Source: Patescibacteria group bacterium (GTDB lineage: Bacteria; Patescibacteriota; Minisyncoccia; Phycocordibacterales; Phycocordibacteraceae). From it: a DNA stretch of 60,061 bases. Shown piece after piece: positions 1-60,061 of this stretch. The translations under genes and the position numbers were made by a program. Each line of letters starts with the position of its first letter. The first letter of the stretch is position 1. The notes under the pieces were generated by a model, which saw only the letters and a list, made by a program, of their open reading frames with translations, ran no database searches and was not told the origin of the DNA. The DNA is taken from contig JBBTXR010000001.1 of NCBI GenBank assembly GCA_038062175.1, forward strand, positions 75,701 to 135,761. The letters run 5' to 3'.

Positions 1-174
1 AAGAATACGGCAGTCACGGGACGCACGTCTGCCGTATGCTTCTTTGAGTTCGATAACGCTCGTTTCTACGACAAAGACGGGCGTGGCACAACTCAGAGCC
101 TGATCAAGGAATACGGCCCCGATTATTTCTACGACATGCCGTTTCCTCAGTTCAACGAGTTTTTCATCGACTAG
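1..174 (+). CDS. 3' end of a hypothetical protein, truncated by the window edge
   Basis: Frame 1 is open from base 1 (KNTAVTGR...FNEFFID) to TAG at 172-174, followed by a terminator hairpin. Confidence 0.55.
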   Translation, partial: KNTAVTGRTSAVCFFEFDNARFYDKDGRGTTQSLIKEYGPDYFYDMPFPQFNEFFID

Positions 175-190
175 CGTCTACACGGAACGC

Positions 191-222
191 AAAAGGCCCG
201 GAGCGATCCGGGCCTCTTCTTT
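191..222. terminator. Bidirectional intrinsic terminator
   Basis: AGGCCCGGA-gcga-TCCGGGCCT with A/T tails, between convergent genes. Confidence 0.8.
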
Positions 223-1028
223 TACTGTACTCGAAACTCAGGTTTCAGAATATCGTTCAACTCCGTTCGATCGAGACGGAAGATAATCGTGCCTGCTGCG
301 TAGGGCGCTACCTGATATGGCGGGAAGAGGAAGACAAGATCATCTCCCTCAAGGTAAAACACTTGGAAGTTTTCCTGTATCGGTCGTGTACCGTCCTGGA
401 TAAAGTCATCGTTGGTGAAGTCACCCGTGAGGCCTGGGAGCTTGCTACGAGCAAGGGTTGAAAGGCGAGTAAGATAGTCTGCCTGTGGAAGGAAGAGATC
501 GGCAAGAGCAAGTCTCGTTCCGGTTGTCGCATCGAAGGTGAAGGTGGTTGGTGTCTCCATGCCATGTGCGCCTCCGATGTAGCTTGCGGCGTTCAGAAGG
601 TAGGTAACGGTACGCGGGGTCTCCTTACGCTCGTAGACGACCGTGAGCTGCATGGAACTGAGTGAGGCGGGGACTTCCTCGCCTTGGCTTATAAAGTCCT
701 GTATTGCAGCCTCGTTCTCGCCTACATAGCTCTTGAATTGAGCGATGTTCTGATCTACCCAGGCTTTAATCGTGCGATCTGCAGTTGCGCCTGCGTCGCT
801 GCGGCTACTGAGTGGAAAAGAGATCTGGGTGGGGTACGTAACGTCTATGGTGTAGTAGGTACCTTTCTCGCTGATCTTCTTCGGTACGTCGGTACCAAGC
901 GTTGGAGGAGTAACTTGGGGCGAATAGGGGACTGGTGCTGGGTGTGTCGACATATACCAGCCGGTAAGGCCGAGAATAAGCGCGATAAGGCCGAGAGAAC
1001 CGATGAAAGCAGGACTTTTGATGTTCAT
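222..1028 (-). CDS. DUF3298/RsiV-like membrane-anchored protein
   Basis: N-terminal TM helix; GGAHG and FPPYQVAPYAAG motifs typical of DUF3298/DUF4163 proteins. Confidence 0.8.
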   Translation of the reverse strand: MNIKSPAFIGSLGLIALILGLTGWYMSTHPAPVPYSPQVTPPTLGTDVPKKISEKGTYYTIDVTYPTQISFPLSSRSDAGATADRTIKAWVDQNIAQFKSYVGENEAAIQDFISQGEEVPASLSSMQLTVVYERKETPRTVTYLLNAASYIGGAHGMETPTTFTFDATTGTRLALADLFLPQADYLTRLSTLARSKLPGLTGDFTNDDFIQDGTRPIQENFQVFYLEGDDLVFLFPPYQVAPYAAGTIIFRLDRTELNDILKPEFRVQ

Positions 1029-1075
1029 AGGAGAAGTATATAGGAAGACCCCGCGGGGGCGGGGCCTCTCAGAAT

Positions 1076-1597
1076 TCAGAAGCTACAATAGATCGACGTT
1101 CCAGGGCTCTCTGTCAGGAGATCCATTTCTGGATAGACCCATAGCCATACCTTTGTGGCAAAAGATATTCGTTCTACCAATTCGTGGTGCTCATCACGAT
1201 TGGAAATGCGAAACGGTCCTGCCGAACTGTCCTCAGTGGCAATGAGTCTTCTCTGGGCCAACTCAGCACGTATGGCACGGACGGACACTGCAATTTTCTT
1301 CGGTTCGAGTCGCAGCATCTCGCCAGCGACTGATTGGGATCGTCGACCAATACGGTGCAGCCGTGATCCCTGCGCAGACGTGGCGTCCCTCCATAACTGC
1401 CAGTTAAGTATTCTTAGCTCTTGATACCTTCGGGCGATTCGTGTCACTGCTCCTCTACGATCTATGAATCTGACGACGGTTATAGAGCGCATTCTGTTCC
1501 GTGCACGCTCATGTACGTCGGCGAGAGTCTTCTCGAGCGTCTCTTTGCTGGGCGGAAAGAACTCAGCCTGAACGAGGCGCGGCCGGTGACTAAACAT
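1076..1597 (-). CDS. Hypothetical basic protein (orphan)
   Basis: 173-aa ORF filling the gap; purine-rich RBS-like AAGGGG upstream and a hairpin downstream at ~1045-1069. Confidence 0.5.
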
Positions 1598-1654
1598 AGG
1601 TACACCCCTTTTCTGGCAAAATTACCCCGAAAACCCTATCACGACCCCCTAAAT

Positions 1655-1683
1655 TTGACACTCACAGTCGTTTCATATAGATT
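1655..1683 (+). promoter_or_regulatory. Sigma70 promoter for the rpsS-rplE unit
   Basis: TTGACA (1655-1660), 17-bp spacer, TAGATT (1678-1683). Confidence 0.75.
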
Positions 1684-1717
1684 TTACCTATCCCGCGCAG
1701 CGGGCTTTTCACTACTC

Positions 1718-2065
1718 ATGTCTCGATCACTGAAGAAAGGACCCTACGTCGACGTTAAGTTGATGAAGAAGATCCAGGATAAAAAGGCCTCCTCAGCCGG
1801 GGTCATTAAGACGTGGGCACGGAACAGCCAGATTGCGCCTGAAATGGTCGGCTTTACCTTCGGGGTACACAACGGCAAGAGTCACGTCGAGGTCCTCGTT
1901 TCTGAGGAAATGGTGGGTCACCGCCTCGGTGAGTTCTCGCCAACCAAGAAGTTCGTCCGTCACGGCGGTAAGATGCAGAAGCAGCTTGAGCAGAAGAAGC
2001 AGCAGACTGAGATCGCAGCTGCAAAGGCCGCTAAGGCAGCTCCCGCTCCCGCTAAGAAGAAATAA
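1718..2065 (+). CDS. rpsS: 30S ribosomal protein S19
   Basis: [10 protein letters not shown]...HNGK...[10 protein letters not shown]; true start is ATG 1718 inside the longer ORF; Ala/Lys C-terminal tail. Confidence 0.97.
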
Positions 2066-2068
2066 GGT

Positions 2069-2440
2069 ATGGCAAGCAAGGGACTTTTGAAGAATAAGGT
2101 AGAGAAGGTCGTTCCGATTGCGGAGGCTTCACTTTCTTCCTACAACCAGTCGCCCCGCAAGGTGCGCCTCGTGACCGAGCTCGTGAAAGGGAAGACCATC
2201 GAGGAAGCTATCAAGGCGCTCACCTTCCTTCCAAAGCGTGCCGCTCTTCCAATCAGGAAGCTCATCGAGTCTGCAGTCGCAAACGCGAAGGCAAAGGGAG
2301 AGGACACCGAGGGTCTTAAGATCAAGGACATCCGCGTCGACTCAGCAGGCATGCTCGTGCGCTACATGCCACGTGCTATGGGTCGTGCAGCTCCTGTCAG
2401 GAAGCGTCGCAGCCGCGTCATCGTTGCGCTCGGCAAATAA
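2069..2440 (+). CDS. rplV: 50S ribosomal protein L22
   Basis: QSPRKVRLV, SAVANA, PRAMGRA motifs; synteny. Confidence 0.97.
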   Translation: MASKGLLKNKVEKVVPIAEASLSSYNQSPRKVRLVTELVKGKTIEEAIKALTFLPKRAALPIRKLIESAVANAKAKGEDTEGLKIKDIRVDSAGMLVRYMPRAMGRAAPVRKRRSRVIVALGK

Positions 2441-2448
2441 CTTTTACT

Positions 2449-3144
2449 ATGACTCACACCGTACATCCCTACGCGCACCGCCTTGGCATCATCCGTGACT
2501 GGAAGAGCCGCTGGTTCGCTACCGATAAGAAGAGCTTCCGCGAGAACATTGCGGTGGATGCGGCTATCCGTGCCTACCTCAAGAAGAAGCTTCGCTCGAT
2601 GTACATCTCTGACATTGAGATCGAGCGCACCGCCGCTGAGGTACGTATCATTTTGAACACCGGTCGTCCGGGTCTCGTGATCGGTCGCTCAGGTGAGAAT
2701 GCAACCAAGCTCCGCGCTGAGCTCACCAAGCTCGTTAAAAAGCACTCACCAAAGTCAGCACGTGCCGTAAAGCTCGACATCGTTGAGATTCGCCAGCCTG
2801 AGGCTGATGCAGCAGTTGTTGCGTACATGGTGGCTGAGAGCCTTGAGAAGCGCATGCCATTCCGCCGCGTGCTTAAGATGACGGTGGAGAAGGTGATGGC
2901 GGTTCGTGAGGTGGTTGGTGTGCGCATTGTGGTGTCAGGTCGCCTTGGTGGCGCTGACATGAGTCGTACCGAGCAGATCAAGCGTGGTCGTATTCCGCTT
3001 CAGACCTTCCGTGCAAACATCGTCTACGCTGAGGAGCGTGCGTACCTTCCGTACGGCGTGATCGGTATCAAGGTGTGGATCTACCTCGGCGAGACCTTCA
3101 ATGAGAAGGACCGTGCGCAGACCCCGCGCCCAGCCGCTAAATAA
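2449..3144 (+). CDS. rpsC: 30S ribosomal protein S3
   Basis: HPYAHRLGI, GRLGGADM, YGVIGIKVWI. Confidence 0.97.
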   Translation: MTHTVHPYAHRLGIIRDWKSRWFATDKKSFRENIAVDAAIRAYLKKKLRSMYISDIEIERTAAEVRIILNTGRPGLVIGRSGENATKLRAELTKLVKKHSPKSARAVKLDIVEIRQPEADAAVVAYMVAESLEKRMPFRRVLKMTVEKVMAVREVVGVRIVVSGRLGGADMSRTEQIKRGRIPLQTFRANIVYAEERAYLPYGVIGIKVWIYLGETFNEKDRAQTPRPAAK

Positions 3145-3150
3145 TTTTGT

Positions 3151-3576
3151 ATGCTGTTTCCTAAGAAAGTTAAGCACCGCAAGTGGCAGACCGGACGTAA
3201 GTCTCCGGAGAAGCTTGCGCGTCCCGAGACTCGCGGCATCACGGTAGCCTTTGGTTCCTATGGTCTTAAGGCAACGAGCCCATCGCGCGTAACCTCGAAC
3301 CAGATCGAGGCAGCTCGTAAGGTGCTTACCCGCGTTACCGGTAAGGGAGGCAAGATGTGGATCCGTATCTTCCCTGATCGTCCAATCACCAACAAGCCAG
3401 CTGAGGTGGGTATGGGTAAGGGTAAGGGAGATCCTAAGCACTTTGTGTTTGAGGTACGTCCCGGACGTGTTCTCTTTGAGCTTGATGGCGTAGATGACGC
3501 AAAGGCTCGTGACGCACTTCGCCGTGCAGGTGCGAAGCTTCCACTCAAGTCCACCATCGTAACTCGTGGCGTATAG
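3151..3576 (+). CDS. rplP: 50S ribosomal protein L16
   Basis: MLFPKKVKHRK, WIRIFPD, MGKGKG. Confidence 0.97.
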   Translation: MLFPKKVKHRKWQTGRKSPEKLARPETRGITVAFGSYGLKATSPSRVTSNQIEAARKVLTRVTGKGGKMWIRIFPDRPITNKPAEVGMGKGKGDPKHFVFEVRPGRVLFELDGVDDAKARDALRRAGAKLPLKSTIVTRGV

Positions 3577-3580
3577 ATAT

Positions 3581-3772
3581 ATGGCAAAGAAAACTTCATT
3601 CAAGGACAAGAACGCAGAGGAGCTCAATAAGCTCCTTAGCGAGAAGCGCGAAGAGCTCCGTCTCGTACGCTTTTCTGCTACCGGCGCTCGCGTCAAAGAC
3701 GTGAATCAGGCAGGTAAGATCCGCAAGGATATCGCTCGTCTTCTCACAGAACTCACTGCCAAGAAGGCATAA
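3581..3772 (+). CDS. rpmC: 50S ribosomal protein L29
   Basis: IRKDIARLLT motif; synteny; ATG at 3581. Confidence 0.93.
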   Translation: MAKKTSFKDKNAEELNKLLSEKREELRLVRFSATGARVKDVNQAGKIRKDIARLLTELTAKKA

Positions 3773-3780
3773 CATTTACT

Positions 3781-4023
3781 ATGGAAAACAACACCACCAA
3801 GCCCCAGACCTTCCGCGGAACCGTCGTAAAGACGGCCATGAAGGACACGGCCACCGTCGCGGTCTCACGCTTTGTGAAGCACCCGAAGTACAAGAAGTTC
3901 CAGGTCCGCACCAAGAAGTTCCTCGCGCATGACCCGGGCAACACGGTAGAGGTCGGCCAGGAGGTCACCATCGTTGCGACCGCGCCTATCTCAAAGCGCA
4001 AGTCCTTCAAGATCGCTAAGTAA
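3781..4023 (+). CDS. rpsQ: 30S ribosomal protein S17
   Basis: HPKYKK, AHD, PISKRK. Confidence 0.96.
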   Translation: MENNTTKPQTFRGTVVKTAMKDTATVAVSRFVKHPKYKKFQVRTKKFLAHDPGNTVEVGQEVTIVATAPISKRKSFKIAK

Positions 4024-4029
4024 TTATTT

Positions 4030-4407
4030 ATGGTACAGCCCCAGTCAATCGTTAAAGTTGCAGACAATTCAGGCGCCACGGTAGCGCGTGTCTTCAAGGT
4101 GCTCGGGGGCTCAAAGCGCCGCTACGCTGAGATCGGTGACGTCGTTGTCGTATCGGTCCAGACCGCGCAGCCTCGTAAGGCGGTGAAGAAAAAGGATATC
4201 TACAAGGCAGTGGTGGTTCGCCAGCGAAAGCCATTCCGTCGTGCTAACGGTATCTACGTCCGCTTTGATGACAACGCCGTTGTCCTCATCGAGAAGCAGG
4301 GTAAGGAGATGGGTCCTAAGGGTAACCGTGTGTTCGGTCCGGTACCTCGTGACCTGGTTGAGCGCGGATGGCAGAACATCGCATCGCTTGCGCCTGAGAT
4401 CGTCTAA
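4030..4407 (+). CDS. rplN: 50S ribosomal protein L14
   Basis: VADNSGA, RFDDNA, SLAPEIV. Confidence 0.97.
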   Translation: MVQPQSIVKVADNSGATVARVFKVLGGSKRRYAEIGDVVVVSVQTAQPRKAVKKKDIYKAVVVRQRKPFRRANGIYVRFDDNAVVLIEKQGKEMGPKGNRVFGPVPRDLVERGWQNIASLAPEIV

Positions 4408-4418
4408 CTCATTTACGT

Positions 4419-4760
4419 ATGTCTAAAGCAAGCAAGGGAATTCAGACCGCAAAGTTCAAGGTAAAGAAAGGCGACCAGGTCGTGGTGATTTCAGGCAAGG
4501 ATAAGGGGAAGACCGGAAAGGTCCTCACCGTCCTTCCTCAGGAAGCAAAGATCGTCGTTGATGGTATCGGCATGGTGAAGCGTCACGTCCGCAAGGTCGG
4601 GAAGCAGTCAGGTCGCATCGTCGAGCGTCCTCGTGCAATCCACATCTCAAACGTCATGGTCGAGGATCCCAAAGAGAAGAAGGGAACTCGTGTACGCCGT
4701 GAGACCAAAGATGGCGCACGCACCCGCGTTACCGTTAAGAGCAGCACTGCACTCTCCTAA
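4419..4760 (+). CDS. rplX: 50S ribosomal protein L24
   Basis: KKGDQVVVISGKDKGK (KOW), IHISNV. Confidence 0.96.
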   Translation: MSKASKGIQTAKFKVKKGDQVVVISGKDKGKTGKVLTVLPQEAKIVVDGIGMVKRHVRKVGKQSGRIVERPRAIHISNVMVEDPKEKKGTRVRRETKDGARTRVTVKSSTALS

Positions 4761-4771
4761 GTACTAGACCT

Positions 4772-5308
4772 ATGATGATTTCTAAAGAAAAGCAGGCAAG
4801 CGCATTTACGACTCTCAAGGAGCGATTCGGTTACACGAACGTCTTTGCATCTCCACGTCTTATGAAGATTGTGGTGTCTACCGGAGTAGGTAAGGCCGAC
4901 AAGAACCGTAAGGCACTCATTGAGGATCGTCTTTCGAAGATCACTGGACAGAAGGCAGCGCCTCGTGCTGCTAAGCAGTCGATCGCACAGTTTAAGATGC
5001 GTCAGGGTGACATTGTGGGATACCAGGTCACGCTTCGTGGCGCACGCATGAACGACTTCCTCGACAAGCTCGTACACATCGCGCTTCCTCGCACTCGCGA
5101 CTTCCGTGGATTGAATGCAACCGCAATCGATGACATGGGTAACCTCACCATCGGTATCAAGGACCACACCATCTTCCCCGAGACTTCCGACGAAGACTTG
5201 AAGGACGTGTTCGGTATCGCGATCACGCTTGTAACCACCGCAAAGAACAAGGAGGAAGCAGAAGCATACTTCCGACATCTTGGGCTTCCGCTTAAGGAGA
5301 CTGCGTAA
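4772..5308 (+). CDS. rplE: 50S ribosomal protein L5
   Basis: ITGQK, VTLRG, RDFRG, IFPE. Confidence 0.97.
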   Translation: MMISKEKQASAFTTLKERFGYTNVFASPRLMKIVVSTGVGKADKNRKALIEDRLSKITGQKAAPRAAKQSIAQFKMRQGDIVGYQVTLRGARMNDFLDKLVHIALPRTRDFRGLNATAIDDMGNLTIGIKDHTIFPETSDEDLKDVFGIAITLVTTAKNKEEAEAYFRHLGLPLKETA

Positions 5309-5312
5309 GTGC

Positions 5313-5348
5313 TTATGAAGAAACCACCGAAAGGTGGTTTCTTCATAA
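5313..5348 (+). terminator. Terminator closing the rpsS-rplE unit
   Basis: Perfect 16-bp stem TTATGAAGAAACCACC-gaaa-GGTGGTTTCTTCATAA. Confidence 0.85.
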
Positions 5349-5432
5349 ATCGAGCAACTTTTTATAACTATGGTAAAGTGCGCCCGGATCCAGGCAGCTG
5401 ATCTGGAAAATATATATGTGCGGAGAGTTCAC

Positions 5433-6254
5433 ATGGCCGACAAGGCACCGTATAGGGTGGATAACCCGGAACCTGGAAGAGACTACACCTTTGTACATAT
5501 GGCGCCCGAGCTCTTCACTGACCGGCCCCTTGTGTTCAGAGGGACATTGAAACGCGACGAGAAAGAACCGGATCGATCAAAGGCGTACAAGTTCGACCAG
5601 TTCAAAGAAGACCAGCAGTACGCGCTTCGGCGCTACTATCCGCCGCCGGGAACAACGTTTTATGAAGGCTTCCGGCGGCGTGCTCCAAGCAAGAGCGTCG
5701 TCATCGGGCTGAGCTTCTTGCAGAAGCTCGAGAAGGGGAGTGCCCAGGCTGTGGGGAGCATACTCCCTTCCATCACCCTGCTCACCCGGGAGACCGGCTG
5801 GATGCGGGTCCTCAACGTAAATGAGGACTTCTGCAAACGGGCGAAGATCGACCTTGCTGATCGGAATCGCGTATACGCTCGGCTTCATCCGGTCAGTCCG
5901 GCCGAACGCTTCTACGAAACACGTGTCGAATTCTTCAACGGCGCGGAATTCCTGCTGAGCGACATTGCCGATTCTTGGGGGATGACCGGAAGTCACTGGA
6001 ATCTGAAGCTAAAGCTCGTCCCGCTCTCGAGCGATGACCAGGACTTCTTTGGTGGTCTCGCGGAATTCGAACAAGCCACAGCCTCAATCGCCGGCATGCT
6101 ACCGGATCGGGAAGAACTCCCGATCCAGCTACCAACAGCAAAGGCCTTTCCGTTGCCGCCTCAAAAGGCAGTGCCGAGGATCGAGGCACCGCCTCCGCCC
6201 ATCGAGCAGCTCCAGCTTGAGCTGATCGCGGACCATCGGCAGGCTGCCGAATAG
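5433..6254 (+). CDS. Orphan hypothetical protein inserted between rplE and rpsN
   Basis: Long ORF; GGAG upstream of ATG 5433 (alternative start 5370); Pro-rich C-terminus; hairpin at ~6262-6296. Confidence 0.65.
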   Translation: MADKAPYRVDNPEPGRDYTFVHMAPELFTDRPLVFRGTLKRDEKEPDRSKAYKFDQFKEDQQYALRRYYPPPGTTFYEGFRRRAPSKSVVIGLSFLQKLEKGSAQAVGSILPSITLLTRETGWMRVLNVNEDFCKRAKIDLADRNRVYARLHPVSPAERFYETRVEFFNGAEFLLSDIADSWGMTGSHWNLKLKLVPLSSDDQDFFGGLAEFEQATASIAGMLPDREELPIQLPTAKAFPLPPQKAVPRIEAPPPPIEQLQLELIADHRQAAE

Positions 6255-6315
6255 ACCTATCGGGCGCTCGAATCCTACTCAAGGGTTCGAGCGCTCTTCC
6301 TTATATAGCCTTGGT

Positions 6316-6344
6316 TTGACACGCTTAATCGGTACTGATACATT
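6316..6344 (+). promoter_or_regulatory. Sigma70 promoter for the rpsN-secY unit
   Basis: TTGACA (6316-6321), 17-bp spacer, TG-n-TACATT (6339-6344). Confidence 0.75.
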
Positions 6345-6374
6345 ACTTGCACGCTCCTCGGAGCTATTTTTCTT

Positions 6375-6644
6375 ATGGCTAAAACCTCACAGATCGCCCG
6401 CAATCGCAAGCGCGAGAAGCTTGCAGAGAAGTACGCTGAAAAGCGTGCCGCTTTGAAGGCTGCAGGTGACTGGGATGGTCTCCAGCTGCTTCCGAAGAAC
6501 TCCTCACCAGTTCGCATCAAGAACCGCTGTGCCGTTTCAGGCCGCCAGCGCGGATTCATGCGCGCCTTCGGGGTATCTCGCATCGTCTTCCGCGAACTCG
6601 CGCGAGACGGTAAGATCCCGGGCGTTAAGAAGTCTTCCTGGTAA
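6375..6644 (+). CDS. rpsN: 30S ribosomal protein S14, long zinc-independent (C-) form
   Basis: 89 aa; [25 protein letters not shown]; only one Cys. Confidence 0.96.
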
Positions 6645-6651
6645 TTTTCGT

Positions 6652-7041
6652 ATGGTAAGTGACCGCGTAGGAGATTTCATCATCCGTCTTAAGAATGCCG
6701 GCGCAATCGGCAAGAATGTCGTTGTCGTTCCGTATTCAAAGCACGTAGAAGAGATTGCGCACAAGTTGAAGAGCCTCGGCTTTGTCGCTGACGTGCAGAA
6801 GTCGAAGAATCCATATGAGTTCGAGGTAACCCTCGCGTTCGACGAGCGTGGTCGCTCGAAGATCAAGGGTGTAAAGCGCATCAGCAAGCCTGGTCGTCGC
6901 CTTTACACTCCTGCTACTGAGGCGCACACCGTGAAGAACGGTTCTGGCTCACGTCTTCTTTCAACCAACCGTGGTGTCCTAACCGACTCTGAGGCTCGAA
7001 AGGTAAAGACAGGAGGGGAGGACCTGTTTGAAATCTGGTAG
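6652..7041 (+). CDS. rpsH: 30S ribosomal protein S8
   Basis: DFIIRLKNA, RISKPGRRLY, STNRG; ATG at 6652. Confidence 0.96.
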   Translation: MVSDRVGDFIIRLKNAGAIGKNVVVVPYSKHVEEIAHKLKSLGFVADVQKSKNPYEFEVTLAFDERGRSKIKGVKRISKPGRRLYTPATEAHTVKNGSGSRLLSTNRGVLTDSEARKVKTGGEDLFEIW

Positions 7042-7051
7042 TCATTTATAT

Positions 7052-7588
7052 ATGTCGTTCCGCATCGCAAAGAAACCCATCGCAATCCCCGCAAAAGTAG
7101 AAGTATCTACTGAGGGAGGCAACCTTTCGGTCAAAGGATCGAAGGCTACGCTCGTGCGCCCTATCCATGCAGCTGTCTCAATCGAGGTGACTCCTGAGGG
7201 CGTAATGGTATCTCCAAAGAATGACTCGAAGCTCGCTCGTGCACTCACGGGTACCTTCGCTGCACACACGGTTGCGATGATTCAGGGTGTCGAGACTCCG
7301 TTCAAGAAGGTGCTTCAGCTTAACGGTGTCGGATACAAGGTGGAGCTTCGTGGTACTGACCTCGTGTTCTCGGTTGGTTTCTCACACCCGGTCACCCTTG
7401 CGATCCCTGGCAACCTCACCGTCACGGTCGTCAAGAACACCATCACTGTTGAGGGTTCCGACAAGCAGGAGGTTGGTCAGTTCTCCGCTGAGATTCGTGC
7501 CGTAAAGCCACCCGAGCCGTATCTCGGGAAGGGCATCAAGTACGAGAATGAGGTTATTCGCCGCAAGCAGGGCAAGAAGGCCGTCTAA
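7052..7588 (+). CDS. rplF: 50S ribosomal protein L6
   Basis: GVGYK, GFSHPV, PPEPYLGKGIKY. Confidence 0.97.
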   Translation: MSFRIAKKPIAIPAKVEVSTEGGNLSVKGSKATLVRPIHAAVSIEVTPEGVMVSPKNDSKLARALTGTFAAHTVAMIQGVETPFKKVLQLNGVGYKVELRGTDLVFSVGFSHPVTLAIPGNLTVTVVKNTITVEGSDKQEVGQFSAEIRAVKPPEPYLGKGIKYENEVIRRKQGKKAV

Positions 7589-7594
7589 TATTTT

Positions 7595-7945
7595 ATGCCT
7601 ACTACTCAACTCAACAAGAAGGAACTCCGCGATCGCCGCCACAAGCGTGTGCGTGCGAAGATTAGCGGCACTGCAGAGCGTCCTCGCCTTGCGATCTATA
7701 AGAGCAACAAGTTTGTGTCCGCGCAGCTTATTGATGACGAGGCGCAGGCCACCATTGCAGCTGCACACGGTCGCTCGTTCCCTGGATCCCTTTCAACGCA
7801 GTCAGTTGCGGTCGGAAAGGCAATTGCGGACGCGGCGAAGGCAAAGGGCGTAACCGCGGTTGTCTTTGATCGTGGTGGCTACGAGTACGGCGGCCAGATC
7901 AAGGCGCTTGCCGATACTGCACGTGAGAATGGGCTCACTTTCTAA
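7595..7945 (+). CDS. rplR: 50S ribosomal protein L18
   Basis: GTAERPRL, VFDRGGY. Confidence 0.97.
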   Translation: MPTTQLNKKELRDRRHKRVRAKISGTAERPRLAIYKSNKFVSAQLIDDEAQATIAAAHGRSFPGSLSTQSVAVGKAIADAAKAKGVTAVVFDRGGYEYGGQIKALADTARENGLTF

Positions 7946-7953
7946 TACTTACT

Positions 7954-8568
7954 ATGACTGACACTGCAACACTCGAGACCAAGACTGACGCTCCACAGAC
8001 GGGCGCCGTTGAAGCAGCTCCTGCTGCAGCTGAGGGAGCACGTCCTGAGGGTCGTGGTCCTATGCGTGGTCGCCGTGGACCAGGTGGTCAGCAGGGCAGG
8101 GGACGCGGACCTGGACGCGGACGCGAGCCTCGCGAGCGAAGCGAATTCGAGCAGGCAACCATCGACGTGCGTCGCGTGGCCCGTGTTATGGCCGGTGGTC
8201 GTCGTTTCTCCTTCTCCGTTACGGTTGTTATCGGCGACAAGAAGGGTCGTGTCGGTGTGGGTATCGGCAAGGGTGCTGATACTGCGCTTGCAATCGACAA
8301 GGCAGTTCGCGACGCGAAGAAGCACCTCATCACGGTCCCTCTCACCAAGGACAACTCCATTGCGCACGATGTGACGGTGAAGTACGCGTCCTCAGTCGTC
8401 ACCATCATCCCGTCTCCAGGTCGCGGTATCGTTGCGGGTTCTGCAATGCGTACCGTGCTTGAGTACGCTGGGGTCACCAACGTCGTCACCAAGATCCTTT
8501 CTCGTACGAAGAACAAGCTCACGATTGCTCGCGCAACCGTTGAAGCGCTTAAGCAGGTTAAGAAATAG
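7954..8568 (+). CDS. rpsE: 30S ribosomal protein S5
   Basis: VRRVARVMAGGRRFSF; Gly/Arg-rich N-terminal extension. Confidence 0.97.
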   Translation: MTDTATLETKTDAPQTGAVEAAPAAAEGARPEGRGPMRGRRGPGGQQGRGRGPGRGREPRERSEFEQATIDVRRVARVMAGGRRFSFSVTVVIGDKKGRVGVGIGKGADTALAIDKAVRDAKKHLITVPLTKDNSIAHDVTVKYASSVVTIIPSPGRGIVAGSAMRTVLEYAGVTNVVTKILSRTKNKLTIARATVEALKQVKK

Positions 8569-8572
8569 GCTT

Positions 8573-9025
8573 ATGCAGTTGAACACTCTCGCACCCGCAA
8601 CTCCTCGCATCACCTCGGCCCGTGTTGGTCGTGGTGGTAAGCGTGGTAAGACCTCAGGTCGTGGCACCAAGGGTCAGAACGCACGCGCCGGACACAAGAA
8701 GCGTCCTGAAATGCGCGACCTTATCAAGAAGCTTCCGAAGCTTCGCGGTCATGGTAAGAACCGTTCTCGCACCGTTCGTACTAATCGTCGTAGCTACGTT
8801 CCGGTCAACCTTGCCGTTCTCGAGTCGACATTTGCCGCAGGGGACGTTGTTACCCCAGAGACTCTCTACAAGAAGGGACTTATCCGCGCACGCGGAGGAA
8901 AGCTTAGCTATGTAAAGATCCTTGCGACTGGTACCCTTACCAAGGCACTCTCCGTATCGAACTGCGAGACCTCGGCAAGCGCAAAGACAGCTATCGAGGC
9001 AGCAGGCGGTTCGGTGGTTGCCTAA
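8573..9025 (+). CDS. rplO: 50S ribosomal protein L15
   Basis: RVGRGGKRGKTSGRGTKGQNARAG; ATG at 8573. Confidence 0.96.
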   Translation: MQLNTLAPATPRITSARVGRGGKRGKTSGRGTKGQNARAGHKKRPEMRDLIKKLPKLRGHGKNRSRTVRTNRRSYVPVNLAVLESTFAAGDVVTPETLYKKGLIRARGGKLSYVKILATGTLTKALSVSNCETSASAKTAIEAAGGSVVA

Positions 9026-9032
9026 CCCCTCC

Positions 9033-10298
9033 ATGCTCGAAAACGCACTTAGGAAACTCAAGACCATCGTCACTGATCCGGTCATCCGCAACCGCCTCCT
9101 TTTTGTCGTGGCGGCCTTTGCCGTATTCCGCTTCCTCGCTTCGATCCCGATTCCAGGTGTCGATCAGGTAGCACTTGCGTCATTTTTGAATAACAACCAG
9201 TTCCTTGGTCTTTTGAACATCTTCTCGGGTGGTGGTCTCTCGAACCTCTCGATCGTGATGCTCGGTGTTGGTCCCTACATCACTGCGTCGATCATCATGC
9301 AGCTTGCAACCGTCATCTTCCCGAAGGTGAAGGCGATGTATTCAGAAGAAGGGGAGCAGGGTCGTACGAAGTTCATGTCGATCAGCCGAATCCTTTCGGT
9401 GCCGCTCGCCGTCCTTCAGGGTGTTGCGTTTCTTACGCTCCTTGAGAACCAGGGCATCGTGACGACGCTCACCCCATTTGATTTCGCGATGAACGTGATC
9501 TTGATCGCTGCTGGTTCACTCCTTCTTATGTGGATCGGTGAACTGATCACCGAGTACGGCATTGGTAACGGTGTCTCCCTTATTATCTTCGCAGGTATCG
9601 TGGCAGCCCTTCCAGCAGGTATTAGTCAGGCGCTGTTTACGGCAACTGCCGCAAACATCCCTGCGTACGTGGGCTTTGCACTCCTTGGTCTGCTGGTCAT
9701 CTTTGCAGTGGTGATGGTCACCGAAGCTGAGCGCTCGATCCCAATCCACTATGCACGCCAGGTACGTGGGAACATGGGTGCACCAACCTATCTCCCGGTC
9801 CGCCTTCTTCAGGCTGGTGTGATTCCAATCATCTTCGCGCTTTCTCTTCTCCTCCTTCCGCAGATGGTGCTCTCAGCACTCCAGGCGTTTGGAGTTGCGG
9901 GTATGGGAGGCGCAATTGCGGCCTACACTGCCTTTAGCAACAATCCATGGGCCTATGGCGCCCTCTACTTCGTGCTCGTGGTGATGTTCACCTACTTCTA
10001 CACGTCGATCACCTTTGAACCAAAGCGTGTCTCCGACAACCTCCAGAAATCAGGTGCCTTCATCCCAGGAGTTCGCCCAGGTCCCGAGACCGAGCGCCAC
10101 ATCGGTAACATCGTGGGTCGCATCACACTTCCAGGAGCAGTCTTCCTTGGCGCAGTTGCCGTGATTCCATTTATCATTCAGGGTCTCACCGGCATCACCG
10201 CAGTCCTTGTTGGCGGTACCGCACTTCTCATTGCGGTGAACGTCGTGCTCGACCTCATCCGGAAAGTGGATGCGCAGGCATCGCTTCGTGAATATTAG
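9033..10298 (+). CDS. secY: Preprotein translocase subunit SecY
   Basis: LGVGPYITASII, GIGNGVSLIIFAGI, FIPGVRPG; multiple TM helices; ATG at 9033. Confidence 0.97.
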   Translation: MLENALRKLKTIVTDPVIRNRLLFVVAAFAVFRFLASIPIPGVDQVALASFLNNNQFLGLLNIFSGGGLSNLSIVMLGVGPYITASIIMQLATVIFPKVKAMYSEEGEQGRTKFMSISRILSVPLAVLQGVAFLTLLENQGIVTTLTPFDFAMNVILIAAGSLLLMWIGELITEYGIGNGVSLIIFAGIVAALPAGISQALFTATAANIPAYVGFALLGLLVIFAVVMVTEAERSIPIHYARQVRGNMGAPTYLPVRLLQAGVIPIIFALSLLLLPQMVLSALQAFGVAGMGGAIAAYTAFSNNPWAYGALYFVLVVMFTYFYTSITFEPKRVSDNLQKSGAFIPGVRPGPETERHIGNIVGRITLPGAVFLGAVAVIPFIIQGLTGITAVLVGGTALLIAVNVVLDLIRKVDAQASLREY

Positions 10299-10302
10299 AA
10301 AC

Positions 10303-10325
10303 CAAAGCGGCCTCAGGCCGCTTTG
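10303..10325 (+). terminator. Hairpin after secY
   Basis: CAAAGCGGCCT-c-AGGCCGCTTTG. Confidence 0.65.
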
Positions 10326-10346
10326 CTCGTGATACTTTAGATCAAA

Positions 10347-10916
10347 ATGCAGCAGGGAACGTTTATCGTACTAATTGGCGGGATGGGAAGTGGGAAGAGT
10401 ATGCTCATGAAGCATGCGATCGCGACTTATCCTGATCTCGTAATCCCGTATTCCTATACGACGCGTGCTCGTCGTCCTGACGCCGTTGAGAACGATCACT
10501 ACCGTTTCCTTAGTGTTCCTGAGTTCGAGACCATGATCGAAGAAGGCGCGTTCCTTGAGTGGGCGCGCTTTGGTGATAACTACTACGGCACCCTAAAGGC
10601 AGAAGTAGAGGAGGAGCTCGCTGCAGGGAAGGTGTTGCTTAAGGAGATGGAGGTGCAGGGTGTGCGGCAGGTTAGGGATCTACTTCCGAAGGAGCGGTTC
10701 GTGACAGTCTATATTGACGCAGGTCCCTGGGAAGAGCTTGCGGAACGAGCTCTTAAGCGCGCGCCCATGTCGGATGAGGAACTGGCAAAGCGTAAGCAGC
10801 GCTACGATGATGAGCTTACCTTCAAAGACGAAGCGGATACGGTCATCGTAAACAAAGAAGGAATGCAGGAGGAGGCGAAGGCAGCGTTTGAAGCAATCAT
10901 CAACGCGGCGCTCTAA
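10347..10916 (+). CDS. gmk: Guanylate kinase
   Basis: P-loop GGMGSGKS, SYTTRARR, FLEWA, NYYGT. Confidence 0.92.
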   Translation: MQQGTFIVLIGGMGSGKSMLMKHAIATYPDLVIPYSYTTRARRPDAVENDHYRFLSVPEFETMIEEGAFLEWARFGDNYYGTLKAEVEEELAAGKVLLKEMEVQGVRQVRDLLPKERFVTVYIDAGPWEELAERALKRAPMSDEELAKRKQRYDDELTFKDEADTVIVNKEGMQEEAKAAFEAIINAAL

Positions 10917-10937
10917 ATTTGATACACTCTAGGTCTC

Positions 10938-11519
10938 ATGCCACAAACAAAACCTGACATCGTTCTCATTATTGGTCGCCCGGGCTCTGGAAAGGGAACA
11001 CAGGCGAAACTACTCGCAAAGCGTCTTGGATGGATGCGTCTATCATCCGGTGATCGTATTAAGGAGATTCGCGACGGTAACGAGGCCTTCTCTGCACGCG
11101 TGCGTGAGATGTACGACAAGGGCACGCTTCTTCCTGACTGGTTTGCAGACTACCTGCTTGAAGCAGGGCTTCTTGAGCTTGAGTCACATGTGGGAGTTAT
11201 TGCAGAAGGATTCGGTCGTACCGAAAGTCAGGCAAAGCATTTTAATGAGATTGTTTCTTGGCTCGGGAGGTGTCTCCTTGTGCTCAACCTCGAGGTTTCA
11301 GAAGATGAGGCACGTCGCCGTATCACGGAGCGCGCGAAGAGCGAGGACCGTCCTGACAGCGCAGACGACAAGATCACGGAGCGTTTCACTAAGTTCCGCG
11401 AGGAAACGGAGCCAGGACTTAACTTCTTTAGGGAGCTTGGGCTTGTGGTGGAGGTCGACGGTGAGCAGTCTCCTGAGAAAGTGGCCGAGGACATCGAGGC
11501 GGCTATAGCACGCGCATGA
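10938..11519 (+). CDS. adk: Adenylate kinase (short, no LID domain)
   Basis: GRPGSGKGTQA, LSSGD, EGFGRT (GFPR-like); lies before map. Confidence 0.88.
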   Translation: MPQTKPDIVLIIGRPGSGKGTQAKLLAKRLGWMRLSSGDRIKEIRDGNEAFSARVREMYDKGTLLPDWFADYLLEAGLLELESHVGVIAEGFGRTESQAKHFNEIVSWLGRCLLVLNLEVSEDEARRRITERAKSEDRPDSADDKITERFTKFREETEPGLNFFRELGLVVEVDGEQSPEKVAEDIEAAIARA

Positions 11520-12298
11520 TCGTACGCACGCCAGAAGAACGAGAAGCACTCATCGAAGCCGGCAGAAGGCTCGGAGCGATTCTTGAAGAAGTCGGGAGCA
11601 AGGTAGCTCCTGGTGTGACCACTGACCTGCTTGAGACCCTTGCCAACTCCCTTATCAGGGCAGGAGGCGACAAGCCTGCCTTTGAAGGGTATACGCCAGA
11701 AGGAGCGCGTCGTCCGTATCCGGCATCACTCTGCGTTTCTATTAACGAGGAGGTGGTGCATGGCATTCCGAATGAGTCACCGAGGACGTTGAAGGAGGGA
11801 GACATCGTTGCGCTTGATCTTGGCCTCATCCACGACGGCATTGTCGTTGATTCTGCAATCACCGTTGCGGTAGGGAAGGTATCCAAAGAAGCCCGGGAAC
11901 TTATGCAGGCAACGCAGAACGCACTTGAAGCGGCGATAGCCGCTGCCGTTCCTGGTGCTCGTATTGGTGACATCTCATATGCTACGGGAGCCGCTTTCAA
12001 GGGCACCGACTTTTCGGTGGTGAAGATGCTCGGAGGGCACGGTGTTGGCAAGCACGTGCATGAGGAGCCGTATATCGCCAACGACGGCCATCCAGGCACG
12101 GGCCCTGAGGTAGTTGCTGGTATGGTGCTTGCGCTTGAGCCAATCGCAAACGCGGGGAAGGCGGGTGTGCAGCTTGCTTCTGATGGGTATACCTATCGCA
12201 CTAAGGACGGATCGATCTCAGCGCACTTTGAACATACGATTCTGGTTCAGGAGGGAGGGGCACTCGTGGTTACGCAGCGACCAAGTGAGGTACGCTAA
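11516..12298 (+). CDS. map: Type I methionine aminopeptidase
   Basis: SINEEVVHGIP, GHGVG..VHEEP, SAHFEHT. Confidence 0.96.
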   Translation: MIVRTPEEREALIEAGRRLGAILEEVGSKVAPGVTTDLLETLANSLIRAGGDKPAFEGYTPEGARRPYPASLCVSINEEVVHGIPNESPRTLKEGDIVALDLGLIHDGIVVDSAITVAVGKVSKEARELMQATQNALEAAIAAAVPGARIGDISYATGAAFKGTDFSVVKMLGGHGVGKHVHEEPYIANDGHPGTGPEVVAGMVLALEPIANAGKAGVQLASDGYTYRTKDGSISAHFEHTILVQEGGALVVTQRPSEVR

Positions 12299-12302
12299 CA
12301 AT

Positions 12303-12605
12303 ATGGCCCAGTACGAAAAGCTCGTACGCGATCGCATTCCGGAGATTCTCGATGAAAAAGGTGTGTCCTACGAAAAGCACATTGCCAACGACGTTGAATA
12401 CCGCACCGAGCTAATCAAGAAGCTTGTCGAAGAAGCAGGGGAGTTCTCTGAAGCAGGAGCCATTGAGGAGCTTGCTGACGTGCTTGAGGTGATTGCGGCA
12501 CTTAAAACACTACCCGAATATGCCGAGGTTGAGGCGGTGCGCACCCAAAAGGCAGAGGAGCGAGGAGGCTTCTCAGACCGCATTATCCTGAAGGGAGAGA
12601 AGTAG
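12303..12605 (+). CDS. MazG-like all-alpha NTP pyrophosphohydrolase
   Basis: YEKLVRDRIPEI, KKLVEE, EELADVLEV, ERGGF; ATG at 12303. Confidence 0.85.
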   Translation: MAQYEKLVRDRIPEILDEKGVSYEKHIANDVEYRTELIKKLVEEAGEFSEAGAIEELADVLEVIAALKTLPEYAEVEAVRTQKAEERGGFSDRIILKGEK

Positions 12606-12673
12606 CGGGGGAGGGGGCTTCGTAGTATAGTCATCGCATATCAACGCCCTAGGGCGATTTTTTGTAAACCACC

Positions 12674-13282
12674 ATGCCTATCCCGCACCCAAAGACTCAA
12701 CGGACCTTTGTGATCATCAAGCCAGACGGCGTACAGCGTGCACTCGTCGGTGAGATCATCAAGCGCTTTGAGCGCACTGGCCTCAAGCTTGCTGCGCTTA
12801 AGCTCACCATGCTCGACTCAGATCGTATCTGGAAGCACTACAATAAAGACGATGCTTGGTTTATCAAGAAGGGAACCAAGATTGCTGAGGACCGTGCGGC
12901 GGCCGGCCTTTCTTCAGAGAAGGAACCGATTGAGTACGGTAAGGATATTATCCGCGCACTCGAGCGCTTTATGACCTCAGGACCGGTTGTGATGATGGTT
13001 TGGGAAGGGAATGAGGCAGTGAACGTCGTGAAGAAGATTGTTGGCGAGACGGAGCCTGCAACCTCTGATGTGGGTACGATCCGTGGTGACCTCACTATCG
13101 ACTCCTATAACATCGCAGCGATCGATGATCGTGCAGTACGTAACCTCATCCACTGTTCGGATGAGCCAGGTAATGCGGAGGATGAGATTAAGCTTTGGCT
13201 TACAGACGACGAACTCATCACCTATCGCCTCGTGGGGGACCAGATCCTCTACGACGTGAACCTTGACGGCATCATGGAGTAA
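12674..13282 (+). CDS. ndk: Nucleoside diphosphate kinase (long form)
   Basis: IIKPDGVQR, GTIRGD, RNLIHCSD. Confidence 0.95.
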   Translation: MPIPHPKTQRTFVIIKPDGVQRALVGEIIKRFERTGLKLAALKLTMLDSDRIWKHYNKDDAWFIKKGTKIAEDRAAAGLSSEKEPIEYGKDIIRALERFMTSGPVVMMVWEGNEAVNVVKKIVGETEPATSDVGTIRGDLTIDSYNIAAIDDRAVRNLIHCSDEPGNAEDEIKLWLTDDELITYRLVGDQILYDVNLDGIME

Positions 13283-13285
13283 ACC

Positions 13286-13315
13286 AAAAGGACCCCGAAA
13301 GGGGTCTTTTTGTTT
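13286..13315. terminator. Bidirectional terminator
   Basis: AAAAGGACCCC-gaaa-GGGGTCTTTTT. Confidence 0.85.
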
Positions 13316-13322
13316 ATTCTCG

Positions 13323-13778
13323 CTAGAGGCAGTACCCGGTCGGGTCTTCCATGATCTTTCCAGAGGCCCGATCAACAATCCCTGTCTCGTATTCCGCATC
13401 ATTCGTACGGCAGTAGGTGATAAGGGAAACGGGCACCGAAGCAGCCGTAAGCGCTTTGCAGCTCGGTGCGCAGTACTGTCCGGCCTCGATCTCTCTGACT
13501 GAGTTTCCGAGCCGCTGCATGACGCTCCAGTGGCCTCCGCCACCTTCGATACGATCGGCGTAGAGCTCAAGTAGATAGAAGTCGCCCTCCTGCTTTCGGA
13601 TATAGACACCCGCAACACCTGGTTCAAGGTCATAGAGGTCCTCTACGAGACCGCGTAGCTCTGCATCAGCTTCGGTATAGCTGTCAGTCTCTGTAGGCGC
13701 AAGGAGCGAGATACTGTAGGCGACAAGGAGTGTAAGAATAAGGAGGCCCAGCACAGCAGGGAGTTGTTTTAGTTTCAT
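13323..13778 (-). CDS. Exported or membrane-anchored hypothetical protein with 4 Cys
   Basis: MKLKQL start followed by a TM/signal segment; the 13820 start would overlap the sRNA promoter. Confidence 0.7.
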   Translation of the reverse strand: MKLKQLPAVLGLLILTLLVAYSISLLAPTETDSYTEADAELRGLVEDLYDLEPGVAGVYIRKQEGDFYLLELYADRIEGGGGHWSVMQRLGNSVREIEAGQYCAPSCKALTAASVPVSLITYCRTNDAEYETGIVDRASGKIMEDPTGYCL

Positions 13779-13805
13779 CGTGGTTGGTGGGCGAATATAC
13801 CCCGA

Positions 13806-13814
13806 TGATATACT
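13806..13814 (+). promoter_or_regulatory. Extended -10 promoter for the candidate sRNA
   Basis: TG-A-TATACT; predicted +1 near 13821, the first base of the closing stem. Confidence 0.65.
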
Positions 13815-13820
13815 ACCCAC

Positions 13821-13959
13821 AGAGCCGTCCTCTCAAATGCAACTTGCTACAACTTCGGGAGGCTTATATTCACGCGTGCTCGAGAAGCATTTCATGCTCT
13901 GACAGTCGCGATGCGGCCACCCACCTGGCATACGAAAGTTGCCAGAAGGGGACGGTTCT
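13821..13959 (+). ncRNA. Candidate 6S-like RNA (rod with central bubble)
   Basis: 13-bp closing stem 13821-33/13947-59, 7-bp stem 13839-45/13936-42, central bubble, inner stems; G-U pairs favour the + strand; promoter before and hairpin after. Confidence 0.62.
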
Positions 13960-13997
13960 ATGAGTGAACCCACGCGAAAGCGTGGGTTCACTCATAG
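13958..13997. terminator. Perfect 18-bp hairpin ending the sRNA and the convergent ORF
   Basis: CTATGAGTGAACCCACGC-gaaa-GCGTGGGTTCACTCATAG. Confidence 0.75.
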
Positions 13998-14255
13998 TCC
14001 CCAAAGGGAATAGAAAAGAAGTGCGAATCCAAGAACGAAGAATGCAACGATCCCGATGCCTATTTTTCCCACATCGAGTTTGTTGCCTAGCAGAGAGAGT
14101 ACTGACCAGGTAAGAAGCAGTAGTCCAATAAGTGGAACTGAATAGAAGAACCACGGCGACTCCCATAACAAATTTCCACCGATATAGAACGTGGTCAGCA
14201 GAAAGACTCCTGTGAGAATGGAGAGTCCATGGAGCACTTTCATTGCTGGCGGCAT
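13992..14255 (-). CDS. Small membrane protein (about 3 TM helices)
   Basis: Three hydrophobic segments; TATACT 8 nt upstream; alternative start 14243. Confidence 0.65.
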   Translation of the reverse strand: MPPAMKVLHGLSILTGVFLLTTFYIGGNLLWESPWFFYSVPLIGLLLLTWSVLSLLGNKLDVGKIGIGIVAFFVLGFALLFYSLWGL

Positions 14256-14320
14256 ATAGAAGGAGTATAGCGCTGATAATACAGAAAATTGCAGAAGGAG
14301 CGTGGTAGATTTTAAAGGAA

Positions 14321-15709
14321 ATGCCTCTTCGACTTACTTTCCACGGCGGCGCAGGAACTGTAACCGGTTCTAACTTTTTAGTAGAGAGCACAAAAGGAAA
14401 AGTGCTCGTCGATTGCGGTCTTGAGCAGGGAAGGGACTTTAGTGAGAAGCGGATGTATGAGCCGTTTCCGTTCGATGTGTCATCAATTGATGCGCTCGTA
14501 ATTACGCATGCGCACCTTGACCACATCGGCAGGGGACCAAAGCTGATGCGAGAAGGATTCCGCGGCGACATTTACATGACCCTTGCGACCCGGGATCTCA
14601 CCGACCTCATGCTCCGTGACAGTCTGAACATCCTCACCATGGAGGCTGAGAAGCGAGGGCTCCAGCCTATGTACCGAGAGGAAGATGTTGCTGCCTTTAT
14701 GGCCTGTGTAGAGGTGCTGCCGTATAGAAAGGAACGAGAGATTGCGCCTGGGATAACCGTGACGCTCAAGGACACGGGGCACATCTTGGGGTCGGCGAGC
14801 GTGACGCTTCGTTCTGATGACGGGACTTCACTTGCGATCACCGGTGACCTTGGAAATTCGCCGTCACCCTACCTACCTGACGTAGAGCCTATTACCGACG
14901 TGGACGTGCTCGTGATGGAGAGTGTGTACGGAGACCGTCAGCATCCGCATCTCGATCAACGGGTGCCGCAGCTTCGCGATACCTTGAATCGCGCCATCAA
15001 GCGTCGAGGCACCATCCTTATGCCGGCATTCTCGATTGAGCGCACCCAGCTCATGCTCTACGAGCTCTCGAACCTGATGGAGTCAGGGGAGGTACCGGAG
15101 ATCCCAGTCTTCCTCGATTCTCCGCTTGCGATCGGGGTTACCGAGATCTATGAGAAGCATGCGAAGGAGTATTTCAATAACGGTGCAAAAGAAGAGTTAA
15201 AGCGAGAGCAGAGTATCTTTAGGTTCCCGTTCCTTTCCCTTACTCACTCTCGAGAGGAATCAAGAAACATCGATGCGGTACAGGGACCAAAGCTTATCAT
15301 CGCAGGGGCGGGCATGAGTCATGGCGGGCGCATAGGACGCCATGAGGCAAAGTACCTCCCTGATCCCACAACCACTCTCCTTATTGTGGGCTATCAGGCT
15401 CCTGGGAGCCCTGGACGCTTGCTGCAGGACGGCTCGAAGAACGTAAAGATAGATGGGAGACCGGTACGGGTGCGAGCGAAGGTAGAAACGCTCTCAGCGT
15501 GGTCAGCTCACTCAGATCGCGATGGACTTCTTGAGTTTGCGAAGAAGGCGCTACCCAAAGCACATACGATATTTGTAGCTATCGGAGAACCATCAGCGGC
15601 ACGATTCCTTGCACAGCGGATACATGACTATCTAGGAGGGAAGGCGGTGGTGCCGAGTCTGGGGGATTCGTGGGTGATTGAGAAGGGGAAGGTGATAAGA
15701 GAACGATAA
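14321..15709 (+). CDS. MBL-fold beta-CASP ribonuclease (Ysh1/CPSF73-like)
   Basis: VTGS, THAHLDHIG, GHILGS, MESVYGDR, SAHSD. Confidence 0.92.
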   Translation: MPLRLTFHGGAGTVTGSNFLVESTKGKVLVDCGLEQGRDFSEKRMYEPFPFDVSSIDALVITHAHLDHIGRGPKLMREGFRGDIYMTLATRDLTDLMLRDSLNILTMEAEKRGLQPMYREEDVAAFMACVEVLPYRKEREIAPGITVTLKDTGHILGSASVTLRSDDGTSLAITGDLGNSPSPYLPDVEPITDVDVLVMESVYGDRQHPHLDQRVPQLRDTLNRAIKRRGTILMPAFSIERTQLMLYELSNLMESGEVPEIPVFLDSPLAIGVTEIYEKHAKEYFNNGAKEELKREQSIFRFPFLSLTHSREESRNIDAVQGPKLIIAGAGMSHGGRIGRHEAKYLPDPTTTLLIVGYQAPGSPGRLLQDGSKNVKIDGRPVRVRAKVETLSAWSAHSDRDGLLEFAKKALPKAHTIFVAIGEPSAARFLAQRIHDYLGGKAVVPSLGDSWVIEKGKVIRER

Positions 15710-15717
15710 TTCTTTAT

Positions 15718-16011
15718 ATGCCTCCCTATATCCGTACTGCTCTTATTGAACAAACGGTATTCGGTGTTGCCGCCATCTCAAGTTATTGGTTCGCAAAATT
15801 AGTACCCCTGCTCTGGCTTTTTTCAGCCGGAATTATCCTGGTTGTGACAGCACCATTCTTTTTTATGTGGTTTGTGGATTCCATGATATCTGTCTATCTT
15901 GTCGTACGAAATAGATTCCGGGGGATCAATCCTATTGTCGGATTTTATATCTTAATTTCACCACTACTCACTATCCCGGGTTGGATCTTCGTCTGGGACG
16001 TCTTCTTCTAG
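15718..16011 (+). CDS. Small membrane protein
   Basis: Three hydrophobic segments; AT-rich. Confidence 0.6.
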   Translation: MPPYIRTALIEQTVFGVAAISSYWFAKLVPLLWLFSAGIILVVTAPFFFMWFVDSMISVYLVVRNRFRGINPIVGFYILISPLLTIPGWIFVWDVFF

Positions 16012-16024
16012 ACGAGTGTCGTAG

Positions 16025-16055
16025 TAAAAGGCCCCGGTGATTCCGGGGCCTTTTA
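16025..16055. terminator. Bidirectional terminator
   Basis: TAAAAGGCCCCGG-tgatt-CCGGGGCCTTTTA. Confidence 0.85.
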
Positions 16056-16056
16056 G

Positions 16057-16404
16057 CTAACTTACTTTCTTCACAATCCGTTCGAATGTCTCTGGATGCT
16101 TTGCAGCAATCTCGGAGAGCACTTTGCGGTCGAGGTCGATGCCTGCCTTAGTCTTCGCATCGATGAAGGTGCTGTAGCTCTTGAAGCCCATCTCGCGGAG
16201 TGCGGCGTTCAAGCGAACGATCCAGAGCTGACGGTAGTCAGTCTTCTTGTCGCGGCGGTGGTTAAAGGCGTTCTTACCAGCGTGGACCAGAGACTCCTTT
16301 GCAAGGCGCTCCTTAGTTGAGCGACCATGACGGTATCCCTTGGCACGCTTCAGGACGTTCCTGCGACGCTTAGCTGAAATGACTCCTCCTTTTACTCGTG
16401 GCAT
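16057..16404 (-). CDS. rplT: 50S ribosomal protein L20
   Basis: MPRVKGG, RQLWIVRLNAA, LDRKVLSEIA. Confidence 0.97.
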   Translation of the reverse strand: MPRVKGGVISAKRRRNVLKRAKGYRHGRSTKERLAKESLVHAGKNAFNHRRDKKTDYRQLWIVRLNAALREMGFKSYSTFIDAKTKAGIDLDRKVLSEIAAKHPETFERIVKKVS

Positions 16405-16415
16405 ATATTAAAAAG

Positions 16416-16631
16416 TTATACGGCAACCTTGCCACCGTTTGGGCGGCGGGTTCCGGGAAGGAAGCGGCGGCGTACATGGTTGGTCACGGTGAGTGACTGC
16501 GCGCGACCCTTCTCGTTCTTAGTGCGTCCACGCTCCTTAGCGTTGAAATGGTCCTGGCCCGCCTTACGCACTACCAGCTTACCGTTCTTGGTGGAACGGA
16601 TGCGCTTTGAGTATGACTTATTTGTTTTCAT
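16416..16631 (-). CDS. rpmI: 50S ribosomal protein L35
   Basis: MKTNKSYSKR...QDHFNAKE; lies between infC and rplT. Confidence 0.92.
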   Translation of the reverse strand: MKTNKSYSKRIRSTKNGKLVVRKAGQDHFNAKERGRTKNEKGRAQSLTVTNHVRRRFLPGTRRPNGGKVAV

Positions 16632-17190
16632 GGGTATCTTCTTGTTTTGGGGCGGACTTCACCGGTGCCTTCGTATCGCGTTCGATGATGGCTGCGAAGC
16701 CCTTAGGGGCCCTCGTTACCGGCTCAGCGATCTTGTACGAGTGCGGGATCAGGAGCATGAACTTTTCGAGCCGGGTCTTGAGGAAGGCTTCATCCATCCC
16801 CTTATACCGGCCCTTGAGGAAGAGCTCCATACGGACCCGATGGCCTTCTTCAAGCCATTCGGCGGCCTTTTTAGCCTTCAACCGCATGTCGTTCTCTCCA
16901 GTACCCACCTTTATTTGGACCTCCTTGGTCTCTGAGACCTTGGCCTTGGCCCGCTGGGCACTTTCTCTCTTCTTCAGCTCGTACTGAAACTTACCATAAT
17001 CCATCACTTTCGCAACGGGCGGGACGGCGTTTGGGCTGATCTCGATGAGGTCCAGTCCGGCCACCTCAGCAGCCTTTAGAGCTTCCTCAACAGAAATAAC
17101 GCCGAGGTTACCCCCGTCGGCGCCTATGACACGGAGTTCGCGTGCACGGATCTCCTTATTGATTCTGACTCGTTCGGTACTCAAAGCAAT
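16618..17190 (-). CDS. infC: Translation initiation factor IF-3 (non-AUG start)
   Basis: RINKEIRA, PPVAKVMDYGKF; no ATG start; in-frame ATT (17190) and TTG (17184). Confidence 0.95.
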   Translation of the reverse strand: MALSTERVRINKEIRARELRVIGADGGNLGVISVEEALKAAEVAGLDLIEISPNAVPPVAKVMDYGKFQYELKKRESAQRAKAKVSETKEVQIKVGTGENDMRLKAKKAAEWLEEGHRVRMELFLKGRYKGMDEAFLKTRLEKFMLLIPHSYKIAEPVTRAPKGFAAIIERDTKAPVKSAPKQEDTHENK

Positions 17191-17274
17191 TAGTAGAAGG
17201 ATAATAGCACGGAAACGTTAGGTATTCAAGGCATCGTAGCTATGCTACGGTGTCGATAGATAGGGAGAATACCC

Positions 17275-17430
17275 ATGAATGATGATCGATTGCGTCTCAT
17301 TCCAACAAACGAATGGGAAGCGAAGGATGAAGAGGACGAAGATCTCCTTTCACTCCTATCCAACCTGTTCGGGAAGGTGTGCCGGAGTCTCTCCAGACCA
17401 ACTTGGAAGATATTCCGAAAGAAGATTTAA
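17275..17430 (+). CDS. Small 51-aa hypothetical protein (not in the ORF track)
   Basis: GGGAG RBS, ATG 17275, MNDDRLRLIPTNEWEAKDEEDEDLL...WKIFRKKI, terminator immediately after. Confidence 0.5.
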   Translation: MNDDRLRLIPTNEWEAKDEEDEDLLSLLSNLFGKVCRSLSRPTWKIFRKKI

Positions 17431-17432
17431 CT

Positions 17433-17467
17433 ACTGAAGGCGGCCCCCAGGGGCCGCCTTTTCAGTT
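17433..17467. terminator. Bidirectional terminator
   Basis: AAGGCGGCCC-ccag-GGGCCGCCTTTT. Confidence 0.8.
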
Positions 17468-17485
17468 GCGCAGTAGAATCCTGTT

Positions 17486-17785
17486 CTACTGCGTAAACTC
17501 AACCGTCGAAGAGGTGGTTGCGGTTAGGTCAGTCGCGTCCCCACCCATGCGCTCAAGTCGCTTCTCAAAGCGTGCGAGAAGTCTTGCAAGATCTTCAAGG
17601 GCAGCGCGGCAGCCTTCGGTCTGAAGGTCGTCTGCGGTGCGGCACTCTTCAGCCACGCGCTCGCGCTGCGAAGCAAGGTCGCCTCCAAATACCCCTGTCT
17701 CGCGTGCCCACATGACGGTCATGACGATAAAGAGGACGGCGAAGATGCCAGCAACAGCCCAAGCGGTTCGTAGTTTGTTATCCAT
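17486..17785 (-). CDS. Small single-TM protein with a coiled segment and a Cys pair
   Basis: N-terminal TM helix; C-x10-C. Confidence 0.7.
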   Translation of the reverse strand: MDNKLRTAWAVAGIFAVLFIVMTVMWARETGVFGGDLASQRERVAEECRTADDLQTEGCRAALEDLARLLARFEKRLERMGGDATDLTATTSSTVEFTQ

Positions 17786-17978
17786 GGTGAATATTAGTTC
17801 GCAAATTAGCTCCCTCCGGATGATAGAGACGTCTACCTAAAGCTTCCGTGACAGCGCTACCCTCTATCATTACCCCAAATGGGATGAAAGGGAAGATGAA
17901 GCGAAAATCATTAATCTGTTTCTCATCCGCTAGGTCGTACAGTACGCGCATATCAGCTCATAACGTAGGCAGATCTAT

Positions 17979-18194
17979 ATGGCAACCATAGTCAACAATC
18001 CCGGGAATTCAGATAGCGGCGCAGGAGCAACCGCAGGGCTCGTAACCGCAATCATTGTCGTGGTCGCACTCGCACTCATCGCGCTCTTCGTTTGGCCTGG
18101 CTTTGGAACAGGAGGTGGCGGAGGCGGAACCAACGTAAACGTTGAGGTTCCCGCACTTGATGCAGGTGCCGGTGGTGCAGCAGCAGGACAGTAA
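17979..18194 (+). CDS. Small single-TM protein, NNPG-motif paralog 1
   Basis: MATIVNNPG, TM helix, Gly-rich tail; own terminator. Confidence 0.75.
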   Translation: MATIVNNPGNSDSGAGATAGLVTAIIVVVALALIALFVWPGFGTGGGGGGTNVNVEVPALDAGAGGAAAGQ

Positions 18195-18212
18195 TACGGG
18201 ATACTGACGTAA

Positions 18213-18248
18213 AAGATGAAGCCCTCGCACTTGTGAGGGCTTCATCTT
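18213..18248 (+). terminator. Terminator
   Basis: AAGATGAAGCCCTC...GAGGGCTTCATCTT. Confidence 0.8.
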
Positions 18249-18316
18249 AACCTTTCGCTCATCCTTAGCGTCATACCATTGTCCTGTTTGATCACTAACA
18301 CTTGATATATACGGAT

Positions 18317-18586
18317 ATGGCAGACATCATAAATAACCCGGGAGATAATCGAGGTGGAGGCTCGACGGCATGGATCCTCGGACTGGTCGTTATCGTGCTT
18401 CTCGTTCTCTTCCTCATCTTCCTCCTCCCTACGTTTGCAGATAATCGGGAGACAACGACCGATACAGCAAACGATGACGCAGCAGGGGATACCACAAACA
18501 ACACTATTCTCCCGCCGCCAGTGGTGAATAACACCATCATCAACTCAACGTCGACGATCAATAACTCAACGACGACAACGCGCTAG
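18317..18586 (+). CDS. Small single-TM protein, NNPG-motif paralog 2
   Basis: MADIINNPG, TM helix, Thr/Asn-rich tail. Confidence 0.75.
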   Translation: MADIINNPGDNRGGGSTAWILGLVVIVLLVLFLIFLLPTFADNRETTTDTANDDAAGDTTNNTILPPPVVNNTIINSTSTINNSTTTTR

Positions 18587-18598
18587 ACAGTATAAGAA

Positions 18599-18629
18599 GA
18601 AAAGAGTCCCTCGCTGAGGGACTCTTTTC
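18599..18629. terminator. Bidirectional terminator
   Basis: GAAAAGAGTCCCTC-gct-GAGGGACTCTTTTC. Confidence 0.85.
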
Positions 18630-19475
18630 CTATTCCTTCGCATCAAGGGTAAGACGCAACACTTTGCTAAAGGCGTAGGGATCAAGCGTGCCTGCGTAGC
18701 CAATGCTTTCTCGATACTGCGTCAGGTCATAGCGCATCTGGGTTCTTGCTTCAGAGGCGTCCTCGAGCTGAATGAAGCCTTCGCGCATGAGGTAGGTGTC
18801 GGAGTACCCAGTCAGGATCCAGGAGTAATGGCGGGGAAGGGTGCCGGGGTAGTGCTTGTTTACGATCTGCGCGAGGAGATTCGTGCAGTTGGCGGTCAGG
18901 GTATTGTAGAAGCGAGGATTTGCTGCGAGCACATTCGTTTCCTCGGCAAGCGAGTGCAGGAGTGATTCTTCGGCTCCTTGAGGCAAATCAAGCGGGTACA
19001 TGCGTACCGGATGATTCAGGTACACCAGGCGACGGGTAATGAAGTCGCGCTCAGTGCCCCACTGGTAGGAGAGGTCGTAGGCACGGAACGCTCCTGCAAG
19101 TGCTTCGTACTTCTCGCCCTCTTCACGCCTTGCTTCTATCGAGAAGGAAATTGTTCCGCCATCATTAAATTCAAATGTAAGGAAGGTATGCCCCACGGCC
19201 TTCCAGTCCCCAAACGGTTCGATAACGAACCAGACCTGCTTCACATCCTTCGGGTTGATTGCAAGATCTACCCATTCTTTGGTGAGGGGGCCGGTTGCGT
19301 CGTAGGTCCAGTCACGAGCGTTACGAATGATGATCTCGTCCTCGCTAATTTCTGCAATAGCTGTCTTTGACTGTTCTTCGATCCAAGGGCGATCAAGCTT
19401 TGCCTCGAGGGTGAAGTAGTTAAAACCAAGGATCACCAAGAGGGTGAGGACGATGCCGGCGATGAATTGAGCCAT
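18630..19475 (-). CDS. DUF4105-domain protein (His-before-Cys permuted papain-like fold)
   Basis: GHTFLTF, SIEARRE, FYNTLTANCT; N-terminal TM helix. Confidence 0.8.
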   Translation of the reverse strand: MAQFIAGIVLTLLVILGFNYFTLEAKLDRPWIEEQSKTAIAEISEDEIIIRNARDWTYDATGPLTKEWVDLAINPKDVKQVWFVIEPFGDWKAVGHTFLTFEFNDGGTISFSIEARREEGEKYEALAGAFRAYDLSYQWGTERDFITRRLVYLNHPVRMYPLDLPQGAEESLLHSLAEETNVLAANPRFYNTLTANCTNLLAQIVNKHYPGTLPRHYSWILTGYSDTYLMREGFIQLEDASEARTQMRYDLTQYRESIGYAGTLDPYAFSKVLRLTLDAKE

Positions 19476-19579
19476 AGGCCTAAGTATAGGCCATTCATCT
19501 CCCGTTCATTCGAAAGCCGTATGCTCACATCGGACGGCGTCTATAGTGATGCCGAACAGGGAAATAGGGGAGCTCAGTA

Positions 19580-20428
19580 ATGAGCGAGTGGGCGATAGAT
19601 GAACAAGAACAAGCTTTACTTGAAGCGGCTGACCTGGCCGTTTCGATCATCAAGGAAAACAAGGTCCCTTTCGTTAAGGAGATGAAGGTGGGGGTGCAGG
19701 GTCGGAAGGACTTCTGCACCTGGATTGACCGAGAAATTCAAAAGGAGGTCGTCTCGTTCCTCAAAGCACGCTATCCGGATCACGGATTTCTGCATGAGGA
19801 GGCGGATGCAACGATTAAGCCGTGGGATGGGGAAAGCCCCTACTTCACGATTGATCCGGTAGATGGGACGCAGGCTCTCATCGATAATCAGCTCCATCTC
19901 GTCTGCGTCATGATCGCAATGGTGGATGCAGACGGTCGGGAAGTGGCCGGCTGCATTAAATATCTAAATGGAGATGCGTATAGTTTTGGTCCATCGCATC
20001 CGCACGTCTTCTACACCTCGGAAGGGAATCGGCGACCGCTTGATGCCTCACCGAAGGATAGTAGTGGATTAGTACTGTTGCGGCGGCCGTTTGAGCTATA
20101 CCGTTCGCTTACGTATAAACTTATCGAGCAGGTAGATGCCTTCCGGTTCTTGAAGGAGTGCCTTGGCATTTGGACTCCCAGACTCTGGCAGCGTGAGTTC
20201 TGTGCTGGTGTGCTCTGGCATGACTCCGCGCATACGCCATGGGATATGACTCCGATTATCGCGATGTCCCGCAGGCTCGGGTACGTGTTCCTTCGCGCGA
20301 CTAGGGACGGTAAGCGGTTCGAATGCTTTGATCTGAAACTTCCAACCTGTGCAACGATTCGCGGGTATGACCTCGTCATCATCCATAAAAACGATCTTTC
20401 TCTGGTAGAGCCTCTTCTGCGAAAGTGA
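19580..20428 (+). CDS. Divergent inositol monophosphatase/FIG-family phosphatase
   Basis: FLHEE, IDPVDGT and PWD metal-binding motifs. Confidence 0.75.
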   Translation: MSEWAIDEQEQALLEAADLAVSIIKENKVPFVKEMKVGVQGRKDFCTWIDREIQKEVVSFLKARYPDHGFLHEEADATIKPWDGESPYFTIDPVDGTQALIDNQLHLVCVMIAMVDADGREVAGCIKYLNGDAYSFGPSHPHVFYTSEGNRRPLDASPKDSSGLVLLRRPFELYRSLTYKLIEQVDAFRFLKECLGIWTPRLWQREFCAGVLWHDSAHTPWDMTPIIAMSRRLGYVFLRATRDGKRFECFDLKLPTCATIRGYDLVIIHKNDLSLVEPLLRK

Positions 20429-20484
20429 CTGCAGAAGCTGCCGGAACTGACCCTCGCGCAAGCGAGGGTCTTCACTTTGCCTCA

Positions 20485-20530
20485 TTGACACTTCATTCCT
20501 CCTGGAATAACATTCAACCGTATGGTTAAA
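20485..20530 (+). promoter_or_regulatory. Promoter and operator of the ArsR-SRPBCC operon
   Basis: TTGACA-17-TAACAT; palindrome AACC-gtat-GGTT overlaps +1 and the ATG. Confidence 0.7.
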
Positions 20531-20845
20531 CATCCCATGCACCTGGATACCGTATTCCATTCACTCTCCGACCCTATCCGTCGGGATATTCTTGAGCGCG
20601 TAACGCATAAGGAATGGTCCGTTGGTGAATTGGTGGAGCTGCATGAGGTGAGTTTCGCAGCGGTCTCAAAGCACGTGAAGGTGCTCGAAGAAGCCGGACT
20701 CATCAAGAAGCGGAAGGAGGGACGGCACCATATGATCTCGCTTGCGCCCAAAGCGCTCAAAGAGGCAGATGCGTACCTGGAACGGTATCGACGTATGTGG
20801 CAAAGCCGCTACGACAAGTTAGATGCATTACTCAAAGATAAGTAG
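20522..20845 (+). CDS. ArsR/SmtB-family transcriptional regulator
   Basis: FHSLSDPIRRDIL, AVSKHVKVLEEAGLI. Confidence 0.92.
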   Translation: MVKHPMHLDTVFHSLSDPIRRDILERVTHKEWSVGELVELHEVSFAAVSKHVKVLEEAGLIKKRKEGRHHMISLAPKALKEADAYLERYRRMWQSRYDKLDALLKDK

Positions 20846-20851
20846 AACACT

Positions 20852-21358
20852 ATGGATAAAGTACACGTCACCAAAGATCTGGAGAACAAGATACTCACCA
20901 TCGAACGATCGTTTGATGCGCCAAAGGAGAAGCTCTGGAAGGCCTATGCAGACAAGCAATGGTTTACCCGTTGGTGGGGTCCTGAGGGATGGGAGACAAC
21001 GGTGAAGGAATTTGATTTTGTCCCCGGTGGTAAGATCCATTACGGTATGAAGTGTGTGGATGAGAATCAGGGTGAGTGGTTTGGGAAGGAGTCCTGGGGT
21101 CTCATGGTTCTTGAATCGATTGATGAACCTACCAGCTTCTCAGCCAAGGATTACTTCTCTGATGTTGATGGAGTGGTAGATCCAACTCTGCCTGCGCAGA
21201 AGTTCACCGTCGAACTCATTGAAGAGGGAGATAAGACTCGTCTGGTTACTCGCAGCATAACCGACTCGGCAGAACAGCTCGAGCAACTCGTTGCGATGGG
21301 TATGATTGAAGGATTCAGCAGTCAGCTCAATAAGCTTGAGAAGTTGCTAGGGGAGTAA
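20852..21358 (+). CDS. SRPBCC (AHSA1/CalC-like) domain protein
   Basis: IERSFDAP, WWGPEGW; the usual partner of this ArsR subfamily. Confidence 0.9.
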   Translation: MDKVHVTKDLENKILTIERSFDAPKEKLWKAYADKQWFTRWWGPEGWETTVKEFDFVPGGKIHYGMKCVDENQGEWFGKESWGLMVLESIDEPTSFSAKDYFSDVDGVVDPTLPAQKFTVELIEEGDKTRLVTRSITDSAEQLEQLVAMGMIEGFSSQLNKLEKLLGE

Positions 21359-21377
21359 GGTCAAAACTATATTCAAC

Positions 21378-21405
21378 AAGAAAACCGCCCGAGGGCGGTT
21401 TTCTT
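21378..21405. terminator. Bidirectional terminator
   Basis: AAGAAAACCGCC-cgag-GGCGGTTTTCTT. Confidence 0.85.
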
Positions 21406-21607
21406 CTGTATAGGGTGGACATGGCTGATCAATTATGGAACCAGTTAGAAACCTTTGCCTTTGGGTCAGAAGCATTAATTAAAGAGCTGGGAATACGAGT
21501 TTTATCACGGTAAAGCACCCGATAGGAGCCACAGGTAGGCAATAGAACACTCATGTATGGGGGGATGGTAAAAAAGTTCATGAAGAGTAGAGTTACCGCA
21601 CAAACCT

Positions 21608-23254
21608 ATGCATGAGACGGCCTCCACCAGTCCTTACATAATTCCACCCACTAATCCATTTCCTTGGAGTGACCTCGTGATGGAGCTTGCGCGCTCGGGG
21701 CCATTCTGGGGTGCCGTCAGTGTAATAGTGATAGTACTCAGTGCCCTTCTTCTCTTCAGAGAACCCATCAGTGTTTTTTTGAAGAATGTTAAGCGTGCCA
21801 GATTTGGTAAGGACATGGTGGATCTTTCATCGGGGGATGCGGCAACCCAGGATGCGTCAACAGATACGGGGGAGACCGAAGTTTCTGACAAGGAGTACGA
21901 AGAAGAGAAAAAAGAAGATACGAAAGGCGATGCTGAGGACGCAGAACGTAGTACTTACGTGGAGTGGCGTACAGAACTCTTCATTGCAGCCATCATCACC
22001 CAGGATCGTGATCGACTCGAATATGCATACACGCAAATGTTGAAGTATGCAGAGGATGATCTGACCAAGAAAAAGGCGAAAGTCATATACCTACAGATGA
22101 AACAAGGTCTCGGGAATAACGATGCCTTGGTTGAATTGAAATCAATATCCGGAGACATTGATGTGCAATTTGAGGTCAATATGGCACTCGGTCATTGTTA
22201 TGTGAACGCAAATGATTTCAAGAGAGCAATTTCTCATTACGAAATAGCACAAACACTTGCGCTGGGTGATGAAGAGAAAACATCACTCGCTGGAAATTAT
22301 GCTTCTGCACTCTATCGAGACGGTCAAAAGGAGACCGCGATTACTCTTTTAGGAGAAATGATCTCAAGGGTTGAGTCCGATCCTGCCAAGGGAGAACTTT
22401 ATGCTGAGTTAGGGAAAATTTATGAGAATGAGGACGATTATGAAAACAGAGCTTTTGTAATGGATAAAGCGCTAGCCTTGAAGCCTGGGAATACAGGCCT
22501 CCTTTTCGATGCTGCGTACGCTTATTCTAAGAGTGGATATGAGGAGCTTTCGCTCCTTCACTACGTCAATGCAAAAAGGATCAACCCTAAAGATAGCTCG
22601 GTAAGGAATAATCTCGCTGTTCAGTACGACAACCTGAAGATGCCCTTCAGGTCGGTCGAAAATTATAAGAAGGCTGAGGAAGAAGGTAGTACATTAGCCT
22701 CGGCTAACCTGGCATACCGCTTAATGGGCGCAGGATTTGAGACAGAGGCTACCGAAATTCTGGATGCGGCAAAGGTAAAAGAAGATGTTCATCCAAATGT
22801 AGGTTCCGCTGTTTCTGAGATCGCAAAAAGGAAAGATGCTGAAGATGATACTGAGAAGAAGGTCACCAAAAGAGCTTTGGTGCAGAGGAAGTTTTTTCTC
22901 GAATTTGCCGATGCAAGACATATCCCAGGCGCTCTCTTAGAGGCAGTGTCTGGAAATTGGACTTCTGACTCCGAAATACCATTTTCAATTGAAGTTAAAG
23001 ACGGGGTTGTTACCGGTATTTGGATAGAGCCAGGATTCGGAGATTACGTGCAGGAGTTCAAATTTGAGGGCCTAATTCAGAACAATAGCTCAAAGCTTTT
23101 GATTTCAAGGAAGGAATACAATGCGGCTTATGAAAGGGTATATAAGTCGAAGGGTAAGGGTGGTTATCTTTTCGCTACCTCGGATGTGCAAATGCAACTA
23201 ATGATCATTGGAGAGTACGGTGAGAAAAAGGTTCTACATCTGAAGAGGGTATAA
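21608..23254 (+). CDS. Membrane-anchored tetratricopeptide-repeat protein
   Basis: TM helix, acidic linker, several TPR-like units (ALGHCY..A...AISHY; ALALKPGN; INPKD..VRNNLA); AT-richer than its neighbours. Confidence 0.8.
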   Translation: MHETASTSPYIIPPTNPFPWSDLVMELARSGPFWGAVSVIVIVLSALLLFREPISVFLKNVKRARFGKDMVDLSSGDAATQDASTDTGETEVSDKEYEEEKKEDTKGDAEDAERSTYVEWRTELFIAAIITQDRDRLEYAYTQMLKYAEDDLTKKKAKVIYLQMKQGLGNNDALVELKSISGDIDVQFEVNMALGHCYVNANDFKRAISHYEIAQTLALGDEEKTSLAGNYASALYRDGQKETAITLLGEMISRVESDPAKGELYAELGKIYENEDDYENRAFVMDKALALKPGNTGLLFDAAYAYSKSGYEELSLLHYVNAKRINPKDSSVRNNLAVQYDNLKMPFRSVENYKKAEEEGSTLASANLAYRLMGAGFETEATEILDAAKVKEDVHPNVGSAVSEIAKRKDAEDDTEKKVTKRALVQRKFFLEFADARHIPGALLEAVSGNWTSDSEIPFSIEVKDGVVTGIWIEPGFGDYVQEFKFEGLIQNNSSKLLISRKEYNAAYERVYKSKGKGGYLFATSDVQMQLMIIGEYGEKKVLHLKRV

Positions 23255-23322
23255 ATCGCAATCACTTAAGTTTTGCGAGAGCTTGCTTATGGAACTGCAG
23301 AAATGTCAGTGCCTATAAAAAT

Positions 23323-23345
23323 TTTCGCCCTTGTTCAGGGCGAAA
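23323..23345. terminator. Terminator downstream of tmRNA
   Basis: TTTCGCCCT-tgttc-AGGGCGAAA. Confidence 0.7.
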
Positions 23346-23357
23346 TGTTACTAGATG

Positions 23358-23763
23358 TGGAGGTGGCGAGAGTCGAACTCGCGTCCGAATCCGTTTCTGA
23401 GGACGAGTCTACGACGCATAGCTAGTGTTGGTTGTTCGACAGAAGCATAGGAACGCTAGCGAAAACGCTTCTGCCTAATCCTGTTGTTTAGATCAAACGC
23501 CTAGGAGAACGTCGATCGATCACGTAGGTGATTCCGCCCCCACCTGCCGCTACGTGAACCGGGCAGGGAAGACGTCGCATAGGCGAAAGCGCGAAGCTTT
23601 TACGCGTAGGCGAACGCAAAGTCCTTAGCACCGAAGTACGGGGACTTTACGCTTGCATTCGAAGTGTTTGCAAGTATTGGTGTTTGCGTTGATATAGCGG
23701 TCAGCAAACTTCCGCTGCGTCGCACGTCTCTCAAAGTACAGACCGTCAAAGCCGGTCACCCCC
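23358..23763 (-). ncRNA. ssrA: tmRNA
   Basis: 5' GGGGGTG...TTTGAC; 3' T-arm GCGAGTTCGACTCTCGC plus CACCTCC-A with G3.U70; tag ORF at 23671-23600; next to smpB; CCA not encoded. Confidence 0.93.
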
Positions 23764-23812
23764 GTTCTGGACACTCGTCAGGAGAAGAGTGTCCAGAACG
23801 CGACTGGCCCGC

Positions 23813-24259
23813 TTATCGTTTCGCGCGCAATGCTCGCTCCATGTCGAGCTTTGCGTCAGCACGCTTCAGGTCCTCTCGCTTATCGGCTTTTCCTTTACCT
23901 TTTGCGATAGCGACCTTCACCTTTAAATACCTACCCATATTATACACCTCAAGCGGGACTGTTGTCAACCCCTTTTTCGATTCGGCATCAGCAAGTTCTG
24001 CGATTTCTTTCTTAGAAAGGAGAAGACGGCGCACGCGCTCCGGTTCATACGACTCAGGGGTGTTCTTTACCTGGTACGGCGGGATAGTCATGCCAACGAG
24101 ATACGCCTCACCACCTCGCACAATCACCCGGGCACCCTCAAGAGACCCGTGCTTGGCGCGCAGGCTCTTTACTTCGGCACCTGAGAGCTCAAGGCCCGCG
24201 ACATAGGTGTCGAGGATCTCAAAGCGTAGGCCCGCTTTCTTGTTTACTATGAGGCTCAT
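23813..24259 (-). CDS. smpB: SsrA-binding protein
   Basis: NKKA, AGLELSGAEVKSLR, RLLLSKKEI, DKREDLK. Confidence 0.96.
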   Translation of the reverse strand: MSLIVNKKAGLRFEILDTYVAGLELSGAEVKSLRAKHGSLEGARVIVRGGEAYLVGMTIPPYQVKNTPESYEPERVRRLLLSKKEIAELADAESKKGLTTVPLEVYNMGRYLKVKVAIAKGKGKADKREDLKRADAKLDMERALRAKR

Positions 24260-25125
24260 AGAGCTACGGTATCGCGCGCAGGCGATAAGCGGAAGAGCTC
24301 CTCGATCTCGTCACGTTTAGCGAGCAGGTCCTCGTATCCCATGGTGAAGGCTTCAACGACCTTTCTGCGCTCACGACTATAGAGCACTGTGGGAAGCGTG
24401 AAGGTGGGGGAGACGAGGGTGAACTTAATCCCATCCGGCCATTCAATCGTTTGACCTCGCTCCATGTCACGCAGCATTGCTTTTCGTAGACCCGGAGAGA
24501 GAAGTGCGCCATAGGTGCGCAGGATGAACTTGCCGATCTTGGTTGGCGCATCGGTGTTCGTGATGCAGAGAATGCGGGTAGCTCCCGCCTTGATCGCCAC
24601 ATCAATCAAATCCACCATCCCGCTTGAGAAGTCGCCATCAAGGTATGACTTGCCGCCCAGGTTCACGTGTCCGTTGTACAGAAGTGGGATCGCGGTTGCT
24701 GCGCGAATGATCTCGTAGGGATTCATCCAGAGATGGTTGTCGATGAATTTGGTTTCTCCGGTTTTGGTATCGGTCACCGGTACAAAGAATTGTGTGTTGC
24801 TACTCTCTGCTTTCTCAACATCAAGGGGCAGGTACGTCTTTGAGATCGTATCTACTAGATAATTGATACGAAGTGCAGGGAAGGGGGCATAGCGAATGAA
24901 CTGACGTGAGGGAATGAACTTGGTCCATGCTTTCTCGATGTCGTCATATTGCTCTGCGAGGTAATAGAACATGGCACCCACCGAGCCCGATGCGGAAACA
25001 AAGATGTCGGGATTCGTGATTTTGAGTTCACGAGCAAGCGCGACAAGCGCGCCTGCAGAATAGGCACATTTCATGCCGCCACCTGACGTGATAATGGCAA
25101 CCTTTTCATTCTTCATCGTTTCCAT
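24256..25125 (-). CDS. Patatin-like phospholipase (divergent)
   Basis: SGGGMK oxyanion loop, SASGS nucleophile region, YLDGD; start at ATG 25125 or 25116. Confidence 0.8.
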   Translation of the reverse strand: METMKNEKVAIITSGGGMKCAYSAGALVALARELKITNPDIFVSASGSVGAMFYYLAEQYDDIEKAWTKFIPSRQFIRYAPFPALRINYLVDTISKTYLPLDVEKAESSNTQFFVPVTDTKTGETKFIDNHLWMNPYEIIRAATAIPLLYNGHVNLGGKSYLDGDFSSGMVDLIDVAIKAGATRILCITNTDAPTKIGKFILRTYGALLSPGLRKAMLRDMERGQTIEWPDGIKFTLVSPTFTLPTVLYSRERRKVVEAFTMGYEDLLAKRDEIEELFRLSPARDTVAL

Positions 25126-25169
25126 AGCAATTCCGCTTATTGTATAGTGATCTCTACTAAGAACAAAAA

Positions 25170-27125
25170 ATGGCACCAATCACTCCAAACAAGAAAGGAC
25201 CGCAGAAAGTGACTCAGGGGAAGAAGGGAGGCAAGGATCCCTTGAAGGGAAAGGGTTCCCAGTTCATGCGACCGGGTACGCCTGGGTTCATGGGCAATCT
25301 CCTATCGACCGTTCTCGTGTTCCTGCTTCTGATGAGTCTGTTCTCGCTCTTCTTCGATCCGGGACGAACAAAGGAGGAGATCACGCTTTCGCAGGTAGCC
25401 TCTGATGTGAGGACGGGTGCGATCACCGCCATCAAGGTTGAAGGGAATACCCTCAAGCTCTCCTATGCTGAGGGCGTCGAGAAGAAGTCGATGAAGGATC
25501 CTGATCAGGGACTTCCCGATACGCTTGCAGTGTATGGGGTGACTCCTGAAGAACTGACCCGCACTCCGATCACGGTTTCAACCGAGTCGGGGTTCAAGTA
25601 CTGGTTCTTCAATCTTGCACCGATTCTGCTCCCGATCATCTTCCTTGCAGTTCTCTTCTGGTTCCTTACGCGTCAGGTACGGGGTGCTGGCATGCAGGCG
25701 TTTACCTTCGGACAGAGTAAGGCGCGCATGATCGATCCGGCAGATACCTCCCAGCGCATCCTCTTCTCAGATGTTGCAGGAGCCAAAGAAGCAAAGGAGG
25801 AACTTGCAGAAGTTGTGGACTTCTTGAAGAATCCGAAGAAGTTCCTCGACATTGGTGCACGTATTCCAAAGGGAATACTTCTCATGGGTGCACCGGGAAC
25901 GGGTAAGACGATGCTTGCACGCGCCGTTGCGGGTGAGGCGGGGGTGCCGTTCTTTTCCATCTCAGGTTCTGAGTTCGTGGAAATGTTTGTGGGAGTGGGA
26001 GCGTCACGGGTGCGTGATCTGTTTAACATGGCGAAGAAGGTTGCTCCGGCGATTATCTTCGTGGACGAGATCGATGCGGTGGGACGCGTGCGTGGCACCG
26101 GTGTTGGTGGCGGAAACGACGAGCGCGAGCAGACCCTGAACCAGATTCTGGTTGAGATGGATGGATTCGATCCGTCAGAGAAGGTGATCATTCTCGCAGC
26201 AACCAACCGTCCTGACGTGCTTGATCCGGCGCTTCTGCGTCCTGGTCGCTTTGACCGTCGTGTGGTGCTTGATCTTCCAGACCGAAAGGATCGTCTTGAG
26301 ATTATGACCGTGCACTCGCGCAAGAAGCCGTTTGGTCCTGACGTGAATCTCGAGGTGATCGCAGAGCGCACGCCTGGGTTCTCAGGTGCGGAACTCTTCT
26401 CACTCATGAACGAGGCAGCGATCCTTGCTGCACGAGAGAATCGCAAGGAGATCACCCAGTACGACCTCATACGCTCCATTGAGAAGGTGATGCTTGGTCC
26501 AGAGCGTAAGTCGCATCTTCTTTCGAAGAAGGAGAAGCTCGTGACGGCGTATCACGAAGGAGGTCACGCACTCGTTTCCTCCGTGCTTCCGTACGCCGAC
26601 CCCGTGCACAAGATCTCGATCATCAGTCGTGGTCGCGCAGGTGGGTACACGCTTAAGCTTCCGTTTGAAGATAGGAAGATGCAGTCGAGGAAGGAATTCC
26701 TTGATGACATCGCAGCAACACTCGGAGGATACGTGGCCGAGGAACTCATCTTCGATGACCTCACCACTGGTCCTTCTAACGACCTCTCAGTGATTGCTGA
26801 TCTCGCTCGCAATATGGTCGCGCGCTACGGTATGAGCGAGAAGATTGGTGCTGTTGCGTTTGCGACTGATCATAACAATGCCGGAGCCTCTTATTCGCAG
26901 GAGGTTGCGAAGCAGATCGACGCAGAAGTCTCCCGCATCATTGACGAGGCAAAGGTGAAAGCGCACAAAGTGCTCGTTGATCATCGTAAGGCACTCGATG
27001 CAATTGCGATGAAGCTTGTCGAAGTTGAGACCCTTGAGCGAGAAGAGTTCGAGAAGCTCCTGATTGCAAACGGCATTACGCCGAAATCAAAAGAGGAGGA
27101 AGAGTCACCGAAGGTGGATATCTAG
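25170..27125 (+). CDS. ftsH: ATP-dependent zinc metalloprotease FtsH
   Basis: Two TM helices, [20 protein letters not shown]. Confidence 0.97.
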
Positions 27126-27136
27126 AAAGAAACCTT

Positions 27137-27174
27137 GCTGAAAATCGCCGGTCCCAGGACCGGCGATTTTCAGC
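27137..27174 (+). terminator. Terminator
   Basis: GCTGAAAATCGCCGGTCC-ca-GGACCGGCGATTTTCAGC followed by a T tract. Confidence 0.85.
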
Positions 27175-27258
27175 TTTTCTCTATCAATTCTTTATAAAAA
27201 TTTGAACTCTTAAATCATAGAGTTCAGCCATGCACATTAATGTTCATATCATATATGT

Positions 27259-27942
27259 ATGGCAAAACGCGAACTTAAAGCTCGAGCTATCCAAATGCGA
27301 ATGCGGGAGATGAGTTATAGCCAGATAAAGGCAGAGCTGGGAGTGAGTAAGGGAACCCTGAGTGGATGGCTACAGGATTACCCACTGTCAGAGAGTCGCA
27401 TTAGTGCGCTCCGAGGATGGAATGAACAGCGAATAGAAAGATGCAGAGAAACAAAGGCACTGAAGAAGGAGAAGCGACTTAAATCTGTGTATGAGCGTGT
27501 AGCTAACGATATTGGAGTGCTTTCAGAGCGAGAAATTTTTCTGGCGGGTCTATTTCTTTACTGGGGTGAAGGGAGTAAGACTCAGAGCGCAATGACTGCT
27601 ATTTCGAATACTGATCCTGCGGTATTAGTTTTCTTCATCAAATGGATACAACTACTTGGAGTATCAAAGGAAAATTTGCGAGTATATCTGCATCTATATG
27701 CAGATATGGATATCGAAACCGAAATGCGGTACTGGTCAGACGTGCTCAGTCTACCGAGAGCGGCATTTCGCAAACCCTACATCAAAACATCTAATCGAAT
27801 CGGTCTTACATATCCACAAAAGTTTACGCATGGTACCTGCAATCTGCTCTACGGAAGTCGAGATACCTGCGAGTACGTACAAGCTGCTCTCAAAAGAATC
27901 CGCCATCTTGTTTGCGCGGACTCTACCTCCGTGATTCCATAA
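27259..27942 (+). CDS. HTH plus LAGLIDADG-like protein (CPR tRNA-associated family)
   Basis: N-terminal HTH (SYSQIKAELGVSKGTLSGW); AGLFLYWGEGSK helix and SNTDP. Confidence 0.7.
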   Translation: MAKRELKARAIQMRMREMSYSQIKAELGVSKGTLSGWLQDYPLSESRISALRGWNEQRIERCRETKALKKEKRLKSVYERVANDIGVLSEREIFLAGLFLYWGEGSKTQSAMTAISNTDPAVLVFFIKWIQLLGVSKENLRVYLHLYADMDIETEMRYWSDVLSLPRAAFRKPYIKTSNRIGLTYPQKFTHGTCNLLYGSRDTCEYVQAALKRIRHLVCADSTSVIP

Positions 27943-27946
27943 GGGG

Positions 27947-28020
27947 GCGCCCGTAGCTCAGTTGGTAGATGCAAGCGTCTTATACACGCTAGGTCGGGGG
28001 TTCGAGTCCCTCCGGGCGCA
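27947..28020 (+). tRNA. tRNA-Ile(UAU)
   Basis: Acceptor GCGCCCG/CGGGCGC-A; anticodon arm AGCGT-CT TAT AC-ACGCT; TTCGAGT T-loop. Confidence 0.88.
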
Positions 28021-28084
28021 CAAATTGACCGTATATGAGTGACATGATTTAGTTCATCCGGATTGAAACAATAAGGAGGATGTC

Positions 28085-28864
28085 ATGTCCGCTCGTATGC
28101 TTTCACGGATGAAGTCCGAAGAAATCACAGCCATCATCGATGATCATGCGGCTATCATCAAGGCTGTAAATGATGAGCAGAAGATGCTCGAAGACCGGAA
28201 GCGGTTCGCTGCGGAGGTTGAGCAGAAGCTCGGGTATAAGCATCTCAAGCAGGCTGTCGATGCAGAGAAGCACGATATGCCTGCTGATGTTGTGCTCCTT
28301 AAGACACTTGCTGCTCTTGGTATTCGGCCGCTCGATCGGTCATCGGTTGATCGGTACAAGGCAAGGGAAGTCAGGAACCTGATCAACATCGTGACCAAGT
28401 TCTTCGGCATCCCACTGATGCTCGTCGGCGGACTGGCGATAGCGATCGTCCTGATCTCGAACTGGCGCGAGCCGAAGATCGAGGCGGTGATTGATCCGTG
28501 GTGGAGTCTTATGTTCGGAATCGGACTCTTTCTCACCTGGGCTGAACATGCCCTCATTCCGCGGCGCTCGTGGAGTGTGGACGGCATCCAGCATCTAGGT
28601 AGCGGTTTAAGCAGGAAGTCTGATCTTCTTCCTCGCGAGCTTCTCCAGTTGGTGCTTCGTGTCCGCGAGGCGTTACCTGGAATTCGATTCCTTGTTCATA
28701 CGCTTCATAGAGAGCATGGGCCCTGGTTTCGAATCATCGATTCGGTCGGGCGATTCGTGAACGACCCGGATCCATTTCTCGAGGTTCGGTTCGGCGGCGA
28801 GTCTTATTATATCGCCGTCTGGGATGAGCCGGGCTTTGACGGGAAGCTCATGCAGGTTGATTGA
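28085..28864 (+). CDS. Hypothetical membrane protein (2 TM helices)
   Basis: Strong AAGGAGG RBS; C-terminal DPFLEV...YYIAVWDEPGF. Confidence 0.7.
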   Translation: MSARMLSRMKSEEITAIIDDHAAIIKAVNDEQKMLEDRKRFAAEVEQKLGYKHLKQAVDAEKHDMPADVVLLKTLAALGIRPLDRSSVDRYKAREVRNLINIVTKFFGIPLMLVGGLAIAIVLISNWREPKIEAVIDPWWSLMFGIGLFLTWAEHALIPRRSWSVDGIQHLGSGLSRKSDLLPRELLQLVLRVREALPGIRFLVHTLHREHGPWFRIIDSVGRFVNDPDPFLEVRFGGESYYIAVWDEPGFDGKLMQVD

Positions 28865-28905
28865 TTATCGTAAGCTGGGTCCTGGCGAAAGTCAGGGCCC
28901 TTCTT

Positions 28906-31071
28906 CTATTCCGGATGCACGTGCTCCATTACCTCACGAGCAAGCTCCTTCAGGGCAGGGTACTGAGTAAGATCAGGGTCCTCTTGGATAAGTCGTGCAG
29001 CTTCGGTTCTCGCGGCCTCCACCATCTTTATGTTCTTCAATGCCTCCATCGCAATGTCCGACACACCCCACTGACGTGCGCCATACAGTTCTCCCGATCC
29101 TCGAAGCGCGAGATCATACTCAGCAAGCTCAAAGCCATTCTTTGCGGTGACGAGTGCCTTGAGACGATCTTTGGTTTGACCGGAGGACTTTTCGGGAAGC
29201 GCGAAACAGTATGCTTGTTGCGAGGAGCGGATCACGCGGCCGCGTAGCTGATGCAACTGAGCAAGGCCAAAGCGTTCTGCGCCTTCTATCAGGATCACCG
29301 TCGCGTTCGGTACATTCACACCGACCTCAACGACCGAAGTCGCCACCAGTATCTGCACCTCATTCTTTTCAAAGCGATTCATCACATCCTCTTTATCCTT
29401 CGGCGTCATCTTGCTGTGCAAGATATCAATCGCGGCCTCGGGGAATACTTCACGTTTTAAGCGTTCTGCCTCTGCTTTCACAGACCGTGCCTGTATCGCC
29501 ATTTCTTTTGTAGGGTCCGGTTCGTCGATGCGGGGACAGATGACATACGCTTGGCGACCTTCTGCTAGTTCGCTTCGGACCCGCTCATACGCCTTCTCGC
29601 GGGTCTTCGGATCAATGATCTCGGTAATAACGGGTTTACGACCGGCCGGCATCTCATCAAGCAAGGAAATATCAAGATCTCCATAGATGGTGAGTGCGAG
29701 GGTGCGGGGAATAGGAGTCGCGGTCATGGAAAGAAGGTGCGGAGAGATTCCATCCTTCTTCACGAGCTTTTGCCGATGCGCCTTACCAAAGCGATGTTGC
29801 TCGTCGATGATGGCGTACGCAAGATTCTGGAACTCAAGAGATTTGTAGACAAGTGCATGGGTGCCGATCACGATCGGTATCTCGCCATTTTTTACCCACT
29901 TACTAAACTGCGCCCTCGATACTTTCGTAGATTCTTCCTTTCTAATCTTGGAGGGGAACTTCCGGCATTCGCTGCCTGTGATAAGACCAATAGGTATTGG
30001 GTGATCCTTGAAGTAGGAAACGAAGGTAGAGAAGTGCTGCTTGGCGAGGATTTCGGTCGGACACATGTAGGCGACCTGGAGCGTTCCGCTCTTTCTCCCT
30101 GGTGGTCGAGAGGTTGCGACCATGTATGCGGTAGATGCAGCAACGGCGGTCTTTCCGCTACCCACATCGCCCTCAAGAAGGCGTCGCATCGGATGCGACT
30201 GCTCGAAGTCGAGTACGACACTCTCGATTGAGCGTGACTGAGCTTTTGTCGGCGGGAAGGGGAAGGAAGCGATGAATTCATTCAATGCTCCTCGATCTAC
30301 TTCAACCGAGAGCGCCTTCTCTTTGACGGCAGTGAGTTTCTCGCGCTGCATGCCAAGCTGGATCGCGAATACTTCTTCAAAGGCAAACCGTTTGCGTGCT
30401 ACCTGTGCATCTTCAAGTTTCTTGGGCGCATGCATCCATATGAGCGCGGTTGAAAGGGAGGGGAGGTTGTAGCGTTCAAGTATCTCTTTAGGGATTGGAT
30501 CGGATGTCACCTCATGCAGTCCACCTTCAAAGAGACGCTTCTGCGCATGCAGGAACCAAAGAGAGGAGATTCCTTTGGATTCAGGGTATATGGCATAGAG
30601 GGTGTGCTCTGCCTCACCAGTCGCATCCGTAAAAAGGGTGTCGTGTACGTCTTCGCTCGTGACTGGGGTACGGTCAATCTCAGGGTTCGCAAGATAGCGC
30701 TTTGCGCCTTCTCCCGTAACTTTTCCAGTTGCCTTTACGACCATGCCGTCGGCAAGGGTCTTGGCGATGTAGGGCTGGTTAAACCACATGAGCTTGATGC
30801 GCCCTGATGCGTCTTCAAGCCAGGCTTCGGCAATGGGTCTACGGCTCTTCCACGCCTTACGGGTTTCGGGTTTCCTCACCGTTCCATAGAGTGTCACGTC
30901 GGTACCGGTCGCAGCTCCCGCGATCGTGCCCGTAGGGCCTGCCGACTCATAGCGCGCAGGGAAGTGATAGAGGAGGTCCCGGACCGTTTCAATGCCGAGC
31001 TTGCCGAGCGCTTTCTTCTGGTCGGGCTTCAGGCGGGTAAAGTGCTTTTCGATGGAATCGAAGGGGTGCAT
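28906..31071 (-). CDS. recG: ATP-dependent DNA helicase RecG
   Basis: EGDVGSGKT, DEQHRFG, MTATPIPRT, QLHQLRGRV; start at ATG 31071. Confidence 0.96.
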   Translation of the reverse strand: MHPFDSIEKHFTRLKPDQKKALGKLGIETVRDLLYHFPARYESAGPTGTIAGAATGTDVTLYGTVRKPETRKAWKSRRPIAEAWLEDASGRIKLMWFNQPYIAKTLADGMVVKATGKVTGEGAKRYLANPEIDRTPVTSEDVHDTLFTDATGEAEHTLYAIYPESKGISSLWFLHAQKRLFEGGLHEVTSDPIPKEILERYNLPSLSTALIWMHAPKKLEDAQVARKRFAFEEVFAIQLGMQREKLTAVKEKALSVEVDRGALNEFIASFPFPPTKAQSRSIESVVLDFEQSHPMRRLLEGDVGSGKTAVAASTAYMVATSRPPGRKSGTLQVAYMCPTEILAKQHFSTFVSYFKDHPIPIGLITGSECRKFPSKIRKEESTKVSRAQFSKWVKNGEIPIVIGTHALVYKSLEFQNLAYAIIDEQHRFGKAHRQKLVKKDGISPHLLSMTATPIPRTLALTIYGDLDISLLDEMPAGRKPVITEIIDPKTREKAYERVRSELAEGRQAYVICPRIDEPDPTKEMAIQARSVKAEAERLKREVFPEAAIDILHSKMTPKDKEDVMNRFEKNEVQILVATSVVEVGVNVPNATVILIEGAERFGLAQLHQLRGRVIRSSQQAYCFALPEKSSGQTKDRLKALVTAKNGFELAEYDLALRGSGELYGARQWGVSDIAMEALKNIKMVEAARTEAARLIQEDPDLTQYPALKELAREVMEHVHPE

Positions 31072-31140
31072 GCAGGAGCAGTATACGCTTTTCGGAAAGA
31101 ACATCAGTTCTTCATCGTCATATGACGTATAGTGATCTAT

Positions 31141-32754
31141 ATGTCTCGGTACGCACGCCACTGGTCAATCGCTCTCACGGTCCTTTTGATCGCATCGTTT
31201 CTGTTTGCGTTCCCGATGTCGTATCTCCAAGCGGCATCAAAGCCGAAACTTGCCGGAGCAAGCGCACTCACCGTTGAGGATCTACAGACTGCCTACGAGG
31301 AAGCGCAGGCAGGTGGCGACAAGGTGCGTATCATGGTGGTGCCGGGACACGAGCCTACGTATGGTGGTGCACAGTACCAGGGATACTACGAGCGTGAACT
31401 CGTGGTCATGCTTTCAGAAAAGCTTGCGACCGAGCTCCGAGCTGACCCCAATATCGAAGTCATCGTCGCGCGTGACGAGACTGACTGGAATAGTACGCTC
31501 GAGCGGTACTTTGATCGTAACGAGAAGGCAATTGAAAAGTTCGTTGCGACCCACAAGAAGGAATTCAAGCGGCTTTTGAAGCGCGGAAAGGCAGATGAGA
31601 ATGAGGAGCAGGCAGGACACAACGCTGCACCAAACGATGTGGCATATCGCCTTTATGGCATCACCAAGTGGAGTAATGAAAACGACGTTGATCTCATGAT
31701 CCATGTGCATCTCAATGATGCGGGTGGCCGAAGCGCGGACGCGCCTGGTGCTTACACTGGTCTCTCCATCTATGTGCCGTACCAGGAATTTGGTAATTCT
31801 GATGCGTCTATAGAAATTGCAGAAGAGGTATTTGATCGACTCACAGACATAGCGGCAAAGTCGACTCTTGCGATTGAGGACAAGGGTATTGTTGAGGACC
31901 AGGAGCTGATTGCGCTTGGCTCGCACAACACCTCTGCCGTTCCAAGCGTTCTTATTGAATACGGCTACATTTACGAGCCTAAGTTTATCGAGGCAGGAGT
32001 CCGCGACATAGTCTTTAGCGACTACGCCTACCAGACGGCACGAGGACTCGCTGATTTCTTTGGACGAAACGCAGGAGGCACCTACAGCACTCGTGTACTT
32101 CCATACACCTGGACCGGTGACGTAGTCGCGCAGGCAGGCGGGCTACCATTTGCGTCCGCTCTTGTTGGCACGACAACGACTACTACAAGTGAGGCGACCG
32201 TTCCGCTCTACGCACTCCAGCATGCACTCAAGCAGGAAGGATTTTATCCACCTGCGCCATCGACTCTCATCAACTGTCCGATCGATGGGAAAATGTCTGC
32301 ATGCGTGACCGATGCGCTCAAGGCATATCAGAGTGCGAAAGGCATCACGGTAAGCGGCACACTCGATGCGGCTACGCGCAACGCGCTGAACGCGACCTAT
32401 AGCATCGGATTCACTCCTGAACCGGTGGTAGCGGCGCCTGTAACTATCACTCCTGCTCCTGCTGCGCCTACCACTTCGGTAGTCACAAACACCTCCTGCA
32501 CTCCGTTCACCACCACGCTTGAGCTCGATAGCACTGACGCTGATACCAAGGGCGAGGTGACTCGTCTTCAGAAGATTCTTGCGCAGGACAAGACCATCTA
32601 TCCAGAAGGGAAGGTAACCGGATACTTTGGCCCGGCAACCGATAAAGCGGTTAAGGCCTTCCAGTTGAAGAACAAGATCACCACTGAGGGAAGTACGGGA
32701 TATGGTCTGGTAGGTCCTGCAACCGGGAAAGCACTCGCAGCGCTTTGTAAATAA
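31141..32754 (+). CDS. N-acetylmuramoyl-L-alanine amidase (Amidase_3) with two peptidoglycan-binding domains
   Basis: Signal/TM segment; PGHE..ERE..IHVHLND..VLIEYGY ligands; VTRLQKIL..GYFGPATDKAVKAFQ PG_binding_1. Confidence 0.88.
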   Translation: MSRYARHWSIALTVLLIASFLFAFPMSYLQAASKPKLAGASALTVEDLQTAYEEAQAGGDKVRIMVVPGHEPTYGGAQYQGYYERELVVMLSEKLATELRADPNIEVIVARDETDWNSTLERYFDRNEKAIEKFVATHKKEFKRLLKRGKADENEEQAGHNAAPNDVAYRLYGITKWSNENDVDLMIHVHLNDAGGRSADAPGAYTGLSIYVPYQEFGNSDASIEIAEEVFDRLTDIAAKSTLAIEDKGIVEDQELIALGSHNTSAVPSVLIEYGYIYEPKFIEAGVRDIVFSDYAYQTARGLADFFGRNAGGTYSTRVLPYTWTGDVVAQAGGLPFASALVGTTTTTTSEATVPLYALQHALKQEGFYPPAPSTLINCPIDGKMSACVTDALKAYQSAKGITVSGTLDAATRNALNATYSIGFTPEPVVAAPVTITPAPAAPTTSVVTNTSCTPFTTTLELDSTDADTKGEVTRLQKILAQDKTIYPEGKVTGYFGPATDKAVKAFQLKNKITTEGSTGYGLVGPATGKALAALCK

Positions 32755-32755
32755 G

Positions 32756-32784
32756 GAAAAGCCGTCCACAGAGGCGGCTTTTTC
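32756..32784 (+). terminator. Terminator
   Basis: GAAAAGCCGTC...GGCGGCTTTTT. Confidence 0.7.
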
Positions 32785-32806
32785 ATTTACCTATATACTT
32801 CTTCGC

Positions 32807-33949
32807 ATGAAGAAGAACCCGAAGCAGATCGTCGACGCGTTCAAAAAAACCGGTGCTCGTATCGAGACACGGTCACGAGTGAAGATGAACACGAAAGAGG
32901 CCTTTGCGCTCTACTACACTCCGGGTGTGGGTGCAGCGTCCATGCATCTTGCGAAGAACCCCAAGGACACGCGAGCAATGTCAGTGAAGAAGAATTCAGT
33001 TGCGGTCATCTCCGACGGCTCTGCGGTGCTTGGTCTGGGGAACATTGGTCCGTATGGCGCACTACCGGTGATGGAAGGAAAGGCACTCATCTTCCGTGAG
33101 CTTGGCGGCATTGATGCATGGCCGATTGTTCTCAACACCCAGAACGTGGATGAGATCGTGAAGACCATCACCGCCATCGCTCCTGGGTGGGGCGGTATTA
33201 ACCTCGAAGACTTCAAGGCGCCTGAATGCTTTGAGATCGAGCGTAGGCTTATCGAGGCACTCGATATTCCCGTGATGCATGACGATCAGCATGGCACGGC
33301 AATCGTGGTGCTCGCAGGCCTCATTAATGCGATGCAGGTGGTTGGAAAGAAATGGAATGGCTCCTGGATCACGATTGCAGGAGTAGGGGCTGCGGGTGTC
33401 GCAATCATCAGACTTTTGAAGCGCTACGCCCCTGGCGTGAACATCATCGCCGTCGATCGCGAAGGTATCATCTGGGACGCACGAAAGGATTTAAATAGTA
33501 CAAAAAGAAAGTTGATCGAGGACAAACTCATCTTCGCGGAAGAGGGAGGAGATCTGAAGACTGCGCTCATTGAGTCTGATGTATTCATCGGAGTCTCAGG
33601 ACCTAATCTCCTTACCGCTGACGATATTGCACTTATGGCAGACAAATCAATTGTGTTCGCGCTCTCCAATCCCGTTCCGGAGATTCTCCCTGAGGAAGCA
33701 AGGAAGGGGGGTGCGGCGGTAACGGCAACGGGGCGGTCTGACTTTGCAAATCAGATTAATAACGCCCTCGTGTTCCCGGGTGTGTTCCGAGGTGCGCTTG
33801 ATAAAGGAGTGACGCGTATTACTGATGAATCAAAGCTCCGTGCGGCAAAAGCACTTGCAGCATTGGTTATAAAGCCAACAGCAACAAAGATCATCCCCGA
33901 TATTCTCGATAAGAGGGTGGTGAAAGCAGTTGCAGCTGCGATTCGCTAG
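32807..33949 (+). CDS. NAD(P)-dependent malic enzyme
   Basis: [32 protein letters not shown]. Confidence 0.95.
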
Positions 33950-34404
33950 TCGCGCTGGATTGCGTGCCGCACGCGTTCGAAGACGGTGGTGAACCAGGCG
34001 CGGTCGGCCGCAAAACGTTCAGGACGTTCCCCGACACCAAGAACGTTCATGATACGTGAGAGTGATGTCCACTGTGCATCATCGATTTCTTTGGTCGGTG
34101 CCAGTTCGCTTTTTGATGCTGCGGCAAACAGGAACATGCGTATTTCCTTTCCGGGTCGTATCACCCCGTCATACTGATCGTAGGGGCGGTGGAATACTCC
34201 AAGATCATCAATGTACTCAAGATCGGTAAGACCGGTCTCTTCGGCAATTTCGCGTCGTGCTGCCTCTTCATCGGTTTCGCCTGGTTCAATACGTCCCTTG
34301 GGAAATAGCCACGTACCGCTTGCACGGCTTTTCACGAGAGCAATCGTGCCATGGTCTCCAAGTGCGATCCCGCCTGCACACTTTTCTTCAGGGGGAATTA
34401 TCAT
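33946..34404 (-). CDS. NUDIX hydrolase
   Basis: [22 protein letters not shown] Nudix box; ATGA overlap with the upstream gene. Confidence 0.9.
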
Positions 34405-34745
34405 GTGCGACGAGGGAAGTGCATCCACACAAGCGCTAGTGCCATAAGCGCAATCGATACATCTCGGAAGAGCACGTCAAACTGACCAAGATTGAAGATA
34501 ACAATCGCAAGTAGCATGGCTGCGGCAGCCGCGCTTGGAATCCAGATGCGCTTTCCAAAGAGAATCCAGAGTGCGATCACGATCTCGATGGCACCAAAGA
34601 CATGCAGTGCCGTCATCGACGCTGGGATAAAGGCAGGGAAGTACCCAAGCCAAGAGTCAGGATCAAAGAAAGCTGCAATCGGGGGATATAGGAAAGAGAA
34701 CGCAACCCCGAGGCGTAGGAGGAGTTCGGCAAGCGGGACACGCAT
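34401..34745 (-). CDS. DoxX-like membrane protein
   Basis: [16 protein letters not shown]; four TM helices. Confidence 0.75.
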
Positions 34746-34749
34746 AGGG

Positions 34750-35223
34750 CTACTCTACAACCACCGTGCCGCCATGTGCTGCGCGTGCATGGTTGTGGTA
34801 GTCGAAGGAGCCGGCCTTGGTAAAGGTATAGCTCCAGGTGGTGTTCGGTGCTGAGCGTACGCACTGATCGAAGGATCCGTTGGTGTTCGTTCCGTCGGCA
34901 CAGTGCTCACGAGTCGATGTGCCGTCGTAGTTCGTGTGTGTAGGGTGTTCATCCGCACCGACCCACATGTCGCCGCTTGAGGTATTTGTAAATGTGACCG
35001 TATCACCCACGGCAACCCGAACGGATGAAGGGGAGAACCCTGTATCGCTATAGGTGATCGTCGTGGACTCCAGAGTAGTTCCAGACGGCTGCTCAACCGT
35101 GCCGGTAGGAGTGGTGGTCGCCATCTCTTCTGCGGTCGGCTCCATGGTGCGACCAAAGGCAAACCAAGCACCGACAATAACGATGACGACGATAATAAGT
35201 ATCCAAAGCAATCGAGCATTCAT
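34750..35223 (-). CDS. Membrane-anchored cupredoxin-fold protein
   Basis: FSPSSVRVAVGDTVTFTN, YTFTKAG..YHNH...HGGTVVVE. Confidence 0.85.
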   Translation of the reverse strand: MNARLLWILIIVVIVIVGAWFAFGRTMEPTAEEMATTTPTGTVEQPSGTTLESTTITYSDTGFSPSSVRVAVGDTVTFTNTSSGDMWVGADEHPTHTNYDGTSTREHCADGTNTNGSFDQCVRSAPNTTWSYTFTKAGSFDYHNHARAAHGGTVVVE

Positions 35224-35295
35224 AGACGGAATAATTATAGGTAACAAGTGTACCGATACTATATACCTCGCGTCACGTATCTGCTGCGGGGATAG

Positions 35296-35457
35296 TTAGG
35301 CGGTAAGCGGCGGAAGATGCGCCCAGTGCGGTCGCTGTTCTCGTACGGAGCGCTCTGGCATACGCAGATCAAGTATTGCTGCGATACGTTCGACGATGGT
35401 CTGCTTTGTAGTGGTGCGTGCAAGTGCGCGCTCCATGCTTACCGATTTATTTTTCAT
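35296..35457 (-). CDS. Small 53-aa hypothetical protein (not in the ORF track)
   Basis: MKNKSVSMERALARTTTKQTIVERIAAILDLR...; fills the gap between co-oriented genes. Confidence 0.4.
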   Translation of the reverse strand: MKNKSVSMERALARTTTKQTIVERIAAILDLRMPERSVREQRPHWAHLPPLTA

Positions 35458-35499
35458 ACCCCTGCATCGTAGATGCTTTGGTATGAGTGCTGTATGAAG

Positions 35500-36363
35500 C
35501 TAACGAGGAAAGACGTCTAAGAGCTCGTCAGAGCGATAGAACTCACCACCTAACACGCCAAACGGATAGGACCTGCCTCCTACGCTAATTGCGGCACCTG
35601 CGGCCTGCGGAGAAGCGTTTGGGTTCGAGCGTTCAAATCCAATATTAAAGAGTGTCACCAGAATCTCCGGCTTTCCTATAAGCGAGTGTCCCGCAGCCTG
35701 CCACTGCGCCTCGATCTCTCGAAGATAAAGTGCGGTGTAGAGATAGGAGTAGTAGTGATTTTTTGCGTCAGTGAGACGGTTGTAAAGTTCAGCATCCTCA
35801 TCGACTCCTTCGGGGTATGCAATAAGTGCAGCGTAGGTAGGGCCTGGGTAAAACGGAGAAGTCGCGTCACGCGCATGTCGCTCAATCTCCCGCGCCGTTT
35901 CCTGCTTGATGCCTGAGACACCAAGAGAGAACTGCGAAAGGGAACCGAGGATCTTAAGTGGTTCAAAGTATCGCTTGAACACTTCGCGTTCAGAGGTGAA
36001 AAACCGAATCTGCTCAGGGATGACGGTTGCAGCGATCAGGCGTGCATCGACACCGGTCTCACGAGAGACGCGTTCGATAATCGCTGCATCTTTCCTGAGT
36101 CCCCCCTCCACCACCTTCCATTCCGGCGTGTCCTGCCATGTGCACTCGGACTTCTTTGTGTCATTGCAGGGAGCGGATGCTGGTGCATGCACTGCCGCTG
36201 CAGAGACGAAGAACGAGTTGCGTTCCTCGATCGCACCGCGGACATTTAGGAGCCCCAACTGCATGGCGATAAATACCGCAGTGAAAGCGAGGCCGATGAG
36301 GGCAAATATGCCCAGAAGTATGAGTATGATCTTTTTAACCCAACTGTTCATGTGGTTTTTCAT
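35500..36363 (-). CDS. Membrane-anchored lysozyme/lytic-transglycosylase-like protein
   Basis: IAATVIPEQ (candidate catalytic Glu), SLGVSGIK, TLFNIG resemble SLT motifs I-III. Confidence 0.6.
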   Translation of the reverse strand: MKNHMNSWVKKIILILLGIFALIGLAFTAVFIAMQLGLLNVRGAIEERNSFFVSAAAVHAPASAPCNDTKKSECTWQDTPEWKVVEGGLRKDAAIIERVSRETGVDARLIAATVIPEQIRFFTSEREVFKRYFEPLKILGSLSQFSLGVSGIKQETAREIERHARDATSPFYPGPTYAALIAYPEGVDEDAELYNRLTDAKNHYYSYLYTALYLREIEAQWQAAGHSLIGKPEILVTLFNIGFERSNPNASPQAAGAAISVGGRSYPFGVLGGEFYRSDELLDVFPR

Positions 36364-36388
36364 TAAACGCTATGCGAGCACAACGTTG

Positions 36389-36477
36389 CGGAGTCGCAGG
36401 GATTCGAACCCTGGAGGGGCTTTAACACCCCTACGTCATTAGCAGTGACGCGCTTTCGACCACTCAGCCACGACTCC
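36389..36477 (-). tRNA. tRNA-Ser(GCU)
   Basis: GGAGTCG/CGACTCC-G; CGTCA-CT GCT AA-TGACG; long variable arm. Confidence 0.95.
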
Positions 36478-36518
36478 TCGTGTGTTTCAAATTATCATTT
36501 AGTACTCGTTTTCGCCAT

Positions 36519-37094
36519 TTAATGAGCAAGAGCGAGTAGCTCAATTCTCTTTGTGCCCGCGGATCTAAGCGCCATCGCGGCCTCTCGTAACGTTGAACCA
36601 GTGGTCATCACGTCATCAAGGACGAGGTAAGGGGTTGAAGGATCAATATCTGTCGCTACAAAAGCGTCCCTCACATTCTCCTTGCGATTTCTGCCTGACT
36701 GCTCGGTTTGTGGCAGGGTCTCCCTCGTGCGCTTCAATATATGAGTGTTCACAAGAAGACCACTTCTCTTTGCGATCTCTTCTACCTGGTTATAGCCGCG
36801 TTCCTTCTTTCGCTTTGATCCAAGGGGGATGGGCAGCACTATCACCGACGCGTTCTTTATATAGGTACGTAATACCTCTCCGAGGAGCTGTTGCGCATGA
36901 CTATTACCCTTGAATTTTGCTTCCAGGATACAGGCGCGTACACGTGGGTGTCGGTAGGGGAGGAGGGTGGTGCGGGAGCCTTGCATCTCGGGCTTCATAA
37001 GTATCAGAAGATCTTCTCGGGTTGTGCTGCGCACGAGCGCTTCCGTATCCCGTAAGGGGAAGAGGATATCGAGTATTAGAGAAAGAAGCCGCAT
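36519..37094 (-). CDS. comF: ComF-family phosphoribosyltransferase-like competence protein
   Basis: ERGYNQ, RKENVRDAF, VLDDVMTTGST. Confidence 0.9.
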   Translation of the reverse strand: MRLLSLILDILFPLRDTEALVRSTTREDLLILMKPEMQGSRTTLLPYRHPRVRACILEAKFKGNSHAQQLLGEVLRTYIKNASVIVLPIPLGSKRKKERGYNQVEEIAKRSGLLVNTHILKRTRETLPQTEQSGRNRKENVRDAFVATDIDPSTPYLVLDDVMTTGSTLREAAMALRSAGTKRIELLALAH

Positions 37095-37118
37095 ATACCT
37101 GCATGATACAATCGCTAC

Positions 37119-38219
37119 ATGGGCTTTTTCTCAAAGCTGTTTTCATCAACCAAAAAATCACAGAGCGTAATCGGCATTGATGTCGGTTCGTCGTCTTTGA
37201 AGGTGGTGCAGCTGCGACGTGAAGGCGGCACTGCCATTTTGGAAACCTACGGTGAACTCGCACTTGCCCCTTACTCTGGGGGAGAAGTGGGAACCGCAAC
37301 GAATTTACCGGCTGCCACTATCGCAGAATCTTTAAAGGATCTTCTTCGTGAGGCGAATGTAACGACGAAGGAGGCTGGTATTTCCATTCCATTCTCTCGT
37401 TCGTTGCTCACGCTCGTCTCACTCCCGTATCGCGAGAATGAAGCTGAACAGAAGACGGTGATCGAGCTCGAAGCGAGGAAGTACATCCCTGTACCCGTCT
37501 CCGAAGTGCAGCTTGATTGGTTTATTCTTCCCCGACCTATTCCAGAAGGGCAGCAGACGCAGGCAGAAGCGCCGCAGAAAGTCGACGTGCTCCTAGTCGC
37601 GGTGCATAACGACGAGCTCAAGCTCCTTGAGCAGGTCGTGAATGGGGCTGAACTCACCGCATCTTTCTATGAGATTGAGATCTTCAGTACTATCCGTTCA
37701 GTTGTGGATGAGCCAGTGAAGCCGGTATTGGTGCTTGATATCGGTGCGTCTGCGACGAAGGTGTATGTCGTAGAGCATGGAGTAGTTGCGCTCTCGCATA
37801 ACATTCCGAAGGGTGGTCAGGATGTGACACGCACGATTGCGACCGCGCATGATATGCCGATCGCCAAGGCGGAAATTCTGAAGAAGGAGCACGGCTTTAA
37901 TACCGAAGGAGTTCAGTACGATCGTAAGACAATTGAGTTGGTATTCTCACGTATTTTCGAGGAAGCAAAACGGGCTATGGCGCAGTATGAGGTGGGAGCA
38001 GGAAAGTCAGTGTCTGCACTTATCCTTACGGGGGGTGGTGGCGTCACCAAAGAACTTTCAAGCTACGCTAAGTCTTTCTTTTCAGTACCCGTGCAGCTTG
38101 CCGATCCGTTTAGCAAAGCGCAGTCTCCTGCGTTCATGCAGCCGGTCCTCAAGGAGATCGGGCCTGAGTTTGCTGTTGCGGTTGGTCTTGCACTCCGCAA
38201 GCTCGAAGAGCTCGAATAG
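37119..38219 (+). CDS. pilM: Type IV pilus assembly protein PilM
   Basis: IGIDVGSSSLK, LDIGA, LTGGG, AVAVGLALR. Confidence 0.93.
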   Translation: MGFFSKLFSSTKKSQSVIGIDVGSSSLKVVQLRREGGTAILETYGELALAPYSGGEVGTATNLPAATIAESLKDLLREANVTTKEAGISIPFSRSLLTLVSLPYRENEAEQKTVIELEARKYIPVPVSEVQLDWFILPRPIPEGQQTQAEAPQKVDVLLVAVHNDELKLLEQVVNGAELTASFYEIEIFSTIRSVVDEPVKPVLVLDIGASATKVYVVEHGVVALSHNIPKGGQDVTRTIATAHDMPIAKAEILKKEHGFNTEGVQYDRKTIELVFSRIFEEAKRAMAQYEVGAGKSVSALILTGGGGVTKELSSYAKSFFSVPVQLADPFSKAQSPAFMQPVLKEIGPEFAVAVGLALRKLEELE

Positions 38220-38274
38220 TCAGTCGTGTGTATAACGGCAGGTACTTTGCATACGAGACGCGTATACTAATACC

Positions 38275-38931
38275 GTGGCACTCCCTCCAACCGTACCAAC
38301 TTCGTTTGTTCCGAAGCAGCCCGTTGCAACGACACGGCGTGCGAAGCGTGGCAGCGGAAGTCTTTTTCTTACTATCTCTCTGATTGTCATGGGGCTTGCA
38401 GTCGTTGGTGCTGGCGCAACGTTTGCCTATGAACAGATTCTCGAATCGGTTCGCGACAAGAAGGCAGCGGAGCTCGCAGCTGCCGAAGCAAGTATTAACC
38501 GTGAGACGGTAGATGAATTTCTTCGTTTGCAGGCACGACTCGATGCTACCGAGAAACTCCTTGATGAGCACATATCCCTCTCACGTTTCTTCGCAGTACT
38601 CGAGACACTCACGCTTCAGACCGTTTCCTTCCAGTCACTTGAGTTGAGTATTACTGATACGGGAGACACGAAACTGACGCTTGAAGGTACAGCACAGAGC
38701 TTTAACGCGCTTGCAGCACAGTCAGCGGCATTTGCAGCTGAGCGACGCATCCGCGAGGCTATTTTCTCAGACATCAGAGCGCTTCCAACGGGTGTCGTTA
38801 CGTTCTCGCTCCAGGCGGTCATCCATCCATCACTTATCGCTTGGGAGGGTACCCCGCTAGCTCCAGAGCAAGTCGACACCACGAATACGTCGTTGCCTCA
38901 AGAACAAACGGATACCACTACTACGCCATAG
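38275..38931 (+). CDS. pilN: PilN-like protein
   Basis: TSFVPK N-terminal peptide, TM helix, coiled coil; follows pilM; GTG start. Confidence 0.7.
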   Translation: MALPPTVPTSFVPKQPVATTRRAKRGSGSLFLTISLIVMGLAVVGAGATFAYEQILESVRDKKAAELAAAEASINRETVDEFLRLQARLDATEKLLDEHISLSRFFAVLETLTLQTVSFQSLELSITDTGDTKLTLEGTAQSFNALAAQSAAFAAERRIREAIFSDIRALPTGVVTFSLQAVIHPSLIAWEGTPLAPEQVDTTNTSLPQEQTDTTTTP

Positions 38932-38934
38932 CCT

Positions 38935-39480
38935 ATGTCACGTCTCCTCCCTATCGTCGCCATCCTTATCGCCCTCGGACTCTTCTTCGGGTATATCAAT
39001 CCGACCATGTCGGGTCCTATCGCCGCAGTTAAGCAGGAGATTAAGAGTTATGAAAGTGCGCTTGAGGCTGCCGATCGTTTCAGGGAGAAGCAGCAACAAC
39101 TCGTTGAGGAACGCGCGAAGATTCCTCCTGCATCGATCGTGCTTCTTGAGTCTTTCCTCCCAAATGGCGCAGATAACGTGCAACTCATACTTGATCTTGA
39201 TGCCCTTGCATCTCAGGCAGGTCTTTCACTCTCTGAATTCACCATGGCCGAGCCGGTCGAGCAGGTACCGGTAGATGGCATTGTTATTCCAGAGGAGACC
39301 CCGGTTGGTTCGATCGAACTTACGACTAGTGGCACCGGTAGTTATGAGTCCTTCCGTGCATTTTTGAGTGCTGCCGAGAGCAGTCTTCGCCCGCTCGACT
39401 TGGTTAACCTTTCTATCGCCGCTAACGCGGCAGGTGCGTATACCTACGATATGACCTTCCGCCTCTACTGGCTTCGCTAA
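38935..39480 (+). CDS. pilO: PilO-like protein
   Basis: TM helix, coiled coil, FLP, GSYESFRAFL..E..LR. Confidence 0.78.
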   Translation: MSRLLPIVAILIALGLFFGYINPTMSGPIAAVKQEIKSYESALEAADRFREKQQQLVEERAKIPPASIVLLESFLPNGADNVQLILDLDALASQAGLSLSEFTMAEPVEQVPVDGIVIPEETPVGSIELTTSGTGSYESFRAFLSAAESSLRPLDLVNLSIAANAAGAYTYDMTFRLYWLR

Positions 39481-39485
39481 TACCT

Positions 39486-39791
39486 ATGAACCTCAACTCG
39501 CTTCATATCTCCCGCACCGTCGCTATCGGCATCATCCTTGCGATCGTTGTAATCGCAGCGATTGCATACACGCTGATGAATGATGGTACCGATGAGACCA
39601 TTACTGTCTCGGATCCGGCAACGACCGAAAGTGAGGCGAATTTTATTACGCTTGCAAGTGAACTTGATTCGATCGCCTTTGATGCAAGCGTTCTTTCCGA
39701 TCCTCGTTTTACTTCGCTCGTAAATATCAACACGGCAATCACTCCAGAACCAGTTGGTCGGAGTAATCCGTTCTCACCGATTGGGCGCTAA
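39486..39791 (+). CDS. Small pilus-associated single-TM protein (PilP position)
   Basis: TM helix; C-terminal GRSNPF. Confidence 0.65.
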   Translation: MNLNSLHISRTVAIGIILAIVVIAAIAYTLMNDGTDETITVSDPATTESEANFITLASELDSIAFDASVLSDPRFTSLVNINTAITPEPVGRSNPFSPIGR

Positions 39792-39875
39792 CCACAGTAG
39801 CGAAGGCAGTCACGCGAGAGTTGTGCGTTATCATGAACGGGTGAACGTTCCGTGCTGGAACGTATGGCGCATCTC

Positions 39876-41635
<1,760 letters not shown>

Positions 41636-41639
<4 letters not shown>

Positions 41640-42022
41640 ACCCCTATCGCCTCTATCTAGTCGATGACGATCGTTTTCTCCTCGACATGTACGCTGTGAA
41701 ATTTAAAGCAGCGGGGCATGAGGTGACCGCCTTTAATAAGGGAGAGGAGTTGCTCGCGGTGCTTCGTGAGAAACCGGCTCCAAACGCCCTGCTTCTCGAT
41801 GTGGTTATGCCGGGTATGAGTGGCTTCGATATTCTCGACGTAATCCGTAAGGAGAATCTTGGCGAAGGAATGAAGGTCATCATCCTCTCCAATCAGGGAC
41901 AGGATGCAGATTTGAATCGTGCGAAGGAACTCAAGGCCGACGGCTATATCATCAAGGCATCAGCCATTCCATCAGAAGTGTACTCAGAGACTATTAAGAT
42001 CATAGAAACGAAGACAGCATGA
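41636..42022 (+). CDS. Stand-alone response regulator receiver domain
   Basis: VDDD, LLDVVMP, LSN, YIIK; no output domain. Confidence 0.9.
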
Positions 42023-43077
42023 GCGACAATCGCATCACCGGGTTACTCGATACAGTCGTAAAAGAAGGAGGATCCGATCTCCATCTCTCACCAGGCTCAC
42101 CGCCGGTGATTCGTGTCGCTGGTGCGCTCGTGCCTCTTGTACAGGAGAGCGTACTCACGCCCGCAGACACTGCGGGCATACTGAAATCAATTGCACCTGA
42201 GGCTACCTGGGGAAAGTTTGAAGCCGATCAGTCAATCGACTTCTCACTCGCTCACACCGACGGCAATCGCTTCCGCGTGAACGGGTACGTGGTGCAGGGC
42301 GCGGTTGTTATCGCGATGCGACTTATCCCAAAAGAGATCCGTACCTTTGAGACGCTCAATCTCCCTCCCGTACTCGAGGTCTTCAGTCAGAAGCAGCAAG
42401 GCTTCTTCTTGGTGGTAGGACCGGTAGGGCAGGGTAAATCAACCACGCTTGCCGCTATCATTGATCGCATTAATGAGACCCGTGCCGAGCACATCGTGAC
42501 GATTGAGGATCCGGTCGAATACATTTTTGAACAGAAGAAGTCCCTCATTCATCAGCGTGAAGTGCATATTGATACCCCTGACTTCGCGGCAGCACTCACT
42601 GCTGCCTTCCGTGAGGACGTGAACGTAATCATGGTGGGTGAGATGCGTAACTACGAGACCATCTCAGCTGCCGTCACCGCTGCAGAAACGGGACACCTCG
42701 TGCTTTCGACCTTGCACACCAATAACGCGGCGCAGACCATCGACCGTATCATCGATATGTTCCCGCCGAATCAGCAGGATCAGGTGCGTGTACAGCTCGC
42801 AGGCTCGCTTGCTGGCATCTTCTCGCAGCGTTTGGTGCCGAAGATTTCGGGCGGACAGGTTCCGGCGTATGAGCTATTGATCAATAACAGTGCGATCGCA
42901 AACCTTATTCGTGAGGGACGTACCCATGAGATTTCAACGGTGGTACAGACCTCAAGTCAGGAAGGCATGATTGATATGGATCGCTCGCTTGCGGAACTCG
43001 TCCGCAAGGGCGAGGTCACCATCGAGCATGCGTACGAGCGTGCGATGGATCCAAAGACCTTCGAGCGCTACCTCTAA
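42019..43077 (+). CDS. pilT: Type IV pilus retraction ATPase PilT
   Basis: SDLHL, GPVGQGKS, AETGHLV, AIANLIRE. Confidence 0.94.
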   Translation: MSDNRITGLLDTVVKEGGSDLHLSPGSPPVIRVAGALVPLVQESVLTPADTAGILKSIAPEATWGKFEADQSIDFSLAHTDGNRFRVNGYVVQGAVVIAMRLIPKEIRTFETLNLPPVLEVFSQKQQGFFLVVGPVGQGKSTTLAAIIDRINETRAEHIVTIEDPVEYIFEQKKSLIHQREVHIDTPDFAAALTAAFREDVNVIMVGEMRNYETISAAVTAAETGHLVLSTLHTNNAAQTIDRIIDMFPPNQQDQVRVQLAGSLAGIFSQRLVPKISGGQVPAYELLINNSAIANLIREGRTHEISTVVQTSSQEGMIDMDRSLAELVRKGEVTIEHAYERAMDPKTFERYL

Positions 43078-43083
43078 TCTTTT

Positions 43084-44289
43084 ATGCTTTTCTCCTACCG
43101 AGCACTTGATACCGATGGGCATGAGCGCCAAGGCTCGATTGAGGCCCTGTCGATGGACGTAGCAGTTGCAACCTTGCAGCGCCGCAACCTGATCGTCTCG
43201 TCGATCGAGCCGGTGGGGAAGAAGGGTCCGCTTCAAGTTCAGTTCAGTTTCCTAAAGCCGGTATCAAATAAAGATACGGTTATTCTCTCGCGACAGATCG
43301 CAACACTGTTTGAAGCCCAGGTCTCAGCACTTCGCGTGTTCCGTTTGCTTGCGGCTGAGGTTGAGAACAAGCATCTTGCTGAGGTTCTTACGCAGGTGGC
43401 AGATGATATTCAGGGAGGTAGCCCGATCAGTAAGGCACTGGCGCGTCATCCACGCGTGTTCACTACCTTCTATGTGAACATGGTGCGTTCGGGTGAGGAG
43501 TCCGGAAAGCTCTCAGAAACTTTCGGCTATCTTGCCGACTATTTGGATAGAACGTACGAGGTGGCAAGTAAAGCACAGAACGCCCTCATCTATCCGGCGT
43601 TCGTGATCGCGGTGTTCTTTGTGGTGATGGGACTCATGCTCACCATGGTGATTCCGAAGGTGAGTGCGATTCTTATTGACTCGGGACAGGAGATTCCTAT
43701 CTATACGCAGGTCGTGATCGCGCTCTCGATGTTCCTCGTTAACTACGGCGCTTTCTTCCTCGTCGCACTCGCGGTTGGTGGATTCTTTATGTTCCGCTAT
43801 GCGCAGACCCCGCCCGGACGACTGTTCTTCGATGATCTCAAACTTGAAACACCCTATATCGGTGACCTCTATGAGAAACTCTATCTTTCTCGTATTGCGG
43901 ACAACTTTGCGACCATGCTCATGTCGGGCGTGCCCGTTGTTGAATCAGTGGAGATTACGGCATCCGTGGTTGGAAACGCTCGCTACGAGGAGGTGCTTAA
44001 GGATGTGGGGGAGCAGGTCAAAGGTGGTGCATCAATCTCAGATGCTCTCAACCGTCACCAGGAGATTCCCGGTATCATGAGTGCTATGGTGCGCGTGGGT
44101 GAGGAGACAGGTGAGCTTGGTAACATTCTCACCACACTCGCAAAGTTCTATCGCCGTGAAGTCAGTAATGCTGTCGACACCCTCGTTGACCTCATCGAGC
44201 CGATGATGATTGTGCTCCTTGGTCTTGGTGTGGGTATTTTGCTCGCCTCCGTACTCATTCCGATCTACAACCTCGCGGGCTCGATCTAG
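43084..44289 (+). CDS. pilC: Type IV pilus platform protein PilC/GspF
   Basis: GEESGKL, ALIYP, GEETGEL, LIEP. Confidence 0.94.
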   Translation: MLFSYRALDTDGHERQGSIEALSMDVAVATLQRRNLIVSSIEPVGKKGPLQVQFSFLKPVSNKDTVILSRQIATLFEAQVSALRVFRLLAAEVENKHLAEVLTQVADDIQGGSPISKALARHPRVFTTFYVNMVRSGEESGKLSETFGYLADYLDRTYEVASKAQNALIYPAFVIAVFFVVMGLMLTMVIPKVSAILIDSGQEIPIYTQVVIALSMFLVNYGAFFLVALAVGGFFMFRYAQTPPGRLFFDDLKLETPYIGDLYEKLYLSRIADNFATMLMSGVPVVESVEITASVVGNARYEEVLKDVGEQVKGGASISDALNRHQEIPGIMSAMVRVGEETGELGNILTTLAKFYRREVSNAVDTLVDLIEPMMIVLLGLGVGILLASVLIPIYNLAGSI

Positions 44290-44387
44290 CTCGAGTATCC
44301 ACAAAGCTCAAGTATTGTCGCTGTGCATCGCGTACAATACATACAGCGGATATTTACTCGCCGCGTAATCCTTACATTTCACCAATT

Positions 44388-44876
44388 ATGAATCTCGCAT
44401 CTACCAGCGTTCGACAAGGACACCTCCGAGGTTTCACCCTCATCGAGCTCCTCGTCGTTATCGCTATCATCGGCATTCTCTCGTCGGTGGTGCTCGCATC
44501 TCTCAATACCGCGCGAAACAAGGGTGCGGATGCGGCCATCAAGTCGAACCTTTCCGCAGCACGTGCGGAGGCTGAAATTTATTACGATAGTAAAAACAAT
44601 GCGTACACCAGCTCGGTAGCACCTACTAGTGTCTGTGCAGCTACCGGCGCAAACGTCATTGGCGACAGTGTCACTGCAGCTCTCACCGCAGCAGGAAGCA
44701 GTGTCACACTTGCGAATGCCTGCCAGGCAAGCGCCAGTGCATGGGCAGCCGTTGTCCAGCTTAAGGCGGGCGATGGCGACACGGTGAACGACTGGTACTG
44801 TGTTGACTCTGCTGGGTATGCAAATACCATCGAGCTGGCCACACAGCCGGTTATTACGGACTTTGCTTGTCCATAG
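44388..44876 (+). CDS. pilA: Major type IV pilin, copy 1
   Basis: RG|FTLIELLVVIAIIGIL N-methylation motif; ends DFACP. Confidence 0.92.
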   Translation: MNLASTSVRQGHLRGFTLIELLVVIAIIGILSSVVLASLNTARNKGADAAIKSNLSAARAEAEIYYDSKNNAYTSSVAPTSVCAATGANVIGDSVTAALTAAGSSVTLANACQASASAWAAVVQLKAGDGDTVNDWYCVDSAGYANTIELATQPVITDFACP

Positions 44877-44894
44877 TTGTTGCAGAGTTCTATT

Positions 44895-44924
44895 TGCAAA
44901 AGGCCCCGCATGGGGCCTTTTGCA
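44895..44924 (+). terminator. Terminator after pilin copy 1
   Basis: TGCAAAAGGCCCC-gcat-GGGGCCTTTTGCA. Confidence 0.85.
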
Positions 44925-44983
44925 TTACTTGACTCAACTCTTATTGGCAAAACACTATCGCTTCTTCTTATTCATTACATTCT

Positions 44984-44992
44984 TTATCCACA
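44984..44992 (+). promoter_or_regulatory. DnaA-box-like TTATCCACA upstream of pilin copy 2
   Basis: Perfect consensus; an 8/9 match lies at the homologous position 44295-44303. Confidence 0.5.
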
Positions 44993-45076
44993 CACGTTAC
45001 AGCGGAGGGGGTGCATTCACGTACAATACATACAGCGGATATTTACTCGCCGCGTAATCCTTACATTTCACCAATT

Positions 45077-45565
45077 ATGAATCTCGCATCTACCAGCGTT
45101 CGACAAGGACACCTCCGAGGTTTCACCCTCATCGAGCTCCTCGTCGTTATCGCTATCATCGGCATTCTCTCGTCGGTGGTGCTCGCATCTCTCAATACCG
45201 CGCGAAACAAGGGTGCGGATGCGGCCATCAAGTCGAACCTTTCCGCAGCACGTGCGGAGGCTGAAATTTATTACGATAGTAAAAACAATGCGTACACCAG
45301 CTCGGTAGCACCTACTAGTGTCTGTGCAGCTACCGGCGCAAACGTCATTGGCGACAGTGTCACTGCAGCTCTCACCGCAGCAGGAAGCAGTGTCACACTT
45401 GCGAATGCCTGCCAGGCAAGCGCCAGTGCATGGGCAGCCGTTGTCCAGCTTAAGGCGGGCGATGGCGACACGGTGAACGACTGGTACTGTGTTGACTCTG
45501 CTGGGTATGCAAATACCATCGAGCTGGCCACACAGCCGGTTATTACGGACTTCACTTGCTCGTAG
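45077..45565 (+). CDS. pilA: Major type IV pilin, copy 2
   Basis: Identical to copy 1 except the C-terminus DFTCS. Confidence 0.92.
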   Translation: MNLASTSVRQGHLRGFTLIELLVVIAIIGILSSVVLASLNTARNKGADAAIKSNLSAARAEAEIYYDSKNNAYTSSVAPTSVCAATGANVIGDSVTAALTAAGSSVTLANACQASASAWAAVVQLKAGDGDTVNDWYCVDSAGYANTIELATQPVITDFTCS

Positions 45566-45586
45566 GCACTCGTCATAGTTCGAAAC

Positions 45587-45612
45587 AACAAAGCCCCGCA
45601 GGGGCTTTGTTT
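45587..45612 (+). terminator. Terminator after pilin copy 2
   Basis: AACAAAGCCCC-gca-GGGGCTTTGTT. Confidence 0.8.
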
Positions 45613-45660
45613 GTTGTTGATGAAGCCTCCCAGCTTATTTTATTAGGCTATACTTGAGCC

Positions 45661-46116
45661 ATGAGATCATCTTCCGGTTTCACCCTCATCGAGCTCCTCG
45701 TCGTTGTCGCCATTCTCGGCATTCTTTCTTCGGTGGTGCTGGGGTCGTTAAATACCGCACGTGATCGCGCTCAGGATGCAGCCGTCCGCTCTAACCTTTC
45801 GTCAGTGCGTTCCCAGGCACAGCTCTACCATGAGGCTAACGGCAATAGTTACAACGGTCTTTGTGATAACACGGGAGCAGTTGGTGGGGTTGATACCGTC
45901 TATACCCTTATCTCTGCAGCGGTCTTTGTGACGGGGGGTTCAACCATCGGTACCGGTCCCACCACCCTTACGGATGGTACCTGTAATGCAACTCCGGATG
46001 ATTGGGCAACTGAGGTCGCGCTAAAAACCGAAGGATTTTATTGTATCGATAGCATGGGCAATGCAACAACCTCTGATACATCATTTCTCGGAGCGGGGGA
46101 GTTAATCTGTGAGTAG
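45661..46116 (+). CDS. Type IV pilin paralog
   Basis: SG|FTLIELLVVVAIL; same Cys layout (YCIDS) as the major pilin. Confidence 0.9.
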   Translation: MRSSSGFTLIELLVVVAILGILSSVVLGSLNTARDRAQDAAVRSNLSSVRSQAQLYHEANGNSYNGLCDNTGAVGGVDTVYTLISAAVFVTGGSTIGTGPTTLTDGTCNATPDDWATEVALKTEGFYCIDSMGNATTSDTSFLGAGELICE

Positions 46117-46117
46117 T

Positions 46118-46867
46118 ATGGATATCTACACAATCGGATTTGCAGTTCTCGGTGCCATACTCGCAAGTTTTGTTGGTGTGTTGGTTGAGCGCACACATAC
46201 GGGCGAGTCGTGGACAAACGATCGCTCGAAATGCAACTCTTGCTCGACGGCACTTGGTCTACTTGATCTCATCCCTGTTGCGTCATGGCTTTCAACCTAC
46301 GGACGTTGTGGCCATTGTGGAATACGGCTCCCACTTATGTATCTAGTGAGTGAGATGATGCTCGCGGGCCTCTTTGCCCTTTCCTATAGCGTGTTCGGAC
46401 TCAGTGTGTTGCTCGGTCTTTTCTTAGCTGCGCTCTGCGTACTCCTGTATATCGTCCTCTACGATCTTCGACATACGGTCGTACCGGTTGCAGCGTCGAC
46501 GACATTAGTGCTGCTTTCGACTGCGTTTGCATATGCAGCGTCTTTTGATCTGATGGATTTTGGACTCTCGCTCCTATTCGCTGGTGTGATTGGACTTGCA
46601 TTCTTCCTCCTTCACGCGCTCTCCTCGGGGCGACTCATGGGTCTCGGTGACAGTCCGATTGCACTCGCACTCTCGCTGTTGGTGGGGTTTGGAAGTGCCT
46701 TCTCAGGTCTTCTTTTCTCCTTCTGGATTGGGGCGTTATGCGGAATCGCTATATTGGTATGCCGGCGGGAAGGGCCTAGAATGGGTATTGAAGTACCCTT
46801 CGTGCCGTTTCTCGCTGCTGGGTACCTACTCGCCTACTTTACGCAATGGAATCCCTTTCTCCTTTGA
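46118..46867 (+). CDS. pilD: Prepilin peptidase (A24)
   Basis: RSKCNSC, DLIPV, GRCGHC, YDL, MGLGD, PFVPFL. Confidence 0.92.
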   Translation: MDIYTIGFAVLGAILASFVGVLVERTHTGESWTNDRSKCNSCSTALGLLDLIPVASWLSTYGRCGHCGIRLPLMYLVSEMMLAGLFALSYSVFGLSVLLGLFLAALCVLLYIVLYDLRHTVVPVAASTTLVLLSTAFAYAASFDLMDFGLSLLFAGVIGLAFFLLHALSSGRLMGLGDSPIALALSLLVGFGSAFSGLLFSFWIGALCGIAILVCRREGPRMGIEVPFVPFLAAGYLLAYFTQWNPFLL

Positions 46868-46887
46868 ATACGAACAAGATAGTTTCC

Positions 46888-47550
46888 ATGCGCGGATTCA
46901 CTCTCGTAGAGATGATGGTCGTGCTTTTTATTATCGTGATCGTGACCACGGTCGCGGTTACGGGGCAGGGCGCTTTCAATCGTTCACTTATCCTTACCGA
47001 TACCGCATATACGATCGCGTTCTCGTTGCGTGAAGCCCAGTCCTTTGGACTGTCGAGTCGATCGGTAACTCCAGGCGTGTATAACGCAGGATACGGTATT
47101 CGCTTCTCGTCACAGACTCCCAGTGCATATGTACTTTTTGCAGATACAAATCCGGTGAAGCCTGGAAATGATCAGTCGGCGCTTTGTCCCGGACATCCGC
47201 CAGACGAGACATCGCCGGACTCGCATCCAGGCGATTGTATCTATGACCCTTCGGCAACACCCGCAGAGCTCGTTAGAACTTACACGCTCAATCGTGGATA
47301 CGAGATCTATCGTTTCTGTGGCGGAGAGTGGGGAGGTGGTGAGGTACGCTGTTCGGGTGTTGACTTCGAGACGATGCATATCACCTTCATGCGTCCGTCG
47401 ACCGATACTGTGATATTCGGCATCATGCAAAACGGGAATCTGCGTCGGCTCACTAATGCAACGATTTACTTGCGCTCTCCTGATGGTGAGGCAGAACGCT
47501 GCATTACGGTATCGAAAGTGGGGCAGATAGCAGTTGGAGATTGCTCATGA
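46888..47550 (+). CDS. Minor pilin (FimT/FimU-like)
   Basis: MRG|FTLVEMMVV. Confidence 0.85.
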   Translation: MRGFTLVEMMVVLFIIVIVTTVAVTGQGAFNRSLILTDTAYTIAFSLREAQSFGLSSRSVTPGVYNAGYGIRFSSQTPSAYVLFADTNPVKPGNDQSALCPGHPPDETSPDSHPGDCIYDPSATPAELVRTYTLNRGYEIYRFCGGEWGGGEVRCSGVDFETMHITFMRPSTDTVIFGIMQNGNLRRLTNATIYLRSPDGEAERCITVSKVGQIAVGDCS

Positions 47551-48089
47551 CATATCTAACCAAGTCACCGAGAGGATATACATTACTTGAACTCATTGTT
47601 GCGGTGGGTCTCTTTAGTATGGTGATGATGATTGTGATGGGTGTCTATCTTGCCCTCATTAGTTACGATCGTCAGGCTCGTGCTACTAATCAGCTCGTTG
47701 CGAACCTTTCATTTGCTGTTGAGAGTATGTCTCGCAATATTCGTACGGGTAGAGATTATGAGCCGGCTGGTGTAAGAAATCTCTTTGTCTTCAAGGACGC
47801 GAGCGGTACTTCTGTGCGATACATTAGACGCAGTGACGGCACGATTGGGCAGTGCACTGGTAGTGACGCACTGAGTGCGTCTGCGTGCACTGCACGAGCG
47901 ATTCCACTCACTGATCCGCGTATTACCATCAATACGTTGCGCTTCAATACACGAGGGATTGCGCCTGACGATGGGATTCAACCATTCGTCGTCATCTCGG
48001 TAGAAGGTACAATGAAGACTGACGCAGGGAAAGCTATTGATTTTGCAATCCAGACCACTGCCGTGCAACGTGTACTTGATATTCCTTAG
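47547..48089 (+). CDS. Minor pilin (PilW-like)
   Basis: RG|YTLLELIVAVGLF. Confidence 0.85.
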   Translation: MTYLTKSPRGYTLLELIVAVGLFSMVMMIVMGVYLALISYDRQARATNQLVANLSFAVESMSRNIRTGRDYEPAGVRNLFVFKDASGTSVRYIRRSDGTIGQCTGSDALSASACTARAIPLTDPRITINTLRFNTRGIAPDDGIQPFVVISVEGTMKTDAGKAIDFAIQTTAVQRVLDIP

Positions 48090-48091
48090 AC

Positions 48092-48639
48092 ATGAAAGCC
48101 TTCACGCTCATCGAGACCCTAGTCGCCATCACCATAGTGTTGCTTGCGGTCATGGGTCCATTCCAGCTTGTACAGCAATCACTTTCAGCCTCCTATGTAG
48201 CTCGTGATCAGGTAGTCGCGACCGCGCTTGCCGAAGAAGGCCTTGAATACGTGCGAGCTATCCGAGACAACAACTATCTGTACAATCTCGCAAACCCAAC
48301 CACACCTCGCTACTGGCTCTATAGTCTCGATTCAACGGCAGGCGAAGGCGCCGACTGCTTTGCCACGCGAGGATGCACAGTGGATCCTACACGGCATGCA
48401 ACACCTCAGGCGATCGCGGCATGCACCAGTGCCTGCCCGCCGCTCTATATACACTCGACAACAAATGTATACACCCAGCTCGCTAGTGGTGCTGCTCAGT
48501 CACGCTTCAGGCGTACGGTACTGCTCGAAGAGGTGCAGGGCAGTTCAGATAAGGTTGTGAAAGTCTCGGTGACTGTAAGCTATGCTTCCGGGCACCGTAC
48601 CCGTACGGTCACCGTGTCCGATTACCTCTACAATTGGCT

Positions 48640-48643
<4 letters not shown>
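48092..48643 (+). CDS. Minor pilin (PilV-like)
   Basis: MKA|FTLIETLVAI, ALAEEGLEYVR. Confidence 0.85.
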
Positions 48644-51140
<2,497 letters not shown>

Positions 51141-51152
51141 TAGAGTGGCCCC

Positions 51153-51443
51153 ATGGCAACCCCGGAAGACGTTAAAAAATTGGCTGCGCTTGCGCGTATC
51201 CAGATCCCGGACGAGTCGTTGGACTCCTTCACAAGGGAGTTTGATGCGGTACTTGCGTACGTGGGTACGCTTGATGAACTCGCTCTTTCCCATGACACTC
51301 CTTCAGCGGGGGTGGTCAGGAATGTGTTGCGCGAAGATGGGGATCCGCATGCGACAGGCGTACATACGGAAAAACTAGCCGCACAATTTTCAAGGCGCGA
51401 GGGGAATCATCTTTCAGTGAAGCAGATTATTTCCTATGACTAG
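51153..51443 (+). CDS. gatC: Asp/Glu-tRNA amidotransferase subunit C
   Basis: VKKLAALARI, NVLRED; upstream of gatA. Confidence 0.9.
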   Translation: MATPEDVKKLAALARIQIPDESLDSFTREFDAVLAYVGTLDELALSHDTPSAGVVRNVLREDGDPHATGVHTEKLAAQFSRREGNHLSVKQIISYD

Positions 51444-52869
51444 TCCGGCGACGTTTACTATTACCGAAGCGGCGAAGAAGCTTCGCGCCAAGGAGCTTAC
51501 TGTGCGTGAGCTCTGGGACGCTTGTCGAGCGGAAGCAGATGCTCGTAACGGCGAGCTTAACGCATACCTCGAGCTCTTTGAGGCAGATGAGGCGGCGATT
51601 AGTGCTTCCCAAAAGCGCATTGATGAGGAAGGAGAGGTAGCGCCAATCCTCTGTGGTATCCCGCTTGCGATGAAGGACAATATTTTGATTGAGGGGAAGA
51701 TCGCAAGCGCTGCGTCGAAGATGCTCTCAAACTACCAGGCGACCTATGACGCAACAGTGACAAAGAAGCTAAAGGAAGCGGGTGCGCTTTTCCTCGGACG
51801 TGTGAACATGGACGAGTTCGCGATGGGGGGATCGACCGAGCACTCGGCATTTGGAAATACACTCAATCCTATCGATCCGACGCGTGTCCCGGGTGGCTCA
51901 TCAGGAGGCTCTGCTGCAGCCGTTGCAGCGAATATGGCGCTTGGCGCGCTTGGAACTGATACCGGTGGTTCCATCAGGCAGCCGGCTGCGCACTGCGGGC
52001 TCGTTGGACTCAAGCCCACCTACGGAGCAGTTTCTCGAAACGGACTGATTGCGCTTGGCTCCTCACTTGATCAGGCAGGACCGATTGCAAAGACTGTAGC
52101 TGATGCGAAGGTTCTCTTTGAAACACTTCGCGGGAAGGATCCGCTTGATGCAACGACGATTGATGACACTACGTACCCGAAGAGGGAAGTAGGAGAGAAG
52201 CTTCGTATCGGTGTGCCGTATCACCTCCTTGCAGAAGGCATTGATCCGGATGTGCGTGCACAGTTTGATGCAACGATCGAGGGGTTGCAAAGTGCAGGAC
52301 ACGAGATTGTGGAAGTATCGCTTCCCACGAGCCTGTACGCTCTTGCGACCTACTACGTCATCATGCCTGCGGAGGCGTCAGCTAACCTGGCGCGCTACGA
52401 CGGCATTCGATACGGACAGTCTGCGTCTGGCGATAACCTGCTTGAGGACTATGTGCAGGCACGTACTGAAGGCTTCGGCGAAGAAACGAAGCGCCGCATT
52501 CTCCTTGGTACTTTCGTACTCTCCTCGGGCTACATCGATGCGTACTATCGCAAGGCAGACGCCGCGAGGAAGGTGCTTGCCGCTGAATATAATGCGGCCT
52601 TTGAGCAGGTCGACGTAATCGCGTTTCCGACCACCCCCGCTCCCGCGTTTAAGTTCGGTGAGAAAAGCGACCCGGTTGCAATGTATCTTGAAGATGTGTT
52701 TACCGTCACCGCTAATCTGACCGGTATGCCTGCAATCTCCGTGCCAATGGGGAAGGTGGAGCGTGACGGTGTATCACTTCCGATCGGCATCCATTTCACG
52801 GCACCCCATGGAGCAGATGATCTTCTGTTTAAAGTGGGCGCGCGGGTGACCGGTGAGACGCTATACTAA
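51436..52869 (+). CDS. gatA: Asp/Glu-tRNA amidotransferase subunit A
   Basis: KDNI, PGGSSGGSA, GTDTGGSIRQPA, NLARYDG. Confidence 0.96.
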   Translation: MTSPATFTITEAAKKLRAKELTVRELWDACRAEADARNGELNAYLELFEADEAAISASQKRIDEEGEVAPILCGIPLAMKDNILIEGKIASAASKMLSNYQATYDATVTKKLKEAGALFLGRVNMDEFAMGGSTEHSAFGNTLNPIDPTRVPGGSSGGSAAAVAANMALGALGTDTGGSIRQPAAHCGLVGLKPTYGAVSRNGLIALGSSLDQAGPIAKTVADAKVLFETLRGKDPLDATTIDDTTYPKREVGEKLRIGVPYHLLAEGIDPDVRAQFDATIEGLQSAGHEIVEVSLPTSLYALATYYVIMPAEASANLARYDGIRYGQSASGDNLLEDYVQARTEGFGEETKRRILLGTFVLSSGYIDAYYRKADAARKVLAAEYNAAFEQVDVIAFPTTPAPAFKFGEKSDPVAMYLEDVFTVTANLTGMPAISVPMGKVERDGVSLPIGIHFTAPHGADDLLFKVGARVTGETLY

Positions 52870-52874
52870 AAGGA

Positions 52875-53471
52875 ATGGAAGGAGACTCCTCGATCCATTT
52901 CCTTAACCTCTCGTATTTTTTCCGCATCATTTACGACCTCCTTACTGGAGGACGAGTAGTGACAGGGGAAAATGTATGGGCCGATCTCCTCGCTCTGGCA
53001 GCGAGTATCTGGGTGGTGATTACCATCCTCTCGTTTTTGATCTCACTTGCAGCGCTTGCGGTACTTATTCATTCCACCGTGCGCATGCTCGATGCTAAGC
53101 GTAGAGAGGCACCGTTGTATGCTACGCAGCATCCGGCAGTTGCTGAGACACGAAGAGACCATAATCGCTGGAACCATATCATGACGCTCATCGAGAGTGC
53201 ACATGAAAATGACTGGCGGCAGGCGATCATCGAGGCCGACATCATGCTCGACGATCTTCTCTCGCAGCTTGGGTACCACGGCATCGGGGTGGGGGAGAAA
53301 CTTCGAGCGGTTGATCCCGCTCGTTTCCGGACACTGCAAAATGCCTGGGAAGCACACAAGATCAGGAATGAGATTGCGCACCAAGGCTCAGCCTTTCCAC
53401 TCACTGATCATGTGGCGTATCGAACCATCCATAATTATGAGGCAGTGATGCGCGAGCATGGAGAAATCTAG
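52875..53471 (+). CDS. Membrane protein with a HEPN/DUF4145-like C-terminal domain
   Basis: TM helix; AIIEADIMLD and HKIRNEIAH (R-x4-H). Confidence 0.7.
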   Translation: MEGDSSIHFLNLSYFFRIIYDLLTGGRVVTGENVWADLLALAASIWVVITILSFLISLAALAVLIHSTVRMLDAKRREAPLYATQHPAVAETRRDHNRWNHIMTLIESAHENDWRQAIIEADIMLDDLLSQLGYHGIGVGEKLRAVDPARFRTLQNAWEAHKIRNEIAHQGSAFPLTDHVAYRTIHNYEAVMREHGEI

Positions 53472-53510
53472 GTTGCGAAGTTACGCAAAATCGCGTATAA
53501 CGTTCGAGAT

Positions 53511-53581
53511 AGCGGGGTAGAGGAGAGGTACCTCGGGAGGCTCATAACCTCCAGACGCCAGTTCGATTCTGGCCCCCGCAA
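53511..53581 (+). tRNA. tRNA-Met(CAU), initiator-like
   Basis: A1xA72 mismatch, A11:U24, GGAGG-CT CAT AA-CCTCC. Confidence 0.88.
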
Positions 53582-53588
53582 CACGATA

Positions 53589-53618
53589 CACAACACCCGG
53601 CCTTGGTCGGGTGTTGTG
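53589..53618 (+). terminator. Hairpin after the tRNA
   Basis: CACAACACCCGGCC-tt-GGTCGGGTGTTGTG. Confidence 0.7.
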
Positions 53619-53647
53619 CCGTGCTGGGGTACAATACGCATTAATCT

Positions 53648-54613
53648 ATGAGCCTTGCGACCTCGATCGGCATCTTCTTGCTCTCACTCTCCGTGCTCTG
53701 GTTTTTTGCCGGGCTTCTTCTTGATTCGGTGGGAAGGCTTGCGTCGAGACTCTGCCGCTCCGGATTCGGTACTGCGTTCTTCGTGCTCGGCATCCTTACC
53801 TCTATCAGTGAGGTGGCGGTTGCGATTAATGCGGGCGTGACCGGGGTACCGGGTGTGTCCGCCGGGAATCTTGCTGGAGCTTCGTTTGTGATACTTCTCC
53901 TCATCGTGCCACTCCTTGCGGTTGCTGGCGGCGGCATGTCGATTAAGGGACTCGTCTCAAAGCAGACTCTTGCGTTTACTCTGCTCGTCATTTTGATCCC
54001 GGTACTACTTCTGGCGGACGGACGGGTGACAATGATCGAGGGCGGGTTTGCGATCCTTGCGTATCTTGCGCTTGCATACTCAATCCATAATCGGCCGGAG
54101 GGGCAGGTCTCAAATGTCTGTATTCCGGAGACAGGGGGACGCAGGGAACTCTATATCGATATCGCCAAGATTCTGGTTGGGGCTGCGGCAGTATTCATTG
54201 CCTCACATTTCCTTGTCCTGGAGAGTGTTGCAGTTGCAACCCACCTCAGCGTTCCTGCATCGCTTTTTGGACTTATCCTTCTTTCAATTGGCACCAATAT
54301 TCCTGAGATCGTAATTGCGATCCGTGCAGTACTTGCGAGGAACAAAGATATTGCGTTCGGTGACTACCTTGGTTCAGCGGCGGCAAATGTACCTATCTTT
54401 GGCGCACTCGCTCTTTTCACGGGCGGGTTTGTTGTTGAATCAAGTCAGTTCGTTGGTACGGCACTTCTCATGTTTGCAGGATTCGTACTCTTTTACTTCT
54501 TCGCGCGATCGCGCTCCGAGCTTACCAGAAGGGAGGGTATCGTGCTTCTCCTCTTCTATGCGGGTTTCATTCTCGTACAGGTGGTGAATCTGATCCGATT
54601 TGCAGCGGCCTAA
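53648..54613 (+). CDS. Sodium/calcium antiporter (CaCA, YrbG-like)
   Basis: Two alpha repeats, LTSISE..GNLAGAS and GTNIPE..GDYLGS; about 10 TM helices. Confidence 0.88.
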   Translation: MSLATSIGIFLLSLSVLWFFAGLLLDSVGRLASRLCRSGFGTAFFVLGILTSISEVAVAINAGVTGVPGVSAGNLAGASFVILLLIVPLLAVAGGGMSIKGLVSKQTLAFTLLVILIPVLLLADGRVTMIEGGFAILAYLALAYSIHNRPEGQVSNVCIPETGGRRELYIDIAKILVGAAAVFIASHFLVLESVAVATHLSVPASLFGLILLSIGTNIPEIVIAIRAVLARNKDIAFGDYLGSAAANVPIFGALALFTGGFVVESSQFVGTALLMFAGFVLFYFFARSRSELTRREGIVLLLFYAGFILVQVVNLIRFAAA

Positions 54614-56601
54614 CGGGTAGGTCTAAGCGGGAGGTATATATGTACGCTCGTGCCGCTTCCCTCTACACTCTCGATTGAGAGGCGACCCCCATGCTGCTCG
54701 ATAATGCGTTTTGATATGGGAAGTCCAAGTCCGTTGCCACTTGGAAGCATTGAGGTATCACTGCTTCGGTAGAAACGATCAAATATGCGAGGAAGATCTT
54801 CTGATGATATGCCTCGACCGGTATCGCTGATGCGTAGATGGACCTCGTCATTCATCTGAGTAAGTGAAAGGGAGATTCGCCGTTCACCCTCGTCTCTCAG
54901 ATACTTAACGGCATTACTAGCGATATTGAGGATCGCCTCACGAAGTCTCCGTGCGTCTCCCAAAACGGATAGGCGAGGTGCAATCGTTGTCTTGATTACT
55001 ACGTGCTTGCTCCCTGCGATCACGGTCAGTTCCTCAGCGATCTCGTCAACGAGTTCAGAGAGTGACACCATGTCTTGCGTACTGGGCTCTTCGCTCTCGA
55101 GTTTCGCAAGTGAAAGTAGGTCATAAATGAATCCCGAGAGTCGTTTCAGGGGGAGAGAAAGCGAACGTGCATCCTCACCAGTGAGCTTTGCCGGGGTCAG
55201 TTGATCAAGGCGCGTCTGTATGACGGTGAGTGGTGTTTGGAGGTTGTGTGATAGGTCAACGAGCATCCGTCGCTCATGTTCCTGTGCGCTACGAAGCTCT
55301 CGAGTTCGTTCCTCGACCGTGCGAGCAAGTTCATCAGCATGTTGTTTAGTTTGCTCGTAGAGGCGTGCTCGCGAGAATGCGGTCGCTGCCTGGGAGGCAA
55401 AGGTTTCAAGGAGCTGGATGTCACGACGCTCATAGGGGGTATTTGTACGTCGGTTTCCGACGACGATGATACCGATTTCCTCCTCATTGAGATGGATAGG
55501 AACAGTAAGGGTGCCGCAACCAAGAAAGGAGGTCGCTCCGTGCTGCTCCTCTGGAATGCGTGAACGTAGTGCAATACGAACGAATTCAGCATGAAGGTAC
55601 TCGGCAAGACACTGCTCCGCTTTGGTTTGAAGTTCATTGAATTCGAGATGGGTATAGAGGATGTTGCTCAACGTTTGCACTGCCTCTGCATAATCGTAGC
55701 TCTCCTTGAAGAAGAGTGGATCGGTAAGGCGTGAAAGTGTCTCCTTCAAGAGCGGAAATCCGACAATGCCGAGGATGAGGGTAATGGCTGCGCTAAGGTA
55801 GATAGCATCAACCGATGGCTCATGAAGCGTAAAAAGAGACACAAGGACTGCGTAGAATATGACAATAGCGATCAAGGAAGACAGGTACACGAGACTATTC
55901 TTAAGGACGAAGCGTATATCCAGGAAGTTGTGTCGGACAATCGTATATACCGTCATGCCGACCATGAGGATGGAGAAGAGTGGTCCGATCTTCGAGAGAT
56001 TTACGAATGCCGGAATGAAGAAGGGGAGGACTGCGCCCACTATGACCACGCAGGCGATAAAGGAGAACCAGCCAAGCACCACAAACGAGATCTGGTCACG
56101 GGCGGGTGACAAACTCCTTCGTTTCTTTAGGATGAGTTCCGTAATACCGCCACTAACACCAACGAGCGCCGTAATACTGAAGAGTAGATAGAGTGGTCCA
56201 AATTCAAGCGCGGCAAGTCCTGCAGGACCGAGTGTTGCCGAGACGAAGACAAGGTCAGTTGTCAGTGTAAAGAATATGATGAGTCCCGCTATCGCGTGAG
56301 TGAATGGTAGGAGTCGGGTAAGGATGGATTCCCGTGAGAATGGAAAGCGATGAGAGAATTCAAGAAACAGGGCGATAAAGCCAAAGGTGATGGCGTAGAA
56401 GATCTTGAGCCAGAGAAGGGATGCGGCATCAGTTGTGCTCGTATCGATACGAAAATTTGCATACGACCAAACGATGATGAGTGCAATCATCACCATGAAA
56501 ATACGAGAACTCGATGTCTGGGGGTGATGGCGCACCACCATCACACCGAGTATTGCGTTTATGAGAATGGTGATGGTGACGACCGCGAGGTCAAGAGTCA
56601 T
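54610..56601 (-). CDS. Sensor histidine kinase: N-terminal 7TM-type sensor, GAF-like domain, HisKA, HATPase
   Basis: About 9 TM helices; IQLLETFASQAA; SHNLQTPL; NAVKY, DTGRG, IFDRFYR, GNGLGL. Confidence 0.92.
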   Translation of the reverse strand: MTLDLAVVTITILINAILGVMVVRHHPQTSSSRIFMVMIALIIVWSYANFRIDTSTTDAASLLWLKIFYAITFGFIALFLEFSHRFPFSRESILTRLLPFTHAIAGLIIFFTLTTDLVFVSATLGPAGLAALEFGPLYLLFSITALVGVSGGITELILKKRRSLSPARDQISFVVLGWFSFIACVVIVGAVLPFFIPAFVNLSKIGPLFSILMVGMTVYTIVRHNFLDIRFVLKNSLVYLSSLIAIVIFYAVLVSLFTLHEPSVDAIYLSAAITLILGIVGFPLLKETLSRLTDPLFFKESYDYAEAVQTLSNILYTHLEFNELQTKAEQCLAEYLHAEFVRIALRSRIPEEQHGATSFLGCGTLTVPIHLNEEEIGIIVVGNRRTNTPYERRDIQLLETFASQAATAFSRARLYEQTKQHADELARTVEERTRELRSAQEHERRMLVDLSHNLQTPLTVIQTRLDQLTPAKLTGEDARSLSLPLKRLSGFIYDLLSLAKLESEEPSTQDMVSLSELVDEIAEELTVIAGSKHVVIKTTIAPRLSVLGDARRLREAILNIASNAVKYLRDEGERRISLSLTQMNDEVHLRISDTGRGISSEDLPRIFDRFYRSSDTSMLPSGNGLGLPISKRIIEQHGGRLSIESVEGSGTSVHIYLPLRPTR

Positions 56602-56617
56602 AGAGATATTGTAGAGG

Positions 56618-56648
56618 ATGGGCGGTACCCGAGGAGGATACCGCCCAT
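56618..56648 (-). terminator. Hairpin between the synthase pair and the kinase
   Basis: ATGGGCGGTA...TACCGCCCAT, 10-bp stem. Confidence 0.55.
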
Positions 56649-56652
56649 TACG

Positions 56653-57279
56653 CTAAAATCCAGCTCGTGTTCGATAATAGAGATACAGTAGAGGATCGCT
56701 CTTTTCGAGCATGTCTTCGAATTCGCTCAGAAAGATGACCGTTGGGACGATATACCCGCCCGCATACCACCGCCTGTTTCCGAGGGGACGTTGAATGCTC
56801 TGAAAGAGCCGATTCACCGACGTATGGAGGGCGGGGCTTACGAGCGCAAGAAGTCCAGTACACCCCTGCTCTCGTATGATGCACATCGATTCGATCACTG
56901 CTTCACATGCAATGTATTCAGTTGGTGTGCGGTCGTGGTGCGATCTTTTCGTCTTTCGTGAGGCCAATCGAGTTGTCTCGCAGAAGTGGACTATATCGAT
57001 TGGTAGAGCGATATCCGGACAGATACGTGAGAAGGGAAACGGCGGTTTTGTTAGAACACGGAACGTTCCTTCGATTGCATCGGTTGGTCCCCGCACAAGG
57101 CAGTAGATCGCCGTCGAGTTGTCATATCCATCGATGAGCTCTGCGGGAGCGGACTCGGTCGTAAGATAGCCTTCCTTTTTATACACCGACAAGGTGAGGG
57201 TGAGATGGGTCTGGAACGCCGCTGACCCGAATGGTGCTCGTTCGATTCGATAGTGAGAGGTATATTCGGTCTCATGCAT
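56653..57279 (-). CDS. FeeM/LuxI-like GNAT-fold N-acyl amino acid (or acyl-HSL) synthase
   Basis: VYKKEGY, DGYD, GTFRVL and FCETTRLA (E-x-x-RL) motifs of the NAS/AHL-synthase fold. Confidence 0.7.
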   Translation of the reverse strand: MHETEYTSHYRIERAPFGSAAFQTHLTLTLSVYKKEGYLTTESAPAELIDGYDNSTAIYCLVRGPTDAIEGTFRVLTKPPFPFSRICPDIALPIDIVHFCETTRLASRKTKRSHHDRTPTEYIACEAVIESMCIIREQGCTGLLALVSPALHTSVNRLFQSIQRPLGNRRWYAGGYIVPTVIFLSEFEDMLEKSDPLLYLYYRTRAGF

Positions 57280-58279
57280 ACTTTGTTCCTACCACTACTG
57301 AACGTGTTGGGACGATGGTAATCGTAAACCGGAGCGCATCAATAACTACATAGCCAGGAGCGGCCGGAAGCGTGGCCACACTCCTTAGTGCAGATCGCGA
57401 ATCATCTGCAAGAAGGCGCAGCAGCGCACGATCTGCGACTAATCCCGCTGCAAGCGGAGGATTGGTCGCAAGGATTGGGGCCTTACCCTCTTCTTGCAAT
57501 CGGCGAAGCACAAAGGCATTGCGCTCCATGCTGCCTGGGCCGGTGAAATACTGTGGTAGATCAGGAACGAAGACTGCCAGGACGGCCTGCATGACCCGAT
57601 CACGCTTGCTCTGCGAAGCGGTGCGATTGACGAAATGGTGCTCAAGCGCGAGCGCTTCCTTGCGCGAGAAGCCGAGCATGGTCTCAACTGCCATGCTTTC
57701 TGGCTCGAAGAGATGTAGGTAGCTTGCGAATCCAACGGTCAGTCCATTTACAATCGGAATACCTTGTGTACGTGCCGCCTGATGTAAGACAATGCAGGAG
57801 CCGACATTCCAGAATTCGATCTCGTCGATGATGAGATCGCATCCGTCGACAAAGGACTCCACTGTATGTTCGGTGAGTCCCTGGGGGTACACGACGATCG
57901 TTGTATCGTCACTGATTGCCCGAAGCATGTGAGCTGTGGCAAATGCCTTTGATTGACCAACGGTATCCCTGCGCGCTGCAAATTGCCGATTGATATTCGA
58001 AACTTCGAATACTTCGGGGTCTGCGATGCGGATCTCGCCAACGCCAAGGCGAAGAAAGATCTGGGCAATTGCAGCACCCATCCCGCCGCAGCCCGCGATT
58101 CCGACCACCTTGTCGAGTAGGGCATATTGCTCGGCCTCGGTGATCCACGGGATATTACGATCGGTTCGCTCAGCGTAGTACAACGGATTAGGGTCTTTGG
58201 GTTCGAGTCGGTAGATCTGCGCGGTATCCGGATGGATAGGCAGTTCGGTGAGACTCACAACCCCGGGGGAGGTATGCAC
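57272..58279 (-). CDS. ThiF/MoeB-family adenylyltransferase
   Basis: RNIPWITEAEQ, IAGCGGMG, DPEVFEVSNINRQ, GQSKA; GTG start with AAAGGAG RBS; overlaps the downstream gene. Confidence 0.9.
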   Translation of the reverse strand: MHTSPGVVSLTELPIHPDTAQIYRLEPKDPNPLYYAERTDRNIPWITEAEQYALLDKVVGIAGCGGMGAAIAQIFLRLGVGEIRIADPEVFEVSNINRQFAARRDTVGQSKAFATAHMLRAISDDTTIVVYPQGLTEHTVESFVDGCDLIIDEIEFWNVGSCIVLHQAARTQGIPIVNGLTVGFASYLHLFEPESMAVETMLGFSRKEALALEHHFVNRTASQSKRDRVMQAVLAVFVPDLPQYFTGPGSMERNAFVLRRLQEEGKAPILATNPPLAAGLVADRALLRLLADDSRSALRSVATLPAAPGYVVIDALRFTITIVPTRSVVVGTKYA

Positions 58280-58322
58280 TTGGAACTCCTTTCATTACAA
58301 GGAACTAGGGGAACTGCTTTCT

Positions 58323-58366
58323 AGAGTAGTAATTAAATATGAAATTTTCCTCGAGAAATTATGAAG
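58323..58366 (-). promoter_or_regulatory. Candidate OmpR-type direct-repeat site and -10 upstream of thiF
   Basis: TTCATA twice, 22 bp apart (58360-65 and 58338-43), then TACTCT; no -35. Confidence 0.4.
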
Positions 58367-58373
58367 AAAAGCT

Positions 58374-59042
58374 CTAGACACTCATCCGGTATCCACGACC
58401 TGAGACGGTCTGAATGAGACGATTACGTCCCCGATCACCGATCTTTCGACGAAGCGACATAACATGCGATTCAATAGTATTGGAAAAGATATCAACGTTC
58501 ATATCCCAGACATGCTCAAGGATCATTCCTCGTGAAAGCACGATACCGGCGTTCCGCATCATGTACTGCAGGAGCATGAACTCCTTGCGAGTGAGGTGAA
58601 GCTCCTTTGATCCTTTATGTACCGTACCGGCTTTTGAGTCGAGCACGATGTCCTCGACATGGAGCACGTCGCCCTCAAGTTCGGGCGGACGACGAAGGAG
58701 TGCGCGCACGCGTGCCATAAGTTCCTCAAGCGCAAAGGGCTTAGTGAGATAGTCATCGGCACCCGCATCCAGTAGATCTACCTTATCGAAGGTGCCGGTT
58801 CGGACCGAGACGATGAGGATGGGTACGTTCTTGCCAGCGTCGCGAATATCACGGCAGACCTGTGCACCCTCTTTCTTTGGAAGGAGGTTATCAAGAACGA
58901 TGAGGTCATAGTCGTTAATGCGTGCGAAGTAGGAACCCTGCTCACCATCAGTTACCACATCAACAGCAAAGTACTCCGCCTCAAACGATTCTTTTAGAAA
59001 TGTGGCAATTTTTTGCTCATCCTCGACAACTAAAATTCTCAT
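58374..59042 (-). CDS. OmpR/PhoB-family response regulator
   Basis: VVEDE, VLDNLLP, GADDYLTKPF, winged helix (LTRKEF, IQTVSGRGY). Confidence 0.95.
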   Translation of the reverse strand: MRILVVEDEQKIATFLKESFEAEYFAVDVVTDGEQGSYFARINDYDLIVLDNLLPKKEGAQVCRDIRDAGKNVPILIVSVRTGTFDKVDLLDAGADDYLTKPFALEELMARVRALLRRPPELEGDVLHVEDIVLDSKAGTVHKGSKELHLTRKEFMLLQYMMRNAGIVLSRGMILEHVWDMNVDIFSNTIESHVMSLRRKIGDRGRNRLIQTVSGRGYRMSV

Positions 59043-59168
59043 GGTGTACCGTTATTGTAGCAAGGGTGCTGGAATCGTACCCCTTGCACTTGGGTAAAAC
59101 AATGTTAGAACTTCAGCTTCTCACTATCTCATTTTCAGAATTATTTTATCTTCGCTATGATGCCCTGT

Positions 59169-59861
59169 ATGCAGGCAGTTATTCTCGCTTCCGGTCGCGG
59201 CACTCGTATGGGTGCGCTTACCGATATGGTACCCAAGCCCATGCTCCGCGTGGCAGGGAAGACGCTTATCGATCACAAACTCGATGCACTCCCTCCCGAG
59301 ATTGATGAGGTAATCATAGTCATTGGGTATCTTGGAGAGGTCATACGAGAGCATTATGGCGATTCTCATGCTGGCAGGCGTATCCGCTATGTGCAGCAGA
59401 TAGAAATTAACGGTACCGCGTCCGCTCTCTGGCTTGCGCGCCCACTTCTCTCGGGCAAGTTCCTCGTACTCATGGGAGATGACATCTATCCTCAAGAAGA
59501 TATCGAACGCTGTATAGCAACTGATGACTGGTCTGTACTTATCGAACGTACGGATACGATGGCGCAGGGAGGAAGTATGGTGGTTAGCGAGGAGGGGTTC
59601 GTGCTCGGTATTGAAGAGGGAGATCATCGTGGGAAGCCGGGCATCATGAATACGAATATGTTCGTGCTTGATGAGCGCGTATTTGCGCAGGAGCCGATTC
59701 CAAAGGCACTGGGGAGCGATGAGTACGGCCTCCCGCAGACGGTGGTTGAAGCATCGAAGCGTTTCGGGATCCCGCTTCACGCGATTGACGCAACTTCTTG
59801 GATTCAGATCACTACTCCTGAAGACCTTGAGCGGGCAGAGAAGCTACTCCGGACGCGTTGA
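59169..59861 (+). CDS. Sugar-phosphate nucleotidyltransferase (NTP_transferase family)
   Basis: AVILASGRGTRM, PKPML, LMGDD. Confidence 0.88.
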   Translation: MQAVILASGRGTRMGALTDMVPKPMLRVAGKTLIDHKLDALPPEIDEVIIVIGYLGEVIREHYGDSHAGRRIRYVQQIEINGTASALWLARPLLSGKFLVLMGDDIYPQEDIERCIATDDWSVLIERTDTMAQGGSMVVSEEGFVLGIEEGDHRGKPGIMNTNMFVLDERVFAQEPIPKALGSDEYGLPQTVVEASKRFGIPLHAIDATSWIQITTPEDLERAEKLLRTR

Positions 59862-59895
59862 AGCAAAGCCTGCTTCATAGTAAGGTGCTTCTATT

Positions 59896-59970
59896 GCCGG
59901 CGTAGTTCAAGAGTTAGAACGAGGGACTCATAAACCCTAGACGGTGGCGCGACTCCACCCGCCGGCACCA
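59896..59970 (+). tRNA. tRNA-Met(CAU), elongator-like, atypical loops
   Basis: GCCGGCG/CGCCGGC-A-CCA; CT CAT AA loop; T-loop CGCGACT. Confidence 0.82.
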
Positions 59971-60061
59971 AAATCCCTTCAGGAATATTTTATCTGCGTG
60001 CGCTACGGTAGTCGGGTGCCAATACCTAGAACGCTCAATCAAGACTTCTTTAAAACCTGGA

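Follow-up and report, generated by a model that had tools for sequence, protein, structure and literature searches.

6S RNA is a small RNA that mimics an open promoter and restrains RNA polymerase, and it acts as a global regulator. CPR bacteria have tiny genomes and few known regulators. We asked whether a short gap between two minus-strand open reading frames (ORFs) of one such genome harbors a 6S RNA, as an initial annotation made from the DNA letters had proposed, or an element of some other kind. The window that we analyzed, meaning the whole 60,061-nucleotide stretch of DNA, yields a tmRNA and four tRNAs and nothing else when scanned with Rfam at the gathering threshold, and we found no published report on 6S RNA in CPR bacteria in the open-access literature. 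Our comparisons suggest that positions 13821-13959 of the plus strand encode a compact, divergent 6S RNA (SsrS homologue) of this CPR bacterium, a reading to which we assign a probability of about 0.88. The features on which this assignment draws are collected in Table 1.

Table 1. Features of the RNA gene, its surroundings and related loci. Coordinates are those of the window unless a genome or locus is named.
Feature	Position	Strand	Details
Candidate 6S RNA gene, core	13821-13959	+	about 139 nt, free-standing
Extended -10 element, TG-n-TATACT	13806-13814	+	TG 13806-13807, TATACT 13809-13814; read from sequence
Closing stem, 13 bp	13821-13833 with 13947-13959	+	minimum-energy fold, RNAalifold consensus
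Bubble-proximal stem, 7 bp	GCAACTT 13839-13845 with AAGTTGC 13936-13942	+	RNAalifold consensus
Central bubble strands	13846-13856 (11 nt) and 13923-13935 (13 nt)	+	read from sequence
Inner stem	GGGAGGC 13857-13863 with GCCACCC 13916-13922	+	with A.A mismatch
Variable terminal arm	13864-13915	+	CGCG/CGCG stem 13873-13876 with 13907-13910; apical hairpin 13886-13898 (AGCAT/ATGCT)
Most conserved block, GCCACCCACCTGG	13916-13928	+	inner-stem 3' strand and start of 3' bubble strand
Alternative 3' hairpin	13925-13945 (CTGGCA 13925-13930 with TGCCAG 13940-13945)	+	minimum-energy fold
Trailing GAAA-loop hairpin	13959-13996		17 pairs, 13959-13975 with 13980-13996
Nucleoside diphosphate kinase gene	12674-13282	+	
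Beta-CASP/metallo-beta-lactamase-fold ribonuclease	14321-15709	+	462 aa; Pfam Beta-Casp, Lactamase_B, RMMBL
tmRNA	23355-23763	-	Rfam gathering scan
Four tRNAs	27947-28020, 36389-36477, 53511-53581, 59896-59967		Rfam gathering scan
Second R2 matches in other genomes	G182:C42:18366-18552, G131:C5:26887-27050, G221:C17:364-494, G039:C5:28924-29071 (also L055:1743-1909)		

Promoter and boundaries of the RNA gene

The RNA gene lies in a 213-nt gap (13779-13991) flanked by the minus-strand ORFs 13323-13778 and 13992-14255. The extended -10 promoter claimed for it was borne out, and the -10 layout is common to homologues: a TATAAT-like hexamer matching at least 5 of 6 positions occurs in the 32 nt upstream of 65 of 66 homologous loci, and within the genus a -10-like hexamer sits 5-7 nt ahead of the aligned 5' end in 32 of 33 loci. 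A generic promoter scan of the locus found no sigma-70 site (a -35/-10 pair) because the -35 element is absent and the extended -10 is present alone. Judged by the distance to the -10 element, transcription would start at about 13821.

The longest call for the upstream minus-strand ORF, 13323-13820, opens at GTG 13820 and would overlap the 6S promoter. The ATG at 13778 is the likelier start of this ORF; the 151-aa product that begins there has a signal-peptide-like N-terminus and no Pfam match.

Downstream of the core stands a trailing hairpin that had been described as a perfect 18-bp element. We counted 17 pairs, or 16 if T13959 is assigned to the closing stem. Neither strand carries a U-tract, so the 3' end of the RNA is uncertain. 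The convergent 87-aa ORF 13992-14255 has its stop codon inside this hairpin, which may be a two-way terminator shared by that ORF and the RNA gene. Hairpins of -10 kcal/mol or lower were found within 60 nt downstream of 63 of 66 homologous loci, many of them with T-runs. In an Rfam scan of the locus at E<=10, the sole matches were meaningless ones to microRNA and CRISPR-repeat models, all on the trailing hairpin.

The length claimed for the RNA, about 140 nt, holds for the 139-nt core, which falls below the range of 160-200 nt given for 6S RNAs in a passage of PMC8414754, but a transcript that retains the terminator hairpin would measure about 176 nt. As alignment A4 shows, the genus has lost the segment GGAUAUUAUC/GGUAAUAUC in the middle of the closing stem, which the rest of the order retains.

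Conservation across the genus, order and phylum

BLAST against relatives aligned the RNA over its full length in three genus genomes, at 72-75% identity, and over part of it in further genomes; the window's own genome holds a single copy. An alignment of eleven copies (A1), which RNAalifold folds into a rod with 19 of 42 pairs compensated, was used to build a covariance model, R1. This model matched exactly once in 91 of 101 genus genomes (75 of 78 high-quality genomes), and one genus genome with 5% contamination had three R1 matches. In the order, weaker single R1 matches were obtained in 36 of 141 genomes, and these relatives share an invariant GGGAG...GCACCCACCU core, a hairpin directly after it, a -10 box and a terminator. 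R2, a broader model built from 40 sequences, matched 125 of the 141 order genomes (110 of 124 high-quality) and 31 of 150 genomes sampled across the phylum. The RNA has a single-copy gene of its own, and this gene is conserved across a Patescibacteria order.

In a named collection, most records with the genus-specific motif carried the label Kaiserbacteria, Paceibacterota, Parcubacteria or Patescibacteria. Where the pattern CACCCACSTGGCA-N6-9-AGTTGC matched named non-CPR genomes, we attributed the matches to chance, about 35 being expected by our own estimate; 19 non-CPR pattern loci that were scanned gave no 6S match at the gathering threshold.

A rod-shaped fold with compensatory changes

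Folding of 13821-13959 on the plus strand gave -53.6 kcal/mol (z = -4.2), and 0 of 200 shuffles were as good, compared to z = -2.0 and 6 of 200 shuffles on the minus strand. R1 scored the locus at 120.3 bits on the plus strand versus 18.0 on the minus strand, a comparison that is not independent since R1 was built from plus-strand sequences. Two G-U pairs in the closing stem become A-C mismatches if read on the minus strand. The fold and model scores indicate that the RNA is encoded on the plus strand.

All of the stems, the bubble strands, the apical hairpin and the alternative pairing that the initial annotation had described were found (Table 1), although the inner stem contains an A.A mismatch that it had left out. 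The 11/13-nt open bubble depends on formation of the bubble-proximal stem. The 5' strand of that stem (13839-13848, plus strand) reads GCAACTT and can be extended to GCAACTTGCT; in the RNAalifold consensus, 13839-13848 pairs with AAGTTGC 13936-13942 plus GGCA 13926-13930 across a bulge.

Covariation was measured in a genus set of 33 copies (31 distinct sequences), for which the alignment was fitted to the model and therefore leans toward the modelled structure. In the resulting fold, 94.2% of cells were paired and compensatory changes were found in 25 of 42 pairs, a result that 0 of 500 shuffles reached, while slid controls of the same alignment had 34-48% of cells paired. Compensation is clear in the closing-stem and terminal-arm helices despite the model-fitted alignment: the closing stem has 7 of 13 pairs compensated and 95.8% of cells paired, and helices 5 and 6, which belong to the terminal arm, show compensatory changes in 6/6 and 3/3 pairs. 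The GGG of the inner stem is invariant in all 31 distinct genus sequences, and the outer positions of this stem (13857-13863) covary with 13916-13922. The bubble-proximal stem is paired in 100% of cells and 4 of its 6 pairs never vary; because it is almost invariant, covariation is unable to confirm it, and compensated variants are rare (loci L020 and L015).

The terminal arm differs in length and sequence across the order, and it contains a GA-rich, box C/D-like internal loop. In the window this loop (13881-13885 and 13899-13903) is the variant CGAGA...CUGAC; GAUGA...CUGA occurs in 11 of 33 order-level copies and GGUGA...CCGA in 27 of 33 genus copies. Its appearance is that of a symmetric loop built on tandem sheared G.A pairs and not of a kink-turn. 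A kink-turn with an L7Ae-type partner was considered and rejected: by eye the loop is symmetric (C-GA-U versus U-GA-C) with no 3-nt bulge, and PF01248 (L7Ae family) was not found in the window's own genome. A passage of a preprint (PMC11702757) uses 6S as a control family without K-turns.

Relationship to the 6S RNA family

The Rfam 6S model, RF00013, gave no match to 13700-14100 at E<=10, its best match in the window's own genome lay elsewhere (E=6.19), and no other 6S candidate was found in that genome. The gathering cut-off of 46.4 bits was passed in none of the 141 genomes of the order, as expected from the claim that standard annotation misses this RNA. Since RF00013 does not score the locus, membership in the 6S family rests on homology via intermediates. 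Across the 141 order genomes, the relaxed RF00013 search produced ten matches at E<=10, and although the window itself was unmatched, seven of the ten, including the best five, fell on homologues of the RNA and on the same strand. Three of these seven were recognized by R1 coordinates and four by DNA inspection, and R2 confirms all seven; the remaining three (E = 0.25, 2.0 and 9.1) were located elsewhere. In an independent, permissive Rfam scan of 20 order loci, two further RF00013 matches fell exactly on the element, at 26.9 and 26.0 bits.

In the cmscan alignments of homologues, GGGAG falls on 'GGGagccc' and CACCCACCUGG falls on 'gggcaCCCACCUgg', both parts of the RF00013 consensus, with a 16-nt 5' bubble strand before GGGAG and the 3' bubble strand after CACCCACCUGG, so that the invariant core corresponds to the Rfam 6S consensus at both flanks of the central bubble. 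In the window, the conserved bubble-flanking sequences are GGGAGGC and GCCACCCACCTGG, the latter identical to 'caCCCACCUgg' of the Rfam consensus, and 13846-13856 occupies the position of the 16-nt unpaired stretch ahead of GGGag. CCCAC and UGGCA are invariant in the genus, and CACCCACCU varies little or not at all across the order.

The same 150 phylum genomes provide a bridge to accepted family members. RF00013 matched 22 of them at E<=0.1, with 7 above the cut-off; nine loci were matched by both R2 and RF00013, one of which (G345, 46.8 bits) exceeds the Rfam cut-off, while 13 RF00013 matches had no R2 match and 22 R2 matches had no RF00013 match. The 6S RNAs that Rfam detects in other Patescibacteria classes score 23-47 bits with RF00013, and 7 of the 150 phylum genomes pass the cut-off compared to 0 of 141 in this order. 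By these sequence comparisons, a chain of homology links the window RNA to Rfam-accepted 6S RNAs, and the order-wide family, the core match and the coinciding sub-threshold matches support the 6S identity originally claimed. The RNA is an extension of the known 6S family and not a new kind of RNA.

With the established members of the family (RF00013; E. coli 6S, B. subtilis 6S-1 and 6S-2), the window RNA shares a free-standing gene, the core GGGAG...CACCCACCUGG flanking the bubble, and a covarying rod made of a closing stem, central bubble and terminal arm. It also shares a 3' strand that can refold to a hairpin once the 5' strand is removed, predicted here and described for 6S RNA in a passage of PMC12005410. 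Besides the short core, the differences are that members from this order score below the Rfam cut-off, that many of them carry the GA-rich loop in the terminal arm, and that predictions for the free RNA already show a stable 3' hairpin. Ms1 RNA of mycobacteria, which binds core RNA polymerase, offers an analogy as another structured small RNA; PMC11077062 describes it as associating with RNA polymerase.

Competition between two pairings of the 3' strand

The alternative 3' hairpin and the bubble-proximal stem are mutually exclusive. Both pairings are possible, as had been claimed, but the predicted ground state of the free RNA is the CTGGCA/TGCCAG hairpin, with pair probabilities of 0.89-0.97 versus about 0.03 for the 7-bp stem. 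The hairpin conformer (-53.6 kcal/mol) is favored over the rod (-50.4 kcal/mol) by 3.2 kcal/mol, and it is likewise favored in all 33 order-level homologues, where the open form lies 1-8 kcal/mol higher.

Each of the 33 order-level homologues has, starting at the CC that immediately follows ACCCA, a perfect hairpin of 5 bp or more, so the proposed switch hairpin is conserved across the order. Its inner pairs differ between homologues (CCUGGC/GCUAGG, CCUAAG/CUUAGG, CCUCGU/ACGAGG and CCUGAGC/GCUCGGG). Within the genus, the hairpin core GGCA/UGCY is conserved and the outer pairs occur in a sub-clade only; hairpin covariation in the genus is not significant, with its score reached by 39 of 500 shuffles. 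When the 5' arm and loop of the hairpin were held single-stranded, 27 of 33 homologues paired at least 3 nt of the 3' arm with the 5' strand, and the re-paired 5' strand in the order homologues adjoins the closing stem. On average 3.76 nt of the 3' arm re-paired, and shuffling of the 26 nt that precede GGGAG lowered this to 1.43 nt. The competing sequences are lineage-specific, YCUAG in most families and GCAACUUGC in this genus, and because they differ between lineages, the competition between the two pairings itself appears to be the conserved trait. The predicted pairings thus give the RNA a potential for refolding of the kind known from 6S RNAs. According to a passage of PMC12005410, 6S release involves a new structure that pRNA synthesis makes possible, a hairpin in E. 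coli and a collapse helix in B. subtilis, and the predicted competition matches this mechanism.

In these predictions, the stable 3' hairpin of the free RNA is the main departure from textbook 6S RNA. It also raises a bolder idea, which we regard as doubtful, that members of this order carry the 3' bubble strand of 6S RNA as a constitutive hairpin, predicted to be stable in all 34 members examined. If so, the polymerase would be offered a single-stranded A/U-rich template opposite a folded arm, resembling a fork junction, and the enzyme would have to melt the hairpin to bind or would use some other contact. Release would then amount to falling back to the ground state, with no refolding forced by pRNA, and the RNA would represent a distinct minimal mode of 6S action in cells with very few regulators.

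The sequence TGGCA-N8-TTGC at 13926-13941 resembles the -24/-12 elements of sigma-54 promoters. Relative to the sigma-54 consensus, TGGCAC-N5-TTGC, its spacer is 2 nt too long; we set aside a sigma-54 promoter mimic, and the resemblance is probably due to chance.

Alternative explanations

The alternative that deserves most weight, though we consider it unlikely, is a lineage-specific housekeeping small RNA that does not bind polymerase and instead serves another protein or base-pairs through the invariant GCAACUUGC, with the GGGAG/CACCCACCU motif and the rod shape held in common with 6S RNA by ancient divergence or by convergence. Such a role would fit the absence of any RF00013 score for the window, the predicted free form without an open bubble, the stricter conservation of GCAACUUGC than pairing alone demands, and the conserved GA-rich loop in the terminal arm, which lies outside the Rfam 6S consensus. 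However, the loci detected by our models and by RF00013 form a continuous overlap that reaches a locus above the cut-off, the matching core falls exactly at the position of the 6S bubble-flanking stem, and the genome offers no other 6S candidate. The window's own genome encodes RNase P RNA, whereas 6S and SRP RNA are undetected in it, which leaves two housekeeping RNAs unaccounted for, and we considered a divergent SRP (4.5S) RNA because no SRP RNA is detectable there. Like bacterial 4.5S RNA (RF00169), the window RNA is small, rod-like or hairpin-like, single-copy and near-universal, and neither RF00169 nor RF01854 finds another candidate, both being unmatched in the window's own genome and in 41 genus genomes; RF00169 was also unmatched in 41 of 41 order genomes. 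The protein partner is missing, however: the Ffh M domain (PF02978) was found in 0 of 41 genus genomes, no SRP54-type GTPase scored above the cut-off in the window's own genome, and PF00448 gave only a marginal P-loop match in 1 of 101 order genomes. The apex that binds Ffh is conserved in SRP RNA, whereas it is the most variable part of the window RNA. With Ffh and FtsY absent from the clade and both models unmatched, we rejected an SRP RNA, the chance of which we regard as negligible. The whole SRP pathway appears to be absent from the clade, as already known for Parcubacteria, which a passage of a 2015 report (PMC4508563) describes as lacking the signal recognition particle (ffh and ffs).

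Two readings that would make the element part of its surroundings fare little better. In 32 of 33 genus loci the beta-CASP ribonuclease gene lies within about 70-450 nt beyond the RNA in the same orientation, which would suit a leader or attenuator acting on it in cis; the trailing hairpin, which also terminates ORF 13992-14255, would suit an antisense or terminator element of the flanking minus-strand ORFs. The RNA is, however, set apart from the next gene by a strong hairpin, and in the window by an opposite-strand ORF as well; across the order, where the RNA itself is conserved, just 6 of 33 loci retain this neighbor, and where the ribonuclease gene follows directly it has a second -10-like box of its own. 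These observations make a cis-acting role very improbable. The ribonuclease may be of interest for another reason: according to PMC10578484, RNase J1 of B. subtilis, a beta-CASP enzyme, processes 6S RNAs, so a processing link between the neighboring enzyme and the window 6S RNA is possible. The initial annotation had itself named a REP/MITE element as an alternative, and long inverted repeats within a 213-nt intergenic region would suit a repeat of this type or a chance palindrome. Against this stand one copy per genome, with few exceptions, a conserved position and compensatory changes; copy number rules out a REP/MITE repeat, and we give next to no credence to either form of this reading.

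Proposed mode of action and significance

For the favored reading, a 6S RNA, the steps of action can be sketched from established 6S biology. The RNA would be transcribed from its extended -10 promoter and would bind the housekeeping sigma-70-type RNA polymerase holoenzyme as an open-promoter mimic. Pairing of the 5' GCAACUU with AAGUUGC would allow 13846-13856 and 13923-13935 to form the open bubble. The 5' bubble strand, 13846-13856, is presumed to be the template for pRNA initiation; polymerase would read along it toward 13839 to make a short pRNA, and 13839-13848 is presumed to be the end of the template. The pRNA would displace AAGUUGCCAG, which would snap onto CUGGCA (13925-13930) to form the 3' hairpin, and collapse of the bubble would release the polymerase.

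Nearly every genome of the order (125/141) keeps a 6S gene that goes unseen at the Rfam threshold (0/141), and its recognition fills an annotation gap. Alignments A3 and A4 can serve as seeds for an improved 6S model. The window RNA would be one of the shortest natural 6S scaffolds for probing what polymerase binding and pRNA-driven release need.

Four genomes of the order carry a second, weaker R2 match about 100-350 nt from the first and on the same strand (Table 1). These second matches may represent tandem 6S paralogues like 6S-1 and 6S-2.

What the first reader, a model, noticed from the sequence alone, without database searches (positions are those of the whole stretch)
54610..59042. Putative cell-cell or host-sensing signalling module: ThiF + N-acyl amino acid synthase + 7TM-GAF kinase + OmpR regulator
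Seen: four co-oriented genes. The ThiF and FeeM/LuxI-like GNAT genes overlap and carry an RBS; the multi-TM kinase and the regulator each have their own -10 box; a hairpin separates the enzyme pair from the kinase. Established: FeeM-type enzymes make N-acyl amino acids from acyl-ACP, and ThiF-domain enzymes paired with them (OxzA/OxzB) adenylate and cyclise the product to oxazolones. 7TM sensor domains often accompany such signals. Inference: this is a signal synthase plus its cognate two-component receiver, i.e. a quorum-like circuit. No nitroreductase domain is visible here, so the product may differ from OxzB's. CPR bacteria generally lack fatty-acid synthesis, so the acyl donor could come from the host and the signal could report host attachment. 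I know of no characterised CPR system like this, but could not search to confirm.
Basis: partly seen in the sequence, partly recalled or inferred. Interest (0 to 1): 0.88.

Follow-up and report, generated by a model that had tools for sequence, protein, structure and literature searches.

The report
Signal-synthase pair inside a sensor kinase cassette
A tiny groundwater bacterium carries a conserved four-gene unit in which two enzymes that probably make a fatty-acyl amino-acid-type molecule sit between a membrane sensor kinase and its regulator, and the enzyme and the sensor's membrane part change together across relatives, as expected for a self-made signal and its receptor.

Summary

The order RR-ThiF-GNAT-HK recurs. 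Of 41 related loci, 36 have the GNAT next to or fused to ThiF. HK follows in 32 of 33 assessable loci, and RR precedes in 27 of 32. Natural ThiF-GNAT fusions exist.

Across 24 cassettes, GNAT divergence tracks only the first ~200 residues of the kinase (Spearman 0.73). It does not track ThiF, RR or the kinase core. Seven Bacillales loci pair the same enzymes with a membrane HD-GYP protein.

The genome shows no nitroreductase, ACP, fatty-acid synthase, acyl-CoA ligase, CoaE or SAM synthetase. A classical AHL or OxzB-type unsaturated oxazolone is therefore unlikely.

Best reading: a self-signal circuit making an ATP-cyclised N-acyl amino-acid derivative. Chemistry and sensing are untested. CPR LuxI-homologue/kinase adjacency was reported in 2020 (PMC7567580), so this is a new variant, not a new kind.

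The parts
58374..59042 (-). OmpR/PhoB-type response regulator (222 aa), first gene of the cassette
   Evidence: Pfam Response_reg 2e-25 and Trans_reg_C 1.8e-25. The NCBIfam best hits are all below equivalog cut-offs. An orthologue stands upstream of ThiF in 27 of 32 assessable related loci.
59053..59060 (-). CTACAATA, a -10-like octamer 11 nt upstream of the RR start; possible short-leader promoter
   Evidence: 5 copies in the window against 0.82 expected. Function is inferred only; the two-hexamer scan found nothing here.
57272..58279 (-). ThiF-family ATP-dependent carboxylate-adenylating enzyme (335 aa); proposed cyclase/activator
   Evidence: - Pfam ThiF 3.6e-31.
- NCBIfam best hit PRK08223, 2.6e-38, below its cut-off.
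- 201 homologues at about 50% identity, mostly named Patescibacteria or Parcubacteria; some are fused to GNAT domains.
- The nucleotide-binding and adenylation columns G63, G65, G66, G68, D87, N97, R98, Q99, K111 and D152 are invariant in 25 sequences.
- AF2 pLDDT 89.3. The best fold matches are AclA 9egb, then ThiF and MoeB.
- There are only 3 Cys and no CxxC motif (sequence).
56653..57279 (-). Divergent FeeM/LuxI-fold N-acyltransferase (208 aa), 8-nt overlap with ThiF; proposed N-acyl amino acid synthase
   Evidence: D50, D53, R74, E101, T103 and R104 are invariant in 8 sequences. They align to the DxYD, R and ExSR positions of TofI.
56618..56648 (-). 13-bp perfect hairpin 5 nt after the GNAT stop, no U-tract; proposed attenuator/terminator or processing site separating RR-ThiF-GNAT from HK
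   Evidence: dG -27.4 kcal/mol, z -4.47. A hairpin at the same position has z <= -2.8 in 16 of 25 related loci folded, and several carry T-runs. L018 has a near-identical stem.
56607..56614 (-). CTACAATA, a -10-like octamer 6 nt upstream of the HK ATG; possible leaderless HK transcript
   Evidence: Inferred only.
54610..56601 (-). Sensor histidine kinase (663 aa): about 9 TM segments, GAF, HisKA, HATPase_c
   Evidence: Pfam. The hydropathy scan gives about 9 segments between residues 5 and 285. HK follows the GNAT in 32 of 33 assessable loci.
56002..56601 (-). HK residues 1-200 (roughly the first six TM segments): the part that co-varies with the GNAT; proposed ligand-specificity region
   Evidence: Spearman against GNAT distance is 0.63 for residues 1-100 and 0.58 for residues 101-200. 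It is 0.07 for residues 201-300, 0.06 for the GAF region and -0.02 for the kinase core.

Best explanation
This is a self-contained small-molecule signalling cassette of Patescibacteria.

- The FeeM/LuxI-fold enzyme N-acylates an amino acid or related amine (inferred).
- The ThiF enzyme spends ATP to adenylate the carboxylate. By analogy with TyzB, OxzB and TrzS, it then closes a ring (inferred).
- No flavin desaturase is present. The product would therefore be a saturated 5(4H)-oxazolone or another ATP-driven cyclic or activated N-acyl amino-acid derivative, not an OxzB-type unsaturated oxazolone and not a SAM-derived AHL.
- The lipophilic product is sensed within the membrane by the first ~200 residues of the 9-TM kinase. 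The kinase signals through GAF, HisKA and HATPase to the OmpR regulator (inferred).
- RR, ThiF and GNAT probably form one transcription unit closed by the hairpin, and HK is read separately. This would allow positive feedback (inferred).

Shown here: the domain identities, the conserved order, the natural fusions, the GNAT-sensor co-variation, and the absence of desaturase, ACP, FAS and SAM synthetase genes.

Not shown: any chemistry, any binding, any regulation.
For: 1. The GNAT is FeeM/LuxI-fold. TyzA's closest structures are reported as FeeM and BjaI, the same set (PMC10404671 section 5).

2. The ThiF adenylation motifs are invariant. Its only long relative found is a ThiF-nitroreductase fusion of OxzB/TrzS architecture, P0129, at 35% identity over 50% of the query.

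3. Natural fusions of ThiF with Acetyltransf_5, FeeM or Autoind_synth domains exist: P0022, P0034, P0079, P0091 and L026.

4. Synteny: 36 of 40 assessable loci have the GNAT after or fused to ThiF. HK follows in 32 of 33, RR precedes in 27 of 32, and 26 loci have all four genes.

5. Co-variation in 24 cassettes:
- GNAT against the HK TM region: Spearman 0.73, reached by 0 of 1999 permutations; the partial correlation is also 0.73.
- GNAT against ThiF 0.23, RR 0.00, GAF 0.06 and kinase core -0.02.
- RR against kinase core 0.46.
- Within the commonest GNAT type alone (n=19): 0.42, p 0.0012.
- The signal sits in HK residues 1-200. It is absent from the ThiF C-terminus (0.18), although that region overlaps the GNAT gene.

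6. In a same-genus genome, at the same locus, RR (66%), ThiF (about 52%), kinase core (43-48%) and the flanking NTP-transferase (62%) are all alignable. The GNAT and the sensor TM region are not.

7. In all 7 Bacillales loci with a FeeM-like GNAT plus a 252-aa ThiF, a membrane HD-GYP protein is divergently adjacent. GNAT against its TM part gives 0.90 (n=7).

8. The TrzS ThiF domain alone makes the cyclised saturated intermediate when the oxidase is disabled (PMC12856293, passage).

9. In the genome, no Nitroreductase, PP-binding, ketoacyl-synt, AMP-binding, CoaE, PlsC-type acyltransferase, SAM synthetase or PTA was found.
Against: - No biochemical, expression or binding data exist. No RNA run holds the locus.
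- The window's GNAT scores below Pfam's FeeM cut-off (18.3 against 27 bits).
- No acyl donor pathway (ACP, acyl-CoA ligase, CoA synthesis) was found, so a FeeM-type reaction lacks an obvious substrate in this cell. The genome is only 89.85% complete.
- The GNAT gene and the 5' end of the HK gene are physically adjacent. Block recombination could produce their co-variation without any ligand relationship.
- Mantel-type tests on related sequences overstate significance.
- Co-variation fits sensing of the enzyme's substrate as well as sensing of its product.
- The commonest GNAT type (t2) lacks the DxxD motif and has Q in place of the E of ExSR, so chemistry may differ between cassettes.
- Five cassettes lack an adjacent RR and one lacks HK.
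- The cassette is rare. No full-length ThiF orthologue was found in 400 other sampled genomes of the phylum. Only 1 of 24 same-genus genomes has one.
Confidence: 0.55

Rival explanations
1. A substrate-sensing modification or detoxification unit. The kinase senses an exogenous, perhaps host-derived, amine, amino acid or fatty acid and induces enzymes that conjugate or modify it. The GNAT and the sensor co-vary because both recognise the same incoming compound.
For: - The co-variation fits this model as well as product sensing.
- Related 7TM kinases are preceded by varied modifying enzymes: methyltransferases, a PLP decarboxylase, an aminotransferase and a nitroreductase-like protein.
- At the same locus in G442, the cargo is a methyltransferase-fold protein plus AdoMet decarboxylase.
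- The genome lacks its own acyl donors.
Against: - FeeM/LuxI-fold enzymes plus an ATP-consuming ThiF are known as biosynthetic pairs (OxzAB, TyzABC, TrzAS).
- No transporter or efflux gene is part of the conserved cassette.
- Aminotransferase and LuxI-like cargos next to kinases match known autoinducer synthase types, as argued in PMC7567580.
Confidence: 0.2
2. A regulated lipid or antimicrobial factory. The two-component system senses envelope or environmental stress unrelated to the product and switches on synthesis of an N-acyl amino-acid lipid used as a membrane constituent or antibiotic. The GNAT-sensor co-variation is then a by-product of block recombination of neighbouring DNA.
For: - N-acyl amino acids are described as antibiotics and membrane constituents as well as signals (PMC10404671 discussion).
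- The GNAT gene and the HK 5' end are contiguous, and the intergenic hairpin is shared between the window and L018. This is consistent with a recombined block.
Against: - The ThiF C-terminus, which overlaps the GNAT gene, does not co-vary with it (0.18), so linkage alone does not predict the pattern.
- The block ends sharply at HK residue ~200.
- The same enzyme pair is tied to an unrelated membrane receptor in Bacillales.
Confidence: 0.12
3. A canonical LuxI-type AHL synthase with a LuxN-like kinase, as CPR LuxI homologues next to kinases were read in 2020. The product would be an acyl-homoserine lactone made from SAM and acyl-ACP or acyl-CoA, and ThiF would be incidental.
For: - The best fold matches are AHL synthases.
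- The DxYD, R and ExSR positions align to TofI.
- Some fused relatives carry Pfam Autoind_synth.
- PMC7567580 reports 18 CPR LuxI homologues adjacent to sensory kinases.
Against: - The window protein has no Autoind_synth hit. Only 1 of the 8 family members has one, at E 0.017.
- No SAM synthetase, ACP or CoaE was found in the genome.
- ThiF is conserved next to the GNAT, overlaps it and is sometimes fused to it, so it is not incidental.
Confidence: 0.05
4. ThiF acts on a protein or peptide, as an E1-like, sulfur-carrier or RiPP-type enzyme, and the GNAT acylates that macromolecule. Alternatively the unit is a Cap2-like defence module.
For: - Most characterised ThiF enzymes act on proteins, peptides or tRNA (PMC12596934, passages).
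- PADLOC E1-E2 models hit the adenylation core at 4.6e-14.
Against: - There is no CxxC motif and no conserved loop Cys.
- The PADLOC matches cover only residues ~49-179, and there is no E2 part.
- The gaps are 94 nt and 51 nt, with an 8-nt overlap between ThiF and GNAT. This leaves no room for a conserved precursor gene in the window.
- No cyclase or effector genes are in the cassette.
Confidence: 0.05

Closest known systems
OxzAB (Pseudoalteromonas rubra), TyzABC and TrzAS (Mycobacterium tuberculosis): N-acyl amino acid synthase plus ThiF-type cyclase plus flavin oxidase, making acyl-oxazolones
   Same: A FeeM/LuxI-fold N-acyltransferase is encoded next to, and overlapping, a ThiF-family enzyme with intact adenylation motifs. 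TyzB is likewise a stand-alone ThiF of about 318 aa. The window ThiF's only long relative found has ThiF-nitroreductase architecture.
   Different: - No nitroreductase/FDO domain is present in the cassette, in +/-10 kb of the related cassettes (query P0129) or in the genome.
- The cassette is embedded in a two-component system.
- Acyl-CoA, the donor used by OxzA, TyzA and TrzA, has no visible source here.
- The product is therefore expected to differ.
Membrane-kinase autoinducer pairs: LuxM/LuxN, CqsA/CqsS and LqsA/LqsS (recalled from general knowledge, not tested here)
   Same: A small-molecule synthase gene lies beside a polytopic histidine kinase that would sense a lipophilic product in the membrane.
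   Different: - The synthase chemistry differs (ThiF plus FeeM-like).
- The kinase has about 9 TM segments plus GAF.
- The enzymes sit between RR and HK.
- The NCBIfam matches listed lie in the kinase core or C-terminal half; none covers the TM region.
agr and com specificity groups of Firmicutes, where a hypervariable signal gene and the sensor half of the kinase co-vary (recalled)
   Same: A hypervariable block (GNAT plus HK residues 1-200) lies inside a conserved frame of RR, ThiF and kinase core. Same-locus, same-genus genomes carry different GNAT types.
   Different: The variable element is an enzyme rather than a peptide precursor. No cross-inhibition or pherotype data exist.
CPR LuxI homologues adjacent to sensory kinases (Bernard et al. 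2020, mSystems, PMC7567580)
   Same: Probably the same class of loci. The paper reports 36 CPR LuxI homologues by HMM, 18 of them adjacent to a putative sensory kinase, and proposes them as complete QS systems (passages).
   Different: - The paper's main text never mentions ThiF (0 occurrences) and reads the product as AHL.
- Its Table S4 could not be seen, because supplements are closed.
- Fusion, co-variation, cargo swap and the missing SAM/ACP supply are added here.
FeeM, an N-acyl amino acid synthase from soil eDNA (PDB 2G0B)
   Same: Same fold (Foldseek rank 12, E 1.7e-7). It is the only Pfam family hit.
   Different: FeeM is described as ACP-dependent (PMC10404671 section 5), and no ACP was found here. 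Sequence identity is about 14%.
AclA of Tenacibaculum discolor (PDB 9EGB/9EGC)
   Same: It is the best solved relative of the ThiF protein both by sequence (3e-11) and by fold (3.4e-14). It is a stand-alone ThiF of about 265 aa crystallised 'with substrate'.
   Different: Its function is unknown to me. No paper was found in the held library. Identity is 18%.

Membership tests
FeeM/LuxI-like N-acyl synthase branch of the GNAT superfamily (PF21926, PF00765, PF13444) | Match to a family HMM above the curated cut-off | tested here: inconclusive
   The window protein scores FeeM 18.3 bits against a cut-off of 27. Six of the 8 family members hit FeeM, best 7.2e-10. The closest relative, L018, scores 30.5 bits. 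The family profile hits TofI at 1.2e-4.
FeeM/LuxI-like N-acyl synthase branch of the GNAT superfamily | Three-layer alpha/beta/alpha fold closest to AHL synthases and FeeM | tested here: met
   AF2 pLDDT is 87.7. Foldseek ranks 1-10 are TofI, LasI, MesI, BjaI and RpaI, and FeeM is at rank 12.
FeeM/LuxI-like N-acyl synthase branch of the GNAT superfamily | Conserved DxxD, R and ExSR positions (their roles are recalled from the LuxI literature) | tested here: met
   D50, D53, R74, E101, T103 and R104 are invariant in 8 sequences and align to the TofI positions. The t2 type in other cassettes lacks DxxD.
FeeM/LuxI-like N-acyl synthase branch of the GNAT superfamily | N-acylation of an amino acid from acyl-ACP or acyl-CoA | not testable with these tools
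   This needs an enzyme assay. No ACP, acyl-CoA ligase or CoaE was found in the genome.
Oxazolone synthetase systems (OxzAB, TyzABC, TrzAS) | N-acyltransferase gene adjacent to a ThiF-type cyclase | tested here: met
   The genes overlap by 8 nt. The pairing is conserved in 36 of 40 assessable loci, and fusions exist.
Oxazolone synthetase systems (OxzAB, TyzABC, TrzAS) | Flavin-dependent oxidase (nitroreductase superfamily) fused or adjacent | tested here: not met
   None is in the cassette or the genome. The oxidase half of P0129 matched no cassette locus; its 7 matches are all in other same-genus loci.
Oxazolone synthetase systems (OxzAB, TyzABC, TrzAS) | ThiF adenylation motif intact (the Asp essential in TrzS) | tested here: met
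   The GxGxxG columns, D87, NRQ, K111 and D152 are invariant in 25 sequences. The equivalence to TrzS D217 is inferred from the ThiF motif, not from an alignment made here.
Oxazolone synthetase systems (OxzAB, TyzABC, TrzAS) | ThiF falls in the TyzB/OxzB/TrzS sequence cluster | not tested
The only hints are P0129 (ThiF-nitroreductase, 35% identity) and the NCBIfam Rv1355c family at 1.8e-19, which is no better than plain ThiF at 3.9e-23.
Canonical LuxI AHL synthase | Autoind_synth (PF00765) match and a supply of SAM plus acyl-ACP | tested here: not met
   The window protein has no PF00765 hit. No SAM synthetase or PP-binding protein was found in the genome, which is 89.85% complete.
Synthase-plus-membrane-kinase autoinducer circuits | Synthase gene adjacent to a polytopic sensor kinase and its regulator | tested here: met
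Synthase-plus-membrane-kinase autoinducer circuits | Specificity co-variation of synthase and sensor domain | tested here: met
   Spearman is 0.73, and the signal is confined to HK residues 1-200. Physical adjacency remains a caveat.
Synthase-plus-membrane-kinase autoinducer circuits | The product activates the kinase; autoinduction | not testable with these tools
   This needs a reconstitution or reporter assay.
ThiF/MoeB sulfur-carrier activators | Zn-binding CxxC pairs, a catalytic loop Cys and a ThiS/MoaD partner | tested here: not met
   There are three Cys (64, 147, 162), none in a CxxC motif. No conserved Cys column exists outside the GCGG motif. A ThiS/MoaD partner was not searched for.
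CBASS Cap2 / E1-E2 defence proteins | E1 fused to an E2 domain within a defence operon | tested here: not met
   The PADLOC hits cover only the E1 core, residues ~49-179 of models of 426-778 positions. The other cassette proteins have no defence hits apart from a generic ATPase match.

The most novel reading that the evidence does not exclude
Patescibacteria carry a large family of 7TM sensor kinases. Homologues of the sensor region were found in 174 of 401 sampled genomes. In this reading, the first ~200 residues of these kinases co-diversify with an interchangeable 'cargo' of small-molecule enzymes placed just upstream. The cargos seen are FeeM-like GNATs with or without ThiF, methyltransferases, PLP enzymes and AdoMet decarboxylase.

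This would be a pherotype-like system of private chemical languages in ultra-small, host-dependent bacteria.

In the ThiF-GNAT version, ATP rather than SAM, CoA or ACP would drive formation of a cyclic N-acyl amino-acid signal: a saturated azlactone, or a lactone or lactam closed through the acyl-adenylate. Its acyl chain would be scavenged from the host, so that signal output would report host contact.
Probability: 0.3. Interest if true: 0.85.

Novelty: new variant of a known kind. Interest (0 to 1): 0.72.

Why it matters
Patescibacteria (CPR) make up a large share of bacterial diversity and live attached to hosts with minimal metabolism. No cell-cell or host-sensing signal of theirs has been chemically defined.

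This cassette is compact and can be expressed: two enzymes, or one natural fusion protein, plus one kinase and one regulator. Comparative evidence ties the enzyme to the sensor's membrane part. That turns the 2020 genomic suggestion of CPR quorum sensing into a directly testable ligand-receptor hypothesis.

The cassette also points to ThiF/FeeM chemistry without the desaturase. That chemistry is undescribed, and it occurs in a genome with no visible ACP, CoA or SAM supply.

The hypervariable GNAT-sensor block, and the cargo swap at one locus, suggest how signal specificity diversifies.

Tried and rejected
- Word-index search with the GNAT found only itself. The full phmmer scan was needed to find 7 relatives.
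- BLASTP of the window GNAT against the fused proteins P0034 and P0030 gave nothing. Homology between GNAT types shows only at profile level: a1-t1 98.3%, t1-t2 97.9%, a1-t2 35%.
- hhalign of the HK TM region against the Bacillales HD-GYP TM region found no relation (probability 0.5%). The two receptors are therefore treated as independent.
- Complex prediction on ThiF plus GNAT gave no verdict (score 0.00, controls not run). It is not used as evidence either way.
- The look-up of sequencing runs listed no RNA holder. It listed six DNA rows from groundwater metagenomes in 2 studies, three of which may be the source.
- The promoter/terminator consensus scan found no minus-strand promoter in the intergenic gaps and did not list the hairpin.
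- Rfam found only a tRNA downstream.
- The 'longer' search for ThiF fusions found one protein only. The tool itself warns that this is weak evidence.
- Literature on AclA/9EGB: three searches, nothing relevant. The search 'Patescibacteria' plus 'N-acyl amino acid' returned one unrelated paper.
- The defence-system reading was rejected. The sulfur-carrier reading was rejected because there is no CxxC motif.
- I did not build trees. The co-variation rests on pairwise local-alignment distances and permutation tests, and these overstate significance for related sequences.
- Rows dropped before the co-variation count: L020 and L029 (HK under 600 aa), L026 (fused), and all loci lacking one of the four genes or cut by a contig end.
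- Supplements are closed. Table S4 of PMC7567580, and the SSN figures and tables of PMC12856293 and of the OxzAB preprint, may already list these loci.

Full report
OBSERVATION.

The window is the last 60 kb of contig C1 of a 703-kb, 16-contig genome that is 89.85% complete. DNA holders are groundwater metagenomes. Four minus-strand ORFs lie at the stated coordinates.

Pfam gives:
- An OmpR-type regulator: Response_reg 2e-25 and Trans_reg_C 1.8e-25.
- A ThiF-family protein: 3.6e-31.
- A 208-aa protein whose only hit is FeeM, at E 0.0021 and 18.3 bits, below the 27-bit cut-off.
- A kinase with HisKA_7TM, GAF, HisKA and HATPase_c.

Other details of the observation:
- ThiF and the GNAT overlap by 8 nt.
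- A perfect 13-bp hairpin follows the GNAT stop (dG -27.4 kcal/mol, z -4.47).
- The same octamer CTACAATA precedes both the RR and HK start codons. It occurs 5 times in the window against 0.82 expected.
- The generic promoter/terminator scan reported none of these sites.

The promoter claims remain inference.

THE ENZYMES.

The GNAT is an outlier:
- A word-based search of 5.8 billion proteins found only itself.
- An exhaustive phmmer scan found 7 representative relatives at 28-34% identity.
- Their alignment keeps D50, D53, T72, R74, E101, T103 and R104 invariant.
- Six of the 8 members hit FeeM, the best at 7.2e-10.
- The family profile hits the AHL synthase TofI (1.2e-4), then RpaI, MesI and FeeM. 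The DxYD, R and ExSR positions are aligned.
- The AF2 model has pLDDT 87.7. Its best matches are TofI, LasI, MesI, BjaI and RpaI, then FeeM at rank 12.

Grigg et al. report this same FeeM/BjaI neighbourhood for TyzA (PMC10404671, section 5).

The ThiF protein:
- It has about 200 homologues at around 50% identity. Those that carry source names are mostly Patescibacteria or Parcubacteria.
- Its nucleotide-binding and adenylation columns are invariant.
- It has no CxxC motif.
- Its model has pLDDT 89.3. The best fold matches are AclA (9EGB), ThiF and MoeB.
- Among the homologues are 490-545-aa natural fusions of ThiF with Acetyltransf_5, FeeM or Autoind_synth domains, or with a second C-terminal type.
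- The only longer relative found is a ThiF-nitroreductase fusion at 35% identity.

SYNTENY.

A scan of 185,579 species genomes returned 80 loci. Forty-one of them carry a close ThiF orthologue (L013-L053).
- 36 of 40 assessable loci have a ~200-aa FeeM-related gene directly after ThiF, or fused to it (L026). L043 is cut by its contig end.
- HK follows in 32 of 33 assessable loci. L027 lacks it.
- RR precedes in 27 of 32 assessable loci. L016, L019, L027, L037 and L048 lack it.
- 26 loci have all four genes.
- The four loci without a GNAT are L030, titled alphaproteobacterial, where ThiF sits beside a 2650-aa ORF; L042 and L046, titled Rickettsiales; and L049.

The GNAT comes in three sequence types: a1 (the window and L018), t1 and t2 (the majority). 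They are linked at profile level: a1-t1 98.3%, t1-t2 97.9% and a1-t2 35%. They therefore form one very divergent family.

A hairpin sits after the GNAT stop, with z <= -2.8, in 16 of 25 loci folded. Several are followed by T-runs. L018 shares the window's stem (my own mononucleotide shuffles, 30 each).

The cassette is rare:
- Only 1 of 24 same-genus genomes has a ThiF orthologue.
- No full-length orthologue was found in 400 other sampled genomes of the phylum.
- Full-length HK homologues occur in 3 of 40 same-genus genomes.

CO-VARIATION.

I took the 24 complete cassettes: the window plus 23 loci. Dropped were L020 and L029 (short HK), L026 (fused) and all incomplete loci. I computed pairwise local-alignment distances for each part.

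- GNAT distance correlates with the HK region before GAF at Spearman 0.73. None of 1999 permutations reached that value, and the partial correlation after removing ThiF, RR, GAF and core is also 0.73.
- GNAT against ThiF is 0.23, against RR 0.00, against GAF 0.06 and against the kinase core -0.02.
- RR against the kinase core is 0.46, as expected for partners.
- Within type t2 alone (n=19), GNAT against the TM region is 0.42 (p 0.0012).
- Finer slicing places the signal in HK residues 1-100 (0.63) and 101-200 (0.58). It is gone at residues 201-300 (0.07).
- The ThiF C-terminus, which overlaps the GNAT gene, shows only 0.18.

A same-genus genome, G020, carries the cassette at the same locus beside the same NTP-transferase. 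There, RR (66%), ThiF (about 52%) and the kinase core (43-48%) are alignable. The GNAT and the TM region are not.

This resembles the hypervariable specificity block of agr-type loci (recalled).

Caveats:
- The two co-varying pieces are physical neighbours.
- Related sequences inflate permutation tests.
- Sensing of the enzyme's substrate would give the same pattern.

INDEPENDENT REPLICATE AND GENERALISATION.

Seven Bacillales loci have a FeeM-like GNAT (PF21926 9.2e-13 in L086, the one tested in Pfam) followed by a 251-254-aa ThiF. All seven have a divergently adjacent ~400-aa membrane HD-GYP (HD_5) protein. Its TM region is unrelated to the kinase's. GNAT against that TM part gives 0.90 (n=7).

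The kinase's sensor region is common. A profile of it matches 174 of 401 sampled genomes of the phylum. In the 29 best loci, the gene just upstream is:
- A FeeM-like GNAT in 7. One of these has ThiF between the GNAT and HK.
- A short ThiF then a methyltransferase in 3.
- A ThiF-like protein in 1.
- Methyltransferases in 4.
- An untyped 209-aa ORF in 2 (L110 and L112). In L110 it follows an NNMT-like methyltransferase; the matching L112 ORF was not tested.
- An Orn/Arg-type PLP decarboxylase, a class I/II aminotransferase and a nitroreductase-like protein in 1 each.
- Weak or no family hits, or other genes, in the rest.

In G442 the same RR...HK frame, at the same locus, holds a methyltransferase-fold protein, an AdoMet decarboxylase (4.4e-21) and an untyped 240-aa ORF in place of ThiF-GNAT.

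WHAT IT PROBABLY MAKES.

In OxzAB, TyzABC and TrzAS, the acyltransferase N-acylates an aromatic amino acid from acyl-CoA. The ThiF part then cyclises it with ATP, and a flavin oxidase desaturates it (bioRxiv 10.1101/2020.06.11.147165, passages; PMC10404671, sections 5, 9 and 11). In TrzS, cyclisation comes first, and the saturated cyclic intermediate accumulates when the oxidase is disabled (PMC12856293, passage).

Here no oxidase was found in the cassette, in the flanks of the related cassettes or in the genome. By analogy, the expected product is a saturated azlactone or another ring closed through the acyl-adenylate.

The genome also shows none of the following, with one sub-threshold GNAT elsewhere:
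- ACP.
- Ketoacyl synthase.
- AMP-binding ligase.
- CoaE.
- PlsC-type acyltransferase.
- SAM synthetase.
- PTA.

This argues against a SAM-dependent AHL. It also leaves the acyl donor open. The donor may be host-derived, or ThiF itself may provide the activation. Both are speculation.

KNOWN OR NEW.

Bernard et al. 2020 (PMC7567580, passages) reported 36 CPR LuxI homologues by HMM. Eighteen were adjacent to putative sensory kinases, and the authors proposed them as complete QS systems. ThiF does not occur in the main text, and Table S4 was not visible to me.

The ThiF review (PMC12596934, passages) lists OxzB as the only small-molecule ThiF enzyme.

The signalling idea is therefore in print. 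Added here are:
- The ThiF coupling and the fusions.
- The missing desaturase and missing donors.
- The sharply bounded GNAT-sensor co-variation.
- The cargo swap.
- The Bacillales HD-GYP counterpart.

I file this as a new variant of a known kind.

VERDICT.

Noticed in passing
L102 (G442:C40) 806-5360, same locus as window 54610-59042: In a same-genus genome, the orthologous RR and 7TM-GAF HK flank a different cargo. It consists of a methyltransferase-fold protein (223 aa), an AdoMet decarboxylase (PF02675, 4.4e-21) and an untyped 240-aa ORF, in place of ThiF-GNAT.
   Followed up: partly
L104-L132 (phylum sample): The HK sensor-region family occurs in 174 of 401 sampled genomes. In the 29 best loci, the gene just upstream is usually a small-molecule enzyme: FeeM-like GNAT, ThiF, methyltransferases, a PLP decarboxylase, an aminotransferase or a nitroreductase-like protein.
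   Followed up: partly
L079, L083, L085, L086, L087, L090, L091 (Bacillales): A FeeM-like GNAT followed by a 251-254-aa ThiF has, in 7 of 7 loci, a divergently transcribed membrane HD-GYP (HD_5) protein of about 400 aa next to it.
   Followed up: partly
L003, L004, L006-L010 (same-genus genomes G004, G003, G002, G024, G013, G007, G023): A more distant ThiF paralogue (311-394 aa) lies next to a ~355-aa protein matching the oxidase half of the ThiF-nitroreductase fusion P0129. This is a split OxzB/TyzBC-like pair in CPR genomes. No GNAT was detected in the short loci.
   Followed up: no
L111, L120, L125: A short ThiF (237-263 aa as seen) is followed by a class-I methyltransferase and then the 7TM HK. 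This is a third arrangement that links ThiF to this kinase family.
   Followed up: no
L030 9980-19054; L042 and L046 9974-15342: Close ThiF orthologues (39-49% identity) occur outside CPR-titled genomes without a GNAT. In L030 the neighbour is a 2650-aa ORF, which was not domain-tested. In L042, titled Rickettsiales, the neighbours are a TonB-dependent receptor, a YfiR-like protein and a HAMP kinase. L046, also titled Rickettsiales, has ThiF and an HK at matching positions, but its other neighbours were not domain-tested.
   Followed up: partly
window 59896-59967 (+): A tRNA gene (Rfam 57.4 bits) lies just after the NTP-transferase gene that flanks the cassette, near the contig end.
   Followed up: no
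window 1083, 12838, 18902, 56607, 59053: The octamer CTACAATA occurs 5 times against 0.82 expected. It may be this organism's extended -10 element, placed very close to start codons, which would suggest leaderless or short-leader mRNAs.
   Followed up: no
window 53648-54613 (+) and 59157-59861 (+): The cassette is flanked by a Na/Ca-exchanger-family gene converging on the HK end and by a divergent NTP-transferase gene. Only the NTP-transferase side is syntenic in G020 and G442.
   Followed up: partly
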